Below are positions 1-64,000 of a DNA stretch of 64,000 nucleotides, in pieces. The notes beneath the pieces were generated by a model. That model was given only the letters and a program-made list of their open reading frames with translations. It had not been told where the DNA came from and did no database searches. How positions within the stretch are numbered: position 1 is the first letter of the stretch; the number at the start of each line of letters is the position of its first letter. Where the stretch lies: NCBI GenBank assembly GCA_037720395.1, contig JBBJMR010000004.1, positions 10,535 to 74,534 of the forward strand, in the 5' to 3' direction. The DNA comes from Polyangiaceae bacterium (GTDB lineage Bacteria > Myxococcota_A > Polyangia > Polyangiales > Polyangiaceae). Made by a program: the position numbers and the translations under genes.

Positions 1-1
1 G

Positions 2-874
2 GCCGCGCAGGTGGCGCGCGCGCGCATCGCGGTGGCCGGTGGCGCGCTGCCGCCACTCATCGATCCGCCGCCAGAGCGCGCCGCCGTGCCGCTCGAGGTG
101 CGCGCGCCGAACGCCATGGCCCTGCTCGCCTCGCTGGGCCTCGACGGCGACGCCGAGGCCTGGCTGGCCTCGAACGAGCACGACGCCGCCGCCGTCTACC
201 CGGGCCGCGAGAGCGAGGCGCTGTGCGCCATGTACGGCGGCATCTCGCGCGCCAAGCGACGCTACAAGGTGGGCGGCGCGGCCGTCGGTTATGCAGCGTT
301 GATGCGCGCGCCGACCCAGGCCGAGCGCTGGTCGTGGGACTGCGTCTACCCGCGGCCCTACGCGAGCATGGTCGCCGCGCTCGAGGAGAAGCACGCCCTC
401 CCCAGGGGCCTGATCCACTCGCTGATGCGCCAGGAGAGCGCCTTCGATCCGGTGATCGTCTCGCCGGTCGGCGCGGTGGGGTTGATGCAGCTCATGCCGG
501 GCACCGCGGAGCGCATCGCCGGTGAGCTCGGCGAGCCGTACCAGCCGGCCTCGCTCACCAGCCCGGAGACGAACCTGCGCTACGGCGCGTTCTACATCGC
601 CAAGCTGCTCAAGACGTTCCGCGGCAGCGTGGTCCTCGCCTCCGCCGCCTACAACGCCGGCCCGCACGCGGTGTCGCAGTGGCTCGACGCCGGCAAGGAC
701 GCCGAGGCCGACCTCTGGGTGGCGCGCATCCCCTTCGACGAGACGCGCACCTACGTGGCGCGCGTGCTCGGCAACCTGGCCCGCTACCAGTGGCTCGATG
801 GTGGCGACGCCGCCGTGGCCGCGATTCCTCTGGAGCTGCCGCTCGACGCGCGCGCCGAGCCCGACGCCTACTGA
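2..874 (+). CDS. Lytic murein transglycosylase, SLT domain (C-terminal part; ORF open at left window edge)
   Basis: Frame is open from base 2. Contains the SLT catalytic motif LMRQESAFDP plus MQLMPGTA and AAYNAGPHAV motifs. Confidence 0.85.
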   Translation, partial: AAQVARARIAVAGGALPPLIDPPPERAAVPLEVRAPNAMALLASLGLDGDAEAWLASNEHDAAAVYPGRESEALCAMYGGISRAKRRYKVGGAAVGYAALMRAPTQAERWSWDCVYPRPYASMVAALEEKHALPRGLIHSLMRQESAFDPVIVSPVGAVGLMQLMPGTAERIAGELGEPYQPASLTSPETNLRYGAFYIAKLLKTFRGSVVLASAAYNAGPHAVSQWLDAGKDAEADLWVARIPFDETRTYVARVLGNLARYQWLDGGDAAVAAIPLELPLDARAEPDAY

Positions 875-1878
875 CGCGCCGCCAGCCAGGGCGGCCAGGG
901 AGGGTAGGGCGGTGAGGGATCGAGCTCCCACATGAACAGCCCCGGCGTGCGCGCGCGGTGGCTGCCCACCGCGCCGCCCGGCCACCACGGGCCGTCGCTC
1001 TGCCAGGGCGCGCTGAAGGCGTCGCGCATCACCAGCTCCGCCAGCTTGCCGCGCGGCGAGAAGCCCCACTCCGCCTCCTGCGAGACGTCGCTCGGGTCGG
1101 CGTAGAGTCGCCACACGAAGAAGCCCGCGCACCACCGGGCGTCGAGGAGCGGGGCGATGATCGCCTGGTAGGCATCGGCCTGCGCCCTCTGGTCGACCAC
1201 CACGTCGCGCATGCCGTCCGGCCACTCCCAGGGCTTGACCGCCGGGTCGCGCCGCGTCGTGTACCCGATCTCGGTGAGCAGCACCGGTCGCTGCCAGGTC
1301 TCGGCGAGCTCGGCCAGCCCGGCGGCCACCCGGCGGCCGCCCGCCGACAGCTCGGGCAGCGCCGCGCCCTCGCGCTCGGCCAGCGGATAGAAGGCGTTGA
1401 CGCCGATGACGTCGAGCTCGTCGAGGATCATCGTGTCGACCACATCGTCCCAGTTCGCGGAGTAGGTGAGCAGCCCGCCGTAGCGCGCGCGCACCTCGGA
1501 GAGGATCGGCAGGAAGCTGGCCACCCGCGCGCTGGTCACCCAGCTGCGCAGCTCCACGCCGAGGCTCAGCATCTCCACCTGTCCCTCGCGTGCCACGTCC
1601 GTCCAGGTGAGCAGGAAGTCGCGATACGACGCCGCCCAGCGCGCCCAGCCGGCGTCGTCACCGGGATCGATGAGCGCGCGCCAGCCACCGCTCTCCACCC
1701 AGAGGTGCGGCACCAGGAAGACGCGCAGCCCGCGCGCGTGCGCCTGGTGGACGGTCTCCAGCACCGCGGCGCGGTTGTCCTCGAAGGGCGCCTCGAACAC
1801 CAGGTCCACGCCGCGCCCCTGCAGGTCCCAGACGCGCCCGAACGGGGTCAGGCTCACCCAGGTGGCGGCCTCGCGCAC
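868..1878 (-). CDS. Glycoside hydrolase-like TIM-barrel protein (clan GH-A like, family uncertain)
   Basis: 336-aa ORF with high GC3. Motifs LLTEIGY (candidate nucleophile Glu) and GVNAFYP, with alternating beta/alpha pattern. No signal peptide seen. Confidence 0.5.
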   Translation of the reverse strand: MREAATWVSLTPFGRVWDLQGRGVDLVFEAPFEDNRAAVLETVHQAHARGLRVFLVPHLWVESGGWRALIDPGDDAGWARWAASYRDFLLTWTDVAREGQVEMLSLGVELRSWVTSARVASFLPILSEVRARYGGLLTYSANWDDVVDTMILDELDVIGVNAFYPLAEREGAALPELSAGGRRVAAGLAELAETWQRPVLLTEIGYTTRRDPAVKPWEWPDGMRDVVVDQRAQADAYQAIIAPLLDARWCAGFFVWRLYADPSDVSQEAEWGFSPRGKLAELVMRDAFSAPWQSDGPWWPGGAVGSHRARTPGLFMWELDPSPPYPPWPPWLAARQ

Positions 1879-2423
1879 CGCCTCGTCGAGGGCGCGCGCG
1901 CTGGCCTGGGTGCCGTAGCGCGGCGGATGGCGCAGGCTCGATGGGGCCGATGGTCACCCGCGCATGGCCACGGCGAGCTCGCCCAGGCCTCGGCGCCGGG
2001 CGAGCAGCCGCGCCGGGCGTGGGATGACCGCGGCCGACGGCACCAGCTCGGCGCGCGCCGCCAGCGGGCGTGCGCTGCGGCCGCCGGTGCGCACACGCTG
2101 GCCAGGAGCGCGACCAGCCGCGCCGGCCGGCGCAACGCTCGGCCCGGCGCGCGCGGCCAGAGGGCGACGGCTTCCCGGGTGTTGCACACGCGTGCCCCTT
2201 ACCCGAGGCGACCGCGCAACGGAAGCACCCGACGGTGCGACCGGGAATGCGCGCGGCGTGCGCGGCGTCTCCACGAAAGGCGAGCCGCGTGGAGCGTCGG
2301 TGCAGCCCGCATGGCGGCGGAATACGGCCGCGGCGGGGACGTAGTTGACGCGAAAGCGCCGGCTGTCGGTGCGGGCGAGGCCGTGTGCGGCCGCGTCTGG
2401 CCGCCGGACCTGCAGGGCTCTTC

Positions 2424-3887
2424 ATGAAGCGACTGATGATCATCGGAGTGATCTGGTTCGGCTGCGCCTTGGCCTGGATGATCCTGGGCACGGCGCTGGT
2501 GGCGCGCTCGGTGAAGCGTCCGGCGAGCTCACCGCCGAGGTGCACAAGCTCTGGGGGCCGCCCATGCAGCGGCCACCGCGCGCCGTGCTCCACGACGAGG
2601 CCGCCGCGCGCAGCGGCGGCCGCGGCGGCAACGCGGCGGCCAGCGCGGCCGCCCGCCACCCGCCGCGCTCAACACCGCGCCCGCGCAGCCGCTCCAGGGC
2701 CGGCCGCGCAGGCCTGGAACGGTCAGCCGGCGCAGCCCTCCACGGGTCAGCCGGCGACCGCGCAGGTCGACCCCGCCCGTGCGGTGCCGGTCAGCGCCCC
2801 CGAGGCCACCCTCGCCGCCGAGGCGGCGCGCAAGGCGAGCGAGGTGGAGATCCCGGTGGCTGCGTCGGACATCACCGTCGGGCTCGATCTCGAGCAGCGC
2901 AAGAAGGGCCTCCTCTGGTTCCCGACCTACGGGGTCGACTTCCGCGCCCGCTACACCTTCGCCGCCGCCGACAAGGCGGGCACCCTGGAGCTGTCGTTCC
3001 CGCTCGAGGAGCGCGACGTGGTCTACGACGGCTTCCAGGTCAGCGACGAGGCAGGGGCCGTCATCGACGCGGTGATCAAGGATGGCTCGGCGCACTGGTC
3101 GGCGCCGCTCGACGCCGGGCAGAGCAAGGTCTTCCAGGTCGCGTACCGCGCCCGCGGCACGACGTCGTGGCACTACCAGCTCACCGCCGGCACCGGCCAG
3201 ACGAAGAGCTTTCGCCTGGCGATGAAGGCCGACACCGACGAGATCGACTTCCCCGCCGGCACCCTGTCACCGAGCAGCAGCGCCCCCGCGGGCGGTGCCT
3301 GGCAGGGCGAGTGGGCCTTCTCCAGCCTCATCGCCAACGCGCCCATCGGCGTCGAGCTCCCCCAGCGCGTCAACCCCGGCCCGCTGGCGGCTCGCATCAC
3401 CTTCTTCGCGCCGGTCGGCCTGCTGTTCTTCTTCTTCGTCATCGCCATCTCCTCCGCGTACCGCAACAAGGAGATCCACCCGCTGAACTACTTCTTCTTC
3501 GGGTGCGCCTTCTTCGCCTTCCACCTGCTCTTTTCGTACCTGGTGGACCACCTGTCCATCGCGCCGGCGTTCACCATCGCCGCTGCGGTCAGCGTGGTGC
3601 TGATCGTCACCTACGCCCGCCTCTTCACCGGCTGGACGTTCGCGCTGCGCGAGATGGGCATCTCCCAGCTGCTCTATCTGGTGCTCTTCTCGCTCACCTT
3701 CCTGTGGACCGGCTTCACCGGCCTGGCCATCACCGTGGGCGCGGTGCTCAGCCTCTTCGTGATGATGCAGCTCACCGGCCGCGCGCGCTGGTCGTTCCTC
3801 GACGCCCCGATGCGCCCGGAGCCGCCGTCGCCTGCGCCGCGCGACGACGCGGCCGCCGCGCCCCCGGCGCAGGCGCCTGCCAGCTGA
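2424..3887 (+). CDS. CreD-family inner membrane protein (apparent internal frame changes)
   Basis: ATG at 2424 gives an N-terminal TM helix MKRLMIIGVIWFGCALAWMILG. The C-terminal multi-TM block (EIHPLNYFFFGCAFFAFHLLFSYLVDH ... MMQLTGRARW) parallels E. coli CreD. Between about 2510 and 2690 the best coding signal (ELTAEVHKLWGPPMQ) lies in another frame. Confidence 0.65.
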   Translation: MKRLMIIGVIWFGCALAWMILGTALVARSVKRPASSPPRCTSSGGRPCSGHRAPCSTTRPPRAAAAAAATRRPARPPATRRAQHRARAAAPGPAAQAWNGQPAQPSTGQPATAQVDPARAVPVSAPEATLAAEAARKASEVEIPVAASDITVGLDLEQRKKGLLWFPTYGVDFRARYTFAAADKAGTLELSFPLEERDVVYDGFQVSDEAGAVIDAVIKDGSAHWSAPLDAGQSKVFQVAYRARGTTSWHYQLTAGTGQTKSFRLAMKADTDEIDFPAGTLSPSSSAPAGGAWQGEWAFSSLIANAPIGVELPQRVNPGPLAARITFFAPVGLLFFFFVIAISSAYRNKEIHPLNYFFFGCAFFAFHLLFSYLVDHLSIAPAFTIAAAVSVVLIVTYARLFTGWTFALREMGISQLLYLVLFSLTFLWTGFTGLAITVGAVLSLFVMMQLTGRARWSFLDAPMRPEPPSPAPRDDAAAAPPAQAPAS

Positions 3888-3895
3888 ATTGCGCC

Positions 3896-4192
3896 TCAGC
3901 GCTTCATGCCCAGCGCGCTGCGGAGCAGCTCATCGATCCCGGCGAGGAGCGCTCCCAGCGCCACCGTGCTGGCCACGCCATAGACGATGCGTGGCCAGCC
4001 GCGGCGCGTGACCCAGAACCAGGCCAGCAGGGAGAGCGGCCCGAAGCCGTAAAGCGCCGAGCCCCAGCTGGCCGTGTTCCAGGCGCGGGCGCGCTGCGCT
4101 TCGTCCAGGTTCCGGCGCTTGTCCCAGCGCTGCAGGGCGAACGTCAGCCCGATGCCCAGGGCGAGCTGGATGACGTAGCGGAGGACTTTCAC
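3896..4192 (-). CDS. Small hypothetical membrane protein
   Basis: 98-aa ORF with about 3 hydrophobic helices and reasonable GC3. No recognisable domain. Confidence 0.4.
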   Translation of the reverse strand: MKVLRYVIQLALGIGLTFALQRWDKRRNLDEAQRARAWNTASWGSALYGFGPLSLLAWFWVTRRGWPRIVYGVASTVALGALLAGIDELLRSALGMKR

Positions 4193-4324
4193 GGGCGGCC
4201 GCGCGGAGCCAGACGTCTACCCGGCGCGGCGCGGGTCGTCCAGGCGCCGGGCGCCCCGCCGCGGGTGATTTTCCGGAGGGCGGCCCCTTTCTGAGGCCCG
4301 CGGGGCGGTGCTACTACGGATCTC

Positions 4325-6430
4325 ATGACCCCGACCGCTGCGGCCGACATCCGCAACATTGCCATCATTGGTCACAAGGGCGCCGGCAAGACGCAGCTCT
4401 GCGAGGCCATGCTCTACATCGCCAAGGCCACGGCGAAGCTCGGCAAGGTCGACGACAAGACGAGCATCCTCGACGATGCACCGGAGGAGAAGGAGCACGC
4501 CGCCTCGCTCGAGGCGAGCGTGGCGCACCTCTTCTGGAAGGACAAGAAGGTCAACATCGTCGATACGCCGGGCGAGGGCAGCTTCCTGGCCGAGACGCGC
4601 CTGGCGCTGGGCGCCGTCGACGCCTGTGTGCTGGTGGTAAGCGGCAAGGACGGGGTGCAGCCGATCACCGAGCGGGTCTTCCACTGGGCGCGCGAGCTGT
4701 CGCTGCCGGTGGTGGTGGTGGTCAGCAAGGTCGACGCCGACAACGCCAAGCCGGACGACGTGGTCGCCGAGGTCAAGGCGCGCCTCAAGGCGCCGGTGGC
4801 GGTGATGGAGCTGCATGTCGGCGAGGGCGTCGAGTACCAGGGCGTGGTCGCGCTGCGCACCAAGAAGGCCTGGGTCGGCAAGCCGGAGGCGCCCAACGCC
4901 GTCGCCGCCGGCCAGGTCCCCGCCAACGTCGCCAAGGCCTTCGACGCCGCTCGCGGCAGGCTCGTCGACGACGTGGCCGGCACCGATGACGACCTGACCG
5001 AGAAGTACCTCACCGAGGGCGACCTGACCCAGGAGGAGCTCGACACCGGCCTGCGCGGCGCGGTCGCCGCCAGCAAGGTGGTGCCCATCTACTTCACCTC
5101 CGGCACCCGCCCGAGCGGCATCGCCGCGCTGCTCGACGGGATCGTGGAGCTGGTTCCGGCGCCCACCACCCGCGGCGCCTTCCAGGGCATCGTGCCCAGC
5201 ACCCGCCCCGGCGTCAGCCCGGCCGCCGCCGATCGCGCCGCCAGCGGTCCTGCCGCCGGCTTCGTGTTCAAGACGTCCATCGATCCGCACGCCGGGCGCA
5301 CCTCGTTCACGCGCGTGCTCTCCGGCACCCTCAAGCCGGACGCCAGCTACACGAACTCCGTCACCGGCAACTCCGAACGACTCGGCAAGATGTACGCGGT
5401 GGTCGGCAAGGAGCAGAAGCAGCTCGAGGAGGGGGTGGCGGGGGACATCGTGGCCATCGCCAAGCTCAAGTCGACGCAGAGCGGGCACACGCTGGCCGAC
5501 GACAAGCACCCCTTCGCCTACGACGCGCCCTCGCTGCCGCCGTCGCTCTTCTCGCGCGGTGTGAAGTTCGAGGGCAAGGGCAGCGAGGAGAAGGTGGCCA
5601 CTGCGCTGCACCGCCTGGCCGAGGAGGACCCGGGCCTGACGGTGGCCAACGACGAGACCACGCGCGAGCTGGTCGTCTCCGGCCTCGGCGCGCTGCACCT
5701 GGAGATCACGGTCGAGCGCATCAAGCGGCGCATCGGCATCGACTGCCGCCTTGGCCCGCCGCACATCGCCTACAAGGAGACGATCACCAAGAAGGTGCAG
5801 GGCGTGGAGGGCAAGCACAAGAAGCAGTCCGGCGGGCACGGTCAGTTCGGCGTCTGCTACATCGACGTCGAGCCCCTGCAGCGCGGGAGTGGCTTCCTCT
5901 TCGAGGACGACGTGGTCGGCGGATCGATACCGCGCCAGTTCATCCCCTCGGTGGAGAAGGGCATCGTCAAGACCATGGCGCGCGGTATCCTGGCCGGGTT
6001 CCCGGTGGTCGACGTCAAGGTGCGCCTCTACGACGGCAAGTACCACGACGTCGACTCCTCGGACGCGGCTTTCCAGGTCGCCGGGCGCAAGGCCTTCAAG
6101 GAGGGTGCGGCCAAGGCCGGCGCCGTCATCCTCGAGCCCATCGTCAAGCTCTCGGTCACCGCGCCCGGCTCGGCCACCGGCGACGTCATCGGCGACATCA
6201 ACAGTCGCCGCGGGCGCATCGCCGGCACCGACACCCTCGACGATCAGACGGTGGTCAACGCCTTCGTGCCGCTCTCCGAGGTGCTGGAGTACGAGTCGAA
6301 GCTCAAGAGCATGACCCAGGGCAAGGGCACCTTCACCATGTCCATCGACCACCTGGAGATCTGTCCACCCCAGGTGCAGGACAAGGTCATCAAGGACAGC
6401 GGGTTCAAGGTCGAGGCCGACGAGGACTGA
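4325..6430 (+). CDS. Elongation factor G paralog with degenerate GTPase motifs
   Basis: 701 aa with full EF-G domain order. P-loop GHKGAGKT, G3 DTPGEGSF (canonical DTPGHVDF), G4 SKVD (canonical NKMD). Confidence 0.9.
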   Translation: MTPTAAADIRNIAIIGHKGAGKTQLCEAMLYIAKATAKLGKVDDKTSILDDAPEEKEHAASLEASVAHLFWKDKKVNIVDTPGEGSFLAETRLALGAVDACVLVVSGKDGVQPITERVFHWARELSLPVVVVVSKVDADNAKPDDVVAEVKARLKAPVAVMELHVGEGVEYQGVVALRTKKAWVGKPEAPNAVAAGQVPANVAKAFDAARGRLVDDVAGTDDDLTEKYLTEGDLTQEELDTGLRGAVAASKVVPIYFTSGTRPSGIAALLDGIVELVPAPTTRGAFQGIVPSTRPGVSPAAADRAASGPAAGFVFKTSIDPHAGRTSFTRVLSGTLKPDASYTNSVTGNSERLGKMYAVVGKEQKQLEEGVAGDIVAIAKLKSTQSGHTLADDKHPFAYDAPSLPPSLFSRGVKFEGKGSEEKVATALHRLAEEDPGLTVANDETTRELVVSGLGALHLEITVERIKRRIGIDCRLGPPHIAYKETITKKVQGVEGKHKKQSGGHGQFGVCYIDVEPLQRGSGFLFEDDVVGGSIPRQFIPSVEKGIVKTMARGILAGFPVVDVKVRLYDGKYHDVDSSDAAFQVAGRKAFKEGAAKAGAVILEPIVKLSVTAPGSATGDVIGDINSRRGRIAGTDTLDDQTVVNAFVPLSEVLEYESKLKSMTQGKGTFTMSIDHLEICPPQVQDKVIKDSGFKVEADED

Positions 6431-6465
6431 CCGGGAGCCCTGGGAACAGCGGGAAGGCATCCCCA

Positions 6466-7542
6466 TTGCGCGTCGCCGACACGGCGAGCGACAAGCCGCC
6501 GACATCTCCACGCCGCGGCCTCGGTCGCGCGCTGCGCCTGCGTCTGGCCATCGGCTGGTACGTGGCGCGGCGCCTCGGGCCCTGGCTGCTCGGGGTCACC
6601 GTCTACGCGGTGCTGGCCACCATCGTCATCCGCTGGGAGGAGCGCCGCGCAGGGCAGACGCCCGCCGACTTCACCGCCGCGCTCTACGGCGTGTGCGCGC
6701 AGCTCTTCTTCGAGTTCGACACCCTGCCGCCCACGCCGCTGGCGCGGGTCATCTACTTCATCAGCCCGCTGGTCGGCGTGGTGCTCATTGCCGAGGGGCT
6801 GCTCAAGGTAGGCTCCTCCCTCATCGACCCGGCCAGCCGGGTGAAGGTCCTGGGTGAGATCGTGAGCTCACAGATGCATCAGCACATCGTCCTCTGCGGC
6901 CTCGGTCACGTCGGCTTCCGGGTGCTGTCCGAGCTGCGCCGCCTCGGCGAAGACGTGGTGTGCGTGGAGCGCGACGAGAAGGCGGGCTTCGTCGACCAGG
7001 TGCGGGCGCTGGGCATCCCCGTGCACATCGGCGATGCGCGTCGCGACGACCTGATCAAGGCGGCCGGGGTGGAGCGCGCCAAGGCCATCGTCTGCGCCAC
7101 CAACGACGACCTGGCCAACCTGGAGATCGCCCTCGACGCCAAGCGCATGAACCCGGATGTGCGCGTGGTGATGCGCATGTTCGATCAGCGGCTGGCCGGC
7201 AAGGTCGGCGGCGCGCTGGAGCTCGACCAGTCGTTCTCCACCAGCGCCGTGGCCGCCCCGCTCATCGCCATCCAGGCCACCGAGGACGGCGTGCACGCCG
7301 CCTATCGCCTCGATGATGTGGTGCGCGTCACCGCCGAGGTCACCGTCGGGACGCGCTTCGCCGAGAGCACGGTCCACGCCTTCGAGGGCGCGGCCCCCTG
7401 CCGTGTCGTCGGCCGGCGCCCTGCCGGGGAGGCGGCCTTCCACCCCGCCGCCGCCGCCGACGCGCTGCGCGCGGGCGACGTGCTCATGGTCGACACCAGC
7501 GCCGTCGACCTGCCCGCCGTGCGCTACCGCCTCGGTGGGTAG
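6466..7542 (+). CDS. Membrane protein with TrkA-N/RCK NAD-binding domain (ion-channel-like)
   Basis: N-terminal TM helices followed by the Rossmann motif IVLCGLGHVGFRV. No TVGYG selectivity filter seen. Confidence 0.6.
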   Translation: MRVADTASDKPPTSPRRGLGRALRLRLAIGWYVARRLGPWLLGVTVYAVLATIVIRWEERRAGQTPADFTAALYGVCAQLFFEFDTLPPTPLARVIYFISPLVGVVLIAEGLLKVGSSLIDPASRVKVLGEIVSSQMHQHIVLCGLGHVGFRVLSELRRLGEDVVCVERDEKAGFVDQVRALGIPVHIGDARRDDLIKAAGVERAKAIVCATNDDLANLEIALDAKRMNPDVRVVMRMFDQRLAGKVGGALELDQSFSTSAVAAPLIAIQATEDGVHAAYRLDDVVRVTAEVTVGTRFAESTVHAFEGAAPCRVVGRRPAGEAAFHPAAAADALRAGDVLMVDTSAVDLPAVRYRLGG

Positions 7543-7617
7543 CGGCCCGTCGCGCGTGCGCGGTCCCGGCGCAACTCCCCGCGCCCACCGACAACCTGAG
7601 GTTGGCGGTGCTGGTTG

Positions 7618-8223
7618 CTACTCGCAGACGGCGTCGATGCACGTCCCGGCGGCGCAGTCGGCGTCCTCCATGCACTCGGCGCACAGGCCGCCGATGCAGT
7701 AGGGGTAGTCGCCGGAGTAGAGCGCCGCGCAGTCCTCGTCCTGGCTGCACTCGCCACATTCGCTCTCGATGCACACCGGGAAGTCGGGGAAGTTCTCGGC
7801 GCAGTCGTTGTCGTCGGCGCACTGCACGCACTGGCCCTCCGCGCACACCGGCGCGCTGTCGTCGCAGCTCGTCACCTCGCCGCAGCTCTCCGGGGGCTGG
7901 TTTCCCGGGTCCGGGTCGGCCGCCTGGCCGTCGCAGCTCCCGCAGCCGAACTCCTCGATCTCCGCCGCGCACGAGGCGTCCCAGCCCTGCTCGCAGCAGA
8001 AGCTGTCGGTGGCGCACACGCAGTCGAGCACCGCCGAGTCGGTGCAGGCGTCGCCACCGCAGCACTCGCTGGCCTGGGGGTTGGTGCCGCCGGAGCCGCT
8101 GCCGGGACCGTCGGAGCCGTCCACCGGCCCGCCGTTGGCGTCGACCTTGGTGTAGTCGGGGAGCGCGCACCCGGCGAACAGCGCGACCAGCCAGGCCAGG
8201 CGTCGAACGGTCATGCCGGTCAT
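7618..8223 (-). CDS. Secreted Cys-rich repeat lipoprotein
   Basis: Lipobox LFAGC, a Gly/Ser linker, then repeated C-x2-C-x2-D-x-DC type units (CVQCADDNDC, CGECSQDEDC, CAECMEDADC). Confidence 0.6.
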   Translation of the reverse strand: MTGMTVRRLAWLVALFAGCALPDYTKVDANGGPVDGSDGPGSGSGGTNPQASECCGGDACTDSAVLDCVCATDSFCCEQGWDASCAAEIEEFGCGSCDGQAADPDPGNQPPESCGEVTSCDDSAPVCAEGQCVQCADDNDCAENFPDFPVCIESECGECSQDEDCAALYSGDYPYCIGGLCAECMEDADCAAGTCIDAVCE

Positions 8224-8259
8224 CTCGCACCCCTCAGCAAGGGGTGGGCCAGCCCCGCC

Positions 8260-9858
8260 TCAGGGATGGATGTGGACGATGGTGCCCTCGCCGGTCGGCT
8301 CGGCGGCGTTGACGCCATGCCAGTCGATGGGCAGCGGCGGGTCGGTCCACATGAAGACGCGGCGCGCGTCGATGGGCGAGAGGTTGATGCAGCCATGGCT
8401 GCGCGGCTTGCCGAAGTCGTCGTGCCACGGCGCGGCGTGCAGCGCGTAGCCGTGCTCGAAGTACTGCACCCAGGGCACGTCGCGGAGCTCGAACTTGTTG
8501 TCGACCTCGTGCGCGTCCATCGTCGTGGTCACGTGCTTGTCGCGGATCTTGAAGGTGCCGCGCACGGTGGAGAACGTCTTCTTCGGGTCGCCCAGGCCGT
8601 CGCGCCCGGTGGCCACCATGGTGGCGTAGACCGGCGTCCGCCCCTCGTAGAGGACCATCGTCTGGCCGATGACGGTCACGTCGATCCACTTGCGCTTGCC
8701 CTTGGCGAAGAAGGGCAGCTCGCTGGTCTTGGGGGCCACGGCGATGTCGTCGTCGTCGATCCAGGCGCCGTCCTTGGACTGCACGAAGCGCTGGTCGCCG
8801 ATCTTGGTGGCGCGGCCGGTGAGCTGCACGACGCTGTGTCGCTCCAGGTCGGTGATGCGCTGGATGCCCTTGTCGGAGACGTCCCAGCGGCTGGCGCCCT
8901 TCGCTCGCACGAAGCCCACCGGCAGCTCCCAGCCCTTGGTCATGTCCACGCCATGGAAGGTGGAGCCACGCGCCGGCTTGAGCTTGGAGGTCGGCACCAG
9001 GCGCGCGTCGGTGGTCAGCGCGAAGCGACGTCCGTTGTCGCCGACGAAGGTGCCGATCAGCGCCAGCCCCGCCTTGCGGGCGATGCGATTGGTGATGACC
9101 GCGAAGTCGGGCACCTTGAAGTTGGCGATGTTCGGGATCTGCCGTTTTCCTTGGAAGAACCAGGGGATCTCGTCGCTGCCATCGCCTCCGTAGATGGCGT
9201 TGTAGTCCAGCTCCGGCGGCTCCTCGGGCGGCACCCCGCTGGCATTGCCGAGCTCGTCCAGGGGCACGTCGTTGGCGCCGACGGTGATGGCGTCCCACTT
9301 CTTCTGGAAGCGGGCGTAGCTCTTGAGGTGACCCTTGAGGCTCATCTCGTACTGCAGCTGCTCGTCCTTGGTCGGCGGGCGGAAGTAGTTCGGGGCGATG
9401 GCCCGCACGAACGCGTACGGGTAGGGCATCGGCTTGGAGAGATCGGGGCGCCGGGTGAGCGCGCGCAGGATGGGGTGGTCGAGCTTGGTGGTGGCCTCGT
9501 CCGAGGCGCACACGTATCCCGCCGGCAGCACCCGGAACCAGCCGCCCGCGCAGTCGTCGAGCATCACCGGCTTTTCGCCGCGCACCACGGTGCCGCCGGC
9601 GCGCAGGTAGCCGAGCTTGTTGGAGCGGCGGTCGGGCTTGTCGAAGATCGGCGCGGCCATCATGACTGCACCGAGCTTGGGCCCTCCGGCCTTGGGCTCC
9701 ATCTCCGGCGATAACTTCGGCTCCTGCGCGGCGCCCGCCGACAGCGCGACGATGCCCTCCGGCTTGGCGTCGTCCTTCTTGCCGTGACAGCCGGTCACAG
9801 CGACGAGCAAGCCGATCGAGCACGCCCACGCGGCGCGCTGCCCATGCCACAGTCTCAT
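8260..9858 (-). CDS. L,D-transpeptidase (YkuD domain) lipoprotein
   Basis: Lipobox LVAVTGC. C-terminal YkuD catalytic motif PRSHGCINLSPIDA. Confidence 0.85.
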   Translation of the reverse strand: MRLWHGQRAAWACSIGLLVAVTGCHGKKDDAKPEGIVALSAGAAQEPKLSPEMEPKAGGPKLGAVMMAAPIFDKPDRRSNKLGYLRAGGTVVRGEKPVMLDDCAGGWFRVLPAGYVCASDEATTKLDHPILRALTRRPDLSKPMPYPYAFVRAIAPNYFRPPTKDEQLQYEMSLKGHLKSYARFQKKWDAITVGANDVPLDELGNASGVPPEEPPELDYNAIYGGDGSDEIPWFFQGKRQIPNIANFKVPDFAVITNRIARKAGLALIGTFVGDNGRRFALTTDARLVPTSKLKPARGSTFHGVDMTKGWELPVGFVRAKGASRWDVSDKGIQRITDLERHSVVQLTGRATKIGDQRFVQSKDGAWIDDDDIAVAPKTSELPFFAKGKRKWIDVTVIGQTMVLYEGRTPVYATMVATGRDGLGDPKKTFSTVRGTFKIRDKHVTTTMDAHEVDNKFELRDVPWVQYFEHGYALHAAPWHDDFGKPRSHGCINLSPIDARRVFMWTDPPLPIDWHGVNAAEPTGEGTIVHIHP

Positions 9859-9953
9859 ACCCCCGGGATGCCGGAGGCGAGCCGTTCTGGCCAACTTTGC
9901 GGCGCCGCCCGTGGCCGTCGCGAACCGGCTACCCTCGCCCGCAGGAGGCCGAG

Positions 9954-11558
9954 ATGAGCGAGGCGACGATGATGTCCGTACCGCTGACCCTGGAGCGGAT
10001 CGTGGAGCGCGCCGCGGGGCGCCTCGGCCACGTGGAGGTCGTCTCTCGCCGACCGGACCGTTCCCTGCATCGGACCACGTACGGCAAGGTGGCCGAACGG
10101 GCGCGCCGGCTGGCCCGCGCCCTCGTCGCCGCGGGGGTGAAGAAGGGCGACCGGGTGGGCACGCTGATGTGGAACCACGCCGAGCACCTGGAGGCCTACT
10201 TCGGCATCCCGCTCGCCGGCGCCGTCCTGCACACCCTCAATCTGCGCCTGCACCCGGACGAGATCGCCTACATCGCCAGCGACGCCGGCGACGTGCTGGT
10301 GCTCGTCGACGAGGTGCTGCTGCCGCTCTGGGAGAAGGTCGCGCCCAGGGCCAGCGGCGTGCGCCAGGTGATCGTCGTCGGGGCCAGCAAGCCGCCTGCC
10401 GCGCCGATGCTCGACTACGAGGCCTTCCTCGCCGGCGCCGACGACGCCACGCCCTTGCCGACCCTCGACGAGAACGACGCGCTCGGCTCCTGCTACACCA
10501 GCGGCACCACCGGCCGGCCCAAGGGCGTGATCTACACGCACCGCTCGACGCTGCTGCACACGCTGGTCACCGCCTTGCCCGACTCGCTCGATGTCTCGCG
10601 CGACGACACGCTGCTGCCAGTGGTGCCCATGTTCCACGTCAACGCCTGGGGCCTGCCGTACGCCGCGGCCATGGTCGGCGCCAAGCTCGTCTTCCCCGGC
10701 CCGCACCTCGACCCCACCAGCCTGCTCGAGCTGATGGAGGGCGAGCAGGTGACCATCGCCGCCGGCGTCCCCACCATCTGGCTCGGCATCCGCGATGCGC
10801 TGGAGAAGCAGCCGCGCAAGCTGGCGTCCGGCGTGCGCATGGTGGTCGGCGGCGGCGGCGCCGAGCAGCTCATCCGCGACTTCGACCGCCTCGGCCTGCG
10901 CCTCATCCACGCCTGGGGAATGACCGAGACCTCGCCGGTCGGGCTGGTCTCGCGCGTGCCGCCCGAGCTCGCCGGCAAGCCCGACGACTTCACCTACCAG
11001 CTGCGTGCCCGCCAGGGCGTGCCCCCGCCGCTGGTCGAGGTGCGGGTGCGCAACGAGGCCGGAGAGGTCCCCGGCGATGCCAGGACGTCCGGCGAGCTGC
11101 AGGTGCGCGCGCCCTGGGTGGCGGCGCGCTACGCCGACGGCGCCACGCCGGAGCGCTGGACGGACGACGGTTTCTTCCGCACCGGCGACGTGGCCACCGT
11201 CTGCCCCCACGGCTTCGTGGCCCTCACCGATCGCGTCGCCGACCTCATCAAGTCCGGCGGCGAGTGGATCGCCTCGCAGCAGCTGGAGAGCGCGCTCATG
11301 GCCCACCCGGCGGTGCAGGAGGTGGCGGTCATCGGCGTGCCGCACCCCAAGTGGAGCGAGCGGCCCCTGGCGGTGGTGGTGCTTCGCCAGGGGCAGCAGG
11401 CCAGCCCCGACGAGCTGCGCACCTTCGTGGCCGACAAGTTCGCCAAGTTCTGGCTGCCGGACGCGTTCGTCTTCGCCGAGTCCATCCCGAGGACCTCGAC
11501 CGGCAAGATGAAGAAGACCGACCTGCGCGCGCAGTACAAGGACTGGGCCTGGGCCTGA
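9954..11558 (+). CDS. Long-chain fatty-acid--CoA ligase (AMP-dependent synthetase)
   Basis: AMP-binding motif YTSGTTGRPKGV, later TGD and SGGEWI motifs, and a C-terminal STGKMKK lysine motif. Confidence 0.9.
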   Translation: MSEATMMSVPLTLERIVERAAGRLGHVEVVSRRPDRSLHRTTYGKVAERARRLARALVAAGVKKGDRVGTLMWNHAEHLEAYFGIPLAGAVLHTLNLRLHPDEIAYIASDAGDVLVLVDEVLLPLWEKVAPRASGVRQVIVVGASKPPAAPMLDYEAFLAGADDATPLPTLDENDALGSCYTSGTTGRPKGVIYTHRSTLLHTLVTALPDSLDVSRDDTLLPVVPMFHVNAWGLPYAAAMVGAKLVFPGPHLDPTSLLELMEGEQVTIAAGVPTIWLGIRDALEKQPRKLASGVRMVVGGGGAEQLIRDFDRLGLRLIHAWGMTETSPVGLVSRVPPELAGKPDDFTYQLRARQGVPPPLVEVRVRNEAGEVPGDARTSGELQVRAPWVAARYADGATPERWTDDGFFRTGDVATVCPHGFVALTDRVADLIKSGGEWIASQQLESALMAHPAVQEVAVIGVPHPKWSERPLAVVVLRQGQQASPDELRTFVADKFAKFWLPDAFVFAESIPRTSTGKMKKTDLRAQYKDWAWA

Positions 11559-11613
11559 GCGCTGCAGCGCGTCGCCTTCCGCGGGTGGCGCGCTAAAGGT
11601 AGCGGTGTCGCCG

Positions 11614-12396
11614 ATGAAGTGGAATGATATTCCAAGTTGGTGGGGCCCGGCAGGGCGCCTACCGTTCGCCGTGGCTCCGCTGCGACGCGATGGAAAGGAG
11701 CGCCGCGATGCGCTGCTCGACGCGGCGCTGCGCTGCTTCGCGCGCGACGGTATCATGGCCACCGGCATCGAGCAGGTGCGTCGCGAGGCCGGGGCCAGCC
11801 CCTCGAGCGTCTACCACCAGTTCAAGGGGTTGCCCGAGCTGGTGCTGGCCCTCCTGCAGCGCACCTTCGAGCGATTGCTGGGGGCCATCGCCGCGCGTGT
11901 CACCGCCGCCCGCACCGCACGGGGCGCGGTGGAACGGCTGGTGCTCGGTCACCTGGAGTGGGTCTTCGCGCACCGTGACGAGGCGCGCTTCATGTACCAG
12001 GCGCTGGCGCTGGAGCTGCGCGCGGACACGGCCCGCGCCCTGACCGCGCGCAAGGCCGAGCTGCTCGGGCCCATCGCCGCGGCCCTCGGCACGTTCGTGG
12101 CGAGGGGCGAGCTGCCCAACTGGCCGCCGCTGACGTTCGACGTGGTCCTGCTCGGGCAGAGCCACGAGTCCTTCCGCCGCTGGCTCGGCGGCGCTCCGCT
12201 CGAACCGGCCTGGATGCGGCGGGCGATGCCACGCATGGCCTGGGAGAGCCTGGGCGGCGCGCAGCCGGTGGCGCCCGGGCGGCCTCGGCGACGCGCCCGC
12301 CCACCCGGCGCAGGCCGTAGGACCTTGCCAGACTACGCCTTCCATGCGACGCATGCGGCCGGGGTCGCCTCGGGCGGCCTCGCCAAGCGCCACTAG
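11614..12396 (+). CDS. TetR-family transcriptional regulator
   Basis: N-terminal HTH LDAALRCFARDGIMATGIEQVRREAGASPSSVYHQFKG. The Arg-rich C-terminal tail runs 10 nt into the tRNA, so the true stop is uncertain. Confidence 0.8.
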   Translation: MKWNDIPSWWGPAGRLPFAVAPLRRDGKERRDALLDAALRCFARDGIMATGIEQVRREAGASPSSVYHQFKGLPELVLALLQRTFERLLGAIAARVTAARTARGAVERLVLGHLEWVFAHRDEARFMYQALALELRADTARALTARKAELLGPIAAALGTFVARGELPNWPPLTFDVVLLGQSHESFRRWLGGAPLEPAWMRRAMPRMAWESLGGAQPVAPGRPRRRARPPGAGRRTLPDYAFHATHAAGVASGGLAKRH

Positions 12397-12460
12397 CTCA
12401 GCTGGATAGAGTGTCGGCCTCCGAAGCCGAAGGTCGCGCGTTCGAATCGCGCGTGGCGCG
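12387..12460 (+). tRNA. tRNA-Arg (anticodon CCG)
   Basis: 74-nt cloverleaf folded by hand. Acceptor GCGCCAC/GTGGCGC, D arm GCTC-AGCTGGATA-GAGT, anticodon arm TCGGC-CTCCGAA-GCCGA, T arm GCGCG-TTCGAAT-CGCGC. CCA is not encoded. Confidence 0.9.
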
Positions 12461-12461
12461 C
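12415..12461 (+). repeat. Direct repeat copy 1 (attL-like; 3' part of tRNA-Arg)
   Basis: 47 bp identical to 16525-16571. Confidence 0.95.
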
Positions 12462-12571
12462 TGAAGTCGGGTTTCGAACCACGGGCGAGCCGTAGCCGTT
12501 TGCCCCCTGTGTCAGAGTCGTTGCCGCATCGCCGCATCTCCGTGATCGCGGCGAGCAGGCGGCGGCGTCAG

Positions 12572-13267
12572 TCATACGGAGGGTCGATTCTTTGGTGGCT
12601 TGGGCGGCACCGGAAATGGCGCGTCCGCCTGCTCTTGCACCTCTTGCTCGAGCTTCTTGAGCTTCCTGCCCTCCACGGTGTTCTCCAGCTTGAGCCTCTC
12701 CCTTTCGGCCCTCAGCCGTCGCAGTGCATCCTCGATTCCTTGCCGCTCTGCCTGCCCACTCGTACCTGAGGGCGCTCCGACTTCGTCGTCCTTGAGGTCG
12801 AAGATCTTGAAGAAGTCGTCTTTCAACTTTTCCTCCGGCGTAGGGTCGACGATGCGCCGTTCTGTCTCGTTGATGTCCTTGATGCGCTTCTCGCGCCGCT
12901 CGATGTCCTCGCGCAGGCGGTCCATCTCTTCGAGCTTCTCGACGAGCTCGGCAAGGCCGGGAGGCGAGACAGTGGGACCACCGATGCGCACGGTCCACGC
13001 CCCTCCCATCACGCGGCCCCCGTGGCCGGTCTTCTCGTGGAGGCGAGCGGCGGGCCTGCCGCCGATGAGGACCGTGCCCGAGCCTTCGAGGATGGCGTCG
13101 CGGCGCGAAGTCATGCAGGACGCCAGGTCTCCTGCGCGAGCTGCTGGTTTCGCCTCGATCTGGACCCGCGGAAAGCCGCGGGGCTGCACGGGACCGCCGA
13201 CGTGGGGCGCCGGGTCCACGGACGGGCAGATGTGTGGGTCACCGACACGAGCTGCGGGGCGGCTCAT
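12572..13267 (-). CDS. PAAR-domain protein with charged coiled-coil C-terminal extension
   Basis: Three PAAR motifs (PAARVGD, PAARAGD, PAARLHE) in the first ~95 aa. They are followed by a ~135-aa Glu/Lys/Arg-rich heptad-like tail encoded by lower-GC DNA. ATGA overlap with the upstream ATPase gene. Confidence 0.8.
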   Translation of the reverse strand: MSRPAARVGDPHICPSVDPAPHVGGPVQPRGFPRVQIEAKPAARAGDLASCMTSRRDAILEGSGTVLIGGRPAARLHEKTGHGGRVMGGAWTVRIGGPTVSPPGLAELVEKLEEMDRLREDIERREKRIKDINETERRIVDPTPEEKLKDDFFKIFDLKDDEVGAPSGTSGQAERQGIEDALRRLRAERERLKLENTVEGRKLKKLEQEVQEQADAPFPVPPKPPKNRPSV

Positions 13268-14265
13268 CGGCTCGCTCCGAGGACACGGATCTGTCGGCTC
13301 TGCAAGTCGCGCAGAATGCCGGCCGAGGAGGTGGCGACGATGATCTGATTGTTCTTGCCCAGCCCGCCGAGGCGACGCAGCGCCTCCGCCTGCTCTACGG
13401 GATGAACGTGCAGCTCGGGCTCGTCAATCAGGACTACCGAATTGTCGAGCCGGAGTCGCACGAACGTCGTGGCGAAGAGCAGCGCCTGGCGTTCCGACGC
13501 CGAAAGCTCGTTGAGATCGACGTGATAGCCGCCCTGGCGCGCGAAGCGCAGCGTGCTACCAGCTCCACTCGGAACCAATCCGTCGATGCGAATGGTATCG
13601 GTGAGCTGGTGCAGCGCCGACCGATATGGCTCGAGGCTATCCCTCGAAGGGGCGCCGAGCACCACCCCGTTGTCGCGCAGCTCTGTCAGCACGTCCGTTG
13701 CCGCACGCATCGCCGCCTCCTGGAGGGTCCCGGGCACCGCATCGTACTTTCCGGGGTGTTTGCCCATCCTCGATGCAGCTTCGAGCGCCAGCGGCAGCGG
13801 TGGCTGGGGCGGCCCGCCGCCGCCCATGTCGTGCAGGTCGCGGTTGGCGGGGAAGTACTCGAACTTGCCCAGGCCTTCCGAGCGGTGGAACTGCTCGAAC
13901 AGGCGGCGCAGGTCGGCGGTGCCGTCGGCGATGCGGCTCGTGTCGCCGTCGATACGCAGCTCCACATCGCATCGCACGGACGGGGCGCCCGCGAAGCGTC
14001 GCTCCTGGTCGGTCAGCACCCAAGAGCTCGCGATTCGGCCGGTGGTGCTACCGCGGCGCAACAGTCGTTCTGGGCCCGGGGCCGGCCCGTAGCCACCCAC
14101 GTGCTCCTTGTTCGCGCAGATGGCCTCGAGCAGCGCAGTCTTGCCCGTGCCGCCAGGCCCGGTGACGGCCACGACGTCGAAGGGCTCGCCGGTCTCATCG
14201 GCGAAGCTGTACGTCCCGTCTGGGCAGCCGAGGATGTTCTCGAGTGTGATCTTGGCGAGCTTCAT
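13264..14265 (-). CDS. ABC/SMC-type AAA ATPase (AAA_15/AAA_21-like), no fused effector domain
   Basis: Walker A GPGGTGKT, signature-like LSASERQ, Walker B VVLIDEPELHVHP, and Q-loop/H-loop-like IIVATSS. Confidence 0.8.
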   Translation of the reverse strand: MKLAKITLENILGCPDGTYSFADETGEPFDVVAVTGPGGTGKTALLEAICANKEHVGGYGPAPGPERLLRRGSTTGRIASSWVLTDQERRFAGAPSVRCDVELRIDGDTSRIADGTADLRRLFEQFHRSEGLGKFEYFPANRDLHDMGGGGPPQPPLPLALEAASRMGKHPGKYDAVPGTLQEAAMRAATDVLTELRDNGVVLGAPSRDSLEPYRSALHQLTDTIRIDGLVPSGAGSTLRFARQGGYHVDLNELSASERQALLFATTFVRLRLDNSVVLIDEPELHVHPVEQAEALRRLGGLGKNNQIIVATSSAGILRDLQSRQIRVLGASR

Positions 14266-14273
14266 TGGGCGCT

Positions 14274-14702
14274 TCAGTTGAGCTTGATGACCGAACCGTT
14301 GACCACGACCGGGCCGCCGCTCTGGATCTGAATCCCCCCGGGCGTGAGGGTGATCGAGGAGCCACCGGACACGAGACGCACCTCACCGTTGCCTTGGGCC
14401 AGGATCTTGCCGGCGATCATCTGCACGATGCTCTTGGCCATCACCCACAGACCACCGGTGTCGATGAAGTGGTTGGTGCTGCCGTCTCGGCGGACGTCCC
14501 CGGCCACGAGCCCCATGGTCTCCGAGGCGTTGATGGTCACCGTCTTGGCGGTCACGTTGTACGGCCCCGTGGACGTCGATACCGAGCCGGCGCTGATGCT
14601 CTGCCCGCCGGCGAGCTCGGAGACGGCATCAACAAAGCCGAGGCGGACGAGCGTGACGTCATCGAGTGCCGCGCCGGCCAGGAGGCGTGCGTTCAACGCC
14701 AT
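14274..14702 (-). CDS. Small beta-helix protein resembling the extreme C-terminus of VgrG/gp5 spikes
   Basis: 142 aa. Short-period beta-strand repeats end in GGSSITLTPGGIQIQSGGPVVVNGSVIKLN, similar to VgrG C-terminal repeats by my recollection (not searched). Confidence 0.5.
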   Translation of the reverse strand: MALNARLLAGAALDDVTLVRLGFVDAVSELAGGQSISAGSVSTSTGPYNVTAKTVTINASETMGLVAGDVRRDGSTNHFIDTGGLWVMAKSIVQMIAGKILAQGNGEVRLVSGGSSITLTPGGIQIQSGGPVVVNGSVIKLN

Positions 14703-15127
14703 GGGCCATGCTCCTTGTCCGCGCCAAGGACCGGCTCGAACGGGAAGACCTCCGCCGGCGCCTGGCCGTGCAAGTCGACGGTATCCTCGTCGCCGACCGT
14801 CTTGCGCCTATCCGCGCCAGACCCCGCACCCATCGCCGCCCGGGAGCGCACGGCGGCCGCGTAGGCCGAACGGAACGAGCGCAAGAGCTCGCTGCTTCCC
14901 CCGGCGGCGGTGAGCTTCGCCGACCAGCGCTCCTCCAGATCCAGGAGGCGCGCTCGCGTCAATCCGAGGGCGGTCAACACCTTGGACTCGTTTGCGAAAG
15001 GCTCCTCCAGCGCCGCGACGACCCGCGCGTACTGCGCGATGTCGTCCGCCGCGCCCGCCGTTGCCGCGCCCTGTTCCTCTGCCGTCAGCTCACCGTCCCG
15101 CCGCTGCTGCTGCTGCTGCGTGCTCAT
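14693..15127 (-). CDS. Hypothetical protein (poly-Gln N-terminus)
   Basis: 144-aa ORF with good GC3. Overlaps the downstream gene by 10 nt. No recognisable domain. Confidence 0.4.
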   Translation of the reverse strand: MSTQQQQQRRDGELTAEEQGAATAGAADDIAQYARVVAALEEPFANESKVLTALGLTRARLLDLEERWSAKLTAAGGSSELLRSFRSAYAAAVRSRAAMGAGSGADRRKTVGDEDTVDLHGQAPAEVFPFEPVLGADKEHGPWR

Positions 15128-15321
15128 GCGTGTTCATCGGTCCGGCGCGCGCTCAGGCGTCAAGAATCGCACCTCGGGGGGCGGCGCCGGCCGGCCACCG
15201 GCAGGGCCTCGTGTACCCTGCCAGCGCCGGCGCGAGGGGGGGGCCGTTGCCAGGAGGGGTGAGGGGAAGGCGGTTTCCATTGCCTTCGCTGCCCGAGCGC
15301 GCGCTCGCGATGCCCGCGATG

Positions 15322-15634
15322 CTACTCGGCGGTGGCACGGAGCCGGCGCACGGTGCGTCTCTCGCCGGTTGCCAGCGCCTTGGACACCTTCCAGAACGCG
15401 CGCCGCAGCTCGACGCCGACGGCGAGCGCCAGATCCTCGACGGCGCGCCGCCACCATCTGCCCGTCGAGCAGGGGCTGGTCGATCCGGAGGAAGTCGACG
15501 AGGGTCTCGAGCGACGCGGGAAGCTCGAGGAGCCCGCTCGGGACGGGCGGCTCCATCGAGTCGCCATCGACATCGACGCTCTGCGTCGCGAGGAGCCACG
15601 CGAGGTACGCGGTACGCAGATCGCCGCGTATCAC
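15322..15634 (-). pseudogene. Frame-broken hypothetical gene fragment
   Basis: N-terminal part MIRGDLRTAYLAWLL...LRIDQPLLDGQMV lies in one frame. A plausible continuation AVEDLALAVGVELRRAFWKVSKAL...TAE-stop lies in another, with the junction near 15440. Confidence 0.3.
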
Positions 15635-15660
15635 GGGTCAGTTCGCGGATACCTCCGCCG

Positions 15661-16026
15661 TCAACCGATGGGCAGTCGACGGACGCGCGCTCGCTGCCCA
15701 TCGGTACTGATGACGGCGCCAGCCGCCAGGTCCTCGCCGCAGCTTCGAATCGTCGCCTCGATCACCGCTGCGGCCTCTGCGGCTCGAAGGCCCTCCGCCC
15801 GAAGCCGGACCACGGACGGCGCTGTGGCACCCGAGAGTGCGAGGAGCGCGTGGAAGTCAGCATCGAGCGTGACGACGACGCGGTTGGAAGCGCGGGCCCA
15901 ATCGAGGATTGCCCTGTCGTCAGCCCTCGCCATGCCGAGGTCCCCAACGTGCGTGGCATCGAAGCCAGCCGCTTGCAGCAGGGCCACGGCCGAACGGGGC
16001 AAGCCTTGGTCGAGAACCAGTTTCAT
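15661..16026 (-). CDS. DUF5615-like PIN-fold putative toxin
   Basis: 121 aa starting MKLVLDQGLP, with VVVTLDADF. 4-nt overlap with the upstream DUF433 gene, the usual pairing. Confidence 0.6.
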   Translation of the reverse strand: MKLVLDQGLPRSAVALLQAAGFDATHVGDLGMARADDRAILDWARASNRVVVTLDADFHALLALSGATAPSVVRLRAEGLRAAEAAAVIEATIRSCGEDLAAGAVISTDGQRARVRRLPIG

Positions 16027-16259
16027 CCAGCCTTGGACAGCTCGATCACTCGGTCATCCATGGCCGCTGCGGCGTATGCGAGGGCCTGACGGATATCCTC
16101 ATCTTCGAGCTCGGGGTATTCCCGGTGAAGCTCGTGGCGATCTGGATAGGTGGCGAGCGCTTCCAGCACGCGCCGCACCGTCAAACGCATGCCTCGGATG
16201 CAGGGCTGCCCGTTCATCAATCCGCCGTCCGAGGTGATGCGATCGAAGATAGTGGCCAT
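16023..16259 (-). CDS. DUF433-domain putative antitoxin
   Basis: 78 aa from the ATG at 16259. Contains the typical DUF433 core GGLMNGQPCIRGMRLTVRRVLEAL and a C-terminal YPELEDEDIRQALAYA. Confidence 0.7.
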   Translation of the reverse strand: MATIFDRITSDGGLMNGQPCIRGMRLTVRRVLEALATYPDRHELHREYPELEDEDIRQALAYAAAAMDDRVIELSKAG

Positions 16260-16524
16260 GGGGTCCGAAGAGTGTACCTCACGAGGAGCCGCCGGACCCG
16301 CTCGCGATGGGCGCCGACATCCTCCGCGTGCTGCTGCGCCCTCACGGTGTTGGCCATCGGCCGCCCGTCGGGCGGCGCTCGAGCAGCACGGTCTCGGCCA
16401 GCTCCCGACCATGCGTGTGGGCAAACCTCGACCGGATGGCCAGCGCCCGCAGGTACCTCTCGGCCATGGTCCCCAGCCGGTCCCCACAGCGCCTCCAACC
16501 TCGCGTCTTCGCTCCATTCGCCTC

Positions 16525-16571
16525 CGGCCTCCGAAGCCGAAGGTCGCGCGTTCGAATCGCGCGTGGCGCGC
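16525..16571 (+). repeat. Direct repeat copy 2 (attR-like; orphan tRNA-Arg 3' fragment)
   Basis: 47 bp identical to 12415-12461. No matching tRNA 5' half upstream. Confidence 0.95.
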
Positions 16572-16715
16572 CCAGGGATCGTAGGGGGGTCGCAGCGCAG
16601 GCGGCGCGGCGGCTGGGACGGAGAGTGGACCCTTGCCATAGGTGCGGCGAAGACGACGCCGGCGCTCATTCGCCCGTGAGCGCGATATGCGGCGGCGTCG
16701 TTCCTCGCCAGGTCC

Positions 16716-18290
16716 TCACTCGTAGAGGAAGACTCCGCGCAGGTCCTCGGTGATCGCCAGGGGCGTGCCGCCCTGTTTGATCGAGGTGGCGCGGAACTGG
16801 TAGAGCATGCCGGCGTCGAGAGCGGGCCCCTCGTAGGTCACACTGACCGTCTTGTCGCCGCTGACGCCGGGCACGTCGAGCTTCTCCCAGACCAGGGTGC
16901 CGAACGCGTCGTACACGCGCACCTCGTAGTGATCCTCGCCGGAGTCGTCGCTCCAGACGAGCTCCGGCGTGCCGCTGACGATTGCCTCGTTGTCGGGCGA
17001 GACCACGTCGAGCGCGCCGGTGACCTTGAAGCTCTGGTCGAGCGTCTGGGCCCCCTCGGAGACGACGATGTGCACGATGTCCGTTCCACCGATGGCGGTG
17101 TCCGGATCGCGCACCAGGAAGTCGTTCTCGAGCGCGGCCAGCACCACGTAGTTGCCGTCCGGCACGCCTTCGAACGCGAAGTCGCCGCTGATCGGCCAGA
17201 CCCGCAGCCCGGGCGGTGCCTCGCCCCGCGCCGCGTTGGGCACGAACGTCTCGTCCACGACCAGGATCACGCTGGTGTCCTGCCCGTCGCCGGGGTTGAC
17301 GATCTCGATCTTGCCGGAGATCGCGGAGGTGGCCTGTCCCGTGGCGGCGAGGTCGACGCCCTCGGTGGTGGCGCCGGCGGTGACGTCGGCGCTGGTGCCG
17401 GCGAGCTGCAGGTACTGTTTGTAGCCGCGCACCGACACGCCGCTGCCGGCGGCGACGTTGAAGACGGTGTACGTGCCGTCGATGTCCGCCACACCGCTGG
17501 CGCCTCCGCCCGCGTCGATGGCGCCGCCGGCGACGACCAGCGTGCCCGCGGGACGGTCCGCCAGCACCTTGCCCGAGATGGCGCCCAGGCCTTCGGTGCT
17601 CGCCAGCTCCAGCATGCCGATGTCCGTGGCCGTCGACTCGACGTTCGGCGGATCGCCGGCGGCCTCCGACATCTCGATCGGCAGCGCGATGCGCGGCGCG
17701 GTCGGGAAGGTCTGATAGTCGGCGGCGTCCGATCGCAGCGAGACCTGGTGCGTGGTGAGCGAGCCATCCTTGTTGCGCGGGACCGGCACCTTCAGCGTGT
17801 AGCTGCCGTCGGGATCGGTGACGGCGATGCCGGAAGCGGCCGAGAAGTTCGCGTCGCGCGCCAGCACGTGCGCGCCGCCGATGGCTGCCTTGCTGGCCAG
17901 GTCGAACACCTTGCCGGTGAGCGTCACCGGTGGGAAGCACGCCGGGGTGCCGCCGACGACAGTCTCGCAAACGACGTCCGGGCTCGCACACCCGGTGTCG
18001 TACTCGGGCGAGCAGTAGCAGCCTGGGTCGCCGTCCGGCGTCTCGGCGCACTCGAGCCCGGGCCCGCAGCCGGCACGGGTCTCGGGCGAGCAGAAGCACG
18101 CCTTCTTGCCATCCCGGCCTTCGCGACAGACCTGGCCGCCGCCGCAGGCCTCGTCCCCTTCGCAGGTCCCGTCGTTGTCGTTGTCCTCGTCGTCTCCGCA
18201 GCTGGTCGACGCCGCCAGCGGCGCGACGATGAGCGCTGCCATCCATGCGATTCGGGCGAACTGGGAGTGGGCACGTTTCGGGGTCACCAT
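16716..18290 (-). CDS. Secreted lipoprotein with Cys-rich N-terminus and carboxypeptidase-regulatory-like beta-sandwich repeats
   Basis: Lipobox LAASTSC. Cys-rich segment, then repeats such as TLTGKVFD...VTDPDGSYTLKV. Start chosen at ATG 18290. Confidence 0.6.
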   Translation of the reverse strand: MVTPKRAHSQFARIAWMAALIVAPLAASTSCGDDEDNDNDGTCEGDEACGGGQVCREGRDGKKACFCSPETRAGCGPGLECAETPDGDPGCYCSPEYDTGCASPDVVCETVVGGTPACFPPVTLTGKVFDLASKAAIGGAHVLARDANFSAASGIAVTDPDGSYTLKVPVPRNKDGSLTTHQVSLRSDAADYQTFPTAPRIALPIEMSEAAGDPPNVESTATDIGMLELASTEGLGAISGKVLADRPAGTLVVAGGAIDAGGGASGVADIDGTYTVFNVAAGSGVSVRGYKQYLQLAGTSADVTAGATTEGVDLAATGQATSAISGKIEIVNPGDGQDTSVILVVDETFVPNAARGEAPPGLRVWPISGDFAFEGVPDGNYVVLAALENDFLVRDPDTAIGGTDIVHIVVSEGAQTLDQSFKVTGALDVVSPDNEAIVSGTPELVWSDDSGEDHYEVRVYDAFGTLVWEKLDVPGVSGDKTVSVTYEGPALDAGMLYQFRATSIKQGGTPLAITEDLRGVFLYE

Positions 18291-18826
18291 GACCGGCCAG
18301 GACACCACCCGGTCAGACGGCAATTAAACGTCCCAGCGGCGTCACCGCTCACCCACTTCGTCGCACCTGGCCGTTGCGGTCTCGAATGAGCGGGTCGGCT
18401 GTGCGCGCTTGTGAGCAAGCGGCGCGTGGGGCGGGGCGCCGGAGAATGGGTGGTGACTTTGGCAGGTCGTCACACGGGCGATAGGAGCTCGGTAGGGATG
18501 GGAACGGCGGGCTCCCCGTCTGCCAGGTGACGGTGGCGGTCCACCGGCTTCAGCACCGGACGCCGCCGACTGCGCGGGCGGTCGGGCGCGGTCGCACCAC
18601 TCGGACGGCTCGCACTCGGCGAAGGTGTCGAGGATCCGCCGCGGCGAAGCGGATTGCGCGCAGATGCGAAGTGGGGACGCGTGCGCGCAGCCTCGGTGCG
18701 AAGCGGACCGCGCGCGCGCTGTAGAGATCTTCGTCACTCGCCGGCAGTTCGCCGGCCTCGTCGCGCGGCAGCTGCCCTGGGCACGACCTTGCATTGGTCG
18801 CCGGCGTGCATCGACATCCGCGCGCC

Positions 18827-20506
18827 ATGCGGGCAGGAGCAGGAAACCCACGAGCGCTCGCGGCGGCGCTGCTCGTGGCCGCAGCGTGCACGACGCGTGC
18901 AGCGGCGGCCGACATCACCGGCGTGGTGGTGACCATCGACTCCGGCGACCTGGTCCTCGACCTCGGCGCCGAGCAAGGCATCCGCGAAGGCCAGGAGGTC
19001 GAGATCTGGCGACCGCTGACGCTGCGCCACCCGGTGACCGGCAAGCGGATCGCCGATCGCTTCAAGATCGGGACGCTGGTCATCGGCCAGGTGCGCCCCA
19101 CCATCGCCATTGCCACACCTGTCGACGGGCTCTCCCGCGATCCTGCGGCTGGCGACGTGATCGTGGTGCGCGGCGCAGGCGGTCCGGCGCCCGCGCCCGC
19201 AGCGCCCGCGCCCGCAGCGCCCGGGCGTGCGCCGGTGGTGCTCGCGCCACCCCCGCCCTCCGAAGGACCAGCGAAGGCCGGAGGTGCCGCCCCGGCCTCC
19301 GATCCCGAGGCGGCCGCGCTGGCGGTGATGTTCGACGGGCTCCGCGGCGCCACGCTCTCCGTGCGCATCCGCTCCTACGAGGAGTACACGCGCACCCGGC
19401 CGCGGAGCCGCTTCGCGCCGGTGCTCTACGAGGAGGCGCAGGCGCTGCGGGCCATCTACGCCGGCGCCAGGCGCGGCGACGGCGACCCGACCGCAGGCAC
19501 CGGACCGCCTCGACCCAGGCTCCGCGGCTTCGTTCCACCCGACGAGGTGCGCGCCAACGAGCCGTTGCGCCTGGCGGTGGAGCTCGCCGACGCGTCCGGC
19601 GCCGTGCTCCACGCGCGACGACCGGGCGAGGGGACGTTCGCCTCCACCCCGATGACCGCCGTGGGCGCCGGCTACTTCGCCGCCCACGTGCCCGCCGCCA
19701 AGGTCACCGGCACGGAGGTGGAGATCTTCATCGAGGGCACCGACGCCAGCGGCGCCGCCACGCCCGTGCTCGGCACCCCCGACGCGCCTACCACCGTCTC
19801 GGTGCGTCCGCCGCCGCGGCCGCGCGCCCCCGAGAACCGTCGCTCCAGCGTCTTCGTGCTCACCGACTACGCCAGCTACAACCGGCTCGAGGGCAACGAC
19901 GTCGCCTGGCAGACGGAGGGCTACTTCGGCCAGCGATTCGGTGACGTCGGGGTGCGCGCGCTGCGCACCGGCTTCGGCGTGTACCGCGGCGTCGGCGGGA
20001 CGCTCGAGGAGCTCGACCAGCGGGGCCTCGACGGTCGCAAGGTCGGCCTCACCTACGGCTACCTGGAGACCGAGCTCGGCGTGGTGGCGTCGTTCGCGTT
20101 CGTGGCGCGGGCCGTCGTCGGGCTGCTCGACGACGGCGTGTCCGGCGGCGGGCAGCTGCAGGTGCGCATCGGCAGCGATCTGGAGACCAACCTGGTGCTC
20201 GGGGGCGAGCTGCTCGGTGGAGTCGGCCTGCGCAGCTTCGCCCAGCTCGAGCTCAACACCTTCCGGCGCTTCCCCATCGTCCTGCGCAGCGAGGTGACCA
20301 ATCAGCCGGCAGGCGCCGGGCCCAGCGAGGACGACCTCGGCCCGGGCATCGCGCAAGGCGACGGGGAGGTCGGCGCCCGCGGCATCGCCCAGCTGGGCTT
20401 TCGCATCGTGCCCCAGCTCGTGGTCGCCGCGCGCGGCTCGTTCCAGGGGCGGACCATCAACCATGCGGGGCCCGGCGCCGGGCTCGGGGTGGGGTACGAA
20501 TGGTGA
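18827..20506 (+). CDS. Secreted protein with putative C-terminal beta-barrel (ends ...GVGYEW)
   Basis: Signal peptide ALAAALLVAAACTTRAAAA. Alternating-residue C-terminal region with a terminal aromatic residue. Paralogous to the next gene. Confidence 0.5.
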   Translation: MRAGAGNPRALAAALLVAAACTTRAAAADITGVVVTIDSGDLVLDLGAEQGIREGQEVEIWRPLTLRHPVTGKRIADRFKIGTLVIGQVRPTIAIATPVDGLSRDPAAGDVIVVRGAGGPAPAPAAPAPAAPGRAPVVLAPPPPSEGPAKAGGAAPASDPEAAALAVMFDGLRGATLSVRIRSYEEYTRTRPRSRFAPVLYEEAQALRAIYAGARRGDGDPTAGTGPPRPRLRGFVPPDEVRANEPLRLAVELADASGAVLHARRPGEGTFASTPMTAVGAGYFAAHVPAAKVTGTEVEIFIEGTDASGAATPVLGTPDAPTTVSVRPPPRPRAPENRRSSVFVLTDYASYNRLEGNDVAWQTEGYFGQRFGDVGVRALRTGFGVYRGVGGTLEELDQRGLDGRKVGLTYGYLETELGVVASFAFVARAVVGLLDDGVSGGGQLQVRIGSDLETNLVLGGELLGGVGLRSFAQLELNTFRRFPIVLRSEVTNQPAGAGPSEDDLGPGIAQGDGEVGARGIAQLGFRIVPQLVVAARGSFQGRTINHAGPGAGLGVGYEW

Positions 20507-21753
20507 GCGACACTGTTGCGCATCGGACCTCGGACGTCGCCGTTCTGGCTGCGATCATTGACGCCGCCTCGACGCTGTCGGCGCAGCCGGCCAGCAGCGG
20601 TGCGCCGGACGCCCCGCCCGCCGCCTCCACGGCACCGGATGCCACGGCGTCCGGGCCAGCGAGCGGTGCTGCCACGACGGCGGCCGCCTCCGCCGGGGCT
20701 TCCGCGCCGCGTCTGCATCACGCTCCGTTCTCGGTCGCCCGCCCGCACGAGCCGCTGAAGATCCGTGCCGAGGTCGAACACCCTCAGCTCCTCCGCGGCG
20801 CCAGCGTCGTCTACCGCAGTGCCAGCGGCGCCACGCGCGCCGTGCAATTCGCGCGCGCGCCCGCGGGAGGCTACCTGGCCGTCATCCCCGCCGAGGAGGT
20901 GGTCCCGCCCGCGCTCGCCTACACCATCGAGCTCGAGCACATCGACGGCTCGCGCAGCAGCGCCTTCGCCTCGCGGGCGGAGATGCAGCCGGTGCAGGTC
21001 CTCGAGGACGACATGGATGCGCGCGAGCGCGCTCAGCTCGAGCGCCTCGGCGGCCGTCGCTCGGTGGCCACGGTCGGCATGGACCTGGTGAGCTTCGGAG
21101 AGACCTCTGGCAAGGGCGCCATCCCCTGCGCCGCGGGCGGGGCTGGCTGCCAGCCCGGGCAGAGCAAGGTCCCCGTGCGAATCAACGATCAGTACTGGAA
21201 GGTCGAGGCCGCTTACACCTACCGCTTCCTGCGCACGGTGGCCGAGTTCAGCCTGCGCGGCGGGGTGGTGCGCGGAACGTCGTTGGTACAGCTCGAGGAG
21301 TACGACGAGGATCGATACGACGTCGGCCTCAACTATGCCGCACCGAGCTTGCGCTTCCGGCTCGCCGACACCTGGCACCTGGAGGCGGAGGTGCTCACCA
21401 GCGTCACCGAGGTCGGGTTCTCGGTGGGCACCGGCGCGGCCTTGCTCATCGGCGACCCCTACGGCTCGCGTCTCACGCTCGGCGCGCAGACCATCGGCGT
21501 TGCCGAGGGGACTTACTTCGGGACGCGCATCTACAGCCGCATGGACATTGCCGCGACGGAGCGCGTCACCATCGCCCCGATCATCGAGGCCACGGACATG
21601 CCGCACGCCGACGTCTTCGGCGTGCGCTTGCTGGCCGAGGCCTCGGTGGCCATCGGGGGTGGGTTCGGCGTGGCGGTGCGGGGCGGCTATCAGGCGCGAC
21701 GCTCTGCCTCCGGCGGCGTCGGGGTGGGCGGAACGGCGTCGCTGGCGTTCTGA
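20500..21753 (+). CDS. Paralogous secreted protein with putative C-terminal beta-barrel (ends ...ASLAF)
   Basis: ATGGTGA start/stop overlap with the upstream gene. Shares a middle domain (HAPFSVARPHEPLKIRAEV... versus FVPPDEVRANEPLRLAVEL...). Terminal Phe. Confidence 0.5.
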   Translation: MVSDTVAHRTSDVAVLAAIIDAASTLSAQPASSGAPDAPPAASTAPDATASGPASGAATTAAASAGASAPRLHHAPFSVARPHEPLKIRAEVEHPQLLRGASVVYRSASGATRAVQFARAPAGGYLAVIPAEEVVPPALAYTIELEHIDGSRSSAFASRAEMQPVQVLEDDMDARERAQLERLGGRRSVATVGMDLVSFGETSGKGAIPCAAGGAGCQPGQSKVPVRINDQYWKVEAAYTYRFLRTVAEFSLRGGVVRGTSLVQLEEYDEDRYDVGLNYAAPSLRFRLADTWHLEAEVLTSVTEVGFSVGTGAALLIGDPYGSRLTLGAQTIGVAEGTYFGTRIYSRMDIAATERVTIAPIIEATDMPHADVFGVRLLAEASVAIGGGFGVAVRGGYQARRSASGGVGVGGTASLAF

Positions 21754-21865
21754 GCGGCCGCCGGCGCCCGGCGTGGCGCTGGCGTCGACGACCCTCGGCC
21801 CGACCGCTGTCCAGACCCGTCGGCGCTCGGAATCCTGCGCAGAAAAGCAGCGTAGGCTGCCCGCC

Positions 21866-22321
21866 ATGCCGAAGATCGATCGCTCCACGGCCGAGGTCTC
21901 GAAAGGTGCCGGTTATCCCGAGCCGTTTGCGGCCGCGTGCCGGGGGCGCGAGCGCACGCGCCTGGGCAAGGCGGGCGGGCTCGGCGACTTCGGGGTCAAC
22001 CTGCTCCGCTTGCCGCCGGGCGCCTGGTCGAGCCAGCGCCACTGGCACACGAAGGAGGACGAGCTGGTCTGGGTCGTGGAGGGCGAGGTGACGCTCGTCG
22101 AGGACGGGGCCGAGACGCGCCTCGTCCCGGGCGACTGCGCGGCCTTCCCGGCGGGCGCGCAGAACGGCCACCACCTCGTCAATCGCAGCGATCGCGACGC
22201 GGTGGTGCTGGAGGTCGGCTCCAGTCGCGAGGAGGACGTCTGCCACTACCCGGACATCGATCTCCAGGCGCGCCCGGAGGGCTACGTCCACCGGGACGGC
22301 ACGCCCTACCCCGAGCGCTGA
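21866..22321 (+). CDS. Cupin-domain protein
   Basis: 151 aa from the ATG at 21866. Cupin motifs HWHTKEDELVWVVEGE and PAGAQNGHHLVN. Confidence 0.75.
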   Translation: MPKIDRSTAEVSKGAGYPEPFAAACRGRERTRLGKAGGLGDFGVNLLRLPPGAWSSQRHWHTKEDELVWVVEGEVTLVEDGAETRLVPGDCAAFPAGAQNGHHLVNRSDRDAVVLEVGSSREEDVCHYPDIDLQARPEGYVHRDGTPYPER

Positions 22322-22511
22322 GGCGACGCGCCCCCGGGGTCGAATCCCGCGGAACCAACTCCCCCCGCCGGCCGTATGGCGCTCGGGGCCGCGCCTCGGC
22401 ATCATGGGCTTCGCCATCCGGGCCGCGCCCCCATTCTGGCGGCCTTCGCAGTACCTCGCGCCCGCGGGCGCACCGCAAGGAGCGACGGCTCGCGCCGTCG
22501 ACCGATACCCG

Positions 22512-23411
22512 ATGGACCTCGTTCGTTACGCGCTGCCCTCGTTGCTGGCGCTGTCGATGCCGTTGCTGTCCGCCTGCGAGGGCGGCGCATCCGATGCCGG
22601 GCTTGCCCCCACGGCGACGGCGCTGGCGCCGAGCAAGCCGGCGGCGGCCTCGGCGCGCCCGATGGTCATCGACAAGGCCTCGAGCAAGCTCGACTTCATG
22701 ATGGAGGCGCCGGTGGAGAAGATCCGTGGCCGCGTCGTGGGCGCCACCGAGGGGCAGATCCAGGTCGACCCCAGCGACATCTCCAAGACCACCGGCTTCC
22801 TCGCCGCCGACATCTCGGGCATCGAGCTCTACCAGCAGGTGCAGGACGACAAGACGAAGGAGTTCGGCAAGGAGGTGAAGAACGACACCCAGAACGAGCA
22901 CGCGCGCCAGTGGCTGGAGATCGGTCCGGACGCGCCCGAGGACGCGCGCAAGAACAACGGCCGCGTCGAGTTCGCCATCCGGAGGATCGAGGGCGCGTCC
23001 CAGAACGACGTCTCGAAGATGACCGGGCCGACCCGCAAGGTGACCTTCAAGGCCGTCGGCGACTTCCTCCTGCACGGGCGCAAGACGGAGAAGACCGCGG
23101 AGCTCGAGGCGACGTTCACCTACGCCGGCGACGAGCCGACCGCGGTCAGCGTGCGCACGGTGAAGCCGTTCGCCGTTGGCCTGGCCGAGCACGACGTCCG
23201 CCCGCGCAAGGGGTTCGGCGTCCTGGCCGAGAAGGGCCTGGAGCTGCTCGCGCCCAAGGTGGCCAAAGAGGCGCTGGTGTCCGTGGAGGTCATGGCGCGT
23301 CCGGGAACCATGCCGGCGGGCTCGTCCGCTGCCGCGCCGGGCGCCAGCGGGGCCCCGGCGGCCAGCGCGGCCGCCGCTGCTGCATCCGCTTCGAGCGCCG
23401 GGGCGAAGTGA
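22512..23411 (+). CDS. YceI-like periplasmic lipoprotein
   Basis: Lipobox LLSAC. Beta-rich domain with SKLDFMMEAPVEKIRGRV and GDFLLHGRKTEKTAEL, resembling the YceI pattern. Ala-rich tail. Confidence 0.5.
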   Translation: MDLVRYALPSLLALSMPLLSACEGGASDAGLAPTATALAPSKPAAASARPMVIDKASSKLDFMMEAPVEKIRGRVVGATEGQIQVDPSDISKTTGFLAADISGIELYQQVQDDKTKEFGKEVKNDTQNEHARQWLEIGPDAPEDARKNNGRVEFAIRRIEGASQNDVSKMTGPTRKVTFKAVGDFLLHGRKTEKTAELEATFTYAGDEPTAVSVRTVKPFAVGLAEHDVRPRKGFGVLAEKGLELLAPKVAKEALVSVEVMARPGTMPAGSSAAAPGASGAPAASAAAAAASASSAGAK

Positions 23412-23441
23412 GCGAGATGGGATAACCTCGGTGGTCTCGAA

Positions 23442-23467
23442 TGAAACCGAGCTGGCGCCGAGGCGTA
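23442..23467 (+). promoter_or_regulatory. Candidate ECF-sigma-type promoter (TGAAAC-N16-CGTA)
   Basis: An AAC-N16-CGT arrangement lies about 40 nt upstream of the precursor ATG. RBS GGAGGAG at 23491-23497. Motif-level inference only. Confidence 0.3.
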
Positions 23468-23504
23468 GTGTCGGGGAAGCGAACGAAAGCGGAGGAGTCG
23501 AGCG

Positions 23505-23876
23505 ATGTTCCAGATGAAGCAGATCTACGAGACGTTGGCGGTGCTGGGCACGGGTGCGGTGCTCCTCACGGGTTGCGGCGGATCCGACACGCCGGTCAAC
23601 GCGCCCGAGGTCCCCGCTGCGGCGCCGGCCGGGGCCGCCGCGCCCGAGGCCGCCACGCCCGCCACCACCGAGGGCACCGCCGGCGATGCGGCCGCCGCCG
23701 ACGGCAACGCCGCTGCGGCGCCGGCCGACGCCGCGGCCGCCGCCTCGGCGAGCGCAGGCTCCACCGCCGCGGCGCGACCGCCGCCGCCGGTCGTCAAGAA
23801 GGCACCCGCCAAGAAGGCCGCCGCCACCAAGAAGAAGGGCGCCGCCGGCAGCTGCGGCGAGGGCACCTGCGGCTGA
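23505..23876 (+). CDS. Putative lipoprotein-type RiPP/metallophore precursor (C-terminal SCGEGTCG)
   Basis: 123 aa. Lipobox LLTGC (Cys24), a long Ala/Pro-rich low-complexity linker, then a Lys-rich stretch. The only other Cys residues are Cys117 and Cys122 at the extreme C-terminus. Sits immediately upstream of the DUF692/DUF2063 pair. Confidence 0.5.
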   Translation: MFQMKQIYETLAVLGTGAVLLTGCGGSDTPVNAPEVPAAAPAGAAAPEAATPATTEGTAGDAAAADGNAAAAPADAAAAASASAGSTAAARPPPPVVKKAPAKKAAATKKKGAAGSCGEGTCG

Positions 23877-23883
23877 GCTGCTG

Positions 23884-23905
23884 GCGCGGCCCGCACGGGT
23901 CGCGC
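23884..23905 (+). promoter_or_regulatory. GC-rich stem-loop between precursor and maturase genes
   Basis: 9-bp stem (GCGCGGCCC / GGGTCGCGC with one G-U pair) and 4-nt loop, starting 8 nt after the precursor stop. No U-tract. Confidence 0.4.
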
Positions 23906-23932
23906 AGCGCACGGCAGTAGAAGGGGTGCAGG

Positions 23933-24817
23933 GTGGGCACCGTCGGCGTCGGGCTCGGACTGCGCTGGGACTTCCTCGAGGACGTCCTGGAGCGCATGGA
24001 GGGCGACGCCGGGGCCCTGGCACCCCTTTCGTTCTTCGAGGTCTCGCCGGAGAACTACATGCGCCGCGGTGGGTACTACCCGTCGGCGCTCGAGCGCGTG
24101 GCCGCGCGCTTCCCGCTCGTCGCCCACGGGCTGACGCTGTCGCTCGGAAGCCGCGATCCCTTCGACCTGGCTTACCTCGGCGAGCTGCGCGCCTTCCTCG
24201 GGCGCCTGGACGTGTCGCTCTACAGCGATCACCTCTGCTTCTCGGGCGACGGCGGACGGCTGGTGCACGAGCTGCTGCCTCTGCCGCTCACCACCGCCTC
24301 GGCGGTGCACGCCGCCGAGCGCCTGTGCGAGGTCTCGGGGCGCCTGGAGCGCGCGGTGGCAGTGGAGAACGTCACCCACTACCTGATCCCCGGCGCCGCC
24401 GCCCTCGACGAGGCGGACTTCATCGCCGAGGTGCTCGAGCGCGCCGACGCGCGCCTTGTCCTGGACGTGAACAACGTGGTCGTCAATGCAAAGAACTACG
24501 GCTTCGACGCGCGTCGCTTCCTGGAGCGCTTGCCGCTCTCGCGCGTCGTCCAGGTGCACGTCGCCGGGCACGAGTGGTCCGAGGACGATGGCCTCTTCCT
24601 CGACAGCCACGGCGCGCCCGTCGACGATCCGGTCTTCGCACACCTCGAGTGGCTGGTGGAGCGCACCGGGCCGGTGCCGGTGCTCCTGGAGCGCGACCAC
24701 CAGGTGCCGCCGCTCGACACGCTGCTGGAGGAGGCGACGCGCGTGGAGGCCGCCTACCGCCGCGGGCTCTCACGGCGCGCCGTGGACGCGCCGGCGCTGG
24801 GTGCGAGCCATGGGTGA
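23933..24817 (+). CDS. DUF692 family (MbnB/TglH-like) multinuclear non-heme iron enzyme
   Basis: Family hallmarks [71 protein letters not shown] and LLERD. Confidence 0.85.
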
Positions 24818-25652
24818 GCGCCCCGACGCCGTGGCGCCGCGCGAGCGCGCCCGCTTCGAGGCCCTGCTCGGCGCCGTGCACCAGCTCATCCAGGACGCGG
24901 ACGCGCCGGCCGCGGTGGCCGGGGATCGCCGCGCCTGGCTGAGCGCACACGGCGTGCATGCCGACGACATCGAGGCGCTGTGTGCGCTCCCGCCGGCGCG
25001 GCTGCTCCTGTATCGCAAGCTGGCGCGACGCACGCTGCGCGGCGCCATCCGCCAGGAGGTCCCGCGCACCGCGGCCCGCCTGGGCGAGCGCTTCGAGGCC
25101 GACGTGGAGCGCTGGCTCGACCTCGAGATGCCGCGCTCGCACTACCTGCGCGACGTGGCCTTCGAGCTGGTGGCCTGGGTGGTGCCGCGCTGGGCCGCCG
25201 ACCCCGCGGTTCCGGCGTGGATGGGGGAGCTGGCCCAGCACGAGCTGATGGAGCTGGCCGTGGCCACCACCCCGGCAGCGGCGCCCGGCGCCCCGCCGGC
25301 CCCGCTGGCCCTCGATCGCGGTCTGGCCTTCCACCCGGCGGCGCGCGTCATCCGCTACCGCCACGCCGTGCACCAGCTCGCTGCCGATCTCGACGCGCGC
25401 GACGAGCCGCCGGCGCGCGAGACGGCGCTCTTCGCCTACCGCGACATCGCCGGGGAGGTGCGCTGGCTCGAGCTGTCGCCGCTGGCTGCGCGCCTGGTGG
25501 AGCGCGCGCTGGAGGGCGAGACGCTGCAGGTCGCCCTGGCCGACGCCTGCGCGGACACCGCCGAGACCCTGCGCCAGCCCGTCCTCGAAGGAGCGGCGCG
25601 CCTGCTCGCCGACCTGGCCGAGCGCGGCGCCCTGCTGGGGAGCGCCGGGTGA
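24810..25652 (+). CDS. DUF2063-like partner protein (MbnC/BufC/HvfC-type)
   Basis: 280 aa. 8-nt overlap with the DUF692 stop. Size and position match the obligate DUF692 partner. Sequence-level call is by recollection only. Confidence 0.55.
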
Positions 25653-25707
25653 GACTCGTGGGCCGGCTCCCGTCAGCGGTGCTACCGTCGCGCCCGCTGC
25701 GCCGATC

Positions 25708-26292
25708 ATGGACGAACCGGGCCTCAACGCGGCGATGGACCGCTACGCCTGCGGCGACGCGAGCGCCTTCGCCGTCATCCACGGCGAGCTCTTGCCGCGC
25801 CTGCGGGCGTTCCTCACCCGCATGACCGGCTCGCCGACGCTCGCCGACGACCTGGTGCAGGAGACCTTCCTGCGCATGCACCGCGCGCGCGCCACCTTCG
25901 TCGCCGGCGGCGCGGTGCTGCCCTGGGCCTACGCCATCGCCCGCAACGTGCACCTCGACCACGGCCGCTCCGCGCGCCTGCGCAAGACCGAGCGCCTGCC
26001 CAGCGATCCCGGCGCCGAGCCGGAGGACCCGTCGGCGACCGACGCCGAGTCGGCGGCCATCGCGGCCCAGGCGGCGCGCACCGTGGAGCGCGTGCTGGCC
26101 CGCCTGCCCCCGCAGCAGCGCGAGGCCTTCGTGCTCATCCGCTACGAAGGGATGAGCGTGCAGGACGCGGCGGCCATCCTCGGCGCCACGCCGACCGCGG
26201 TGAAGCTGCGCGCCTTCCGCGCCTACGAGGCGCTGCGCGCGGAGCTCGCCGAGCTGCGCGGACAGAGCAAGGGAGCCAGCGATGGCGCCTGA
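25708..26292 (+). CDS. ECF RNA polymerase sigma factor
   Basis: Region 2 (LADDLVQETFLRMHRA) and region 4 (LPPQQREAFVLIRYEGMSVQDAAAILGATPTAVKLRAFRA). Confidence 0.85.
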   Translation: MDEPGLNAAMDRYACGDASAFAVIHGELLPRLRAFLTRMTGSPTLADDLVQETFLRMHRARATFVAGGAVLPWAYAIARNVHLDHGRSARLRKTERLPSDPGAEPEDPSATDAESAAIAAQAARTVERVLARLPPQQREAFVLIRYEGMSVQDAAAILGATPTAVKLRAFRAYEALRAELAELRGQSKGASDGA

Positions 26293-26959
26293 CCTCGGCG
26301 ACCTGGCGGCGCTGGCCGACATCCCCGATCCGGTGCGGGCCGCCGCGCCGCCGGTGCCGGAAGCGGTCGCGCCGGCGGAGCCCTCGCCCACCCGCGCGCA
26401 GCGGCGGCGCCGGCTGATCATCGGCCTGGTGCTGGCCCTGTGCTGGGTGGCGGCGCTGACGCTGAAGACGGGTCTGCGCCCCGACCTGACGCCCTCGCTG
26501 CTCCTGGAGCTCGGCCTGTGGTCGGTGATGGCGGTGGTGGCCCTGGCCGTGGCGCTCTACCCGGGCCAGCGCGGTGTCTCGCTGCGCGTGTCGCTGCTCG
26601 GCGCCGCGCTCCTGGGCCTGCCGGCGTTCTTCCTGATCACCGCCCTGGCCTGGTCGATGGACGCGCCGCCGGTGCCGCTGACGCTGGCGACCTGGCGCGG
26701 TTGCATGAGCCTGGCCACGGGCATCGGGCTCGGGCCTCTGCTCATCGCGCTCTACCTGTTCCGGCACGCCTTCGTGGCCGCCGCCCCCTGGCGCCTCGGG
26801 CTCCTCGGGGCGGTCTGCGGGCTGGCGGGGACCATCGGCTGTCAGGCGCACTGCCCGCTGGGGCAGGCGTTCAGTCATGTCTCGCTGGCGCACGGCCTGC
26901 CCATCCTGATCGGCGGCATCGCCGGCCTGGCCTGGGGCCACTGGCGCGGCCGGGCCTGA
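26282..26959 (+). CDS. NrsF-like (DUF1109) multi-pass membrane anti-sigma factor
   Basis: 11-nt overlap with the sigma gene. About 6 TM helices with conserved-looking Cys/His residues near helix ends (GCMSLA, GCQAHCPLG, HVSLAHG). Confidence 0.5.
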   Translation: MAPDLGDLAALADIPDPVRAAAPPVPEAVAPAEPSPTRAQRRRRLIIGLVLALCWVAALTLKTGLRPDLTPSLLLELGLWSVMAVVALAVALYPGQRGVSLRVSLLGAALLGLPAFFLITALAWSMDAPPVPLTLATWRGCMSLATGIGLGPLLIALYLFRHAFVAAAPWRLGLLGAVCGLAGTIGCQAHCPLGQAFSHVSLAHGLPILIGGIAGLAWGHWRGRA

Positions 26960-27082
26960 CGTGTTTCGTCGGGCAACAGAGGGGTGGGAGCCGGCGCCGG
27001 TCGCCGCGCGTAGAATCGCCGCCGGCGACCACGGCACGTGCATCCGTCCCGGGGCACGCCGGCGAATGGGGATCCGAGGCCG

Positions 27083-29215
<2,133 letters not shown>

Positions 29216-29234
29216 CGTTGCGGCTTGCGACTGA

Positions 29235-29768
29235 TCAGATGAGATCGATCCGCACCAGGTCTCTCGCGTACTCGGCGTGAACTTCGTCTGCGAGGCAGTG
29301 CGACAGCAGCGTTCCGTCGTTCGTAACCAGGACCCCTCGCTCGCGCTCGGTGCGAGCCTCCCGCGCGAGGTGCAGCAAGCCGGTATCTACGAGCCCCAGG
29401 TCGACCACGCGGTCCTCGTCCAAGTTGGAGAACGAAACGAGCCGCTCCTCGATTTCGCACTCCATCCACATTGCGCGCAAGGCGTTCCAGGCGCGCTGGC
29501 GGAAGGTGCGCTTCTCACCGCGAAGCGCGTGGTCCTCGCCGGTGCGAACGTGGCTGGCCAGTTCCGAGAGTACGCCGCTCGAGGTCCAGACGCGGCCCCG
29601 ATGCCGCAGCAGCAGGGAGAGGAACAGGTCGGCCTCGGCGTTATTCCGCAGTCCGTGCAGTTGAGGAGGGTGCCGCCAGCGTACGCGGTAGGGTCCAGAC
29701 TCGCAGCGGAGTACGAGAGAGTCGAGGAGCGGGCCGGCATCGATGACGAGGACGTCTCGCGGCCCCAC
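29235..29768 (-). CDS. PIN-domain-like protein
   Basis: 177 aa. Acidic positions in PIN-like contexts (VLVIDAGPLL, LSELASH, LVDTGLL, VLVTNDG). Lower GC than the flanks. Confidence 0.4.
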   Translation of the reverse strand: MGPRDVLVIDAGPLLDSLVLRCESGPYRVRWRHPPQLHGLRNNAEADLFLSLLLRHRGRVWTSSGVLSELASHVRTGEDHALRGEKRTFRQRAWNALRAMWMECEIEERLVSFSNLDEDRVVDLGLVDTGLLHLAREARTERERGVLVTNDGTLLSHCLADEVHAEYARDLVRIDLI

Positions 29769-29774
29769 GACGGA

Positions 29775-30464
29775 TCAGCTGTTCGGCTGCCGCATCGGCG
29801 CAGCGGGTACGTCGTAGGTCTTGCAGAGATCGAAGCTCTTGTCCTCTAACCACTGCAGTAGGTGGTGGTCAGCGTTGAGTAGCCCCGAGACCGCTTCGTC
29901 GAGCTCGGCAAATGCCGGCCCCGTGCGAAGTGCGAGAAACTCCGGGCCAAAGCGCCGCCAGAACTTCGAGTCCACGTATTGTGACGGCAACGAATCGATC
30001 CGGTTCAGGACACGCTCCGCGACCTGGTCCGCAAACTGCGCCTCGCCGTGGCCGGCCGGGTGGTCGGTTTCGAATCCCTGGTATTCGCGGAGAGCGTCCG
30101 CTACTCGGTCGCGAAACCCGCTTCGGTTCACGAGATCCGTGTGGGCTGCCCTCGCGGCGCGTTGCACCTCGCCCAGCAGCCGGTCGTGTGTCCCCAGATG
30201 GCCCCGGGCATCACCGTTCTCCCGAGTGAAGTCGCGGAGGATGTGACGAGCGCTGGGGGAGAGGTACCCGGCAATCGGGCGAATGTGTTCGAGCTGGTGG
30301 TCGCGGTCGGCGAGGTAGAAGCGCCACGTCGAGTTTCCTCGTCCGAGCAGTGTGCATTCGAAGCCGATGCTCTCGATCAAAGCATTGATGACCTCGTGGA
30401 CCCAAGACTCCACGCGCCTGGAGTGGTGGAGTGAGGCGGCGGGATCGATGGGCTGCGATGTCAT
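29775..30464 (-). CDS. Hypothetical protein (no recognisable domain)
   Basis: 229 aa from the ATG at 30464. 6-nt gap to the downstream PIN-like gene. Lower-GC region. Confidence 0.45.
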   Translation of the reverse strand: MTSQPIDPAASLHHSRRVESWVHEVINALIESIGFECTLLGRGNSTWRFYLADRDHQLEHIRPIAGYLSPSARHILRDFTRENGDARGHLGTHDRLLGEVQRAARAAHTDLVNRSGFRDRVADALREYQGFETDHPAGHGEAQFADQVAERVLNRIDSLPSQYVDSKFWRRFGPEFLALRTGPAFAELDEAVSGLLNADHHLLQWLEDKSFDLCKTYDVPAAPMRQPNS

Positions 30465-30653
30465 GACGCCTCTCGGGCTGGAGTCTAGCCCGCTCTTGCA
30501 CTGCACGCTCAGGCTCTCAGCCGCCGCCGACTCCGCAAAGAAGCCAAGGGGTGCGGAACGTGGGCGCATCCCGGGCCGAGTGCTTCGCTAAGTGCCGGCG
30601 AAAGCCGGCGCGAAGTTGGCCGCATGCGCTGAGCGCCGGCAACGTCGAAGCCC

Positions 30654-31409
30654 ATGATGCCGTGGTGGACGCGCCCCGTGCTGCTGGCCCTGGCCTTCGT
30701 GCTCGCCGGTTGCGCGACACGCTGGGATGGCCGGGACGCGCGTGCCGCCATGATCGACACCGGCAACGCGGCCCGCGGCCGGTGGAATGCGCCGCTCGTT
30801 CCGTCCTGGGATCCCGAGGCGTGGGGTCCGCCCGCGCACGGGCCCGAGCCGGGCGTGATGCCGAGCTACGACGCGCGGGCCATCCCCGGCGGTGAGCCGT
30901 GCCTGGCCGAGCTCGGCCGCATGGGCGTCGCCTACAAGCGGCTGGCGATGCTCAAGGGCGTGCAGACGCCGGTCCACGTCACCGGGCCCCTCGGCGGGCT
31001 GCGCTTCACCGCCGTGGCCGGCTTGCCCCTGTACCTCGATTGCCGCATGGCGGTGGCGCTGGCCTGGACGGCGCCGCACCTGCTGGAGATGGGCGTCACC
31101 GAGGTGCGCTTCTCGGGCGCCTACGTCTTCCGCAGCACGCGCGCCGGGCGCCCGAGCCGGCACGCCCTCGGCCTGGCCATCGACATCCACGCGCTCACCT
31201 TCTCCTCGGCGGGGTACAGCGCGCCGCTCTCAGCCCTCGACGTGAAGCGGGACTTCCGCAAGGGCACGCAGTGGTGCTCGCCGGACGGGCCGCGCATGAA
31301 CCAGGTGGCGTGTCGCCTGAAGCAGCTCGGCCTCTACCGCGAGCTGCTCACCCCGGATTACGATCGGGATCATCACGATCACTTCCACCTGGCGATCTGG
31401 CCTCTATAG
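30654..31409 (+). CDS. Extensin-like C-terminal domain lipoprotein (LAS/DD-peptidase-fold candidate)
   Basis: Lipobox VLAGC. Contains SRHALGLAIDI and a C-terminal DHHDHFHLAI metal-ligand-like motif. Confidence 0.5.
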   Translation: MMPWWTRPVLLALAFVLAGCATRWDGRDARAAMIDTGNAARGRWNAPLVPSWDPEAWGPPAHGPEPGVMPSYDARAIPGGEPCLAELGRMGVAYKRLAMLKGVQTPVHVTGPLGGLRFTAVAGLPLYLDCRMAVALAWTAPHLLEMGVTEVRFSGAYVFRSTRAGRPSRHALGLAIDIHALTFSSAGYSAPLSALDVKRDFRKGTQWCSPDGPRMNQVACRLKQLGLYRELLTPDYDRDHHDHFHLAIWPL

Positions 31410-32034
31410 CCGTGCCCGTCTGGCGCACGCCGCGCCGGTCGCGCAGACGCTGACGGAAGCGGCCGAGGCGCGACTTTGGGATGGCCCAGGTGTGGTGCGC
31501 ATATCCGACGAAGGCCGCGAAGCCCCAGCCGATGGCGCTGCCCAGCGCGGCGCCGGCCACGATGTCGCTCGGGTAGTGCACGCCGAGCACCGGCCGGGAG
31601 AGGGCCACCAGGACGGCGTAGACGTACATGACCAGCGCCACCACCCAGGGCTTGTCGGTGTAGGCGCGCGCGCGCAGGGCCACGAAGGTGGCCACCGCGA
31701 AGCTGCCCGCCGCGTGCCCGCTCGGGAACGACCAGCCGCCGGGTGAGGCGATGGTGAGCGCCGTGCACCACCCCAGCGTCTCGCAGGGGCGCACGCGGCC
31801 GAACCAGCCCTTGAGCAGGGAGACCACGCTGTTGGTGGTGCCGGCGGTGAGGACCACGAAGAAGGCGTCGATGCGCGTCCTGGCCCAGAGCAGGAAGGGC
31901 ACGAAGAGGAACAGCCCCCAGCCGGCGCCGATGAGGGTGAAGACCACGAAGACCTGGACGGCCCAGCCCGGCGTGCCGCGCAGGACGCGCAGCACCGCCT
32001 CGTCGAAGTGCTGGATGGCCTGAGCGACGGGCAC
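31348..32034 (-). CDS. PAP2-family phosphatase
   Basis: Motifs KGWFGRVRP, PSGH and SRPVLGVHYPSD, with multiple TM helices. Start set at GTG 32034 where GC3 rises; ATG 32133 is possible. Confidence 0.8.
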   Translation of the reverse strand: MPVAQAIQHFDEAVLRVLRGTPGWAVQVFVVFTLIGAGWGLFLFVPFLLWARTRIDAFFVVLTAGTTNSVVSLLKGWFGRVRPCETLGWCTALTIASPGGWSFPSGHAAGSFAVATFVALRARAYTDKPWVVALVMYVYAVLVALSRPVLGVHYPSDIVAGAALGSAIGWGFAAFVGYAHHTWAIPKSRLGRFRQRLRDRRGVRQTGTAIEARSPGGSDRDDPDRNPG

Positions 32035-32125
32035 GCCCGCACTCTTGTACCGCCGGGCCCGTTCGGCAAGCCGCCAGCAGGGGTCCCGCCATGCCGCGCC
32101 GCGCTCTGCTAGCTTTCTCGCCTCC

Positions 32126-33650
32126 GTGCCCATTCCCGCGTCGCTGCTCAAGGACCCCTCCGTCATCGGCCCGCTGGGGTCGCTGGCGCTGTCGCAGGTC
32201 CGTCCACAGAGCGCGGTGCTGGCGCTGCGTGCGGTGCGCTGGCACGCCGGGATGGAGCGCCTCGGCGTGGTGCTGCCCTTCGCGGTGGTCCACGACGTCG
32301 GCCTGCTCTTCGCGGTGCCGCGCGAGCAGGTGGACATCGGACCGCGCTGCGACATGGCCGCGCTCGGCGGCGGCCGCGGGCCGGACCTGGTGACGCTCAC
32401 CGAGAGCTACCGCAACATCCTGGCCGAGATCGGCGAGAGCGAGGCTGCCTCCAAGGGAGGCAGCCTCAAGATGAGCGACGACCTGATGATCGTGGTCCTC
32501 TCGCGCCTGCTGGGCACGGTGGCCGCGCGCCTCACCGTGGCGCCGGCGTACCGCTCGGTGATCCCCATGGATCCCTCGCTCTTCGAGGGCATCGACGGCC
32601 AGCTGCCGCAGCTCTTCGGCGCCGCGCGCCGCGCCTTCGAGGTGGCCGCGCTGGAGGCCATCGCCGTGGCCCGGCTCTTCGTGCTCACCATGAGCGACGC
32701 GCTCGACCTCGACACCCTGCGCCTCTTCGGCATGCTCGGCTCCGAGGCCAGCGCCGGCGCCCTGGCCCAGGTCGACCTGCTGGCGGCGCTCGAGTCCCCG
32801 GAGGCCAACGACATCGTCAACTTCTCGCTGGAGATCCTGCCCAGCGTGCTGGAGACCAAGACGCGCCCGGCCGCGGGCACCTCGGCGGCCTTCGGCTACT
32901 CCGGCCTCGGCACGCGCGGTTCCATCGACAGCATGGTGCTCACCGAGCTCGCCTGGGACGACATGGAGCTGGCTCGGCGTCTCGTCGACAACGAGGTGCT
33001 CTACTTCGCCCGCGAGCAGAGCCGCGACGAGCAGCGGCGCGTCCACTACCTGCTCATCGATGCCTCGGCCTCGATGCGCGGCGACAGGCAGACGTTCGCG
33101 CGCGGCATGGCCATCGCCACCGGCAAGAAGCTGCTCCTCGAGGGCGAGGACGTGGCCTTCCGCTTCTTCGACTCCCGCCTCTACGAGCTGCACCGCGCCA
33201 AGGCCGGCGCCCTGCCCACCGCCTACGTGCTGTCGTTCCGCGGCGAGCGCGGGCGCAACCCGGCGCGCGTCTTCGCCGAGCTGGCCACCGATCTCGACCT
33301 GGCCCGCCACCGTGACCCGCGCTCGCCGGTGGTCCACATCTTCACCCACGCCGCGCTCTACATCCCGCGCGAGATGGTGCAGGCGGTGAAGAACCACGCC
33401 CACCTGGCCGCGGTCTTCATCCTGCCCTCGGGCGGCAAGCTCGACCTCGACTACCTCGACCTGCTCGACGCGCACTGGGTCGTCGACCACGCCACCCTGG
33501 CCAGCCGCGACGCCCGCAAGGACGCGGCGAAGTCCATCCTCGGCGAGAGCCAGGAGGTGGGCCGCAAGAGCGGGGTCGAGGGGGAGAGCGGCCCGCCCAG
33601 CCAGCGCCCGCCGCCCAGCGTGCGCGGCGGCTCGAGCAGCGGCCCCCCCT
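32126..33650 (+). CDS. vWA-like domain protein (reading frame appears to switch near a C7 run at 33643-33649)
   Basis: Good GC3. MIDAS-like HYLLIDASASMRGDRQTF. Beyond about 33650 this frame becomes Arg/Ser/Pro-rich with no stop until 34402, while coding signal moves to the next feature's frame. Start uncertain (TTG 32045, GTG 32126 or ATG 32252). Confidence 0.45.
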
Positions 33651-33786
33651 CGACAGGGCCGCGCTCGCAGCGCCTGGGGACGGTGGGCGGACCGCAGGGG
33701 AGCGTGAGCGACACCGCCCGCCGCACGAGCTGCGCGACGAGGCGCGGGCCGCGGCGGCACGCGGCGACTGGCAGCGGGCGCGCGAG

Positions 33787-35580
33787 GTGCTCTACGCGGC
33801 GGTGGCGCAGACCATCGCCCGCGAGGAGGAGTACGTGGCCGCCGTCGCCGACCTGCGCGACGTGCTGGTGCGTCTCGGTGACCATCGCGGCGCGCTCACC
33901 GCCGACTGGTACGCCGGCAACGAGCGCACCCAGAAGCCGCTGCTCGGCGAGGTGCCTCCCATCGATCGCGCCCGCACCCTGCTCGCCTGGGCGGACCGCG
34001 CCGCCGCGCAGCCGGAGCGCGCCAAGGCGCTCTACATGCGCGCCGCCGACGAGTACGAGCAGGCCGGCCTGGTGGCCCAGGCGGCCATCGCCCGCGAGCG
34101 CGGCGGCGACTTCGGCCGCGCGCGCTCGCTGTGGTCGCGCCTGGCGCAGGTCCTCGGCGCCTCGGGCGGTGACTTCTACGCCGCCGGCCTGGCGCGCTTC
34201 AACCTGGCGCGCATGTCGCGCAAGACCGCCGACAAGGCGGCGCACCGCGAGGCCAGCGTGGCCGCCGTGCACCTGCTCGAGGAGGCCGCCGATCGCTACG
34301 AGACCATCGGCCAGCGCGAGCGCGCCTTCGACTGCTACCAAGTGCTCATCGCCATCGGGCGCGAGAGCGGCGAGTTCGAGCACGTCCTCGAGGGCTACGT
34401 GAACGTCATCCGCATCCTGCGCGAGGACCACCTGCGCTACTACGCGCTGCAGTCTTACGAGGAGGCGGTGGCCGCGGCCGAGAAGCAGGGCGAAGTCAGC
34501 GCCGCCGCCACTCTGGCCCGCGAGATGGCGGCCTACGCGCGCAAGGAGGGCCTGGCCGCGGTGGCCAACTTCGGCATGCTGGCGCAGGCGCGCCTCTGGC
34601 AGGAGGTGGCCAGCATGTCGCGCAAGCGCGGCGCCCCGCCGGAGATCGCCGAGAACGCGCTGCTGGCCGCGGTCATCTCCTTCGGCGAGGCCGGCCAGTA
34701 CGCGCAGGTCGGCGGGGTCTACGAGCGCCTCGCCGAGCTGCCGCTGGAGGAGTCGCGCAAGAAGCACTACACGCGCGCGCGCGGCCGCTACAAGGACGCC
34801 CAGGACCTGAAGATCGACGCCACCCCGCTGCCGGCTCACCTGCGCCACGAGGTCGGCTTCCCCGACGTGTGGCACGTCGATCTGGTGGAGTGGGAGCAGC
34901 GCGGCAGCCCGGCCCAGGCCTGCGGCGACGTCATCCTCGACTCCACCTCGTGGTCCGAGGTCACCCGCCGCCGCGCCATGATCGCGCGCCTGACGGCGCT
35001 GGTGGTCGAGGCGCACGAGCGCGAGGGCGCGCCGCCGCCGGACCCGCGCGTCATGCAGGGCTACCACGTCAACCTCGCCGAGCAGCTGCAGGCGGTGGAG
35101 CTCTACACCATCCTGTCACCCCTGGAGACCATGTTCCGGCGCCCGGAGCAGCCGGTGCGCGTGGCGGTGGTGCGGGCCCTGGCGCACTTCCTCTACAAGC
35201 GCACCTTCATCACCCTGCGCGAGGCGCTCGCCGACGCCGACCCGGGGGTGGTGGCCGAGGCGGCGCGCGCGCTGGAGGAGCTGCGCTTCGCGCACGCCTT
35301 CGATCCGCTGGCCCGCATCTACCGCGAGTCGCAGGCCACCGCGGTGCGTGTCTCGGCGGTGCGCGCGCTGGCCAAGATCGACACCCTGGAGGCGGCGGAG
35401 ATGCTGCTCGGGGTCATCGAGCACGACGGGCGCGACGAGCGCGCCGCGGCGGTCGGCGCGCTGAAGAGCGCGCGCGGCGTCAAGTTCGTCGACCTGGCGC
35501 GCAGCGCCGTGCCGCGCCTGGCCGGCGACGCCGAGGCCGCGGTGAGGGAAGTGCTGCAGAGCCGCGGCGTGTCGGTGTGA
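33787..35580 (+). CDS. TPR-like / HEAT-repeat protein (possibly the C-terminal part of the preceding gene)
   Basis: Helical repeats (ALYMRAADEYEQAG, AFDCYQVLIAIGRESG) and C-terminal HEAT/PBS-lyase-like repeats (VRVAVVRALA, VRVSAVRALAKI, RAAAVGALK). The frame stays open upstream of 33787. Confidence 0.6.
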   Translation: MLYAAVAQTIAREEEYVAAVADLRDVLVRLGDHRGALTADWYAGNERTQKPLLGEVPPIDRARTLLAWADRAAAQPERAKALYMRAADEYEQAGLVAQAAIARERGGDFGRARSLWSRLAQVLGASGGDFYAAGLARFNLARMSRKTADKAAHREASVAAVHLLEEAADRYETIGQRERAFDCYQVLIAIGRESGEFEHVLEGYVNVIRILREDHLRYYALQSYEEAVAAAEKQGEVSAAATLAREMAAYARKEGLAAVANFGMLAQARLWQEVASMSRKRGAPPEIAENALLAAVISFGEAGQYAQVGGVYERLAELPLEESRKKHYTRARGRYKDAQDLKIDATPLPAHLRHEVGFPDVWHVDLVEWEQRGSPAQACGDVILDSTSWSEVTRRRAMIARLTALVVEAHEREGAPPPDPRVMQGYHVNLAEQLQAVELYTILSPLETMFRRPEQPVRVAVVRALAHFLYKRTFITLREALADADPGVVAEAARALEELRFAHAFDPLARIYRESQATAVRVSAVRALAKIDTLEAAEMLLGVIEHDGRDERAAAVGALKSARGVKFVDLARSAVPRLAGDAEAAVREVLQSRGVSV

Positions 35581-35602
35581 GCGCCGCGGCCGTGGCGGCC
35601 GG

Positions 35603-36004
35603 CTAGGACGTCGGGCCAGGCGTCGTCGGTGCGGGGGCGGGAGCAGGCGCCGGAGCCAGAGCCGGAGGCGGGGCTGCAGCGGGAGGCGGCGCCGCGGGCG
35701 CCATCGGCGCACCGGGCTGCACGAGCGTCGCCGGCGGGCCCTCGGGCACGCAGGCGTAGTTGCTGGCCGAGCCCTTGTACGTGTCGCTGGCGGCGCAGTT
35801 GTAGACGCCCGACTTGCCGCAGCCGTCGGCGCGGAACGAGGTGCCGCCGATGCTGGCCACCGTCACGGCGTCCTCGGGACACTGGAAGTCGTTGGCCGCG
35901 CGGGTCTGCGCGGTGCCCTCGGCGCTGATGCAGCCGGAGGCGCCGACGGCCAGCGCGGCGGTGAAGAGCAGGCGGATGGCACGAAGATCGATCGGAGCTC
36001 CCAT
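35603..36004 (-). CDS. Small lipoprotein with Pro/Ala-rich tail
   Basis: ATG at 36004. Lipobox GASGC, 4 further Cys, and a C-terminal PAPAPAP tail. Confidence 0.45.
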   Translation of the reverse strand: MGAPIDLRAIRLLFTAALAVGASGCISAEGTAQTRAANDFQCPEDAVTVASIGGTSFRADGCGKSGVYNCAASDTYKGSASNYACVPEGPPATLVQPGAPMAPAAPPPAAAPPPALAPAPAPAPAPTTPGPTS

Positions 36005-36075
36005 GCCACCCCGGGTAGTGCTTCCGCGGTCGGCGAGCAACCGGGGCGTCACCGCGCGGCACGAGCGCGACGTGC

Positions 36076-36993
36076 TCACCCGCCGAGAATCGACTCCAGC
36101 GCACGCATCAGGCGCGCCTGGCGGAACTCGTAGCCCAGCTCCGCGGCGCGTTTCGGAAAGACGCGCTGGCCGGTGACCAGCACCTCGGCGCCGTCGCCGT
36201 AGAGGAGGCGCAGCGCGCCGGCGGGCACTCGGAACCAGGACGGGCGGTTGACGACGGTGCCCAGCGTGCGCGACAGCTCCGCGTTGCTGACGGGATACGG
36301 AGAGACGGCGTTGATCGGGCCGGTGACCTCCTCGTGATCGAGCGCGAACATGAGGATGCCGACCACGTCGTCACGGTGCACCCAGGAGACGACCTGCTTG
36401 CCGTCGCCGAGCGGCCCTCCGGCGAAGCGCCGGGAGGCCTTGACCATCGGCTCCAGCGCGCCGCCGTCCTCGCCGAGCACCACGCCGATGCGCACCTGCA
36501 CCGAGCGCACCCCGTGCTTCTCGGCGCCGCGCGCCGCCTCCTCCCACTTCTTGCAGACGTCGGCGAGGAAGTCGGTGCCGGCCGGCGAGCTCTCGTCGAG
36601 GCGGTCCTCGGGGGCGTGCGGGCCGTAGTAACCGATGGCCGAGGCAGTGACCAGGACCGACGGCTTGACCTGGGCGCGACCGATGGCGTCGACGAGGCGA
36701 TCGGTGGCGCCGACGCGGCTGTCCACGACGCGCTTCTTGTGCTCGTCCGTCCAGCGCTTGAGCACGGCCTCGCCGGCCAGGTGCACCACCGCATCGACCA
36801 CGCCGACCTCGTCGCACCAGGCGCCGTCGCGGCTCGGGTCCCAGGCGGCGACGCGCACCGAGCCGGGCAGCTTGCCCTGGGCGTGCTTCGGGTTGCGCGT
36901 GAGCACGGTCACCTGATCGCCGCGCTCGAGCAGCTGGTCGACCAGCCGTCGCCCGATGAAGCCCGTTCCGCCGGTGATCAGGATCTTCTTCAC
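36076..36993 (-). CDS. NAD-dependent epimerase/dehydratase, YfcH-like (SDR with DUF1731-type C-terminus)
   Basis: MKKILITGGTGFIGRRL Rossmann motif. 305 aa with a typical YfcH-like C-terminal region. Confidence 0.85.
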   Translation of the reverse strand: MKKILITGGTGFIGRRLVDQLLERGDQVTVLTRNPKHAQGKLPGSVRVAAWDPSRDGAWCDEVGVVDAVVHLAGEAVLKRWTDEHKKRVVDSRVGATDRLVDAIGRAQVKPSVLVTASAIGYYGPHAPEDRLDESSPAGTDFLADVCKKWEEAARGAEKHGVRSVQVRIGVVLGEDGGALEPMVKASRRFAGGPLGDGKQVVSWVHRDDVVGILMFALDHEEVTGPINAVSPYPVSNAELSRTLGTVVNRPSWFRVPAGALRLLYGDGAEVLVTGQRVFPKRAAELGYEFRQARLMRALESILGG

Positions 36994-37052
36994 CGCGCGT
37001 TTCTACCAAGCCGTGCGCCCAGCCACAATGAAAGCCGTGGTAAAGGGCGACC

Positions 37053-38150
37053 ATGTCGAACGATCTGCCGACCTACAAGAAGCTGCCCCTCGGAGGGGTG
37101 GATCGCCGCGCCCTGGTCGGCGCCCTGGCCGAGCGCGGGCCGACCGTGGCCACCGAGCTGCTCGCGGCCCAACGCGCGCAGGTGAAGTCGGCGGGGACCC
37201 AGATCGCGCCCGATACGGCGGTGCTCATCCTGGGCGGCTCGAACGGCATCACCCGCGCCCTGGCCGTGCAGCTGCTCTTCGGCGAGCGCGCCGCGATCTA
37301 TGGCGTCCATTACGACAGCGAGAAGATGCAGATCGGCGCCCACCACGTGAAGGCCATCACCGACGCCGCCGAGCGCGAGGGTCTCACGGCGCGCTTCTGG
37401 AACGACGACGCCACCAAGCCAGCCACGGTCGAGGCGGTGGTCGCCGAGCTCCGGGGCAAGCACCGCGCGGTGCACCTCATCAACGGCATCGCCGCCGGCG
37501 CCACCAAGCGCTACGCCGAGCACGGGCCGACCCAGGTCAAGGACGTCGACGTGGCCTTCGACGCCGTGCTGCAGGTGCCCGACTTCTCCAGGGCCGACAA
37601 CGTGCGCAAGCTCGGCCTGGTCGACGTCGAGGTGGCGACCGACGTCGACATCGAGCGCACCAACCGCTTCATGGGCAGCTCGTCGCTGCTGTGGGCCGAG
37701 CCGCTGGCCGCCGCCGGCCTCATCGCCAAGGGCGAGAGCGTGGTCGCCTTCTGCGACTACGACTACCCGGCCGACGATCCGGTCTACGCCATGGGCCCGC
37801 TGGCCGGCGCCAAGAAGCTGCAGCGCGAGACGATGACCCAGATCGGCGAGCGCTTCGGGGCCAGGACGGCGCGCCTCTGCTACCCGCCGGTGGCCACCAC
37901 CGCGCTCGGCGCCATCCCCGGCGGGCTGCTGATGTATGCGCTCAGCGCGCAGATCCTCAAGGAGCGCGGGCAGTACAAGGACCTGCCGCAGATGGCCTTC
38001 GACTCGATGGAGATCTTCCGCGCCGGCTGGGACGGCGCCGAGGTGCGTCTCGACGCGGCCTACCAGGCGAGCCTGCCCGAGTTCCACCGCCGCAAGGACG
38101 CGCTCGCGCCCGGCGACGTGCCGGCGGCGTTCTCGGCGCTGTATCGCTGA
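37053..38150 (+). CDS. FabV / trans-2-enoyl-CoA reductase-like protein
   Basis: LILGGSNGITRALA parallels FabV VVGASSGYGL. DYDYPADDPVYAMGPLAGAKKLQRE parallels the FabV Y-x8-Y..G..G.AK motif. VATTALGAIPGGLLMYAL parallels VTQASSAIPVMPLYIA. Compared from memory only. Confidence 0.5.
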   Translation: MSNDLPTYKKLPLGGVDRRALVGALAERGPTVATELLAAQRAQVKSAGTQIAPDTAVLILGGSNGITRALAVQLLFGERAAIYGVHYDSEKMQIGAHHVKAITDAAEREGLTARFWNDDATKPATVEAVVAELRGKHRAVHLINGIAAGATKRYAEHGPTQVKDVDVAFDAVLQVPDFSRADNVRKLGLVDVEVATDVDIERTNRFMGSSSLLWAEPLAAAGLIAKGESVVAFCDYDYPADDPVYAMGPLAGAKKLQRETMTQIGERFGARTARLCYPPVATTALGAIPGGLLMYALSAQILKERGQYKDLPQMAFDSMEIFRAGWDGAEVRLDAAYQASLPEFHRRKDALAPGDVPAAFSALYR

Positions 38151-38227
38151 GCCTCCGTGTTCGCGGCGCTCTCGCGCTGAGCGCCGCGCGTGCCCCGAAG
38201 GGCGGGCTTTGGTAGGCTGCCGGGGTC

Positions 38228-38632
38228 ATGGACACGCGCGCGGCAGCGCACGAGACGCGATCGGCACGGCTGTTCGACCACTGTCGGCAGGCCGTCCAGC
38301 TCGCTGCGGTCGATGCCGAGTACCGCGACGTGGTGCTCGAGCGGTTGCGGCATGACGGTGGCCCGTCGGCCGAGGACCTGTGGTCCGCGATCCCGTGGGT
38401 GTGGCGACTGGTCCTGGCGCCTCGTTCGCCGGTGACGGGTGCGCTGCATCGCCAGGTCGAGGCCGCAGCGTGCGTGCTGCGCGAGGGGCTATCCATGGAC
38501 ACCTCGCCCGCAATGCTGGACGCGCGCTGGAACACAGCCACGCAGGGCACGCTCGCCCTGGGGAGCACCCTGCGCTCTCATCCCTTCGCCGATCTGCGCT
38601 CATGGTCGATCCGCAAGCAGTTCCGCGGATAG
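38228..38632 (+). CDS. Hypothetical protein upstream of the NTase-like gene
   Basis: 134-aa ORF. 31-nt overlap with the next gene. No domain recognised. Confidence 0.3.
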   Translation: MDTRAAAHETRSARLFDHCRQAVQLAAVDAEYRDVVLERLRHDGGPSAEDLWSAIPWVWRLVLAPRSPVTGALHRQVEAAACVLREGLSMDTSPAMLDARWNTATQGTLALGSTLRSHPFADLRSWSIRKQFRG

Positions 38633-39147
38633 TCCTCGACGCCGCGCGCCTGGTTCGCGCGGGGGAGATCGTGGTCTTTGGCAGCGCCTCGCTCGCATTC
38701 TGGTTGCGGCATGCGCCCACATCCCGCGACGTCGATATCTGGGTCATGCCCGCGGAGCGTGGCGAGGCCGTGGAAGCGCTGATGGGCGAGCTGTCCTGGT
38801 ACCACGAGCGACACGGCGCCTACGTGGAGGTCCTCGGCTCCGAGACCTTCAGCGCGCCTGCTTCCTGGCGCACGCGCGCCAAGCTCGTGACCTTGCCGGA
38901 AGCGCCGGACGTATCGATCGTGGTCCCGCATCCGCACGATGTTCTCGTCGCCAAGCTGGAGCGCTACGAGCACCAGGATCGCGATCACGTGCGACGCATC
39001 CTCGCCGAGATGCCGCTCGAGGCCGCTGTGTTGGAGGCGCTGGCGAACGAGGCACCTTGTCGGACAGAGGCCACTCTGGATGCGAACGTGAAGGCGGCCT
39101 TCGAGACGAACCTGGCCGAGGTCCGGACGCGGCTATCCGGTGGCTGA
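38602..39147 (+). CDS. Nucleotidyltransferase-fold protein (DUF6036/MNT-like)
   Basis: 181 aa from the ATG at 38602. NTase signature VVFGSASLAFWL...SRDVDIWV. Confidence 0.45.
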   Translation: MVDPQAVPRIVLDAARLVRAGEIVVFGSASLAFWLRHAPTSRDVDIWVMPAERGEAVEALMGELSWYHERHGAYVEVLGSETFSAPASWRTRAKLVTLPEAPDVSIVVPHPHDVLVAKLERYEHQDRDHVRRILAEMPLEAAVLEALANEAPCRTEATLDANVKAAFETNLAEVRTRLSGG

Positions 39148-39323
39148 CCAGGGACTCGTCAGGGGTCGACGGCGGCGGTGATGCGGAATGCCTCCTGGTA
39201 CTGCGCCCAGGTGACGGTGACCGTGCCGAGCGCCCAGCCGTAGGGGTCGCGCAGGGTGACCGTCTGGTTCGCCTCGTCCCCGTGTCGGCGTGGCCCCCGG
39301 GGCGCGCGACCGAACGGAACGCG

Positions 39324-40154
39324 TCAGGCGGCGGGCGGGGCCGCGAGCCCGTTGGCCACCGGCCCGGGGTCCGACTGCGGCGCCGGCGCGGCGATGCGGT
39401 CCTCGGGGGACCAGCGCGAGAACTGCGGGCGCTTGCCGAGGTCGATGATGCCCACCCAGCTCATGGCGCGGATGATCTGCCACGCCGGGTCGACCTCGAA
39501 CCAGCGCACCGAGAAGCGCGGGCTCATCGCGAAGCGGTGGTGGTTGTTCTGGAAGAGCTCGCCCATGGTCACGAAGTCGACGAGCAGCGTGTTCTTGGCG
39601 TCGTCGTCGCAGGCGAAGTTCTTGTACCCGTTGCGGTGGCCGCACCAGTTGACGATGGCCCCGTGCACCGGGCCCATCACGAAGTGCACCGGCAGCAACA
39701 TCCACTGCCACCAGGCGGTGACGAACACGAAGTAGAACGCCGTGTACGCGCCCATCCAGGCGATGCGGCCGGCCCACGACTGGCCGAGCTTGTCGATGGC
39801 CTTCCACTCCGGGACGCCGCCGTCGAAGCGCGCCTCGGGCTTCACGAGGTCGTGCGCGAGGTCGTGGTACGTCTTGCGCGTCGCCCACATCATCGACAGG
39901 AAGCCGGGGTGGTTGCGCGGCGAGTGCGGGTCCTTCGGCGTGTCGCTGAAGGCGTGGTGCATGCGGTGCAGGACGGCGTACCCGCGCGGCACCAGGAACG
40001 ACGACCCCTGCGTGATGTAGGTGCAGAGGTAGAAGAAGCGTTCCCACCCCTTCGACATGGTGAACATGCGATGGGCGCCGTAGCGGTGGAGGTAGAACGT
40101 CTGGAAGAAGACGGAGCTCGTCCAGTGCCCGATGAAGAAGAGCGCGATCGCCAT
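39324..40154 (-). CDS. Acyl-CoA (stearoyl-CoA type) fatty acid desaturase
   Basis: Three His boxes (HRYGAHRMF, HRMHHAFSD, NNHHRF) and TM helices. Confidence 0.85.
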   Translation of the reverse strand: MAIALFFIGHWTSSVFFQTFYLHRYGAHRMFTMSKGWERFFYLCTYITQGSSFLVPRGYAVLHRMHHAFSDTPKDPHSPRNHPGFLSMMWATRKTYHDLAHDLVKPEARFDGGVPEWKAIDKLGQSWAGRIAWMGAYTAFYFVFVTAWWQWMLLPVHFVMGPVHGAIVNWCGHRNGYKNFACDDDAKNTLLVDFVTMGELFQNNHHRFAMSPRFSVRWFEVDPAWQIIRAMSWVGIIDLGKRPQFSRWSPEDRIAAPAPQSDPGPVANGLAAPPAA

Positions 40155-40654
40155 GTCGGGAGCAGAAGCTAGGACACCCCGGCAGAAGCGGCGTCAGCCT
40201 CCCGTCACGTTTGGGTCAGCCGGCGCACGCGACGCGCTGCGCGGACGCGACGGGCCGAGTCCGGCCCGTCGGGGGGGGGACGGGCTCCCGGCCTCGGACC
40301 TGTACATGCGTACCTGTCCGGGACATCCCCGCACCGCCCGACAGCGCCATCCAGGATTTCGCGTGAGCTGAATCGCCCCGCCTGGGCGTCCGTCCTACGC
40401 CCCTGACATGGCGACTTTCCCGGGGTCCCGCGTGCTGTCCGGCGACGGCGTGCGAGGTCGGGACATGGAGCCGGTCGGTGGCGCGTATCCCCACGAGATT
40501 TGTGGGATTCGGTGCGCGGATGGTAGAACGCCGACGCTCCCTCGCGCGCCCTAGTGCGCCGGGGCGGGCGCCGTGACCCGGATTGGCTGAGACGCCTGGC
40601 TCTGCTAATCTTCCAACTCCTTGTCGACCCGGTGCTTACCTGGGAGGATCTCGA

Positions 40655-41137
40655 ATGAAACTGCGACTTTTGGCGATGATTGTTGGTGCTTCTTGTGCTC
40701 TTGCTCTGGGGGCGTGTTCCTCGGACACCAATGACGGCGACGGGACTCCTGGGTCCGGCGGAAGCGGCGCCACGGGCGCTGACGGCGGCGCGGGTGTGGG
40801 CGCGACCGGTGCCGACGGCGGCGCGGGCGTGGGCGCCACGGGCGGCGGCGGCGAGGGCGTCGGCGGCAGTGACTGCACGAACTGCGCCGAGTACTTCACG
40901 GATTGCCTCGCGGGTAGCGAGCCCTACTGCGAGGGGGATATCACGTTCTGTGATGGGTCCGAGGCCATCCTTTCCGCCTTCGAGACCTGCGCCTGCACGG
41001 CGTGCGCGACCGACTGTGAGCTCAGCTGCACTGGCAGCGGCGAAGACACGGTCGATTGCGGGACCTGCCTGGGCGCGGCGGCCGGTAACGGTGGCGAGTG
41101 CGAGCCCGAGTCGATGACCTGCGTGAACGACGTCTGA
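40655..41137 (+). CDS. Small secreted Cys-rich lipoprotein, family member 1
   Basis: RBS GGGAGGA and ATG at 40655. Lipobox ALGAC and a Gly-rich linker. C-terminal 13-Cys domain ends CVNDV. Confidence 0.6.
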   Translation: MKLRLLAMIVGASCALALGACSSDTNDGDGTPGSGGSGATGADGGAGVGATGADGGAGVGATGGGGEGVGGSDCTNCAEYFTDCLAGSEPYCEGDITFCDGSEAILSAFETCACTACATDCELSCTGSGEDTVDCGTCLGAAAGNGGECEPESMTCVNDV

Positions 41138-41181
41138 CGTCGTTTCGAGGGCTAGTGCCGAAAGGCCTAGTGCCGACGGCA

Positions 41182-41205
41182 GTGGGCCGCCGCAAGGCCG
41201 CCCAC
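41182..41205 (+). terminator. GC-rich hairpin with GCAA tetraloop downstream of the Cys-rich lipoprotein gene
   Basis: GTGGGCCGCC-GCAA-GGCCGCCCAC (9 bp with one mismatch), about 45 nt after the stop. No U-tract. Confidence 0.3.
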
Positions 41206-41686
41206 AGCCGGTTGTGCCCCCCCAACCCCGCGCCCCCCGCACGGATAACTTGCGAGCGCCGCGCGCATTGATCCGACTGACGCCGGGTGTCGAGGGGCGG
41301 CGAAGCCCCGCCGCGGGCGCGCTCGGGTCACGCGCGCGCCCACCTCGGCACGCTTTCCGAGACAACCGGCCTGCCGCGCCGACGCTGCGCAGCGATCCGG
41401 CTAGACGCGCTCGACGACCGCGCGACCTTGTCGAAGGCCATCCCGGCCGTTCTCGTGTCCTCCTTCGCCGGCCAGCGCGCTCCAGCTCCCACACGCGCGG
41501 CGGCCAGCCGGCCGGCGTGCGGGGAGCGGAGCGTGCGTTGCGACGCCTTGGCTCCGGCGAGGGAGCCGCTGCCGTTTCAAGTCAACTCGCGTTCATCGCG
41601 CGCTCGACCGCCAGCTACGATCGAGGCTCGCCACGGAGCGGCATCGAAGGAGGAGCTGGGGCGTCAGCAGCGCCTGTTACGTGGCG

Positions 41687-42385
41687 TCACGCGACGTCGT
41701 TCAGCCGATATCCGCCTTCCGCCGTCTCGATCAAATGGCGATCGCGGCCCAGTGCGGCCCGGATAGCGGAGATGTGCACGGAGATCGCGTTGCTGGTGTC
41801 GCGCCGCCCCAGTATCAGTTCGGAGATCTCGCGTGTGGTGACCGTCCGACCCGCGCGCCTCGCCAGCAGCAAGAACAGTTCGTAGCGGATCCTCTGCAGC
41901 GCCAGTCGCCGGCCGCGCACGGCGACGTCGCGCGTGCGCATGTCGATGGTGACTGGTCCGACGCTGAGCCGGTTCTCATGCTTCGTCCGCGCGACGAGGA
42001 CCTGGAGGCGCTCGATCAGCTGGCGGGGTTCGAACGGCTTGGTGAGGAAGTCGCGCGCGCCGCTGGCGATGCACTCCTCGATGTCCTGCGGCCGATCGGC
42101 ACCGCTGATGATCATCACCGGAAGCGCGGCGTTCAGCTCGTGGACGGCACGGCAGGCGGCCAGCCCATCGAGCCCCGGGAGGCGTCGATCGAAGATGCCC
42201 GCGACGTGGTCGCCGCGGCTCGCGAGCTCGATCGCCTTCTCGCTCGACGGTGTCCAGTCGCAAGCGAACCCGGCAGCCGACAGGTTGCGCGCCAGCGATC
42301 TGCCGAGCAGCTCGTCATCGTCGAGGACGAGTACGGTCTGGGCCCCCACCGCCCCGAAACTAACAGAGCGATTCGCGCGCGCCAT
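41687..42385 (-). CDS. OmpR-family response regulator
   Basis: Receiver domain (VLVLDDD, FDRRLPGLDG, KPF) plus a winged-helix output domain (ELFLLLARRAGRTVTTREI ... GGYRL). No cognate histidine kinase adjacent. Confidence 0.8.
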   Translation of the reverse strand: MARANRSVSFGAVGAQTVLVLDDDELLGRSLARNLSAAGFACDWTPSSEKAIELASRGDHVAGIFDRRLPGLDGLAACRAVHELNAALPVMIISGADRPQDIEECIASGARDFLTKPFEPRQLIERLQVLVARTKHENRLSVGPVTIDMRTRDVAVRGRRLALQRIRYELFLLLARRAGRTVTTREISELILGRRDTSNAISVHISAIRAALGRDRHLIETAEGGYRLNDVA

Positions 42386-42607
42386 CGGGACCGCGGGCGA
42401 TGAAGCGGATTTAGGCGTCGCCTGTGTGCACGTATGCGTCGCGCGGGGCACCAGCACGGAGGCAAATCGCGCTTCGCAAAAATACTTGTCGTGAACGGCG
42501 CCGCTCAGTCGCCGTAGGCATCCTCGTTCGCGACGGCCCGTCGCAGGGAGGGTGCGCAGGCGCCCCGCTCGCGAGTCGGCGTCGATGTACGCTAGGCTGC
42601 GCGCACC

Positions 42608-44008
42608 TTGGCCTTACAGCATTCACCTGATCCGACACACCGCGTGGCAGCGTCCCGCTTCACGACCGTCCTTGCCGTCGCCGCCACCCTGGCCGCCGCG
42701 ACCGCCGCCTGCGGAGCCCGCAACGACCTCGAGCTCGCCGACGCGGCCAGCGCCGAAGCCAATGGCGCCGCGGCGGGCACAGCCGCGTCGTCGAGCAGCG
42801 GCGCGGGCGGCAGCGTCGCCTCGGCTGGCGCCGGCGCATCCGGTGGCGGCTCGAGCGACGTTTGCGCCGGCCTCCTCGTCGCCGATCCCGGTCCGGTCAT
42901 CGTCGCCTCCCAGCCCGGCGCCGCCGACCCGCAGGTCGCCTGGTACCCGGACGGGGAGACCTTCCTCCTCGGCTTCACGGCACCGTTCGAGGGAGCACCT
43001 CCGTCGTTTCACGGCATGGACTTCGACGCCAGCGGGCCCTGGCCGCCGAGCCACGGCGTTGCCTTGCCGCTCTTCGAGATGCCCGATGGCTACGCGCTCG
43101 CCAGCGGGCCACAGGGCCCCGTGGCGCTCGTCGGCTCGAGCACCGACAGCAACCTTCTCGCCGTACAGCTCGCTCCCGACTCGGTGACGCTGGACGCCGC
43201 GCCGTTTCCGGACGGCCACCCGCTCTTCGCCGCGGCCATCGAGGGTCGCTACTTCTACGGCTCGCGCCAGACGCTCGCCGCCTACGACAGGCTGCAGGTC
43301 GGTAGCTACCAGCCCGACTCGCTTCCGCAGTCCGAGGACCCGGACCTCTGCGTCAGCACCACCCTCGTCGCCGCCGGCGTCCCCGCCAGTGGCGGCTTTC
43401 TCGGCGCCTACGGGATGGTCGATCCCGCGCTCCCGGAGTGCACGCCCGAGGGGGGGATGGCGACGTCGGTCGGCCTCTATCGCTACGATTCGCCGCCCGG
43501 CCTCGGCAGCAACCTCGAGGAGACGCCGGGTGACCGCTTCACGCCCATCGTCGGCGACCCGCTGGTGCACCTGGAGATGGCGGCGACCTCGTTCGGCGCC
43601 TGGGTCGTCTGGCAGAACGCCGGGCTGACCGCGGAGGTGCAGCCGCCTCCGATGGCCTTGCGCGTCGACGATAGCGGCCGCGCCCTGGTGTCCGGCGACC
43701 CGGGCATCGCGCTCACCGATATCGGCTGGGGCGGGCCGCTGGCCGTCTCCGTCGTCGGCGACACGCTCGTCGCAGCCTGGACCGACAGCTCGCAACCGTC
43801 CGCGCCGCTCGTCGTGGTGCAGCTCGTCCGCGCCGACGGCACCTTCGGCCCGTCGACCAGCATTCCCAGCGATCCGCTCTGGCTCACCGGACCGCTGCGC
43901 GTGCTCGGCCAGCCCGGTGGCGATCGGATCTTCGTGACCTGGGAAGGCGGGCTGGACGCCACGCACGTGGCGCTGGCGCGCATCGACTGCGTCTCGGTCG
44001 ACCGGTGA
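42608..44008 (+). CDS. Hypothetical secreted lipoprotein (beta-rich)
   Basis: Lipobox AATAAC and a Gly/Ser/Ala linker. 466 aa with good GC3. Stop overlaps the start of the next gene (GTGA). Confidence 0.5.
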   Translation: MALQHSPDPTHRVAASRFTTVLAVAATLAAATAACGARNDLELADAASAEANGAAAGTAASSSSGAGGSVASAGAGASGGGSSDVCAGLLVADPGPVIVASQPGAADPQVAWYPDGETFLLGFTAPFEGAPPSFHGMDFDASGPWPPSHGVALPLFEMPDGYALASGPQGPVALVGSSTDSNLLAVQLAPDSVTLDAAPFPDGHPLFAAAIEGRYFYGSRQTLAAYDRLQVGSYQPDSLPQSEDPDLCVSTTLVAAGVPASGGFLGAYGMVDPALPECTPEGGMATSVGLYRYDSPPGLGSNLEETPGDRFTPIVGDPLVHLEMAATSFGAWVVWQNAGLTAEVQPPPMALRVDDSGRALVSGDPGIALTDIGWGGPLAVSVVGDTLVAAWTDSSQPSAPLVVVQLVRADGTFGPSTSIPSDPLWLTGPLRVLGQPGGDRIFVTWEGGLDATHVALARIDCVSVDR

Positions 44009-44496
44009 ACGAGCGCGCCCGCCGCCGCACCACCAGTCGCCTCTCCTGGCTGCTGGCCCCCGCCGTCGGCGCCTGCCTCTCGGTCGCGTGTGGATCGGAT
44101 GGCGAGGGAACCAGAGCGCCACATCTCGTCGACGGAGTCCACGGTGGCGCAGGCAGCAGCGACGCGACGGGCGCCGGCGGCGCGGGCATGGGCGGCACCG
44201 AGAGCGCGGCGGGCGGTGCGCCGTCGACCCCGGCAGCCAGCGGCGGCGGCGGCGGCGCGGCGTCGGGTTGCGTCGGCTGCGGTGAGTACCTGACGACCAG
44301 CGATGCCAGGGCGCAGCTGTGCGACGGCGCTGCGCCGCTCTGGGAGAAGTGGACAGCGTGCGCCTGCGTGGCCTGCGCGCAGACCTGCGGGTCGATGTGC
44401 GAGCTACCGCCGAACCCGGGCTGCAGCACCTGCCGGGTCGAGGTGGCCTACGGCGCCTGCGCCGAGCCGTACCAGGCGTGCGCGAATGATCTCTGA
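44005..44496 (+). CDS. Small secreted Cys-rich lipoprotein, family member 2
   Basis: Lipobox LSVAC and a Gly-rich linker. Same Cys pattern as 40655-41137. Ends CANDL. Confidence 0.55.
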   Translation: MNERARRRTTSRLSWLLAPAVGACLSVACGSDGEGTRAPHLVDGVHGGAGSSDATGAGGAGMGGTESAAGGAPSTPAASGGGGGAASGCVGCGEYLTTSDARAQLCDGAAPLWEKWTACACVACAQTCGSMCELPPNPGCSTCRVEVAYGACAEPYQACANDL

Positions 44497-44531
44497 CTGT
44501 CCCGCGAACGGATCCTCTAGCCTCGCTGCGC

Positions 44532-45291
44532 ATGAAGGGAATCGTCATCGGCGCCGGCCGCGGCAGCCGGCTGCGCCACCTCACCGAGGACACCCCCAAG
44601 CCGCTGGTGCCCATCCTCGGCGCCCATGCTCGACCACGTGCTCGACGCGCTGCGCGCCGGCGGTCTGCAGGGCAAGCAGGTGGTCTACGTGTGCGGGTAC
44701 AAGAAGGAGGCCATCCAGGCCGCGCACCCGGAGCTCCACTACGTGGAGAACGGCGAGTGGGAGACGAACAACATCCTGGCCTCGCTGCTCTGCGCGCGCG
44801 AGCACCTGGCCGGCGGCTTCGTCTCCACCTATGCGGACATCGTGTATCGGCCCGCGGTGGTCGAGGCGCTGATGCGATCGCCGCACGACATCACCCTGGC
44901 CTGCGACACCGACTGGCGGCGGCGCTACACCCACCGCTCGCAGCATCCGGAGACGGACGCCGAGAAGCTGCGCGCCGAGGGCGAGCGCGTCGTCGAGCTC
45001 TCCCGCCGCATCGCCCCCGAGGCGGCCAGCGGGGAGTTCATCGGCGTGATGAAGCTCTCCGCCGCCGGTGCGGCGCGCTTCATCGCCGCCTTCGACGAGG
45101 CGGCGGCGCAGTTCCCGAGCGGTGAGTTCCGCGAGGGGCGCACCTTCCGCAAGGCGTACCTCATCGATCTCCTGCAGCGCATGCTCGAGCAGGGCGAGGT
45201 GATGCATCGCGTCGACACGCACGGCGGCTACATGGAGATCGACACGCTCGAGGACGAGAGCCTCGCCGAGACCTGGTGGCGCGGCGGCTGA
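44532..45291 (+). CDS. Sugar-phosphate/phosphocholine nucleotidyltransferase (NTP_transf_3, LicC-like) with apparent 1-nt frameshift near 44620
   Basis: N-terminus MKGIVIGAGRGSRLRHLTEDTPKPLVPILG lies in one frame. The rest (PMLDHVLDAL...YADIVY...EIDTLED) lies in the ORF 44626-45291. The junction reads GGCGCCCATG where GGCCGCCCATG would restore LVPILGRPML. Confidence 0.7.
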
Positions 45292-45442
45292 ATCCGCCGC
45301 CCGTTTCAGCCTGGCTGGCCGGGCGGCCCGCCGGGGAATGGCCCGCGGTCGTTCCCGCGCGTAGACTGATCGCTTCGCGCCGCTCCTGCCATCAGGCAGA
45401 GCCCGGCGCGGTGTTTGCGCCTGCGGGCGCGCGAGGTACTCG

Positions 45443-45997
45443 ATGAAGCGCACGTTCTTCGGCCCCTCCGGGGCGGTCTGGCTCCAGGTGGCGGCGGTCG
45501 GCGTGGCGACGGCGTGCGTCGCCGTGGCGGCGCCGAGCTGCGGGGGCGACGTGGTGGTCGATGGCAACACGTCGTCCTCGGGCAGCGGCCAGGGCGGCGC
45601 CAGCAACTCCAGCGGCACGCCCTCTGGCCCGGGCCCGGGCCCGGTCGCGCAGAGCGCGGTGGTCGGCAGCGGCCCCTCGGTGGCCAGCAGCGGCGTCGGT
45701 CCTTCCGGGCCCGCCAGCTCGGTGGGTCCCGGGCCGGGACAGACCGCGGTGTCCACGGGCATGGGGCCGTGCGTCACCTGCTCGGAGTTCATCTCCGGCT
45801 TCGAGGGCCCTCTCTGCCCGCAGAGCCAGCCGGTCTTCGACGCGTTGCTCTCTTGCGTGTGCTCGTTCTGCAGCTTCCAGTGCGGTGCCACCTGCGGCAA
45901 CGGCGGCGAGAACGGGCCGCAGTGCGATCAGTGCGTGGAGGTCACCATCCAGGACGCGTGCTCGTCGCAGTTCTCGCAGTGCGCGGACGACACCTGA
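45443..45997 (+). CDS. Small secreted Cys-rich lipoprotein, family member 3
   Basis: Signal peptide with Cys (VATAC / APSC) and a Gly/Ser/Pro linker. Same Cys pattern. Ends CADDT. Confidence 0.55.
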   Translation: MKRTFFGPSGAVWLQVAAVGVATACVAVAAPSCGGDVVVDGNTSSSGSGQGGASNSSGTPSGPGPGPVAQSAVVGSGPSVASSGVGPSGPASSVGPGPGQTAVSTGMGPCVTCSEFISGFEGPLCPQSQPVFDALLSCVCSFCSFQCGATCGNGGENGPQCDQCVEVTIQDACSSQFSQCADDT

Positions 45998-46052
45998 GGG
46001 TCGGTCGCGCCAGCGGCGCGCGCTCGGGCTGAGCGCGCGCCGGGCCTTGCCG

Positions 46053-46910
46053 CTACTTGCACTCCCCGAGGTGATCGACGGACATGGCCACCGCGGCGGC
46101 CTCGCAGTGGTTGCCGTAGGTGGTGCCGTCGCAGCCGCACACCGGGTCGTAGTTGTCCGGGCAGCCCTGGGGCTGCGGCTCGCACGCGCCGCCGATGTCC
46201 TCGACCTGGCAGGTGCCGTCGGGGTAGTGGCAATACGCGCCCGCATCGCACGGCACCCCACCCAGGCCGCCGCAGGCCTGCCCGGCGCAGGGGCCGTCGT
46301 GGTCGATGGACATCGCGGCGGCAGCCGCCATGCAGGCGTTGCCGTACGTCACGCCGTCGCATCCGCAAACAGGCGCGTAGCTCTTGTCGCATCCCTGGGG
46401 CACGGCCTTGCAAACACCGCTGGCGTCCGGCGACTGGCAGACGCCGATTGGAATGTCGCAGAAGGAGCCGGCATCGCAGGTCTCACCCTGGAGGCCGCCG
46501 CACTGCTGACAGGCCATGTCGGTGCAGGCCACGGAGCCGTCCCCGAGGCAGCTGCAGGAGTTGCAGCCGTCCGTCGACGGGAAGCTCGCGCCCACCGGGT
46601 AGACCTGCCCGCCGTACTCGCAGGTGCCCTCGCACTCCACGCCGCCGGAGACGCACTCGCCGGCGGCGTCGCACTCCTCGTAGATGGCGGGGCACGTCTC
46701 GCCCGTGCAGTTGCTGCACGCCTCCCCGCACTGCTTGCCGGCACACGGGTCGTTGCCGCCGCCGCCCGGCCCACTCGCGGGTGAGCCGGCACCGCTGCCG
46801 CCCGCGCCGCCGCTGCCGCCGGCGCCGCTGCCGCCCAGGTTCTGCGACTGCCCGCAGCCGAATGCGGCGGTGAGCAGCGCGACGGTGGCGATCGAAGACA
46901 AGAGTCGCAT
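46053..46910 (-). CDS. Lipoprotein with two Kazal-type inhibitor domains and a VWC-like Cys-rich module
   Basis: Lipobox AAFGC. Contains YAPVCGCDGVTYGNACMAAAAAMSIDHDGPC and YDPVCGCDGTTYGNHCEAAAVAMSVDHLGEC (Kazal pattern). Preceded by CEYGGQVYPVGASFPSTDGCNSCSCLGDGSVACTDMAC. Confidence 0.7.
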   Translation of the reverse strand: MRLLSSIATVALLTAAFGCGQSQNLGGSGAGGSGGAGGSGAGSPASGPGGGGNDPCAGKQCGEACSNCTGETCPAIYEECDAAGECVSGGVECEGTCEYGGQVYPVGASFPSTDGCNSCSCLGDGSVACTDMACQQCGGLQGETCDAGSFCDIPIGVCQSPDASGVCKAVPQGCDKSYAPVCGCDGVTYGNACMAAAAAMSIDHDGPCAGQACGGLGGVPCDAGAYCHYPDGTCQVEDIGGACEPQPQGCPDNYDPVCGCDGTTYGNHCEAAAVAMSVDHLGECK

Positions 46911-47015
46911 GGGTGTCCTTTCGGAAAAACGTGAGGAAGGAGGGCGGGCCGCAGCGGCCCTCGTCTTCCTTTGGGAGCACGCCCGGCTTTCCGTCACGCA
47001 GGGCGTCTCTTTTCT

Positions 47016-48109
47016 TCAGTCCAGCGGACCGACCGCCTGCTCGAGCACCGGGATCATCAGGCTCTGCGGGAAGCGCTGCTTGAACGCCTGGGCGCGCTGG
47101 CGGGCCTCGCCGATGCGGCCGGCGGCGGCGAGGGCGCGGATGCGAAGCGTCTCGCGCTCCTCGCCCAGGCGACCCCGCGGATACTGACGGGCGTGCTCGT
47201 CGAGCGCCGCGAGCGCGTCCGCGCCGCGACCCTGGGCGATGGCAGCGTGCGCGCGCTCGATGAGGGCGCGCTCGGCGGCCAGGCCCTCGTCGCGTCCCGG
47301 GGGCGAGGCGGCCCCAGGGACGCCGGCTGCCGGAGCGGCCGCTGCCGGAGCGGCCGTCGGCTTCGCGGCGGTCGCGGCGGTCGCCGCAGTCGTGGCGGGT
47401 GGCGGCGCGCTCGACGGTACGTCGCGCTTCGCCCCGGGCAGCGCGTCGTTCGCCGCGACGGGCGCGTCGCCGGGCGGCGGAGATGCGGGCGCGATCGATG
47501 GCTCGGGCGCGACGACGCTCGGATCCACCTCGGCAGCGTGCGGCACGTCGGCGACCGGCACCGCTGCACGCGCCGCGGCCGCGACCTCGGCCTCGGCCTC
47601 GGCCTCCGCGGTGCTCTGCGCGTCGACCACGCTCGGCGGCGCCGCAGGACCGGGCTGGGACGCGTAGATGCCCACCGCGCCCGCGCCGATGGCCAGCGCG
47701 GCGATGCCGATGGCCAGCGGCTTCGCGAACAGCGCGGCGAGCACGCCGCCCGAGGTGACCGCGCCGGCGGCGGATGCGCCGATGCCGCTCGCCGCCGCAC
47801 CTGCGACGGCCGCGCCACCAGCAGCCACGCCGCCGGCAGCCACGCCACCAGCAGCCACGCCACCAGCAGCCACGCTGCCCGCCCCCGACGTGGCCAGCGC
47901 CGCACCGGCTGCCGCCGCGCCGCTCGCGCCGCGGCGCCGGTCGCTGCCGTGGTGCCGGCGACGCCGCCGCCGACCAGCGGGGCCGAGCAGCGGGCCGAGG
48001 CGCCTGGCCACGCGGCGCTGGGCGCGCCGGTCGGCGCGCGGCGCTTGCGCTCGGCGTCGAAGAGATCGGCGAGATCGTCGGGAAGCGGTTCGATGTCTCG
48101 CTCGCTCAT
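47016..48109 (-). CDS. Anti-sigma factor-like membrane protein (frame ambiguity in first ~250 nt)
   Basis: The ATG at 48109 gives an acidic N-terminus MSERDIEPLPDDLADLFDAE. The TM helix LFAKPLAIGIAALAIGAGAVGIYA and the TPR-like C-terminus lie in the frame of ORF 47016-48710, so a frame change between about 47800 and 48000 is implied. Confidence 0.5.
47814..47873. repeat. 4 x 15-bp tandem repeat (GCCACCAGCAGCCAC) inside the anti-sigma gene
   Basis: Three perfect units and one variant unit, read directly. Encodes (VAAGG)n or (WLLVA)n depending on frame. Confidence 0.85.
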
Positions 48110-48706
48110 GGTTACCTCGCGTCTGCCGCAGATGCTCGACGGCGGCGCGCATCTCCGCGCGCGCCAGGCGGAGCCGGGAGTAGGCCGTGTTCAAGGGGAT
48201 GCCGAGCGCGGCGGCGATGACCGGCGCCGTGTGGCCGTCGATGTCGTGCATCACCAGGACCGCGCGCTTGTCGACATCGAGCGCCTCGAGCGCATCGAGC
48301 ACCAGATGGCGGCGCTCGGCGTCGGCGATCCGCCCTTCGACCGGCTGGCCCGGGTCGACCGGCTCGCGCTCGCCGTCGTGCACCTCGCGGCGGTGGTGGG
48401 CGCGGCGGCGGTAGTCCGAGGCGACGCGGAAGGCGATGCCGAACAGCCAGGCGCGCAGCGGGCGCGTGGGGTCGAAGTCGGTGAGCTTGGCGTGAACCAC
48501 CAGGAACACATCGTGGGTGACGTCCTCGAGGTCCGCCTCGCGCACGCCCAGGCGGCGCAGGCTGGCGAACACGTAGGAAAATTCGGCCTCGAAGACGGCG
48601 CGGAGCGTGGGCCGGCCGCACGCGCCCAACGGCGCGGGCACCGCCACCGCCCCGGGTAGCCGCTGGACCTCCACCGAGGGCATTTGGGGGCAGAGCGGCG
48701 GATCCG

Positions 48707-48710
<4 letters not shown>
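48110..48710 (-). CDS. ECF RNA polymerase sigma factor (no in-frame stop before the anti-sigma region)
   Basis: Region 2 DLEDVTHDVFLVVHAKL and region 4 VDKRAVLVMHDIDGHTAPVIAAALGIPLNTAYSRLRLAR. The frame continues uninterrupted to 47016. Confidence 0.8.
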
Positions 48711-50046
<1,336 letters not shown>

Positions 50047-50144
50047 CCCCTCGATCTAACAGCGTTGCGGGCAGCGTCGATGGACAACCACCGGCCGGTC
50101 CGGGCGCGTTGCCTGGCGAGGCCTTCGGTGACACGCTTGCGGCC

Positions 50145-50897
50145 ATGCGCCGCGTCACCGCCGAGGCCGTGGGCAGCTTCCTGCTGGTGTTCGCCGCCGG
50201 CGGTGCGCTGTTCGTCGGCGAGCCGGCCGGCAGCGCGACGCTGGTGGCGCTGGCCGCGGGCATGGCCCTGGCCGCGGCGACGCTCGTGCTCGGCCCGATC
50301 TCGGGTGCCTGCCTGAACCCGGCCGTGGCGGTGGCGGCAGCGATCGCCGGCAGGCTGCGCGCGCGGGAGATGGCGGCCTACGTCGCGGCGCAGCTCGCCG
50401 GTGCCACCGCCGCCGCCGCGCTGCTGGCGGTGCTGGCCCGCGGGCGCGCGGGCGCGACGCAGGAGGCCCCCGCGCTGCTGGCCAACGGATGGGGCGCGCT
50501 GTCGCCGGGCTGGTACGGCATGGAGGTGGCGCTGGTGGTCGAGCTCGGGCTGGGCGCGGTGCTCGTCCTGGCGTGGCTCGGCGTCTCGCAGGCGTCGTGG
50601 TGGCGCCGCGCCCTGCTGCTCGGCGCGCTGCAGGTGGCGCTCTACCTGGTGGCCGTGCCCGTGACCGGCGCGGCGCTGAACCCGGCGCGCGCGCTGGCCA
50701 CCGCATGGTTCGTCGGCGGCGTGGCGCTCGAGCAGGTGTGGCTCTTCGTCGCCGCGCCGCTCGCCGGAGCCATCGTTGCTGCCTTGCTGCACCGCGCGGT
50801 GCGCGGGCGCGGCGTGCCTCGCCTCGCGCGCGCGGGTGGTGCGGTCGCCACGTCGTGCGCCGCGCTTCTCCAGCCGGTGCGGTTCCCGACCCGGTAG
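50145..50897 (+). CDS. aqpZ: Aquaporin / MIP-family channel
   Basis: Two NPA boxes (LNPAVAV, LNPARAL) and six TM helices. Confidence 0.85.
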   Translation: MRRVTAEAVGSFLLVFAAGGALFVGEPAGSATLVALAAGMALAAATLVLGPISGACLNPAVAVAAAIAGRLRAREMAAYVAAQLAGATAAAALLAVLARGRAGATQEAPALLANGWGALSPGWYGMEVALVVELGLGAVLVLAWLGVSQASWWRRALLLGALQVALYLVAVPVTGAALNPARALATAWFVGGVALEQVWLFVAAPLAGAIVAALLHRAVRGRGVPRLARAGGAVATSCAALLQPVRFPTR

Positions 50898-51078
50898 GCG
50901 TTGGATCTCGACGTCGTCGAAGCACACGTGACGCGGAGCCGGTGACACTTCGCGCCGCGCCGAGCATCCGAAGATTCGCAGCCACGATCTGCCTCCTGCT
51001 TCTGACGGCGCGCCGAAAAGCAGCATGCGAGGCTCCGAAACCCGCGCTGACCGCGCCTCGCGAGCTCTGAGCAGCTGG

Positions 51079-51498
51079 ATCGCCTGGTCCGATCGCGAGC
51101 TTGTTTCTGCTCGGAGACAAATCGCCTGGTCCGATCGCGAGCTTGTTTCTGCTGGGAGACAGATCGCCTGGTCCGATCGCGCGCTTCATTCTGCTGGGAG
51201 AAAAATCGCCTGGTCCGATCGAGAGAGGTTTGCTCCGTGCAGAAAGACTCTCGCGATCGAAGCAGGCGAATCACCTCCGGGGTGTTGCGCGCCCGTGATC
51301 GGACCAGACGAAATTGCTGCCAGCAGTGACGCACGGCCGATCGGACCAGGCTGTCGGACCCCGAGGAGAAAAGTTCTCTCGATCCGACCACGCGGTCGAA
51401 CTGCCAGCAGCTTCTTCGCCGCGATCGGATCACACGAATTCGCTCCCGGGAGCTGAAGGAGCCACTCCGATCGCCTGAGATCTGCTCCCGGGAGCTCG
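51079..51498. repeat. Intergenic array with strict 42-bp periodicity: 4 direct units, 4 inverted units, then 2 palindromes
   Basis: ATCGCCTGGTCCGATCG occurs at 51079, 51121, 51163 and 51205. The reverse core GATCGGACCAG-like occurs at 51297, 51339, 51381 and 51423. GCTCCCGGGAGC occurs at 51442 and 51484. GC is lower than the flanks. Confidence 0.9.
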
Positions 51499-51681
51499 AC
51501 GAAGCCGGTCGACGCGCCGCAACCGCCGTTCGTGGTCACCGCGGCCGTCGCCGGCGCGGCCGCGGTGAGGATCGGATCGCCGGCCGTGCCGAGCTCGCGC
51601 ACCAGGTCGGTGCCGAGCGTCTGGGCCCGACGGCTCGCGGTTTCGACGGGGGCACTGTCGGCCTGAGCGGCTCCGGCAGCC

Positions 51682-52713
51682 CTACACCGAATCCGCGAAG
51701 CTCTCCCCCTGCGCCAGCAACCCGGGCAGCCCGCCGGTGTGAATGAACAGCACCCGCTCGCCCCGCAGCGCGCCGCTGTCCACCAGGTCCCACAGCCCGG
51801 CCAGCGCCTTGCCCGTGTACACCGGATCGAAGACCAGCCCACTGAGCCGCGTCGCCTCCACCATGCGCCGCCGCTGCGCCGCCGTGCTCACCGCGTACGC
51901 CGGCCCCTTGGCCCCATCGTCGACCACCAGCCGCGCCGCGGCGCCGCGCAGGCGCGGGTCGAGCTCCACCGCCTCGGCGATGATGCGCTCGATGACCCGC
52001 TCGAACGTGGGCGCGTCGTCGCACACCGCCATGGCCCGCACCTCGGCGGCCACCTCGTAGCGCCCGGCGCCGAGCACCACGCCGGCGGCCGTCCCGCCGG
52101 AGCCGCAGGCGTGCACCACCACATCGAAGGCCTTGCCGCCGCCGAGACCGAGGTCCAGCTGCCGGCGCACCTCGGCCATGGCCTCGACGTATCCCAGCGA
52201 GCCGAGCCCGTTCGATCCGCCCTCCGGCACCACGTACGGTCGCGCGCCGCCGGCGGCGAGCTCGCGCGCGGCCTCGTCCATGATGCGGGCGCGCTCCCGG
52301 TACTCGGCTGGCGAGATGAGGCGGATCTCGGCGCCGACCATGCGATCGAGGAGCACGTTGCCCTCGAGCGCGATCCTGGCGGCGTCGCGCTCGGCGTCGA
52401 GCGTGCGCAGGAAGAGCACCGCGCGCATCCCCAGCGCCGCGGCGCACAGCGCGGTGGCGCGCGCGTGGTTCGACTGGATGCCGCCGCAGGTGACGATGGT
52501 GTCCGCGCCGCGTGCCTGGGCGTCGGCGAGCAGGTACTCCAGCTTGCGCACCTTGTTGCCGGTCTCGGCCCCGCCGGTGGCGTCGTCGCGCTTGACCCAC
52601 AGGTCGATGCCCATGACCTGCGCCAGCCGGCGCGGGGACACGAGCGGCGTCGGCAGGTGCGCCAGCCGCAGGCGCGGCAAGCGCCCCGCATCGCCGCCCT
52701 GCGCGCCGTCCAC
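51682..52713 (-). CDS. PLP-dependent D-cysteine desulfhydrase / ACC deaminase family enzyme
   Basis: Contains LPTPL, WVKRDDATGGAETGNKVRKLEYLL (PLP lysine context) and CGGIQSNHARATA. Confidence 0.85.
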   Translation of the reverse strand: MDGAQGGDAGRLPRLRLAHLPTPLVSPRRLAQVMGIDLWVKRDDATGGAETGNKVRKLEYLLADAQARGADTIVTCGGIQSNHARATALCAAALGMRAVLFLRTLDAERDAARIALEGNVLLDRMVGAEIRLISPAEYRERARIMDEAARELAAGGARPYVVPEGGSNGLGSLGYVEAMAEVRRQLDLGLGGGKAFDVVVHACGSGGTAAGVVLGAGRYEVAAEVRAMAVCDDAPTFERVIERIIAEAVELDPRLRGAAARLVVDDGAKGPAYAVSTAAQRRRMVEATRLSGLVFDPVYTGKALAGLWDLVDSGALRGERVLFIHTGGLPGLLAQGESFADSV

Positions 52714-52714
52714 C

Positions 52715-53233
52715 TCAGGCCTCGACGCGCACCAGCTTGGCGCCCGCTTCCACCGTGTCTCCGGCGGCGACGAAGACGCCGGTGACCTTGCCGCTCACGT
52801 CGGCGGCGAGCTCGTTCTCCATCTTCATCGCCTCGACCACGCACACCGGCTGGCCGGCGGTCACCGCGTCGCCCTCGGCGACGAGCAGCTTGAGCACGCG
52901 CCCGTTCATGGGCGAGCTGACCAGCCCCTCCGCGTCGCCGTTGTGCGGATTGCGCGCGGCCACCGCCCGGGTGCGCTCGCTCTCCACCCGCGCGTAGAAG
53001 CGGTGCCCATGGGCCACCACCCCCACCTCCGGGCTGCCGGTCTTGCCCTCCATGAAGAGGTCGACCACGCGGCCGTCGATGCGCACGTTCGAGTACTGGG
53101 GCCGCGCCGGCGCCACCACGGTGTCCGTGCTCAGCGTGCGGCCCTCGACGGCGACGCGCGTCTCGCCGGTCGGCAGATGGGTCACGTCGACGGCCACCTC
53201 GGCTCCGTCCGGGAACGTCACGTAGTACCGCAT
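52715..53233 (-). CDS. Biotin carboxyl carrier-like protein (biotinyl/lipoyl domain)
   Basis: C-terminal domain has the canonical EAMKMENEL biotinylation motif. Its start overlaps the stop of the upstream OM protein gene by 1 nt. Confidence 0.75.
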   Translation of the reverse strand: MRYYVTFPDGAEVAVDVTHLPTGETRVAVEGRTLSTDTVVAPARPQYSNVRIDGRVVDLFMEGKTGSPEVGVVAHGHRFYARVESERTRAVAARNPHNGDAEGLVSSPMNGRVLKLLVAEGDAVTAGQPVCVVEAMKMENELAADVSGKVTGVFVAAGDTVEAGAKLVRVEA

Positions 53234-55338
53234 CAGTACTGGAGCCCCAGCTCGAGCTGCCCGGCGTACTGCTTGCCGAGCCCGTTGCCGGCGTCGTCGT
53301 CGAAGGCGTGGCCGGTGAAGAGCACGCCGCCCTCGGCGCCGACCTGCACCGTGGTCACCCCATCCAGGGCGATGCGCCCCTCCACGCCGGCGTCGAGCTC
53401 CACGCCCAGGTCGTGCCGCTCCGGGTCGCCGCCGTCGTAGTTGCGGTACGAGCCGAGCGCGCCGGCCTGGTAGGGGTCGACCAGATCGGCGGTGGTCTGG
53501 GCGATGACCGCGCCGGCCTTGAGGTCCATCCAGTGCCAGGGGCGCACGATGACGCGCGGGTTCAGGTAGGTGGCTCCGAAGACGCCGCCCTTGCTGGGCA
53601 AGAGCTGCAAGCCGGGCGTGGCGCGGTTCACGATGCGCGGGTCCTGGGCGATGGTCGCCGAGCGCGCCGTCTTCCAGGCCATCACGTGATCGAAGAGCAC
53701 CAGCCCCACGTTGTGGTTGGGGTCGAAGGTGAAGCGGCGGGTGGTGCCGTCGTAGGGGTCGGCGTCGCCCGAGGCGTAGCCCCACTCCACCTCGCCGACC
53801 ACGCGCCCGAAGCGCTCCTTGCCGGTGCCGGTGACCTTGACCGCGCCCAGGGTGACCGCGCCGCCGAAGGTGCGCACCCGCTCGCTCTCGCGCTCGGCGC
53901 GCGCGTTGATCACGCTGCCCGGCGCGCTGCGCAAGGCGTTGCTGGAGCCGAAGATGAAGGCCCACTCGAACTCGCCGTAGACGAAGGCCTCGGCGCCGCC
54001 CACCGGCGCGTTGAACTTGCCGGACAGGTCGAGCACGCCCACGGTCAGCCCGTCCTGGAACGGCGTCAGCGAGGCGTTGCTGGCCGAGCCGGGCACCGAC
54101 TCGCGCTCCGTGTCCTGCTTGCGCAGGACGCCGTAGATCCCGATCTCCGCCGGCTTCGTGCGCCAGAGGACGGCGAGCACGCCCTGCAGCGCGCGGTTGC
54201 CGACGTCGTCGTCGTCATCGAAGTCCGGGTCGTCTCCGTCGATGAGGTCGGCGGTGTTGTCCTCGAAGACCAGGTCGCCGGCGATGGCGATGGTCAGCGG
54301 CGTGCCGCGCCCCATCGGGGTGGTGGCGAAGAGCACGCGGTCGACGAGGCTGCCGCGCTGGTAGTCGCCGAAGAGCGTCGGGTGATCGCCGTCGTTGGCG
54401 AGCAGGCCCATGCCCCAGTGCGAGCCCTGCTGGCCGATGCGGAAGAGCCCGAACGGCGCCTGGTACTCGAGGTAGAGGTAGCGCGGCTGCACCTCGTACC
54501 AGCGCTCCTCGGAGAGCGAGTCGCGCACCCGATCGACGTACTGGGTGGTGTCGCCGAAGATCATCCCGCGTGGGATGTCGATCTGCCCGACGATCTGGAT
54601 CTTGTCGCGGTAGCGAAGGCGCGGGGTGATGCGCAGCCAGTGGTAGACGTACTGGTTGAGACCCAGGGTGTTCGCCGACGGGTCGAGCTGCGGCGGCTGC
54701 AAGCGCAGGTCGTTGTGGGCGCGGTAGCGCAGCTGGTACTCGCCGTGGACGTCGACGGCGATGCGATCGGCGGCGGGCGGGGCGACGGCGATGCGGCCGG
54801 TGTCGAACACCAGGCGTTCCTCGAAGCCGGTGGGGTCGTCCGGCGGCGGGCCGGGCGTGGCCGCCGGCGGGGGCGCGGCGCGCAGCACCGGTGCCCTGGA
54901 GCCAACCGGTCTGGGCGCGGGCGTCGGTGTGGCGGCGGGGGGCGCAGGCGCGGCGGTCGCCGGCGGCGGCTGCTCGGCTGTGCCGCAGGCGGCGGAGGTC
55001 GGGCGGGCTTGTCCGGAGGCGGAGCAGGAGCCGGAGGAGCGGGCTGCGCGGGAGCGGGAGCCGGAGCCGGAGCCGGAGGAGCGGGCTGCGCAGGAGCTGG
55101 CGGCGGGCGGCTGCGGCGGCGCGGCCGGCGGCAGCGGGATGGGATCGACGGGCGGCACGCCGGGCTGCGCGGACGCAGGGGCCGCGGGGGCGAGCAGGGC
55201 CATCATCACCGCCAGCGGCGCCGCGCGGCGGAGGCTGGCAGGGCGCGCTGCACGAGGCTCCGCGAGGAGACCTCGTTCCTGTCGAGGGTCGCGGGCGGGC
55301 ACCTGGGCGGCGGCAGGATAGGCGATCGCCTCGGCCAT
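53233..55338 (-). CDS. Putative outer-membrane beta-barrel protein with Pro/Ala-rich N-terminal region
   Basis: Signal peptide [15 protein letters not shown], a Pro-rich linker, then about 500 aa of alternating beta-strand pattern ending QLELGLQY (terminal aromatic residue). Confidence 0.55.
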
Positions 55339-55381
55339 CGATCCGGAATTCTGCGGGTATCGTCTGCTATCTTGCGCGGCC

Positions 55382-56983
55382 GTGTTGCCGCCTGACTCCC
55401 ATGCGCGCCGCGGTCCCGAGTGGAGCGACCGCTCGGTGCCGCCCATCGAGCTCGGTCGTCCCATCGGCCTCGCCGCGCTCTGCGATGTCGCCCGCCACGG
55501 GCGCGGCGTGGTGCTCGGCCCCGACGTGCGCGCCCGCGTCGACGCCTCGCGCCGCGCCGTCGATCGCCTGACCAGCGCCGGCGACGCCGCGCCTCCGGTC
55601 TACGGCATCAACACCGGCTTCGGCGCCTTGGCCGAGAAGCGCATCGCCGACCGCGACGTGCGCGCGCTGCAGAAGAACCTGGTGCGCAGCCATGCCTGCG
55701 GGGTGGGCCCCGACCTCGGGGTGCCGGAGGTGCGCGCCATGATGCTGCTGCGCGCCCAGGTGGTGGCGCTGGGGCACTCCGGCGTGCGCGCCGAGGTCGT
55801 CGACCTCCTGATAGACATGCTCGATCGCGGCGTCGTCCCGCGCGTACCGGCGCAGGGCTCGGTGGGCGCCTCCGGCGACCTGGCCCCGCTCGCGCACCTG
55901 GCGCTGGCGCTCATCGGTGAGGGCGAGGCCTTCCTGGAGGGCAAGAAGGTCGACGCCGGCCAGGCGCTGCGCGAGGTCGGCCTGGCGCCGCTCGAGCTCG
56001 CTGCCAAGGAGGGCCTGGCCCTCATCAATGGCACGCAATACATGACCGCCATCGGCGCGCTCGCCGTGCACGATGCGCTCGAGCTGTGCCGCTTCGCCGA
56101 CGTGGCCGGCGCGGTCAGCCTCGAGGCGCTCAAGGGATCCAAGCGCCCCTTCGACCCGCGTCTGATGCAGGTGCGCCCGCATCCCGGCCAGGAGCAGTGC
56201 GCGGCCAACCTGCGCGCGCTGCTCGAGGGCAGCGAGATCATGGAGAGCCACGCCAACTGCGGCAAGGTGCAGGACCCGTACTCGCTGCGCTGCATGCCGC
56301 AGGTACACGGCGCCAGCCGCGACGCGCTGCGCTGGGCGGCGGACGTGCTCGAGCGCGAGATCAACAGCGTCACCGACAACCCCACCGTCTTCCTCGGGGA
56401 GGGCGACGAGGCGGAGGTGCTCTCCGGCGGCAACTTCCACGGCCAGCCGGTGGCCCTGGCGCTCGACCTGGCCGCCATCGCCGTCGCCGAGCTGGCGAAC
56501 ATCAGCGAGCGGCGCGTGGAGCAGCTCGTCAACCCGGCGCTGTCCAGCGGCCTGACCCCGTTCCTGGCGCCGGACAGCGGCCTGCACTCGGGCTTCATGA
56601 TCGCCCAGGTAGCCAGCGCGTCGGTGGTCAGCGAGAACAAGATCCTCTGCCACCCGGCGAGCGTCGACTCCATCCCGTCGAGCGCGGGGCGCGAGGATCA
56701 CGTGAGCATGGGCAGCATCGGCGCGCGCAAGCTGGCGCAGGTCATCGACAACGTGCGCTCCTCGCTGTCCATCGAGATGCTCACCGCGGCCGCCGGCATC
56801 GATCAGCGCCAGCCGCTGCGCCCGAGCACCGGCGTCGCCGCCGCGCACGCGCACGTCCGCGAGGTGGTGCCGCCGCTCGTGGAGGACCGGCCGCTCTACC
56901 GCGACATCGCCGCAGTGCGGCAGATGCTGGAGGTCGGCTCGCTGGTGCGCGCGGTCGAGACGGCGGTCGGCGCGTTGCGCTGA
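55382..56983 (+). CDS. hutH: Histidine ammonia-lyase
   Basis: MIO-forming [15 protein letters not shown] motif. Length and overall pattern match HAL. Confidence 0.9.
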
Positions 56984-57234
56984 AAAGGCGTTCGTGGTGC
57001 GCCCCGCTGGCCCGGCGTGGCCTGGGCGGTGAATCCCCTTACATCCCAAACCGGCCCCTGACGCCCTCGGAGTCACGACCTTGGCCGTCCAAAAGATCAT
57101 CGGTTCCCGCTGCTTGCGAGCAGTCGCCGTGGTGCGTGGTCGAGTGGAACACGAAACGGACCTCCCATTGGACGCGGCCGGTCGCCCGCAATCGCGGATG
57201 CTCACTTCTCTCGGGCTACGGTGGATCGTTCCCG

Positions 57235-57966
57235 ATGACCGTCTCGTTCGAGGATCTCGGCGCAAGCCGGGACCAGGAGGTGCAACGCAAGCGCATCCTG
57301 CAGCTCAGCCAAGCGTTGCGCGGCGCTCCCCGTGCTGCGCGCGACGGCTTTGCCCAGGTGGCCCGGCTCTTCCGGGCCGGCCGCCGCGCCCGCCTCGCCG
57401 CCGAGGGCGCACCGGCGGATCGCGTGTTCCTGCTGTCCAGCGGACGCGTGCGGCTCGAGCGACGCACGCCGAGCGGCAAGGTCGTCCACCTCGCCCACCT
57501 GGGGCGCGGCGACTTCGTCGGTGACCTCACCCTCTCCGGCGCCGCCGCCGGCGAGAGCGCGTGGTGGTCGAGGAGGTGCGCGGTCTGAGCGTCAGCGTCG
57601 AGGACCTGCGCGAGTTCGCAGCCCGCGAACACGGCCTCTACCTGGCGCTGGGGGCGGCGATGATGGAGCGCCTCGCGCGCTCGAGGATCGCCTGGAGACG
57701 CTGCTGCTCCGGCGCGTCGAGGCACGCCTGGCGTGGCTGCTCCTCTACGCCATGGAGCGCTGGGGAGGAGGAGGCCGGCGGCCGGGTGGTCATCGGCACC
57801 GCCATTCGCCACCACGAGATCGCCAGCATGATCGGCACCGGGCGCGAGTGGGTGACGATGACCCTCGCGCCTCGAAAGCGGGGATCCTCGATGCTTCGGG
57901 GCGCCGGGTGGTCGTGCTCGACGTCGACGCGCTGCGCTCCTCGCGGCGGGGTCGGCGCTCGAGTAG
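57235..57966 (+). pseudogene. Crp/Fnr-family regulator interrupted by at least five frame changes
   Basis: cNMP-binding part (RVFLLSSGRVRLE...GDFVGDL), dimer helix (LEDRLETLLLRRVEARLAWLLL) and HTH (HHEIASMIGTGREWVTMTL ... GRRVVVLDVDALR) are all recognisable. They are spread over all three forward frames with no internal stops. Confidence 0.6.
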
Positions 57967-57975
57967 CTCCAGCCC

Positions 57976-58314
57976 GTGCTCTGGCTCGATCCTTTCCCCT
58001 TCGAGGCCGTGCGCGATCTGCTCGGCGTGGTGCGCTCCATCTACGCCGCCGCCAAGAGCGCCAACGTGGCGCCGCTCGAGCTGTCGCGCATCGCCGCCAT
58101 CGGCGCCGACCTGTCCGAGGCCATGGGCCTGGCCGCGGGCACGCGCCCGGGCACGCTCGGCCAGGCGGCCGCATGGCGCCGCGCCGAGGAGGCCACGCGC
58201 CGCGTCGGCGACCTCGTCGACTCCCTCACCCCCGCCGACGCGCTGGTCGCCGCCGCGCGCGAGCGCGGCGCCGGCGCGCGCTGCATGGTGCGGCGCAAGA
58301 CGCCCGAGCGCTGA
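57976..58314 (+). CDS. Hypothetical protein
   Basis: 112-aa ORF with very high GC3. No domain recognised. Confidence 0.4.
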   Translation: MLWLDPFPFEAVRDLLGVVRSIYAAAKSANVAPLELSRIAAIGADLSEAMGLAAGTRPGTLGQAAAWRRAEEATRRVGDLVDSLTPADALVAAARERGAGARCMVRRKTPER

Positions 58315-58319
58315 GCGCC

Positions 58320-58697
58320 TCAGGATCCGCAGGTGCCGTCGATGCACTCCGCGTAGCACTGCTCGGTCGCGCAGACGTCGAGGTCGATTGCGACCTGCGC
58401 GCCACCTCCGTACACGTTGTAGCAGTCCTGGATGCACGGATCGTCTCCGGCGCAGGCGTAATAACAATCAGTGAAGGGGATGCAGTCCGCGTTCGCGTTG
58501 CAGGCGTTGAGCTCCGAGCCGCAAGCGCAGGCCCCGCAGTCGTTGCAATCACACGTGGCGTGGCAGTCCTGGTTGCCGCTGCTGGAGCCATCGCTGTCGT
58601 CGTCCTCGTCCGCGATCTGGAAGTCGTCGCCGAGGATCTGCGCGCAGGACGCGGCGCCGAGCAGCAGCATGAAGACGACGATGTGCCTGGAGTGCAT
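58320..58697 (-). CDS. Small secreted Cys-rich lipoprotein (different Cys pattern)
   Basis: ATG at 58697. Lipobox LGAASC and an acidic linker. About 22 Cys in about 85 aa. Its start overlaps the upstream stop by 1 nt. Confidence 0.5.
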   Translation of the reverse strand: MHSRHIVVFMLLLGAASCAQILGDDFQIADEDDDSDGSSSGNQDCHATCDCNDCGACACGSELNACNANADCIPFTDCYYACAGDDPCIQDCYNVYGGGAQVAIDLDVCATEQCYAECIDGTCGS

Positions 58698-59722
58698 CAG
58701 AACCTCCCCACGGCGCCGACCTGACCGAGGCCGGCATAAGGAACGATGGTCGCGCCGCTCTGCTTCCTGGAGCTCGGCGCCAGCACCAGCAAGGTGATGC
58801 CGCCGGCGACGCCGACCCCGCCCACGATGAACCCCACGGTGGAGAGGGTGGACAGGGTGTGGAAGTTGTCGAGCGTCTCGCGCCGCTCCGCGGGGCAGTC
58901 GCCGTCCGAGTCGCAATCCCGGTCGAGCAGGGAGTGCTCGCTGATGGCCAGGCCGCCGGTGATCCCGCCGCCGATGAGGCCGGCGGCGCCCACGCCGAGG
59001 GCGATGAAGCCGATGAGCTTCATCGGCGAGCCGCCCTTGGAAGCCGTGGTGGTGTCGCCACCGGCAGGCGGCACGGCGATGGCGCCGGCCGGCACCGGGT
59101 TGGCGGCGCCCGCGGCGGCCTCGGGCTCGAGGGTCAGCGTGACCGTCTCCGCCTGTCCCTCGGCCATGGTGAAGGGGCGCTCGGCGGCCCTGAAGCCGGC
59201 GGCCGTGGCGCGCAGGGTGTGCTGGCCGGGATCGATGGCGCGCTTCACGCCCAGCGCGGCGGCGTTGAGCGGATTGTTGTCGAGCGTCACCGAGACGTTG
59301 CTGCCACCGGTCACCTGCACCGTGACCCAGGGCACGCGCGGCTCGAGCGCCGCCAGCTCCCTGGTGGCGTCCTTCACCGCGTCCTCGAATTGCTTGTTGC
59401 CGCCGGCGGGCACGCCCTCGCGCACGATGCGCTGGTAGCTCTCCTGCGCGGCCACCAGCTTGCCGAGGCCGACCTGCGCGCGTGCCAGCCCGAGCGTCAG
59501 CGTCGGGGCGTGGAAGAGCGCGTCGGCGCGCGCGAACTTCTCGGCGGCGCCGGCGTACTCCTTGGCCTCCAGCGCGGTGGCCGCCTCGAAGGAGAGCTTG
59601 CGCGCCGTGGCGCGGTCCTCATCGCTCTGCGCGTGCGCCGGCTGCGGGACGAGGGCTGCCAGCGCCAGCGCGATGCACCCGGCGCGGAAGCGGCGCGGGG
59701 AAGGGAAGGGGCGATTGGACAT
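58697..59722 (-). CDS. Secreted/membrane protein with TPR-like N-terminus, PEGA-like beta-sandwich and C-terminal TM segments
   Basis: Signal peptide CIALALAALVPQPAHA. PEGA-like segment VTVQVTGGSNVSVTLDNNPL...GQHTLRATAAGF. Two Gly-rich TM helices flank DCDSDGDCP. Confidence 0.5.
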   Translation of the reverse strand: MSNRPFPSPRRFRAGCIALALAALVPQPAHAQSDEDRATARKLSFEAATALEAKEYAGAAEKFARADALFHAPTLTLGLARAQVGLGKLVAAQESYQRIVREGVPAGGNKQFEDAVKDATRELAALEPRVPWVTVQVTGGSNVSVTLDNNPLNAAALGVKRAIDPGQHTLRATAAGFRAAERPFTMAEGQAETVTLTLEPEAAAGAANPVPAGAIAVPPAGGDTTTASKGGSPMKLIGFIALGVGAAGLIGGGITGGLAISEHSLLDRDCDSDGDCPAERRETLDNFHTLSTLSTVGFIVGGVGVAGGITLLVLAPSSRKQSGATIVPYAGLGQVGAVGRF

Positions 59723-59764
59723 GGATGGGGCAATCTGCCGCGCCGGGCTGGCGGCGTCCATGCT

Positions 59765-60165
59765 CTAGAAGCCCGGGTTGAAGGGCTTGCTGCCGGTCTT
59801 GGCAGGCGCGCCGGGGGCGGCCGGCGCGGTGGTCTTGGCGGCGGCCGGCGCGGTGGTCTTGGCGGGGGCGGCCGGGGTGCTGGGTTTGCTCGGCGGGGAC
59901 GCGGCGACGGGCTTGGCGACCGGACCGGCCACCGGCCTGGAGCTGGGTGCGGCGGGCTCGGCGGTGGTGTCGGGCACGACCTCGGGCGCCGCGGTGGACG
60001 CCGCCGGGCGGCGGTCTCCGCCGGCGCGGCGGTCTCCGTGACCGCCGGGGTAATCGACGAGGCCGGTGCGGGGCTGGGCGCGTTCGCGTTGCCGCCGCGA
60101 CCGAAGGACACTGCCCCGGCGATGGCCACGGCCCCGGCGCAAACGGTGAGCACGCTGCCGATCAC
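59765..60165 (-). CDS. Small TM protein with Pro/Ala/Lys-rich tail (frame ambiguity)
   Basis: The ATG at 60165 overlaps the kinase stop (ATGA) and gives a TM helix MIGSVLTVCAGAVAIAGAV. A plausible C-terminus ...KTGSKPFNPGF lies in the frame ending at 59765. Confidence 0.3.
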
Positions 60166-61289
60166 GACCCCGACGCGGCGCGGCGGGCGCGCTGGTTGGC
60201 CATGGTGTGCGAGATGCCGGGCACGGTGGGTTGCACCGGCGCGTCACGCGCCGGGTCGCTGTTGCCGAACGAGGGCTGCGCCACCGGATCGCCGGTGGTC
60301 GGTGCCACGCCGCCGGGCGCGCCCTGCGGCGTCCACTGCCCGCCCGAATAGCGCGTCCCCGAGGGTGACGGCGGCACGCCGGGGTACGGCTGGGAGTAGA
60401 GCGCCGAGGGGCGGGCGTAGGCGCTGGAGATCTCGAGCGCCGAGCCCAGCGCCTCGACCAGCTCCTTGGCGGACTGGAAGCGGTGCGCCGGGTCGCGCGC
60501 CGCCGCGCGCGCCCACCAGGCGTCGATGCCCGGCGGAAGATCGGGCGCCACGTGCGACGGGACGGGCAGGGGCTGGACGATGATCTTCACCAGCAGGTCG
60601 CCCAGGGCCTCGCTGATGAAGGGAAGCTGCCCGGTGAGGCACCGGTAGGCGACCACGGCCATCGACCAGAGATCGCTGCGCCAGTCGACCGACTTGATGC
60701 CCTGCGCCTGCTCCGGGCTCATGTAGCTCGGGGTGCCGAGCAGCGCGCCGGTGGCCGTGCTGCCGTGGGAGATGGACACGCTGGTGCTCTTGGCGATGCC
60801 GAAGTCGAGGATCTTTGCCGTCTCGTGCTCGTCATCGCGGATGAGGAACACGTTCTCCGGCTTCAGGTCGCGGTGCACCAGGCCGGCGGCGTGCGCCTTG
60901 CCGAGCGCGCGCGCCATCTGCGAGAGCAGCAGCCAGGTGTCCATCGGCGCCAGGCGACCGAGGCGGTGCAGGCGTCGTCCGAGGTCTTCGCCCTCCAGGT
61001 ACTCCATGGCGATGTAGGGCATGCCCTCGCACTCGCCGTAGTCGATGACCTGCACCACGTGCGGGCTCTTGAGCTGCGCCACCACCCTGGCCTCGCGCTC
61101 GAAGCGCGCTCGGGTGTCCTTGGCGGCGGCGACGTGGGCGTGGATGAACTTCACCGCGCAGGAGGTGTCGAGGCCGATGTGGTGGGCGAGCCAGACCTCG
61201 CCCATGCCCCCGCGGCCGAGCGCGCGCACCAGCCGGAAGCGATCGGCGATGACCGTTCCTTCCGCGAGCCGCAATCCACCGTCCTCCAC
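60162..61289 (-). CDS. Ser/Thr protein kinase
   Basis: Contains GRGGMGEVW, AVK, HRDLKPENVF, DFGIAK and SPE. Start set at GTG 61289, about 15 aa before the G-loop. The longest ORF extends to 61610. Confidence 0.9.
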   Translation of the reverse strand: MEDGGLRLAEGTVIADRFRLVRALGRGGMGEVWLAHHIGLDTSCAVKFIHAHVAAAKDTRARFEREARVVAQLKSPHVVQVIDYGECEGMPYIAMEYLEGEDLGRRLHRLGRLAPMDTWLLLSQMARALGKAHAAGLVHRDLKPENVFLIRDDEHETAKILDFGIAKSTSVSISHGSTATGALLGTPSYMSPEQAQGIKSVDWRSDLWSMAVVAYRCLTGQLPFISEALGDLLVKIIVQPLPVPSHVAPDLPPGIDAWWARAAARDPAHRFQSAKELVEALGSALEISSAYARPSALYSQPYPGVPPSPSGTRYSGGQWTPQGAPGGVAPTTGDPVAQPSFGNSDPARDAPVQPTVPGISHTMANQRARRAASGS

Positions 61290-61590
61290 CCGCCTGCCTC
61301 GATGCAGCTCGCCGTCCGTCGCGCCCGGAGCCTGCTGCCGGGCCGAGCCCCCCGTGCCGACGGGAGGAACGGCACAGCATAGCCATGCCCGGGCGCGCCT
61401 GCTCGATGTCCTACCGTGGACCCGGCGTGGATCCGCTATCTGGAGCACGTTCTCGATGGTGCCGGCCGCGTCGCCGTGGCGCGCCTCGACTGCATGTTCT
61501 GGCGCGTGCCCTGAGGGCGCGGCGCTCCTCGCCAGGCGGGCCCACGCGCGCCCGCTCGACAGCCGTCGGCTGTTGCCGTACCGCCGGGGT

Positions 61591-62445
61591 GTGTCCCGGC
61601 ATTCGACCACGGCGCGGCGCCCCGCCCGGGATCCGCTGCCCGACCTGAGGCAGGTGGAGGCCTGCTTGGAGCGGCTCTACGTGGCCGCGGAGGGTGCGTC
61701 GCTGCGGCAGTCCGAACGCAATAAGGCCATCGAGGTCCGGGCCCTGCTCGAGGAGATCGTGCGCGCCGTCCCGCTCTGGTCGCTGGAGGAGCCCCGGCGG
61801 GCGGCGGCCGCGACGTCCCACGCTCCGCGCCGGTGCGCCACCTCGCCACGCATCGTCGACGCGGCTGCCGGCAAGTCCTACGTCGGCCTGGTGGCCGCGG
61901 AGCTGCTCGTCGCCGGGCGTCCGGGCGCGCGCGTGGTGACCATCGAGCGCGATGCGGCGCGCGTAGAGGCTGCACGGCGCGCCGCGGCGCACGTGGTCGC
62001 CGAGGGCGTGGCGGTGGAGGTCGTCGCCGGCGACGTCGGCGACGCGACGCTGTGGCCCCCGGACGCCAACGTGGCCGTCGCATTGCACGCCTGCGGCGCG
62101 GCGGCGGATGCGGTGATCGAGTCGGCTGCGGCCGCCGCGGCGGCGACGCTGCTGCTCGTCCCCTGCTGCGTGGGCGCGGCGGTGACCGCGGTCCGCCGAG
62201 CGCAGGCTGCCGCCGATCGCCTCGGACTGTCGCGCGCCGCGCCGGTGCGGCGGTCGTTCGTGTCGGCGTGGGTGGCGTCGGAGCGCGCGCTGCGCCTGGA
62301 AGCGCTCGGCTACCGGACGGAGCTGGTGGCGTTCGTGTCGACCTCGGTGACGCCGGAGAACACCCTCTTCAGGGCGCGGCGCGTGCGGGAGCCGGTGCGG
62401 ATGGCCGACGCCGCGGCGCGGCTTGCGAGCTTGCAGGCGGGGTGA
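61591..62445 (+). CDS. SAM-dependent methyltransferase-like protein
   Basis: Motif I-like IVDAAAGKSYVGLVAAELL, then VVTIERD, VAGDVGD and ALHACG. Start uncertain (GTG 61591). Confidence 0.55.
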   Translation: MSRHSTTARRPARDPLPDLRQVEACLERLYVAAEGASLRQSERNKAIEVRALLEEIVRAVPLWSLEEPRRAAAATSHAPRRCATSPRIVDAAAGKSYVGLVAAELLVAGRPGARVVTIERDAARVEAARRAAAHVVAEGVAVEVVAGDVGDATLWPPDANVAVALHACGAAADAVIESAAAAAAATLLLVPCCVGAAVTAVRRAQAAADRLGLSRAAPVRRSFVSAWVASERALRLEALGYRTELVAFVSTSVTPENTLFRARRVREPVRMADAAARLASLQAG

Positions 62446-62484
62446 GCGAGAGCGGTGCACGCGAGGTGGCCACCGCGTGGCGAG

Positions 62485-62881
62485 CTACCACCGGAAGGGC
62501 GCGCGGCACTTGCCGATCATCCCCAGCTCGTTGAGCACCGTGGCCAGGCCGAGGTCATGGCGCCCGAAGGCCGCCTCGCAGAGGCGCAGCGCGCGGCGCA
62601 GGTGGCGCTCGGCCTCGGCCCAGCGCGCGCAATGCCGCAAGCCCGCGGCCAGGGCGAGCAGCGCCTTCACCGCGCAGGCGCTCGAGGTCGGGGTCACCGC
62701 CGGTTGCCCGCAGGATGCCCAGCGCGCGGCGCGCCAGGGCGGCGGCCTCGATGCCGTCCGTCTCCGCCGTGGCCACGCGCGAAAGAACGAGCAGCGTGTT
62801 GGCGGCATCCGGACTGCGCGGCCCGCCGTGCCGAAGGAACAGGGTCAGCGCCCGCCGCGCGGCGCCTCGTGCGGCGGACAT
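62485..62881 (-). pseudogene. TPR-repeat protein with apparent frameshift near 62670
   Basis: TPR-like text (AANTLLVLSRVATAETDGIEAAALARRALGIL) lies in one frame. It continues (VKALLALAAGLRHCARWAEAERHLRRALRLCEAAFGRHDLGLATVLNELGMIG) in another, ending at 62485. Confidence 0.4.
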
Positions 62882-63110
62882 GTCGCCCTGCTCGAAGGCC
62901 GCTCTGGCCGCCTCGTGCTGACGGCACGCCTCCTCGATGGCCTGTTCGGCGCTCTCACGCCCCAAGGAACGCTCTCCGCATGTGCGCTGCGCGGCAGTGT
63001 AGCGGACTGCGATCCGCGCACGACCGTGCGGCGACGGTAGCCGACGCGGGTGCTCCGAACGCTCTGCAGGTCCGCTGAGAGATGTCGCAGCTTCCGTCGT
63101 GATGTCGCTG

Positions 63111-63190
63111 GGTGGCCCCGCTCGGGGTCGAACCGAGACGCCCTCGCGGGCCGTGGATTTTAAATCCCGTCTGCGCAGCGGAATGGGCGC
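63111..63190 (-). other. tRNA-like 3' fragment (anticodon-like loop TTTAAAA, long variable arm, T arm, acceptor 3' strand); putative att site
   Basis: The minus strand reads ...GGGATTTAAAATCC-ACGGCCCGCGAGGGCGT-CTCGGTTCGACCCCGAG-CGGGGCC-A. No complementary 5' acceptor strand (GGCCCCG) or D arm lies upstream. Confidence 0.45.
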
Positions 63191-64000
63191 TTTCCTGGGG
63201 GATTCTTGCACATCTTGACCGTCGGATGACCCGCCTAAGTCTTGTGGTCCCAGGTCGGTCCCAGCTTCGGTCAGCTCCAGGATGGCCACGTCGAGAGGCA
63301 GCAGGTCGCCCAGGGCCGCCTGGCGATGCTTCTGGACCTTCTTCTTGTACCTGGCCAGCATCAGACTCGACTTGTGGCCCGTCCTCTCACGGACCCAGTC
63401 CTCCGTGCGCCCGTTGGCCAGCGCGGTGGTGACGAACGTGCCGCGCAGGTCTCTTAGCTTCGTGGGCCGGCGCTTGTCGTCGTCGATGTAGAGCTGAGGC
63501 CGGTCGACGCCGGCCGCGAGCAACCATGTCCGGTACTCCTCCGCGCGAACCGTCAGTTCGGGCTGGTCCTGCATGGCCTTCCCATCTGCGTCGCGCGCCC
63601 AGCGCACGACGGGCCGGCCCTGCTCGTCGGTGAAGACGTGGTCGTGCCCAACGGCGCCCCGGAGCGGCCGCCAGGCGACCAGCGCCCGCACGACTCCCGG
63701 GTCCATGACCCAGTCCCGCGGCTCGTCGGTCTTGTTCCGGTCGAGGTTGAGGATGCCTCGCTTCAGGTCGAGGTCACGGAAGGTCAGCGCCGCCGCCTCG
63801 CCCGGCCGGCACCCTTCCCTGGCGAGGAAGCCCAAGAGGACGCGGTAGCAGAGGGGAACAGCGCGGTGCGCGAGGAGCGCTGCGTCTTCGTCCGGGTAGA
63901 TCGCGTCCGAAACCCGCGCATCGTCTACGCGAGGCAGCCATCCTCGCGGCAGCGGGGTCGCCTTGATGAGCTTCAACGGGTAGACGCAGAGCCCCAGGAT
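63191..64000 (-). CDS. Tyrosine recombinase / phage-type integrase (partial; N-terminus beyond the right window edge; no stop before the att fragment)
   Basis: Catalytic-domain pattern: LLGFLAREGCRPGEAAALTFRDLDL (Arg I), LRDLRGTFVTTAL (H/K-x-x-R region) and GHKSSLMLARY (His and catalytic Tyr). The ORF continues uninterrupted to 62555. Confidence 0.75.

Follow-up and report, generated by a model that had tools for sequence, protein, structure and literature searches.

A probable decayed copy of an auxiliary vgrG-ATPase-PAAR spike cassette on a tRNA-integrated islet of a Polyangiaceae bacterium

The DNA analyzed here, a window of 64 kb from a metagenome-assembled genome (MAG) of a Polyangiaceae bacterium, carries four tightly packed open reading frames on the minus strand between positions 12572 and 15127. 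Read in their own direction, they encode a 144-aa protein (14693..15127), a 142-aa protein (14274..14702), a stand-alone ABC-type ATPase of 333 aa (13264..14265), and a PAAR protein of 231 aa (12572..13267). The first two reading frames overlap by 10 nt, the second and the third are separated by an 8-nt gap, and the ATPase and PAAR genes share a 4-nt ATGA overlap. A check of the reading frames and their motifs recovered all four genes at the coordinates given beforehand and confirmed this layout, along with the quoted motifs, in every detail of the first-pass annotation. The absence of T6SS or tail genes nearby, also remarked upon there, holds within the 64-kb window: a Pfam scan found no T6SS, eCIS, or tail component among its 30 main proteins and no DUF2169 gene, and neither T6SS core genes (TssA-M, Hcp) nor a gene for a full-length VgrG was found in the window by the Pfam scan and tblastn. 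T6SS genes do occur in Polyangiales (PMC10196010).

The four genes are part of a small islet located at a tRNA gene. ARAGORN places tRNA-Arg(CCG) at positions 12387..12461 of the plus strand, and a repeat search revealed a perfect copy of its last 47 nt (12415-12461, the left att repeat) at 16525..16571 of the same strand (the right att repeat). This 47-nt sequence is present twice in the window, the copies being 4110 nt apart, against an expectation of zero from shuffled sequences; it bears out the earlier notion of a tRNA-borne islet, which spans 4.1 kb (12462-16571). In addition to the four genes, the islet encodes a PIN-like DUF5615 protein as putative toxin (15661..16026, minus strand; Pfam 91.9 bits) and a DUF433 protein as putative antitoxin (16023..16259, minus strand; Pfam 68.4 bits for residues 94-149 of a maximal reading frame of 164 aa). 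The true start of the DUF433 gene is probably the ATG at 16259 and not the start of the longest reading frame. The intervening 533 bp (15128..15660) appear to be non-coding: no frame possesses a GC3 coding pattern, stop codons interrupt every minus-strand frame, the longest reading frame has no Pfam match, and no similarity to any of the compared loci was detected. This stretch may hold a promoter or may consist of DNA that has decayed. GC3 values of the islet genes (0.72-0.88) are lower than those of most flanking genes (0.92-0.97). No integrase gene was found in the islet; all of its reading frames have been assigned, and the remaining gaps have neither coding signal nor homology. With islands that are integrated at tRNA genes and stabilized by toxin-antitoxin pairs, the islet shares the tRNA 3'-end site, the perfect direct repeat, the toxin-antitoxin pair, and a GC3 below that of most flanking genes. 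It differs from them in being only 4.1 kb long and in possessing no integrase or excisionase, and hence is either a remnant or reliant on functions supplied in trans.

In an exhaustive phmmer search, the best match to the 142-aa protein was a VgrG of 640 aa encoded in the MAG of a related member of the Polyangiaceae (P0039; NCBI MEJ7734120.1, annotated as T6SS TssI/VgrG). Both ends of the small protein can be aligned to it by BLASTP: residues 26-142 correspond to the last 117 residues of P0039 (524-640) with 86% identity, and residues 1-30 to its residues 1-31 with about 65% identity. The C-terminal part, which ends with GGSSITLTPGGIQIQSGGPVVVNGSVIKLN as quoted beforehand, is 43% identical to the C-terminus of another VgrG (L002) in an all-against-all BLAST comparison. 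The Pfam model DUF2345 reached 27.7 bits, slightly below its cut-off of 30.7. The resemblance to VgrG is much stronger in BLASTP than this Pfam score implies. The likeness to VgrG and DUF2345 on which the first-pass annotation had staked its view of the 142-aa protein is thus present, and the comparisons with P0039, L002, and DUF2345 identify the beta-prism tip of a VgrG. Between the two aligned segments, about 497 residues (~32-528 of P0039) have been removed in frame, so that ~30 N-terminal residues are joined to the final ~112; the junction, at ~14613/14612 as read in the MAG assembly, connects SEL to AGGQS. The deletion has taken away the gp27 hub together with the OB fold and the beginning of the beta-prism. 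Pfam found no match on the 142-aa protein to Phage_GPD (gp27-like hub), which related VgrGs carry, or to Phage_base_V (gp5-like OB-fold), which falls inside the deleted span of P0039. Beyond the C-terminal stub, no further VgrG sequence was detected in the 64 kb when eight full-length VgrGs were used as tblastn queries.

A new minimal needle was considered as an identity of the 142-aa protein and rejected, as both of its ends align to the full-length VgrG P0039. No family of relatives of ~140 aa emerged from the exhaustive search, a single 93-aa fragment apart; the other short relatives are fragments at contig ends or belong to split VgrGs that have kept their N-terminal part. The 93-aa fragment (L001, on a contig of 513 bp) possibly represents a 5'-shortened vgrG preceding an ATPase gene and, if real, hints at a recurrence of short vgrG forms. 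Judged from these alignments, the 142-aa protein is a VgrG with an in-frame deletion, a one-off derivative of a normal VgrG.

As the window stems from a MAG and the junction is seen in the assembly alone, the deletion might be non-biological, a mis-assembly or a minority variant, with a full-length vgrG in the real genome. We regard this as very unlikely: the two segments meet cleanly and with the reading frame preserved, the neighboring genes are intact and contiguous, and the joined segments lie ~1.5 kb apart in the relative, so that a long exact repeat would be needed, of which the protein alignment gives no indication.

Since the deletion is in frame and both the start codon, which overlaps the upstream gene, and a normal codon bias (GC3 0.88) have been kept, the stub may still be translated and may have a residual or new role. 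It could serve as a functional mini-spike or placeholder that trimerizes and keeps the PAAR protein, possibly along with the ATPase, in a pre-complex until it is replaced by a full-length VgrG from another locus. Besides the preserved translational coupling, the high identity of its C-terminal segment to the intact relative, compared with the lower identity of the N-terminal residues, would fit such a role, as would L001 as a possible second shortened form. There is also a precedent: TvpC, a VgrG mimic of the Tvp accessory complexes, holds PAAR until a full-length VgrG takes over (Monlezun et al., 2026; PMC13373197). Like the stub, TvpC is small, resembles the distal part of VgrG, and lacks the gp27 hub, and the stub could likewise hold a PAAR protein. 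However, TvpC belongs to an independent, conserved family (DUF3540/DUF6484) that possesses an OB fold in addition to the beta-prism and has the DUF2169 protein TvpA and DUF4150 PAAR-like proteins as partners (PMC13373197). None of these is found at our locus; Pfam gave no DUF3540/DUF6484 match on the 142-aa protein, which lacks the OB fold, and its closest relative is a full-length VgrG and not a family of its own size. Moreover, an in-frame outcome has a one-in-three chance. A placeholder function of the stub is therefore unlikely.

The other three reading frames of the locus are intact. The PAAR protein consists of a PAAR cone (residues 1 to ~100; 12968-13267) and a helical tail of ~130 aa that is rich in Glu, Lys, and Arg (12572-12967). 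Three PAAR motifs and a score of 73.3 bits for PAAR_motif PF05488 (cut-off 27) assign it to the PAAR proteins, and the ligands H12, C14, H22, C51, and H82 are invariant across the alignment; the score for the NCBIfam equivalog T6SS_PAAR_dom remained below its cut-off (32.6 vs 124). In the AF2 model, the tail forms helices at residues 105-140, 144-155, and 170-215 with pLDDT values of 73-93. Its DNA has a GC content of 0.63, compared with about 0.72, in line with the lower-GC DNA, the three motifs, and the charged tail described in the first-pass annotation. Since the tail is colinear with those of three proteins of 227-253 aa (P0086, P0087, P0088) and with that of L088, it characterizes a conserved subfamily rather than a truncated protein. 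No toxin domain was recognized in the PAAR protein. The 144-aa protein is homologous to the product of the gene directly before vgrG in L005/L006, L013, L014, and L017, with remoter matches in L009, L012, and L091; it has no match in Pfam, NCBIfam, or PADLOC. On the basis of these homologies, both the 144-aa gene and the helical PAAR tail are conserved components of a gene cassette.

The 333-aa protein matches Pfam AAA_21 (45.6 bits, cut-off 27) and combines the Walker A motif GPGGTGKT, a signature-like motif (LSASERQ), and the Walker B motif VVLIDEPELHVHP (VVLIDEPE) with an ABC head fold, features that classify it as an ABC-type ATPase. The best Foldseek matches of its AF2 model (pLDDT 92.2) in the PDB are to PtuA (TM about 0.7, E 1e-14), and a profile search against PDB sequences retrieved AriA (2e-11), PtuA (9e-11), and Rad50 (4e-10). 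Its modeled fold is accordingly that predicted for a PtuA/AriA/Rad50-like ABC head. PADLOC likewise reported PtuA (Septu, retron I-A) and AriA (PARIS) as best matches, at the level of the ATPase only. Although the ABC/Rad50-like head fold with AAA_21 and AAA_15 is common to the window ATPase, PtuA, and AriA, the former is ~130 residues shorter, and the NCBIfam model for PtuA (NF041760) aligned only with its C-terminal 54 residues (37.8 bits vs a cut-off of 500). It also lacks a nuclease partner such as the PtuB HNH or AriB TOPRIM proteins: no HNH, RT, or TOPRIM partner, and hence neither PtuB nor a retron RT/msd, was found among the islet genes or the neighboring genes scanned in related loci, and the islet contains no AriB TOPRIM/OLD-like nuclease gene. 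Within the family of the window ATPase, nearly all members possess Walker A. In contrast to PtuA and AriA, the family is encoded behind vgrG, and the catalytic Walker B glutamate is usually replaced, being retained in seven of 21 members (Q in eight, R in three, and A, T, and H in one each), and the H-loop histidine is present in no member.

This family is small, comprises proteins of ~300-340 aa, and is found in Polyangia. Among the 20 family loci with enough upstream DNA to be counted, vgrG lies upstream of the ATPase gene in 19, compared with none of 107 control AAA_21/ABC loci (Fisher p = 1e-21); VgrG or PAAR was never present at the control AAA_21 loci, whereas a PAAR gene nearly always stands beside the family ATPase. 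An all-against-all BLAST comparison clusters the four window proteins with the VgrG, ATPase, PAAR, and upstream gene products of 13 or more genomic loci. The first-pass annotation had found no gene set to match; the order vgrG-ATPase-PAAR with a helical tail in fact recurs in L008, L088, L172, and two NCBI MAG contigs. Intact cassettes have the order small upstream gene, vgrG, ABC-type ATPase, PAAR protein; in an alternative order, vgrG is followed by a PAAR-toxin gene, in some cases an immunity gene, and the ATPase. The divergence of the ATPases is correlated with that of the VgrGs (Mantel r = 0.80, p = 2e-4). Some related loci also hold genes for the T6SS adaptors DUF4123, DUF2169, and DcrB/DUF1795, and in some cassettes a PAAR protein fused to a toxin (HExxH metallopeptidase CTD) is encoded alongside the ATPase. 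The neighborhood survey proposed beforehand thus found the VgrG and PAAR partners together with ATPase homologues in other loci. Of the earlier suggestion that a broken vgrG island has left the locus as its relic, with the ATPase as an unrelated insertion, the first half stands for the 142-aa reading frame; the second does not, given how regularly vgrG precedes the family ATPase.

The first-pass annotation had also entertained a role in defense. A T6SS-independent defense or abortive-infection module, in which a PtuA/AriA-like ATPase partnered by the PAAR and beta-helix proteins would detect invaders, would suit the best PADLOC and PDB matches and the location beside a toxin-antitoxin pair on a small mobile islet. 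Given the missing nuclease partner, the low PtuA score, relatives that follow full-length VgrGs and in some loci accompany T6SS adaptor genes, and generic AAA_21 loci devoid of VgrG and PAAR, this suggestion finds no support and is highly improbable. Judged by its gene neighborhoods, the ATPase is a regular, previously undescribed partner of VgrG spikes in Polyangia, a group of soil bacteria. In the literature searched, no paper connecting VgrG or PAAR with an ATPase of this kind was found, and a 2026 review of accessory factors lists as T6SS ATPases only ClpV, the ABC-transporter-like protein TagT, and Sfa2 (PMC13584744).

Auxiliary ('orphan') vgrG-PAAR effector islands offer the closest comparison. 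As in these, the cassette consists of vgrG followed by accessory genes and PAAR, it lies away from the T6SS core genes, and its relatives share with them the PAAR-toxin fusions and the adaptors. The window locus differs in its conserved ABC-type ATPase, which is not among the described T6SS accessory proteins, in a PAAR protein that bears a helical tail and no recognizable toxin, and in a vgrG cut down to an in-frame stub.

Genes immediately following vgrG often encode cargo effectors of the T6SS. The ATPase could thus itself be cargo, tethered to the spike by the helical tail of the PAAR protein, and since cassettes with a plain VgrG, the ATPase, and a tail-only PAAR protein show no recognizable toxin, some part of the cassette may be an effector. 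Yet no conserved downstream gene fit to be an immunity gene was found beside the ATPase in the related loci checked, its window neighbors being the VgrG stub and the PAAR protein only. The ATPase is also present in cassettes already equipped with a PAAR-HExxH metallopeptidase toxin, it co-diverges with VgrG, unlike typical swapped effectors, and its catalytic site is degenerate. An ATPase delivered as cargo is in our opinion unlikely. From its position, co-diversification, and motif decay, we tentatively propose, as the likeliest role but with a probability somewhat short of even, that the ATPase of intact cassettes is a non-secreted accessory factor for the assembly or loading of the cognate VgrG-PAAR tip. 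With ATP, the PtuA-like ABC head would dimerize and serve in this process as a clamp or adaptor gated by the nucleotide; it would not be a motor, since the H-loop histidine is missing from all members and the catalytic glutamate from most of them.

Taken together, the locus probably represents a conserved auxiliary T6SS spike cassette of Polyangia, vgrG-ATPase-PAAR, in a state of decay. The cassette entered the chromosome on a small element that integrated at tRNA-Arg, is bounded by the 47-nt att repeats, carries the DUF433/DUF5615 addiction module, and now lacks an integrase. The vgrG of this element has lost ~497 codons in frame. Lacking both a gp27-like hub and an OB fold, the stub should be unable to dock onto an Hcp tube or to fit into a baseplate, and the cassette should therefore be unable to build a spike of its own; at most, the stub may trimerize and bind the PAAR cone. 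The intact ATPase, PAAR-tail, and 144-aa proteins may serve a full-length VgrG encoded elsewhere or await decay. It is quite improbable that the mini-islet carries a functional unit made up of the stub, the PtuA-like ATPase, and the PAAR protein with its helical tail, in which a trimer of the stub, as a headless tip, would pre-assemble PAAR and ATPase and the ATPase, as an ATP-gated clamp, would pass this complex on to a full-length VgrG from another locus. Were this true, the stub would be a placeholder like TvpC that has arisen naturally, and the ATPase family would constitute a new class of factors that load the T6SS spike in a nucleotide-dependent manner.

As a decayed cassette, the window locus on its own is a relic of little consequence, and at the same time a clean natural example of auxiliary T6SS modules that move on tRNA-integrated mini-islands and then decay. 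The broader find is a small family of PtuA-like ABC ATPases that stand alone and are restricted to Polyangia. Wherever the flanking DNA sufficed for a check, these ATPases are encoded in vgrG operons; most of them have lost residues needed for ATP hydrolysis, and they co-diverge with their own VgrG. Should the ATPase indeed assist in assembly or loading, the arming of the T6SS spike would gain a nucleotide-gated step, and the ATPase would provide a further case in which an ABC head of the defense type (PtuA, AriA) has been reused as a scaffold.

The four open reading frames described in the first-pass annotation are tightly packed on the minus strand at 14693-15127 (144 aa), 14274-14702 (142 aa), 13264-14265 (333 aa) and 12572-13267 (231 aa). 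As claimed, the first two overlap by 10 nt, the second and third are 8 nt apart, and the third and fourth share an ATGA overlap; all of the motifs quoted from their products were found. Pfam assigned the 231-aa protein to PAAR_motif (73.3 bits) and the 333-aa protein to AAA_21 (45.6 bits); the 142-aa protein matched DUF2345 at 27.7 bits, slightly below the cut-off of 30.7, and the 144-aa protein had no Pfam match. NCBIfam and PADLOC returned generic ATPase-level matches only, with no defence system recognised, and a scan for promoters and terminators found none. Among the 30 other window proteins scanned there is no T6SS or tail component, as had been noted from the sequence, and no eCIS component either; the source contig is an 80,872-bp piece of a Polyangiaceae MAG.

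An all-against-all comparison of the related loci matched residues 25-142 of the 142-aa protein (hereafter the stub) to the final ~120 residues of full-length VgrGs of 630-860 aa. With the stub as query, phmmer was run exhaustively against 1.84 billion representative proteins and found P0039 (MEJ7734120.1), a 640-aa protein from a Polyangiaceae MAG annotated by NCBI as the T6SS tip protein TssI/VgrG. BLASTP aligned stub residues 26-142 with residues 524-640 of P0039 at 86% identity, and paired stub residues 1-30 (MALNARLLAGAALDDVT-LVRLGFVDAVSEL) with P0039 residues 1-31 (MALNARLRLGAALGGTTSVIRLELSDGISEL). Because both ends of the stub align to the ends of P0039, its ORF reads, in the MAG assembly, as a VgrG from whose interior about residues 32-528 have been deleted in frame (junction SEL|AGGQS). 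Judged by this alignment, the gp27-like hub, the OB fold and the beginning of the beta-prism were lost, and the VgrG tip, the PAAR-binding part, was kept. Tblastn with eight full-length VgrGs located VgrG sequence in the 64 kb at 14277-14630 only, and no hub or OB-fold sequence anywhere in the window. The source being a MAG, the deletion might have arisen during assembly, which we regard as very unlikely. With neither hub nor OB fold, the stub should not be mountable on an Hcp tube, and the cassette alone would therefore be unable to arm a T6SS.

Apart from a 93-aa fragment in the contig L001, the phmmer search found no family of stand-alone stub relatives of ~140 aa. The short matches were contig-end fragments or split VgrGs retaining the N-terminal part (ENA/Logan contigs L168-L171), and on this search a family of stand-alone mini-VgrGs is rejected. 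On L168-L171, VgrG is encoded by two or three successive ORFs whose stop and start codons overlap, the pieces comprising Phage_GPD, the OB fold plus trimer domain, and a 130-aa C-terminal tip; this split is common to contigs of several samples, so either the split gene is stable or the contigs share a frameshift. At the DNA level, L001, a 513-bp ENA contig, is the nearest relative of the stub (69% identity). It carries an in-frame TAA and nine unrelated residues immediately ahead of the conserved LELKAQRDF motif, and its vgrG stop is followed directly by the ATPase start; at 1.6x coverage, it may perhaps represent a second 5'-shortened vgrG. A shortened VgrG could also have a function of its own, and a precedent is provided by TvpC, a VgrG mimic with an OB fold that serves as a PAAR placeholder in Tvp accessory complexes (PMC13373197); we consider a role of this kind for the stub unlikely. 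Membership of the stub in TvpC itself is ruled out, since it has neither the OB fold nor the defining DUF families (DUF3540/DUF6484).

A word-indexed search yielded about 25 full-length homologues of the ATPase (roughly 300-340 aa; 32-58% identity). For locus scans we used a 10-sequence ATPase alignment, the 26-sequence alignment being too divergent. In these scans, which covered one genome per species and the JGI metagenomes, full-length members occurred only in Polyangia-type DNA; the carriers include Sorangium, Minicystis (two copies), Byssovorax and Polyangiaceae MAGs, plus two oddly binned MAG contigs. Family members are found in non-Myxococcota MAGs on L011 (Gemmatimonadales, 2.3 kb) and L015 (Candidatus Villigracilis); mis-binning is likely, since both contigs have a Polyangia-like GC content.

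Of the 20 family loci in which 1 kb or more of upstream DNA is available, 19 encode a VgrG upstream of the ATPase, and neither VgrG nor PAAR was detected in any of 107 control loci, which match only the generic ABC C-terminus (Fisher p = 1e-21 for the VgrG association, the loci not being independent). Across 13 loci, the pairwise identity of the ATPases correlates with that of the VgrGs (Mantel r = 0.80, p = 2e-4). The order VgrG, ATPase, PAAR of the window, in part with an intervening 108-aa ORF behind vgrG, recurs in the loci L008, L088 and L172, of which L088 and L172 are short contigs that display it only in part. In L009, L012, L016, L018, L019 and L020 the ATPase directly follows VgrG; loci of the P0009 type read VgrG, small ORF, PAAR, ATPase, and those of the P0011 type read small ORF, VgrG, PAAR-toxin, ORF, ATPase. 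VgrG and PAAR partners thus co-occur with the ATPase in other genomes. The first-pass suggestion of a broken vgrG island holds with respect to the vgrG gene, which is deleted in frame, but fails for the ATPase, whose family recurs with vgrG and which is not an unrelated insertion.

The family can be affiliated with T6SSs because one related locus contains DUF4123 and DUF2169 genes in a second island, and because a DcrB/DUF1795 (Eag-type) gene lies 3' of the ATPase in L020. A phage-tail or eCIS origin is rejected, given the lack of tail genes among the window proteins scanned and the T6SS adaptor genes in some related loci. The second island lies at 11459-16955 of L002, 2.5 kb downstream of the ATPase cassette, and encodes VgrG (828 aa), PAAR, an FHA/DUF4123 adaptor and DUF2169. 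In L005/L006, L013 and L014, a conserved divergent gene set is positioned upstream of the cassette on the opposite strand, encoding a Ser/Thr kinase, a 90-105-aa ORF and a Sigma70_r4-like protein, with a second kinase in L005/L006; kinase genes are present 3' of the ATPase in L010 and L016 as well. These flanks could be regulatory, or could merely mirror the richness of Polyangia in kinases.

The remaining two genes belong to the cassette as well. In L005/6, L013, L014 and L017, the gene directly upstream of vgrG encodes a homologue of the 144-aa protein, and the PAAR protein is colinear over nearly its full length with P0086 (238 aa), P0087 (253 aa) and P0088 (227 aa). P0088 is encoded directly 3' of the ATPase gene in L172; P0086 is linked to the ATPase P0006, and P0087 to the ATPase P0004, only through equal-sized contigs. 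Linkages deduced in this way concern the three closest NCBI relatives (contigs of 11378, 33858 and 2757 bp), the 33,858-bp size being that for P0004 and P0087. The tail of the PAAR protein is kept full length in P0086-P0088 and, accordingly, is not a truncated toxin; the structural model places long tail helices at 105-140, 144-155 and 170-215, and its cone is poorly modelled (mean pLDDT 60.6). In other cassette types, PAAR is fused to HExxH metallopeptidase-like C-terminal domains. P0039 and the ATPase P0005 presumably share one 11,378-bp contig, as judged from equal contig sizes. The tip of P0039 is 86% identical to that of the window, whereas P0005 is only 56% identical to the window ATPase, a contrast that points to possible mosaic evolution or unequal constraint inside the cassette.

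With the family alignment as input, AlphaFold2 gave a confident model of the ATPase (mean pLDDT 92.2). Among PDB structures, its closest matches are PtuA proteins from Septu and retron I-A systems (TM about 0.7, E 1e-14), and a profile search against PDB chains returned AriA (2e-11), PtuA (9e-11) and the Rad50 head (4e-10). The window ATPase amounts to a minimal ABC head and falls short of PtuA by about 130 residues. With the NCBIfam PtuA model it reaches 37.8 where the cut-off is 500, and neither the window locus nor the neighbouring genes examined in related loci supply a nuclease partner; membership in Septu or PARIS is therefore ruled out. That the genes form a T6SS-independent defence system, a reading close to the defence module suggested earlier, appears most improbable. 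Across 21 family loci (alignment A1; L002-L020, L088-L095), the Walker A lysine is kept and the H-loop histidine is missing throughout; the Walker B catalytic glutamate is retained in seven, including the window, and replaced in 14 (Q in 8, R in 3, and A, T and H once each). ABC ATPases with such motifs are expected to bind ATP and dimerise and to hydrolyse it poorly. The family may thus bind ATP without efficient hydrolysis, a property more in keeping with a switch or scaffold than with a motor. Some members carry C-terminal extensions of 150-350 aa (L015 8001-10055, P0017 and P0021), proline-rich in P0017 and P0021 and without a Pfam domain.

The cassette resides in a 4.1-kb islet bounded by the last 47 nt of tRNA-Arg(CCG) (12415-12461) and a perfect copy thereof (16525-16571); related cassettes are generally not beside tRNA genes. 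Besides the four genes, it contains a 533-bp stretch that lacks coding signal and, on the minus strand at 15661-16259, a DUF5615 (PIN-like) gene and a DUF433 gene that overlap by 4 nt and probably act as a toxin-antitoxin module stabilising the islet. At 164 aa, the longest ORF for the DUF433 protein extends too far; its true start is probably the ATG at 16259. Neither the 533-bp nor the 265-bp gap of the islet has a coding signal or homologue. GC3 values of islet genes are 0.72-0.88, compared to 0.92-0.97 in most flanking genes. Since neither an integrase nor a remnant of one was found in the islet, the islet must itself be a remnant or else rely on mobilisation in trans. About 7 kb away, an MbnB/TglH/ChrH-type RiPP precursor-modifying enzyme (23933-24817; Pfam 285.9 bits) suggests the presence of a cluster for RiPP biosynthesis.

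In summary, the window contains, on a tRNA islet devoid of an integrase, one copy of a recurrent vgrG-ATPase-PAAR cassette whose vgrG has suffered an in-frame deletion. The ATPase, PAAR and 144-aa genes are intact and may either work with a VgrG encoded elsewhere or await decay. For the family, we tentatively favour, at somewhat less than even chances, a non-secreted accessory that would act in an ATP-gated manner in the assembly or loading of the VgrG-PAAR tip, because the ATPase occupies an operon position typical of adaptors, co-diverges with VgrG, is found alongside PAARs that bear a toxin, bear a tail or are plain, comes with no conserved candidate immunity gene and shows degeneration of the catalytic site. 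That the ATPase is itself a cargo effector seems improbable.

The closest known kind of locus is the auxiliary vgrG-PAAR island of T6SSs, to which the conserved PtuA-like ATPase adds a new element. T6SS genes have been reported from Polyangiales (PMC10196010). Our literature searches found no paper that links PtuA, AAA_21 or an ABC ATPase of such type to VgrG or PAAR, and a 2026 review of T6SS accessory factors gives no such ATPase among them (PMC13584744). The window's own copy of the cassette is a relic, and the interest of the locus lies more in the ATPase family that it reveals.

Follow-up and report, generated by a model that had tools for sequence, protein, structure and literature searches.

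The window analysed here, a 64-kb stretch of Polyangiaceae DNA, carries on its + strand genes in the order precursor, MNIO (DUF692) enzyme, partner, ECF sigma factor, NrsF-type anti-sigma factor and kinase, with a YceI-like lipoprotein gene upstream (Table 1). The gene elements listed in a preliminary description of this DNA were confirmed in position and strand, and profile matches upheld the architecture it had described, namely an MNIO with a DUF2063-type partner, an exported Cys-containing precursor and a SigF/NrsF-type pair. In profile searches DUF692, NGO1945_C and NrsF were matched, DUF2063 fell just below cutoff and the precursor belonged to no Pfam family. As also described earlier, no DoxX gene follows; none turned up in the operon or in the flanking ORFs that were scanned. 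The locus contains no transport genes, no MbnC and no leader-cleaved secreted chalkophore. The overall gene layout is that of the bufferin/oxazolin (captophorin) type.

Table 1. Positions of the genes and sequence features of the locus within the window.
Feature	Position	Strand	Basis
Putative ECF-type promoter-like motif GGAACC-N16-CGTA, 5′ of YceI-like gene	22351..22376	+	motif match
YceI-like lipoprotein gene; ORF start 22404, probable ATG 22512, giving signal MDLVRYALPSLLALSMPLLSAC	22404..23411	+	weak PF04264
Putative ECF-type promoter-like motif GAAACC-N15-CGTA, ending 38 nt before precursor ATG	23443..23467	+	motif match
Precursor gene, predicted lipoprotein-type MNIO substrate, 123 aa	23505..23876	+	ORF, conservation, GC3
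Signal peptide, aa 1-23, and lipobox L-T-G-C; Cys24, predicted lipidation site	23505..23576	+	sequence
Short conserved motif PVNAPEVPAA, aa 30-39, just past lipidation site	23592..23621	+	family alignment
Lys-rich segment VVKKAPAKKAAATKKKG, aa 96-112, ahead of core	23790..23840	+	homolog comparison
Core SCGEGTCG, aa 116-123; Cys117 and Cys122, predicted modification sites	23850..23873	+	homolog alignment
MNIO (DUF692) enzyme, HvfB/BufB clade	23933..24817	+	PF05114, E 3.4e-85
HvfC/DUF2063-type partner (PME1), C-terminal RRE-like domain; 8-nt overlap with MNIO stop	24810..25652	+	NGO1945_C, HvfC
ECF sigma factor	25708..26292	+	Sigma70_r2 and r4_2
NrsF-type membrane anti-sigma factor; 11-nt overlap with sigma gene	26282..26959	+	PF06532, 36.3 bits, cutoff 26.8
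Receptor Ser/Thr kinase: cytoplasmic kinase domain, one TM segment (aa 385-416), periplasmic FGE-sulfatase-like domain	27038..29215	+	Pkinase, FGE-sulfatase

The predicted precursor lipoprotein and its putative modifying enzymes

The small ORF at 23505-23876 is a genuine gene, as seen from its GC3 (0.919, against 0.92-0.96 in its neighbours and 0.74-0.76 in the overlapping alternative frames) and from its equivalents in relatives. A ribosome-binding site, GGAGGAG, lies 7 nt 5′ of its start, and it is the sole ORF in the six frames of the window with a CGxGxC ending. The lipobox, the Ala/Pro-rich spacer, the Lys-rich stretch and the terminal Cys pair reported earlier were all present in the sequence; apart from the lipobox Cys24, Cys117 and Cys122 are the only Cys residues. 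The mature precursor comprises 100 aa, of which 38% are Ala, 12% Pro and 12% Gly.

Conservation was assessed in a set of 80 related Polyangia loci, in 65 of which an ORF running from a lipobox to CGxGTC[G/S/A] lies directly 5′ of the MNIO gene; conservation of the small ORF beside DUF692, which the preliminary description had left to be checked, was thus found, while the other 15 loci have no such precursor adjoining the MNIO gene. The signal pattern ETLA.LG...GC is conserved in the family, and (S/T)PVxAxEVPAA or ATEVP follows 6-12 residues past the lipobox Cys in nearly all members (an EVP-like motif in 75 of 84 homologs, with Pro37 invariant in alignment A2), which we infer to be a candidate recognition or sorting element. 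Essentially all homologs have a Lys-rich stretch before the terminal motif, whose family consensus is CG[A/E/P/Q]GTC[G/S/A]; C117, G118, E119, G120, T121 and C122 are invariant among close homologs. Some members carry 2-9 extra GxCG(A) oxazolin-type repeats within the linker, which ties the precursor family to EGKCG substrates, and the window precursor itself matches NCBIfam NF050137 (HvfA 'KCGExKCG_twice') weakly, scoring 12.7 bits where the cutoff is 19.5. The E-G-x-C-G context suggested earlier for the tail is reasonable, since the tail parses as two 5-mers, AGSCG and EGTCG. For FonBC, two 5-mer repeats are needed, Thr or Ala is tolerated at position 3 and a small residue (Gly or Ala) is required at position 5; the AGSCG-EGTCG tail fits all of these rules.

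The occurrence of MNIO and partner without the small ORF in 15 of the 80 loci, together with the failure of any curated precursor family to match it, could mean that the lipoprotein is not modified by the MNIO: its Cys pair might serve unmodified as a CxxxxC site for metal binding or redox chemistry, or the ORF might be just a conserved neighbour, with the true substrate encoded elsewhere. We consider this very unlikely, given the position of the ORF immediately 5′ of the MNIO gene in 65 loci, a tail that obeys experimentally defined substrate rules, the lack of conserved Cys (lipobox excepted) in the other cluster proteins and the same precursor assignment by an independent group; moreover, nothing in the ORF is invariant except its signal peptide, a single short motif and the two Cys residues of the tail.

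Both presumed modifying enzymes lack a signal peptide. The MNIO scored 271 bits with the NCBIfam model HvfB, 259 with BufB, 82 with ApyH, 36 with ChrH and 25.5 with MbnB, every one below its equivalog cutoff, and it groups with HvfB/BufB rather than with MbnB, ChrH or ApyH. In the PDB it is closest to 3BWW (E 2.9e-45). H65, D99, H100, E145, D178, N180, H209, D224, H226, E253 and D255 are each kept in at least 97% of 81 sequences; the conserved His, Asp and Glu residues are of the metal-ligand type, and by sequence the enzyme is intact. The product of 24810-25652, on whose identity the earlier reading depended, is HvfC/DUF2063-like: it matched NGO1945_C at 54.6 bits (E 1.4e-14, cutoff 27), DUF2063 at 23.4 bits (just under the cutoff of 27.2) and NCBIfam HvfC at 104 bits (E 1.1e-29, equivalog cutoff 142) over model positions 21-236 of 237. 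A partner of this type is present in 77 of the 80 loci.

Since MNIO and partner form a separate subfamily below the HvfB, BufB and HvfC equivalog cutoffs, their reaction could differ, so that the same parts might give the C-x4-C tail something different from a pair of 5-thiooxazoles, with oxazolone-thioamides, modification at one site alone, a Cys-Cys cross-link or macrocycle, or C-terminal Cys-Gly processing as candidates. MNIO reactions on Cys motifs are very diverse, some non-canonical 5-mers are modified only once by FonBC, and the terminal C-G-x-G-T-C is fixed even in members with oxazolin-like repeats, which suggests a special role. Nonetheless, such a departure seems unlikely to us: all MNIO-PME1 systems characterised so far, the re-examined oxazolin included, install 5-thiooxazoles, ChrH-type macrocyclases are built differently and reach only 36 bits here, and the MbnB score is as low as 25.5 bits with MbnC absent.

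Putative promoters, sigma factor and the neighbouring lipoprotein and kinase genes

The ECF sigma factor and six-TM anti-sigma factor of the preliminary description were recovered as a protein with regions 2 and 4 and a PF06532 NrsF with about six hydrophobic segments. The emphasis placed on this pair was not borne out, since, besides the window, only 3 of the 80 relatives have it next to these genes, which makes four loci in all; sigma orthologs at the same position (68-75% identity) occur only in L001, L002 and L011. Cys141 and His190-Cys191-Pro192 of NrsF are conserved in the four orthologs, and Caulobacter NrsF has two conserved, functional Cys residues.

The motif G[AGT]AACC-N15/16-CGTA has only two matches on both strands of the 64-kb window, with 0.11 expected, and both are in the expected places, 5′ of the precursor and of the YceI-like gene. 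Among relatives, 36 of 73 loci have the strict motif within 1 kb 5′ of the MNIO gene, compared with 2 matches in 864 kb of background, and in several relatives the motif also precedes the YceI-like gene. The GAAACC-N15-CGTA motif of the window resembles the Caulobacter SigF site, GTAACC-N16-CGAA, and the region showed no promoter of the sigma-70 type; as motif matches, these are putative promoter assignments.

The YceI-like lipoprotein and the Ser/Thr kinase with its FGE-like domain, neither of which figured in the preliminary description, are encoded by genes conserved with the system across relatives. The YceI-like gene lies 5′ of the MNIO gene in 51 of the 80 loci; its product matches PF04264 YceI weakly (E 0.006-0.009), as do 11 of 17 orthologs with a best E of 1.5e-6, and most orthologs have a lipobox, C22 being the sole invariant Cys of the family. 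The kinase gene product matches Pkinase (E 1.7e-29) with VAIK, HRD, DFG and APE motifs all present, and FGE-sulfatase (E 6.8e-51) without the catalytic Cys pair, the sites of human FGE Cys336/Cys341 being Gly/Thr here and NGS..W in orthologs. In 45 of the 80 loci the kinase gene comes directly after the partner gene and either abuts or overlaps it (orthologs 41-75% identical), and it goes with the short-tail precursor, being present in 43 of 50 such loci against 2 of 25 with an extended tail or no precursor. We take both genes to belong to the same module.

The same observations might instead point to a signalling module, replacing or accompanying a metal buffer, in which the modified tethered C-terminus, free or metal-loaded, would be the ligand of the periplasmic FGE-like domain and would couple envelope metal status to phosphorylation; in the many relatives without an adjacent NrsF, the phosphorylated protein might be an ECF sigma factor. 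The kinase gene adjoins the partner gene in most relatives and follows the short-tail precursor, the uniform loss of the catalytic Cys pair is as expected of a binding domain and not of an enzyme, Buf1, cytochrome c and FGE-sulfatase domains are known to occur fused elsewhere, and the putative ECF-type promoter is conserved in loci without a sigma/anti-sigma pair in the sequence covered. However, Polyangiaceae are rich in kinases and FGE-sulfatase domains (360 and 69 in M. rosea), the co-occurrence of kinase and precursor is confounded by phylogeny, the kinase-tail interaction is putative, and a dedicated NrsF sensor is already present in the window's lineage. We hold this alternative to be unlikely.

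Proposed function and relation to known systems

The explanation that we favour, and regard as probable, is that the locus forms an operon under ECF sigma control whose product is a metal-binding 'RiPP-lipoprotein' of the captophorin (bufferin/oxazolin) class, modified by the MNIO and held by a lipid anchor. By analogy with characterised systems, its product is most likely a triacylated lipoprotein with two C-terminal copper-binding 5-thiooxazoles. Envelope metal or thiol-reactive stress would inactivate NrsF via its conserved Cys and His residues, and the freed sigma factor would transcribe the YceI-like gene and the operon from precursor to NrsF, possibly including the kinase. In the cytoplasm, the precursor would be bound by the MNIO/partner heterodimer and Cys117 and Cys122 oxidised to 5-thiooxazoles, with a loss of 4 Da per Cys, 8 Da in total. 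The modified precursor would then undergo Sec export, lipidation at Cys24 and signal peptidase II cleavage, and would probably reach the outer membrane, residue +2 being Gly instead of Lys; this sorting is extrapolated from Myxococcus rules, Lys at +2 marking inner-membrane lipoproteins in M. xanthus. The end product would be a disordered Ala/Pro-rich tether of ~100 residues with a Lys-rich segment and, at its tip, a bis-thiooxazole N2S2-type site where Cu(I), or a different soft metal, may be sequestered at the membrane; the choice of metal is assumed by analogy.

Among known systems, methanobactin (MbnABC), in which the MNIO turns Cys into heterocycle/sulfur ligand pairs, two of which chelate one Cu(I), offers a model for a bis-modified C-x4-C tail, although the window has an MbnB score of 25.5 bits against a cutoff of 325 and lacks MbnC, a secreted chalkophore and transport genes. 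Bufferins acquire their modification in the cytoplasm, leave it through Sec and confer copper protection; in Caulobacter their expression is controlled by SigF/NrsF. The Caulobacter BufABC(D) system shares with the window a Sec-exported Cys precursor, MNIO, DUF2063 partner, ECF sigma/NrsF pair, similar promoter architecture and, by analogy, a metal-stress role, but the window precursor is of neither the DUF2282 nor the 6-Cys Buf2 type and is predicted to be disordered, whereas bufferins are small folded domains, and DoxX is absent. The EGKCG captophorins oxazolin (HvfABC), fontiphorin (FonABC) and gonophorin are similar in their HvfB-like MNIO (271 bits), HvfC-like partner and Cys-Gly dyad in a 5-residue register, for which a two-repeat minimal substrate of FonBC has been demonstrated. 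In contrast to these, the window precursor has no Lys-Cys repeats, falls below the NF050137 cutoff and has a predicted lipid anchor, and the locus lacks DoxX and encodes enzymes under the equivalog cutoffs. The 'CxxxxC' family of Antoine et al. 2025 (PMC12452194), compared by its description, likewise combines a signal peptide and CxxxxC with MNIO and DUF2063, but its clusters include DoxX and, in 54%, Lactamase_B_2, neither of which is in the window. In the genome table of that study, Sorangium cellulosum So ce56 has 5 DUF692 genes and no Buf1, Buf2 or Buf_EGKCG precursor.

The preliminary description had proposed a lipid-anchored substrate as the novelty of the locus, and this did not hold. 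Among Buf2 bufferins, about 16% had been predicted as lipoproteins before, and NedA, a lipidated oxazolin from Neisseria dentiae proposed to hold copper at the membrane, was produced in E. coli in triacylated form with a -4 Da change per motif (PMC12636315 / PMC13056109). NedA/NedBC resembles the window in its lipoprotein-signal precursor, MNIO with DUF2063-type partner, xGxCG motifs and, for the window by prediction, subsequent triacylation; it differs in phylum and in having three canonical EGKCG repeats, where the putative window product has a single degenerate pair that closes the chain behind a ~90-residue linker. Closest is 'Cluster X, likely uncharacterized RiPP precursor', defined by a lipoprotein signal and CxxxxC by the van der Donk lab (PMC12636315; PNAS 2026, PMC13056109), with six sequences in SI Table S6 of the preprint (PMC12636315). 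The window precursor is 57% identical to one listed sequence over aa 1-49 (E 3e-16) and is of the same family, sharing the SPII signal KSIYETLAALG...GCGG, PVNAxEVPA, Ala/Pro-rich linker, Lys-rich stretch, terminal CG[A/E/Q]GTC[G/A] and an adjoining MNIO gene; the embedded sigma/NrsF pair, rare in the family, sets the window apart. The precursor type had been flagged already in 2025-26, and the window locus is a good example of it and no new kind of system. Cluster X, described there with a 'highly conserved CxxxxC motif', receives two sentences in the main text and is not characterised; kinase, YceI and sigma factor go unmentioned in that main text. The present analysis adds to it the putative ECF-type promoters, the rarity of the sigma/NrsF pair and the conserved downstream kinase.

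The locus and its precursor family

The seven plus-strand genes of the locus form a compact block at 22.3-29.2 kb of the window, in which G+C is about 72%. The architecture proposed in the preliminary description was right, since gene content and order are as it had them: a small lipoprotein precursor, a DUF692 enzyme (hereafter MNIO), an overlapping partner, and a sigma factor with its membrane-bound antagonist. Its account of the small protein was equally accurate, the lipobox being L-T-G-C with Cys24 as the lipidated residue and Cys117 and Cys122, within the terminal SCGEGTCG, the sole other Cys residues, and the DoxX-type gene that it reported missing was found neither among the operon genes nor in the flanking ORFs scanned.

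Features of the locus (window coordinates) and conserved elements of the precursor family (residues of the window precursor)
Feature	Position	Strand	Details
ECF-type motif	22351-22376	+	5′ of YceI-like gene
YceI-like lipoprotein gene	ORF 22404-23411	+	likely start 22512
ECF-type motif	23443-23467	+	end 38 nt before precursor ATG
Precursor gene	23505-23876	+	123 aa
MNIO/DUF692 enzyme gene	23933-24817	+	PF05114, E 3.4e-85
Partner gene	24810-25652	+	8-nt overlap with MNIO stop; NGO1945_C, DUF2063 and HvfC matches
ECF sigma factor gene	25708-26292	+	
NrsF-family membrane protein gene	26282-26959	+	PF06532, 36.3 bits vs cutoff 26.8; 11-nt overlap with sigma gene
Ser/Thr kinase gene	27038-29215	+	725 aa, C-terminal FGE-sulfatase domain
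Family element 1			signal peptide with recurrent (E)TLAALG ... [A/G]C lipobox
Family element 2	aa 30-39		(S/T)PVxAxEVPAA, 6-12 residues past lipidated Cys; PVNAPEVPAA in window
Family element 3	aa 96-112		Lys-rich stretch
Family element 4	Cys117, Cys122		terminal Cys pair

Because open frames are cheap at such high G+C, the precursor ORF was tested in four ways. Its third-position GC was 0.919, compared to 0.92-0.96 in the neighbouring genes and 0.74-0.76 in the overlapping alternative frames, and a ribosome-binding site, GGAGGAG, lies 7 nt 5′ of its start. The CGxGxC ending was unique to this ORF across the six frames of the whole window, in which there were also no other MNIO or partner genes. 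For conservation, we scanned for relatives of the MNIO in one genome per species, which gave 80 loci, all from Myxococcota and mostly from Polyangiaceae MAGs, at 46-64% identity. In 65 of the 80, the MNIO gene is directly preceded by an ORF whose product terminates in CG[A/E/P/Q]G[T/S]C plus one of G, S or A, a short basic stretch being added after this tail in occasional cases, and a lipoprotein signal was present in every such ORF whose N-terminus was not lost at a contig end. The conservation beside DUF692 genes on which the preliminary description had staked its reading is thus borne out. A profile of close precursor homologs retrieved 76 clusters among 1.84 billion representative proteins; the lipobox was present in 80 and the tail in 70 of 84 homologs, most of the others appearing truncated, and all source names read 'hypothetical protein'. 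Judged by sequence, the precursor ORF is a real gene that belongs with the MNIO enzyme.

The mature precursor has 100 residues (38% Ala, 12% Pro, 12% Gly). Outside the four conserved elements the family consists of a variable low-complexity linker, which in several relatives contains two to nine GxCG(A) repeats, for instance KDGEAGSCGA and GEGSCGAK, with the terminal motif unchanged. These repeats link the family, at the level of primary structure, to the oxazolin type with its EGKCG repeats. The window precursor is the minimal version, carrying the terminal pair alone, which can be read as the 5-mers AGSCG and EGTCG. It contains no Lys-Cys, has one EGTCG and one AGSCG instead of EGKCG repeats, and its tail matched the HvfA model NF050137 ('KCGExKCG_twice') weakly (12.7 bits vs cutoff 19.5, E 0.075).

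The terminal region varies among relatives. Two extra Cys residues flank the core in the homologs P0024, P0041, P0043, P0049, P0055 and P0066, e.g. ...KPCQAGCGEGTCGSPCG, which points to a terminal site of four Cys in certain lineages. In the loci L057, L059, L064, L070, L074 and L076 (as well as L044, L050, L058, L068 and L077), the tail runs beyond the second Cys and ends in ...CGAGTCSADAKKKIL or ...SAKK; this subgroup, to which Labilithrix MAGs belong, has no downstream kinase, and in six of its loci the partner gene is encoded on the other strand and converges on the MNIO gene. The loci L020, L035, L040, L042 and L069 have the YceI-like gene directly 5′ of the MNIO gene with no CGxGTC precursor between them, and their YceI-like proteins are without C-terminal Cys.

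The predicted modifying enzymes and their relation to known systems

Against the NCBIfam models the window MNIO scored 271 bits for HvfB, 259 for BufB, 82 for ApyH, 36 for ChrH and 25.5 for MbnB, below the equivalog cutoff of every one of them, and it appears to belong to the HvfB/BufB clade of PF05114. Residues H65, D99, H100, E145, D178, N180, H209, D224, H226, E253 and D255 showed conservation of 97% or higher across 81 sequences, a His/Asp/Glu/Asn set that we take to be the pattern expected for a multi-iron centre, as in MbnB-type sites. Among solved structures the best match was 3BWW, a DUF692 protein from Histophilus (E 2.9e-45), which ranked before TglH and MbnB. The partner is DUF2063-like, as had been presumed from its size: it matched NGO1945_C above the cutoff (54.6 bits) and HvfC of NCBIfam over nearly the whole model (E 1e-29), and its N-terminal DUF2063 domain scored 23.4 bits, slightly below the cutoff of 27.2. 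A search of solved structures with the partner gave no sequence-level match. Because neither protein has a signal peptide, modification must precede export.

All MNIO-PME1 (DUF2063) pairs examined so far install 5-thiooxazoles, the re-examined oxazolin included. The FonBC pair needs two 5-mer repeats, tolerates Thr or Ala at position 3, requires the residue that follows Cys to be small and does not accept Pro; the window precursor tail conforms to every one of these rules. Bufferins undergo modification and Sec export and give Caulobacter protection from copper, and for their modification DoxX is dispensable and the signal peptide unneeded. There are two rival explanations for the terminal site, namely that a different chemistry takes place on the C-x4-C pair, or that the Cys site of the lipoprotein is left unmodified. 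The MNIO falls short of every equivalog cutoff, and on the other side stand the uniform product of the pairs examined and the agreement of the tail with the FonBC rules; thiooxazole formation is the reading that we favour.

A lipid-anchored substrate had been put forward as new, known substrates being taken as soluble, a claim that does not stand, since a lipidated MNIO-modified metallophore has already been published. Antoine et al. 2025 (PMC12452194) predicted lipoprotein signals in ~16% of Buf2 bufferins, and the van der Donk lab (PMC13056109) systematically mined MNIO-adjacent lipoprotein precursors and proved triacylation of the oxazolin NedA, with a loss of 4 Da for each EGKCG motif. From the same laboratory, SI Table S6 of PMC12636315 contains six sequences of Cluster X, a group of putative RiPP-lipoprotein precursors (e.g. 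MLSKKSIYETLAALSAGAMVMSGCGGAQAPVNAAEVPAE...KKPGHAGCGAGTCG). By BLASTP, the window precursor matched two of the listed sequences (E 3e-16 and 2e-6; best 57% identity over aa 1-49), and the lipobox, the C-x4-C pair, the adjacency to an MNIO gene and the N- and C-terminal motifs are common to both. As far as sequence can tell, the Cluster X proteins plainly belong to the precursor family of the window, which is thus a family flagged in print and uncharacterised.

We file the window cluster as a predicted captophorin-class RiPP-lipoprotein of the Cluster X type, captophorins being the bufferin/oxazolin class of MNIO and PME1 products. It has both the Cys-containing, signal-peptide precursor beside the MNIO gene and the adjacent DUF2063/PME1 partner with a C-terminal RRE-like domain that mark such clusters. 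In strict terms it is neither an oxazolin nor a bufferin nor a methanobactin. The repeated EGKCG motifs of oxazolin/HvfA precursors (Buf_EGKCG) are lacking in the window precursor, although some relatives have GxCG repeats; the DUF2282 domain of Buf1 is absent, the precursor giving no Pfam match; and Buf2 bufferins have 6 or 12 Cys and a small folded domain, whereas only two non-lipobox Cys are found here. For methanobactin, the MNIO reached 25.5 bits vs the MbnB cutoff of 325, and no MbnC was found. The ChrH-type MNIO of the lipidated macrocycles chryseobasin and DybA has a C-terminal helical bundle (36 bits vs cutoff 600 for the window enzyme) and acts in systems with a CPxCGxG motif, in contrast to the CGxGTCG of the window family. 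The possibly distinct 'CxxxxC' family of Antoine et al. (PMC12452194) comes with DoxX and Lactamase_B_2, unlike the window context. In the genome table of these authors, Sorangium cellulosum has five DUF692 genes and no precursor of the three tabulated families. A MYXO-CTERM tag, with its invariant Cys motif, transmembrane helix and basic tail, was considered and rejected, because the protein ends one residue past Cys122 and has no hydrophobic segment.

Regulation and the conserved neighbours

The exact Caulobacter SigF site, GTAACC-N16-CGAA, was absent from the locus, and no sigma-70-like promoter was found in the locus region. An alignment of the precursor-upstream regions of close relatives brought out a similar motif of the ECF type, GAAACC-N15/16-CGTA, and the pattern G[A/G/T]AACC-N15/16-CGTA has two matches over both strands of the window, against 0.11 expected. 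Of 73 loci, 36 have the strict motif within the 1 kb 5′ of the MNIO gene (background 2 in 864 kb), and in other loci it is found 5′ of the YceI-like gene instead. An adjacent sigma/NrsF pair is confined to the window and its closest relatives among the loci, L001, L002 and L011. Since the motif is present in many loci and the pair in four, ECF control looks like a feature of the whole family and the embedded regulator pair like a feature of the window's lineage. The two window proteins appear to constitute an ECF pair of the SigF/NrsF type, in which the sigma factor is followed by a DUF1109/NrsF protein with about six hydrophobic segments. Cys141 and His190-Cys191-Pro192 are conserved in the four NrsF orthologs; in Caulobacter, NrsF requires two conserved periplasmic Cys residues to keep SigF inactive, and SigF is set free by chromate or cadmium.

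An attenuator or terminator hairpin between the precursor and MNIO genes was rejected (fold -33.7 kcal/mol, z -0.77 vs shuffles), and no T-tract terminator was found there on the plus strand. The region 47016-48710 (-) carries a second ECF sigma factor gene and, after it, an ORF that is likely to encode an anti-sigma factor. The sole exact GTAACC-N16-CGAA match in the window, at 48089-48115 (-), overlaps both the end of this sigma gene and the start codon of the ORF behind it, and is thus probably coincidental. The intergenic region between the NrsF and kinase genes (26960-27037) contains GGAGCC-N16-CGTAGA, which bears a degenerate likeness to the ECF-type motif and fails the pattern used.

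The YceI-like gene, which has the same promoter type as the precursor gene, lies 5′ of the MNIO gene in 51 of the 80 loci. Its assignment comes from the Pfam YceI matches of its orthologs (11/17, best E 1.5e-6); when the ortholog profile was searched against the PDB, the sole match, a weak one, was 3HPE of H. pylori (E 0.049). One bufferin cluster, from Legionella, is likewise on record as containing a YceI gene. In L018 (2524-3954) and L046 (1280-2560) the YceI-like frame continues stop-free into the precursor ORF, giving 476 and 426 aa, respectively; because the lipoprotein signal inside the frame is kept, a quirk of the assembly or of the stop codon is more likely than a functional fusion.

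The kinase gene is directly 3′ of the partner gene in 45 of the 80 loci, often abutting or overlapping its stop codon, and the orthologs are 41-75% identical. We relied on this conserved position and not on mere adjacency, because kinases and FGE-sulfatase domains are abundant in Polyangiaceae. The kinase accompanies short-tail precursors in 43 of 50 loci, extended-tail precursors in 1 of 12 and loci with no precursor in 1 of 13 (nominal Fisher p 4e-11, from loci that are not phylogenetically independent). The protein has intact kinase motifs, a single transmembrane segment and a C-terminal domain of the FGE-sulfatase fold family (PF03781, E 6.8e-51). A catalytic FGE or cuproenzyme role was rejected for this domain, since both catalytic Cys are missing in the window and in all orthologs checked: the positions of human FGE Cys336 and Cys341 hold Gly and Thr in the window kinase, and the orthologs read NGS..W. 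With both residues gone, this is a domain for binding or sensing rather than an enzyme that generates formylglycine. A second Ser/Thr kinase paralog, at 60399-61259 (-), is 29% identical to the kinase domain of the operon kinase.

A bufferin domain is known to occur fused to cytochrome c and an FGE-sulfatase domain. An alternative role for the modified lipoprotein would be that of a tethered ligand or co-sensor of the receptor Ser/Thr kinase, the two forming a metallophore-kinase sensing pair. The periplasmic domain of the kinase derives from FGE, an enzyme that binds Cu(I) and Cys peptides, and no longer has Cys residues of its own; the pair might control the ECF promoter in the many relatives without an adjacent NrsF. 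The co-occurrence with short-tail precursors has to be set beside the shared ancestry of the loci and the abundance of such kinases, and we consider this role improbable. If it were true, it would represent a new kind of envelope metal sensor, in which a RiPP-type metallophore gives a metal site to a eukaryotic-like kinase. The conserved links to a kinase with a dead FGE-like domain and to the YceI-like lipoprotein lead to testable hypotheses in which the metal status of the myxobacterial envelope is coupled to signalling. The main text of PMC13056109 has no mention of a kinase, YceI or a sigma factor, and the conserved kinase and YceI context appears to be unreported in the main texts searched.

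Proposed mechanism and other genes of the window

Our preferred reading remains a copper-binding lipoprotein, and it builds on the gene content and order, the conservation across relatives and the motif positions that the sequences document. By analogy with relatives already characterised, ECF-dependent induction would occur under envelope metal or thiol stress, and Cys117 and Cys122 would be converted to 5-thiooxazoles in the cytoplasm with a total loss of 8 Da, followed by Sec export and lipidation at Cys24. The destination would probably be the outer membrane: inner-membrane lipoproteins of M. xanthus are marked by Lys at residue +2, where the window precursor has Gly. Cu(I) may then be chelated by the two neighbouring heterocycles on their long flexible tether. 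The EVPAA motif could serve in partner recognition or sorting, and for the Lys-rich stretch, the YceI-like protein and the kinase we can offer hypotheses only.

As an example of a family that others had already noticed and whose products are predicted, the locus is clean and minimal; its value is incremental, since the basic concept is in print. If the prediction holds, this family would offer the smallest natural substrate of thiooxazole-forming MNIO/DUF2063 enzymes, and its single C-x4-C pair, free C-terminus and disordered lipid-anchored tether would make it a convenient system for asking how these enzymes recognize substrates that have neither long repeats nor a folded core, what kind of metal site is formed by two adjacent thiooxazoles, and what membrane tethering contributes to copper defence.

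Upstream of the locus, the adjacent overlapping ORFs 18794-20506 and 20500-21753 (+), of 570 and 417 aa, have no significant Pfam family, the first showing a sub-threshold FlgT_C match (E 0.0013); neither these nor the cupin gene at 21869-22321 are conserved beside the MNIO gene in relatives. At 46053-46997 (-), a very Cys-rich predicted lipoprotein of 314 aa (signal ...LLTAAFGCGQ) contains repeated ...PVCGCDG(V/T)TYGN.C... units that resemble Kazal/follistatin-type modules.
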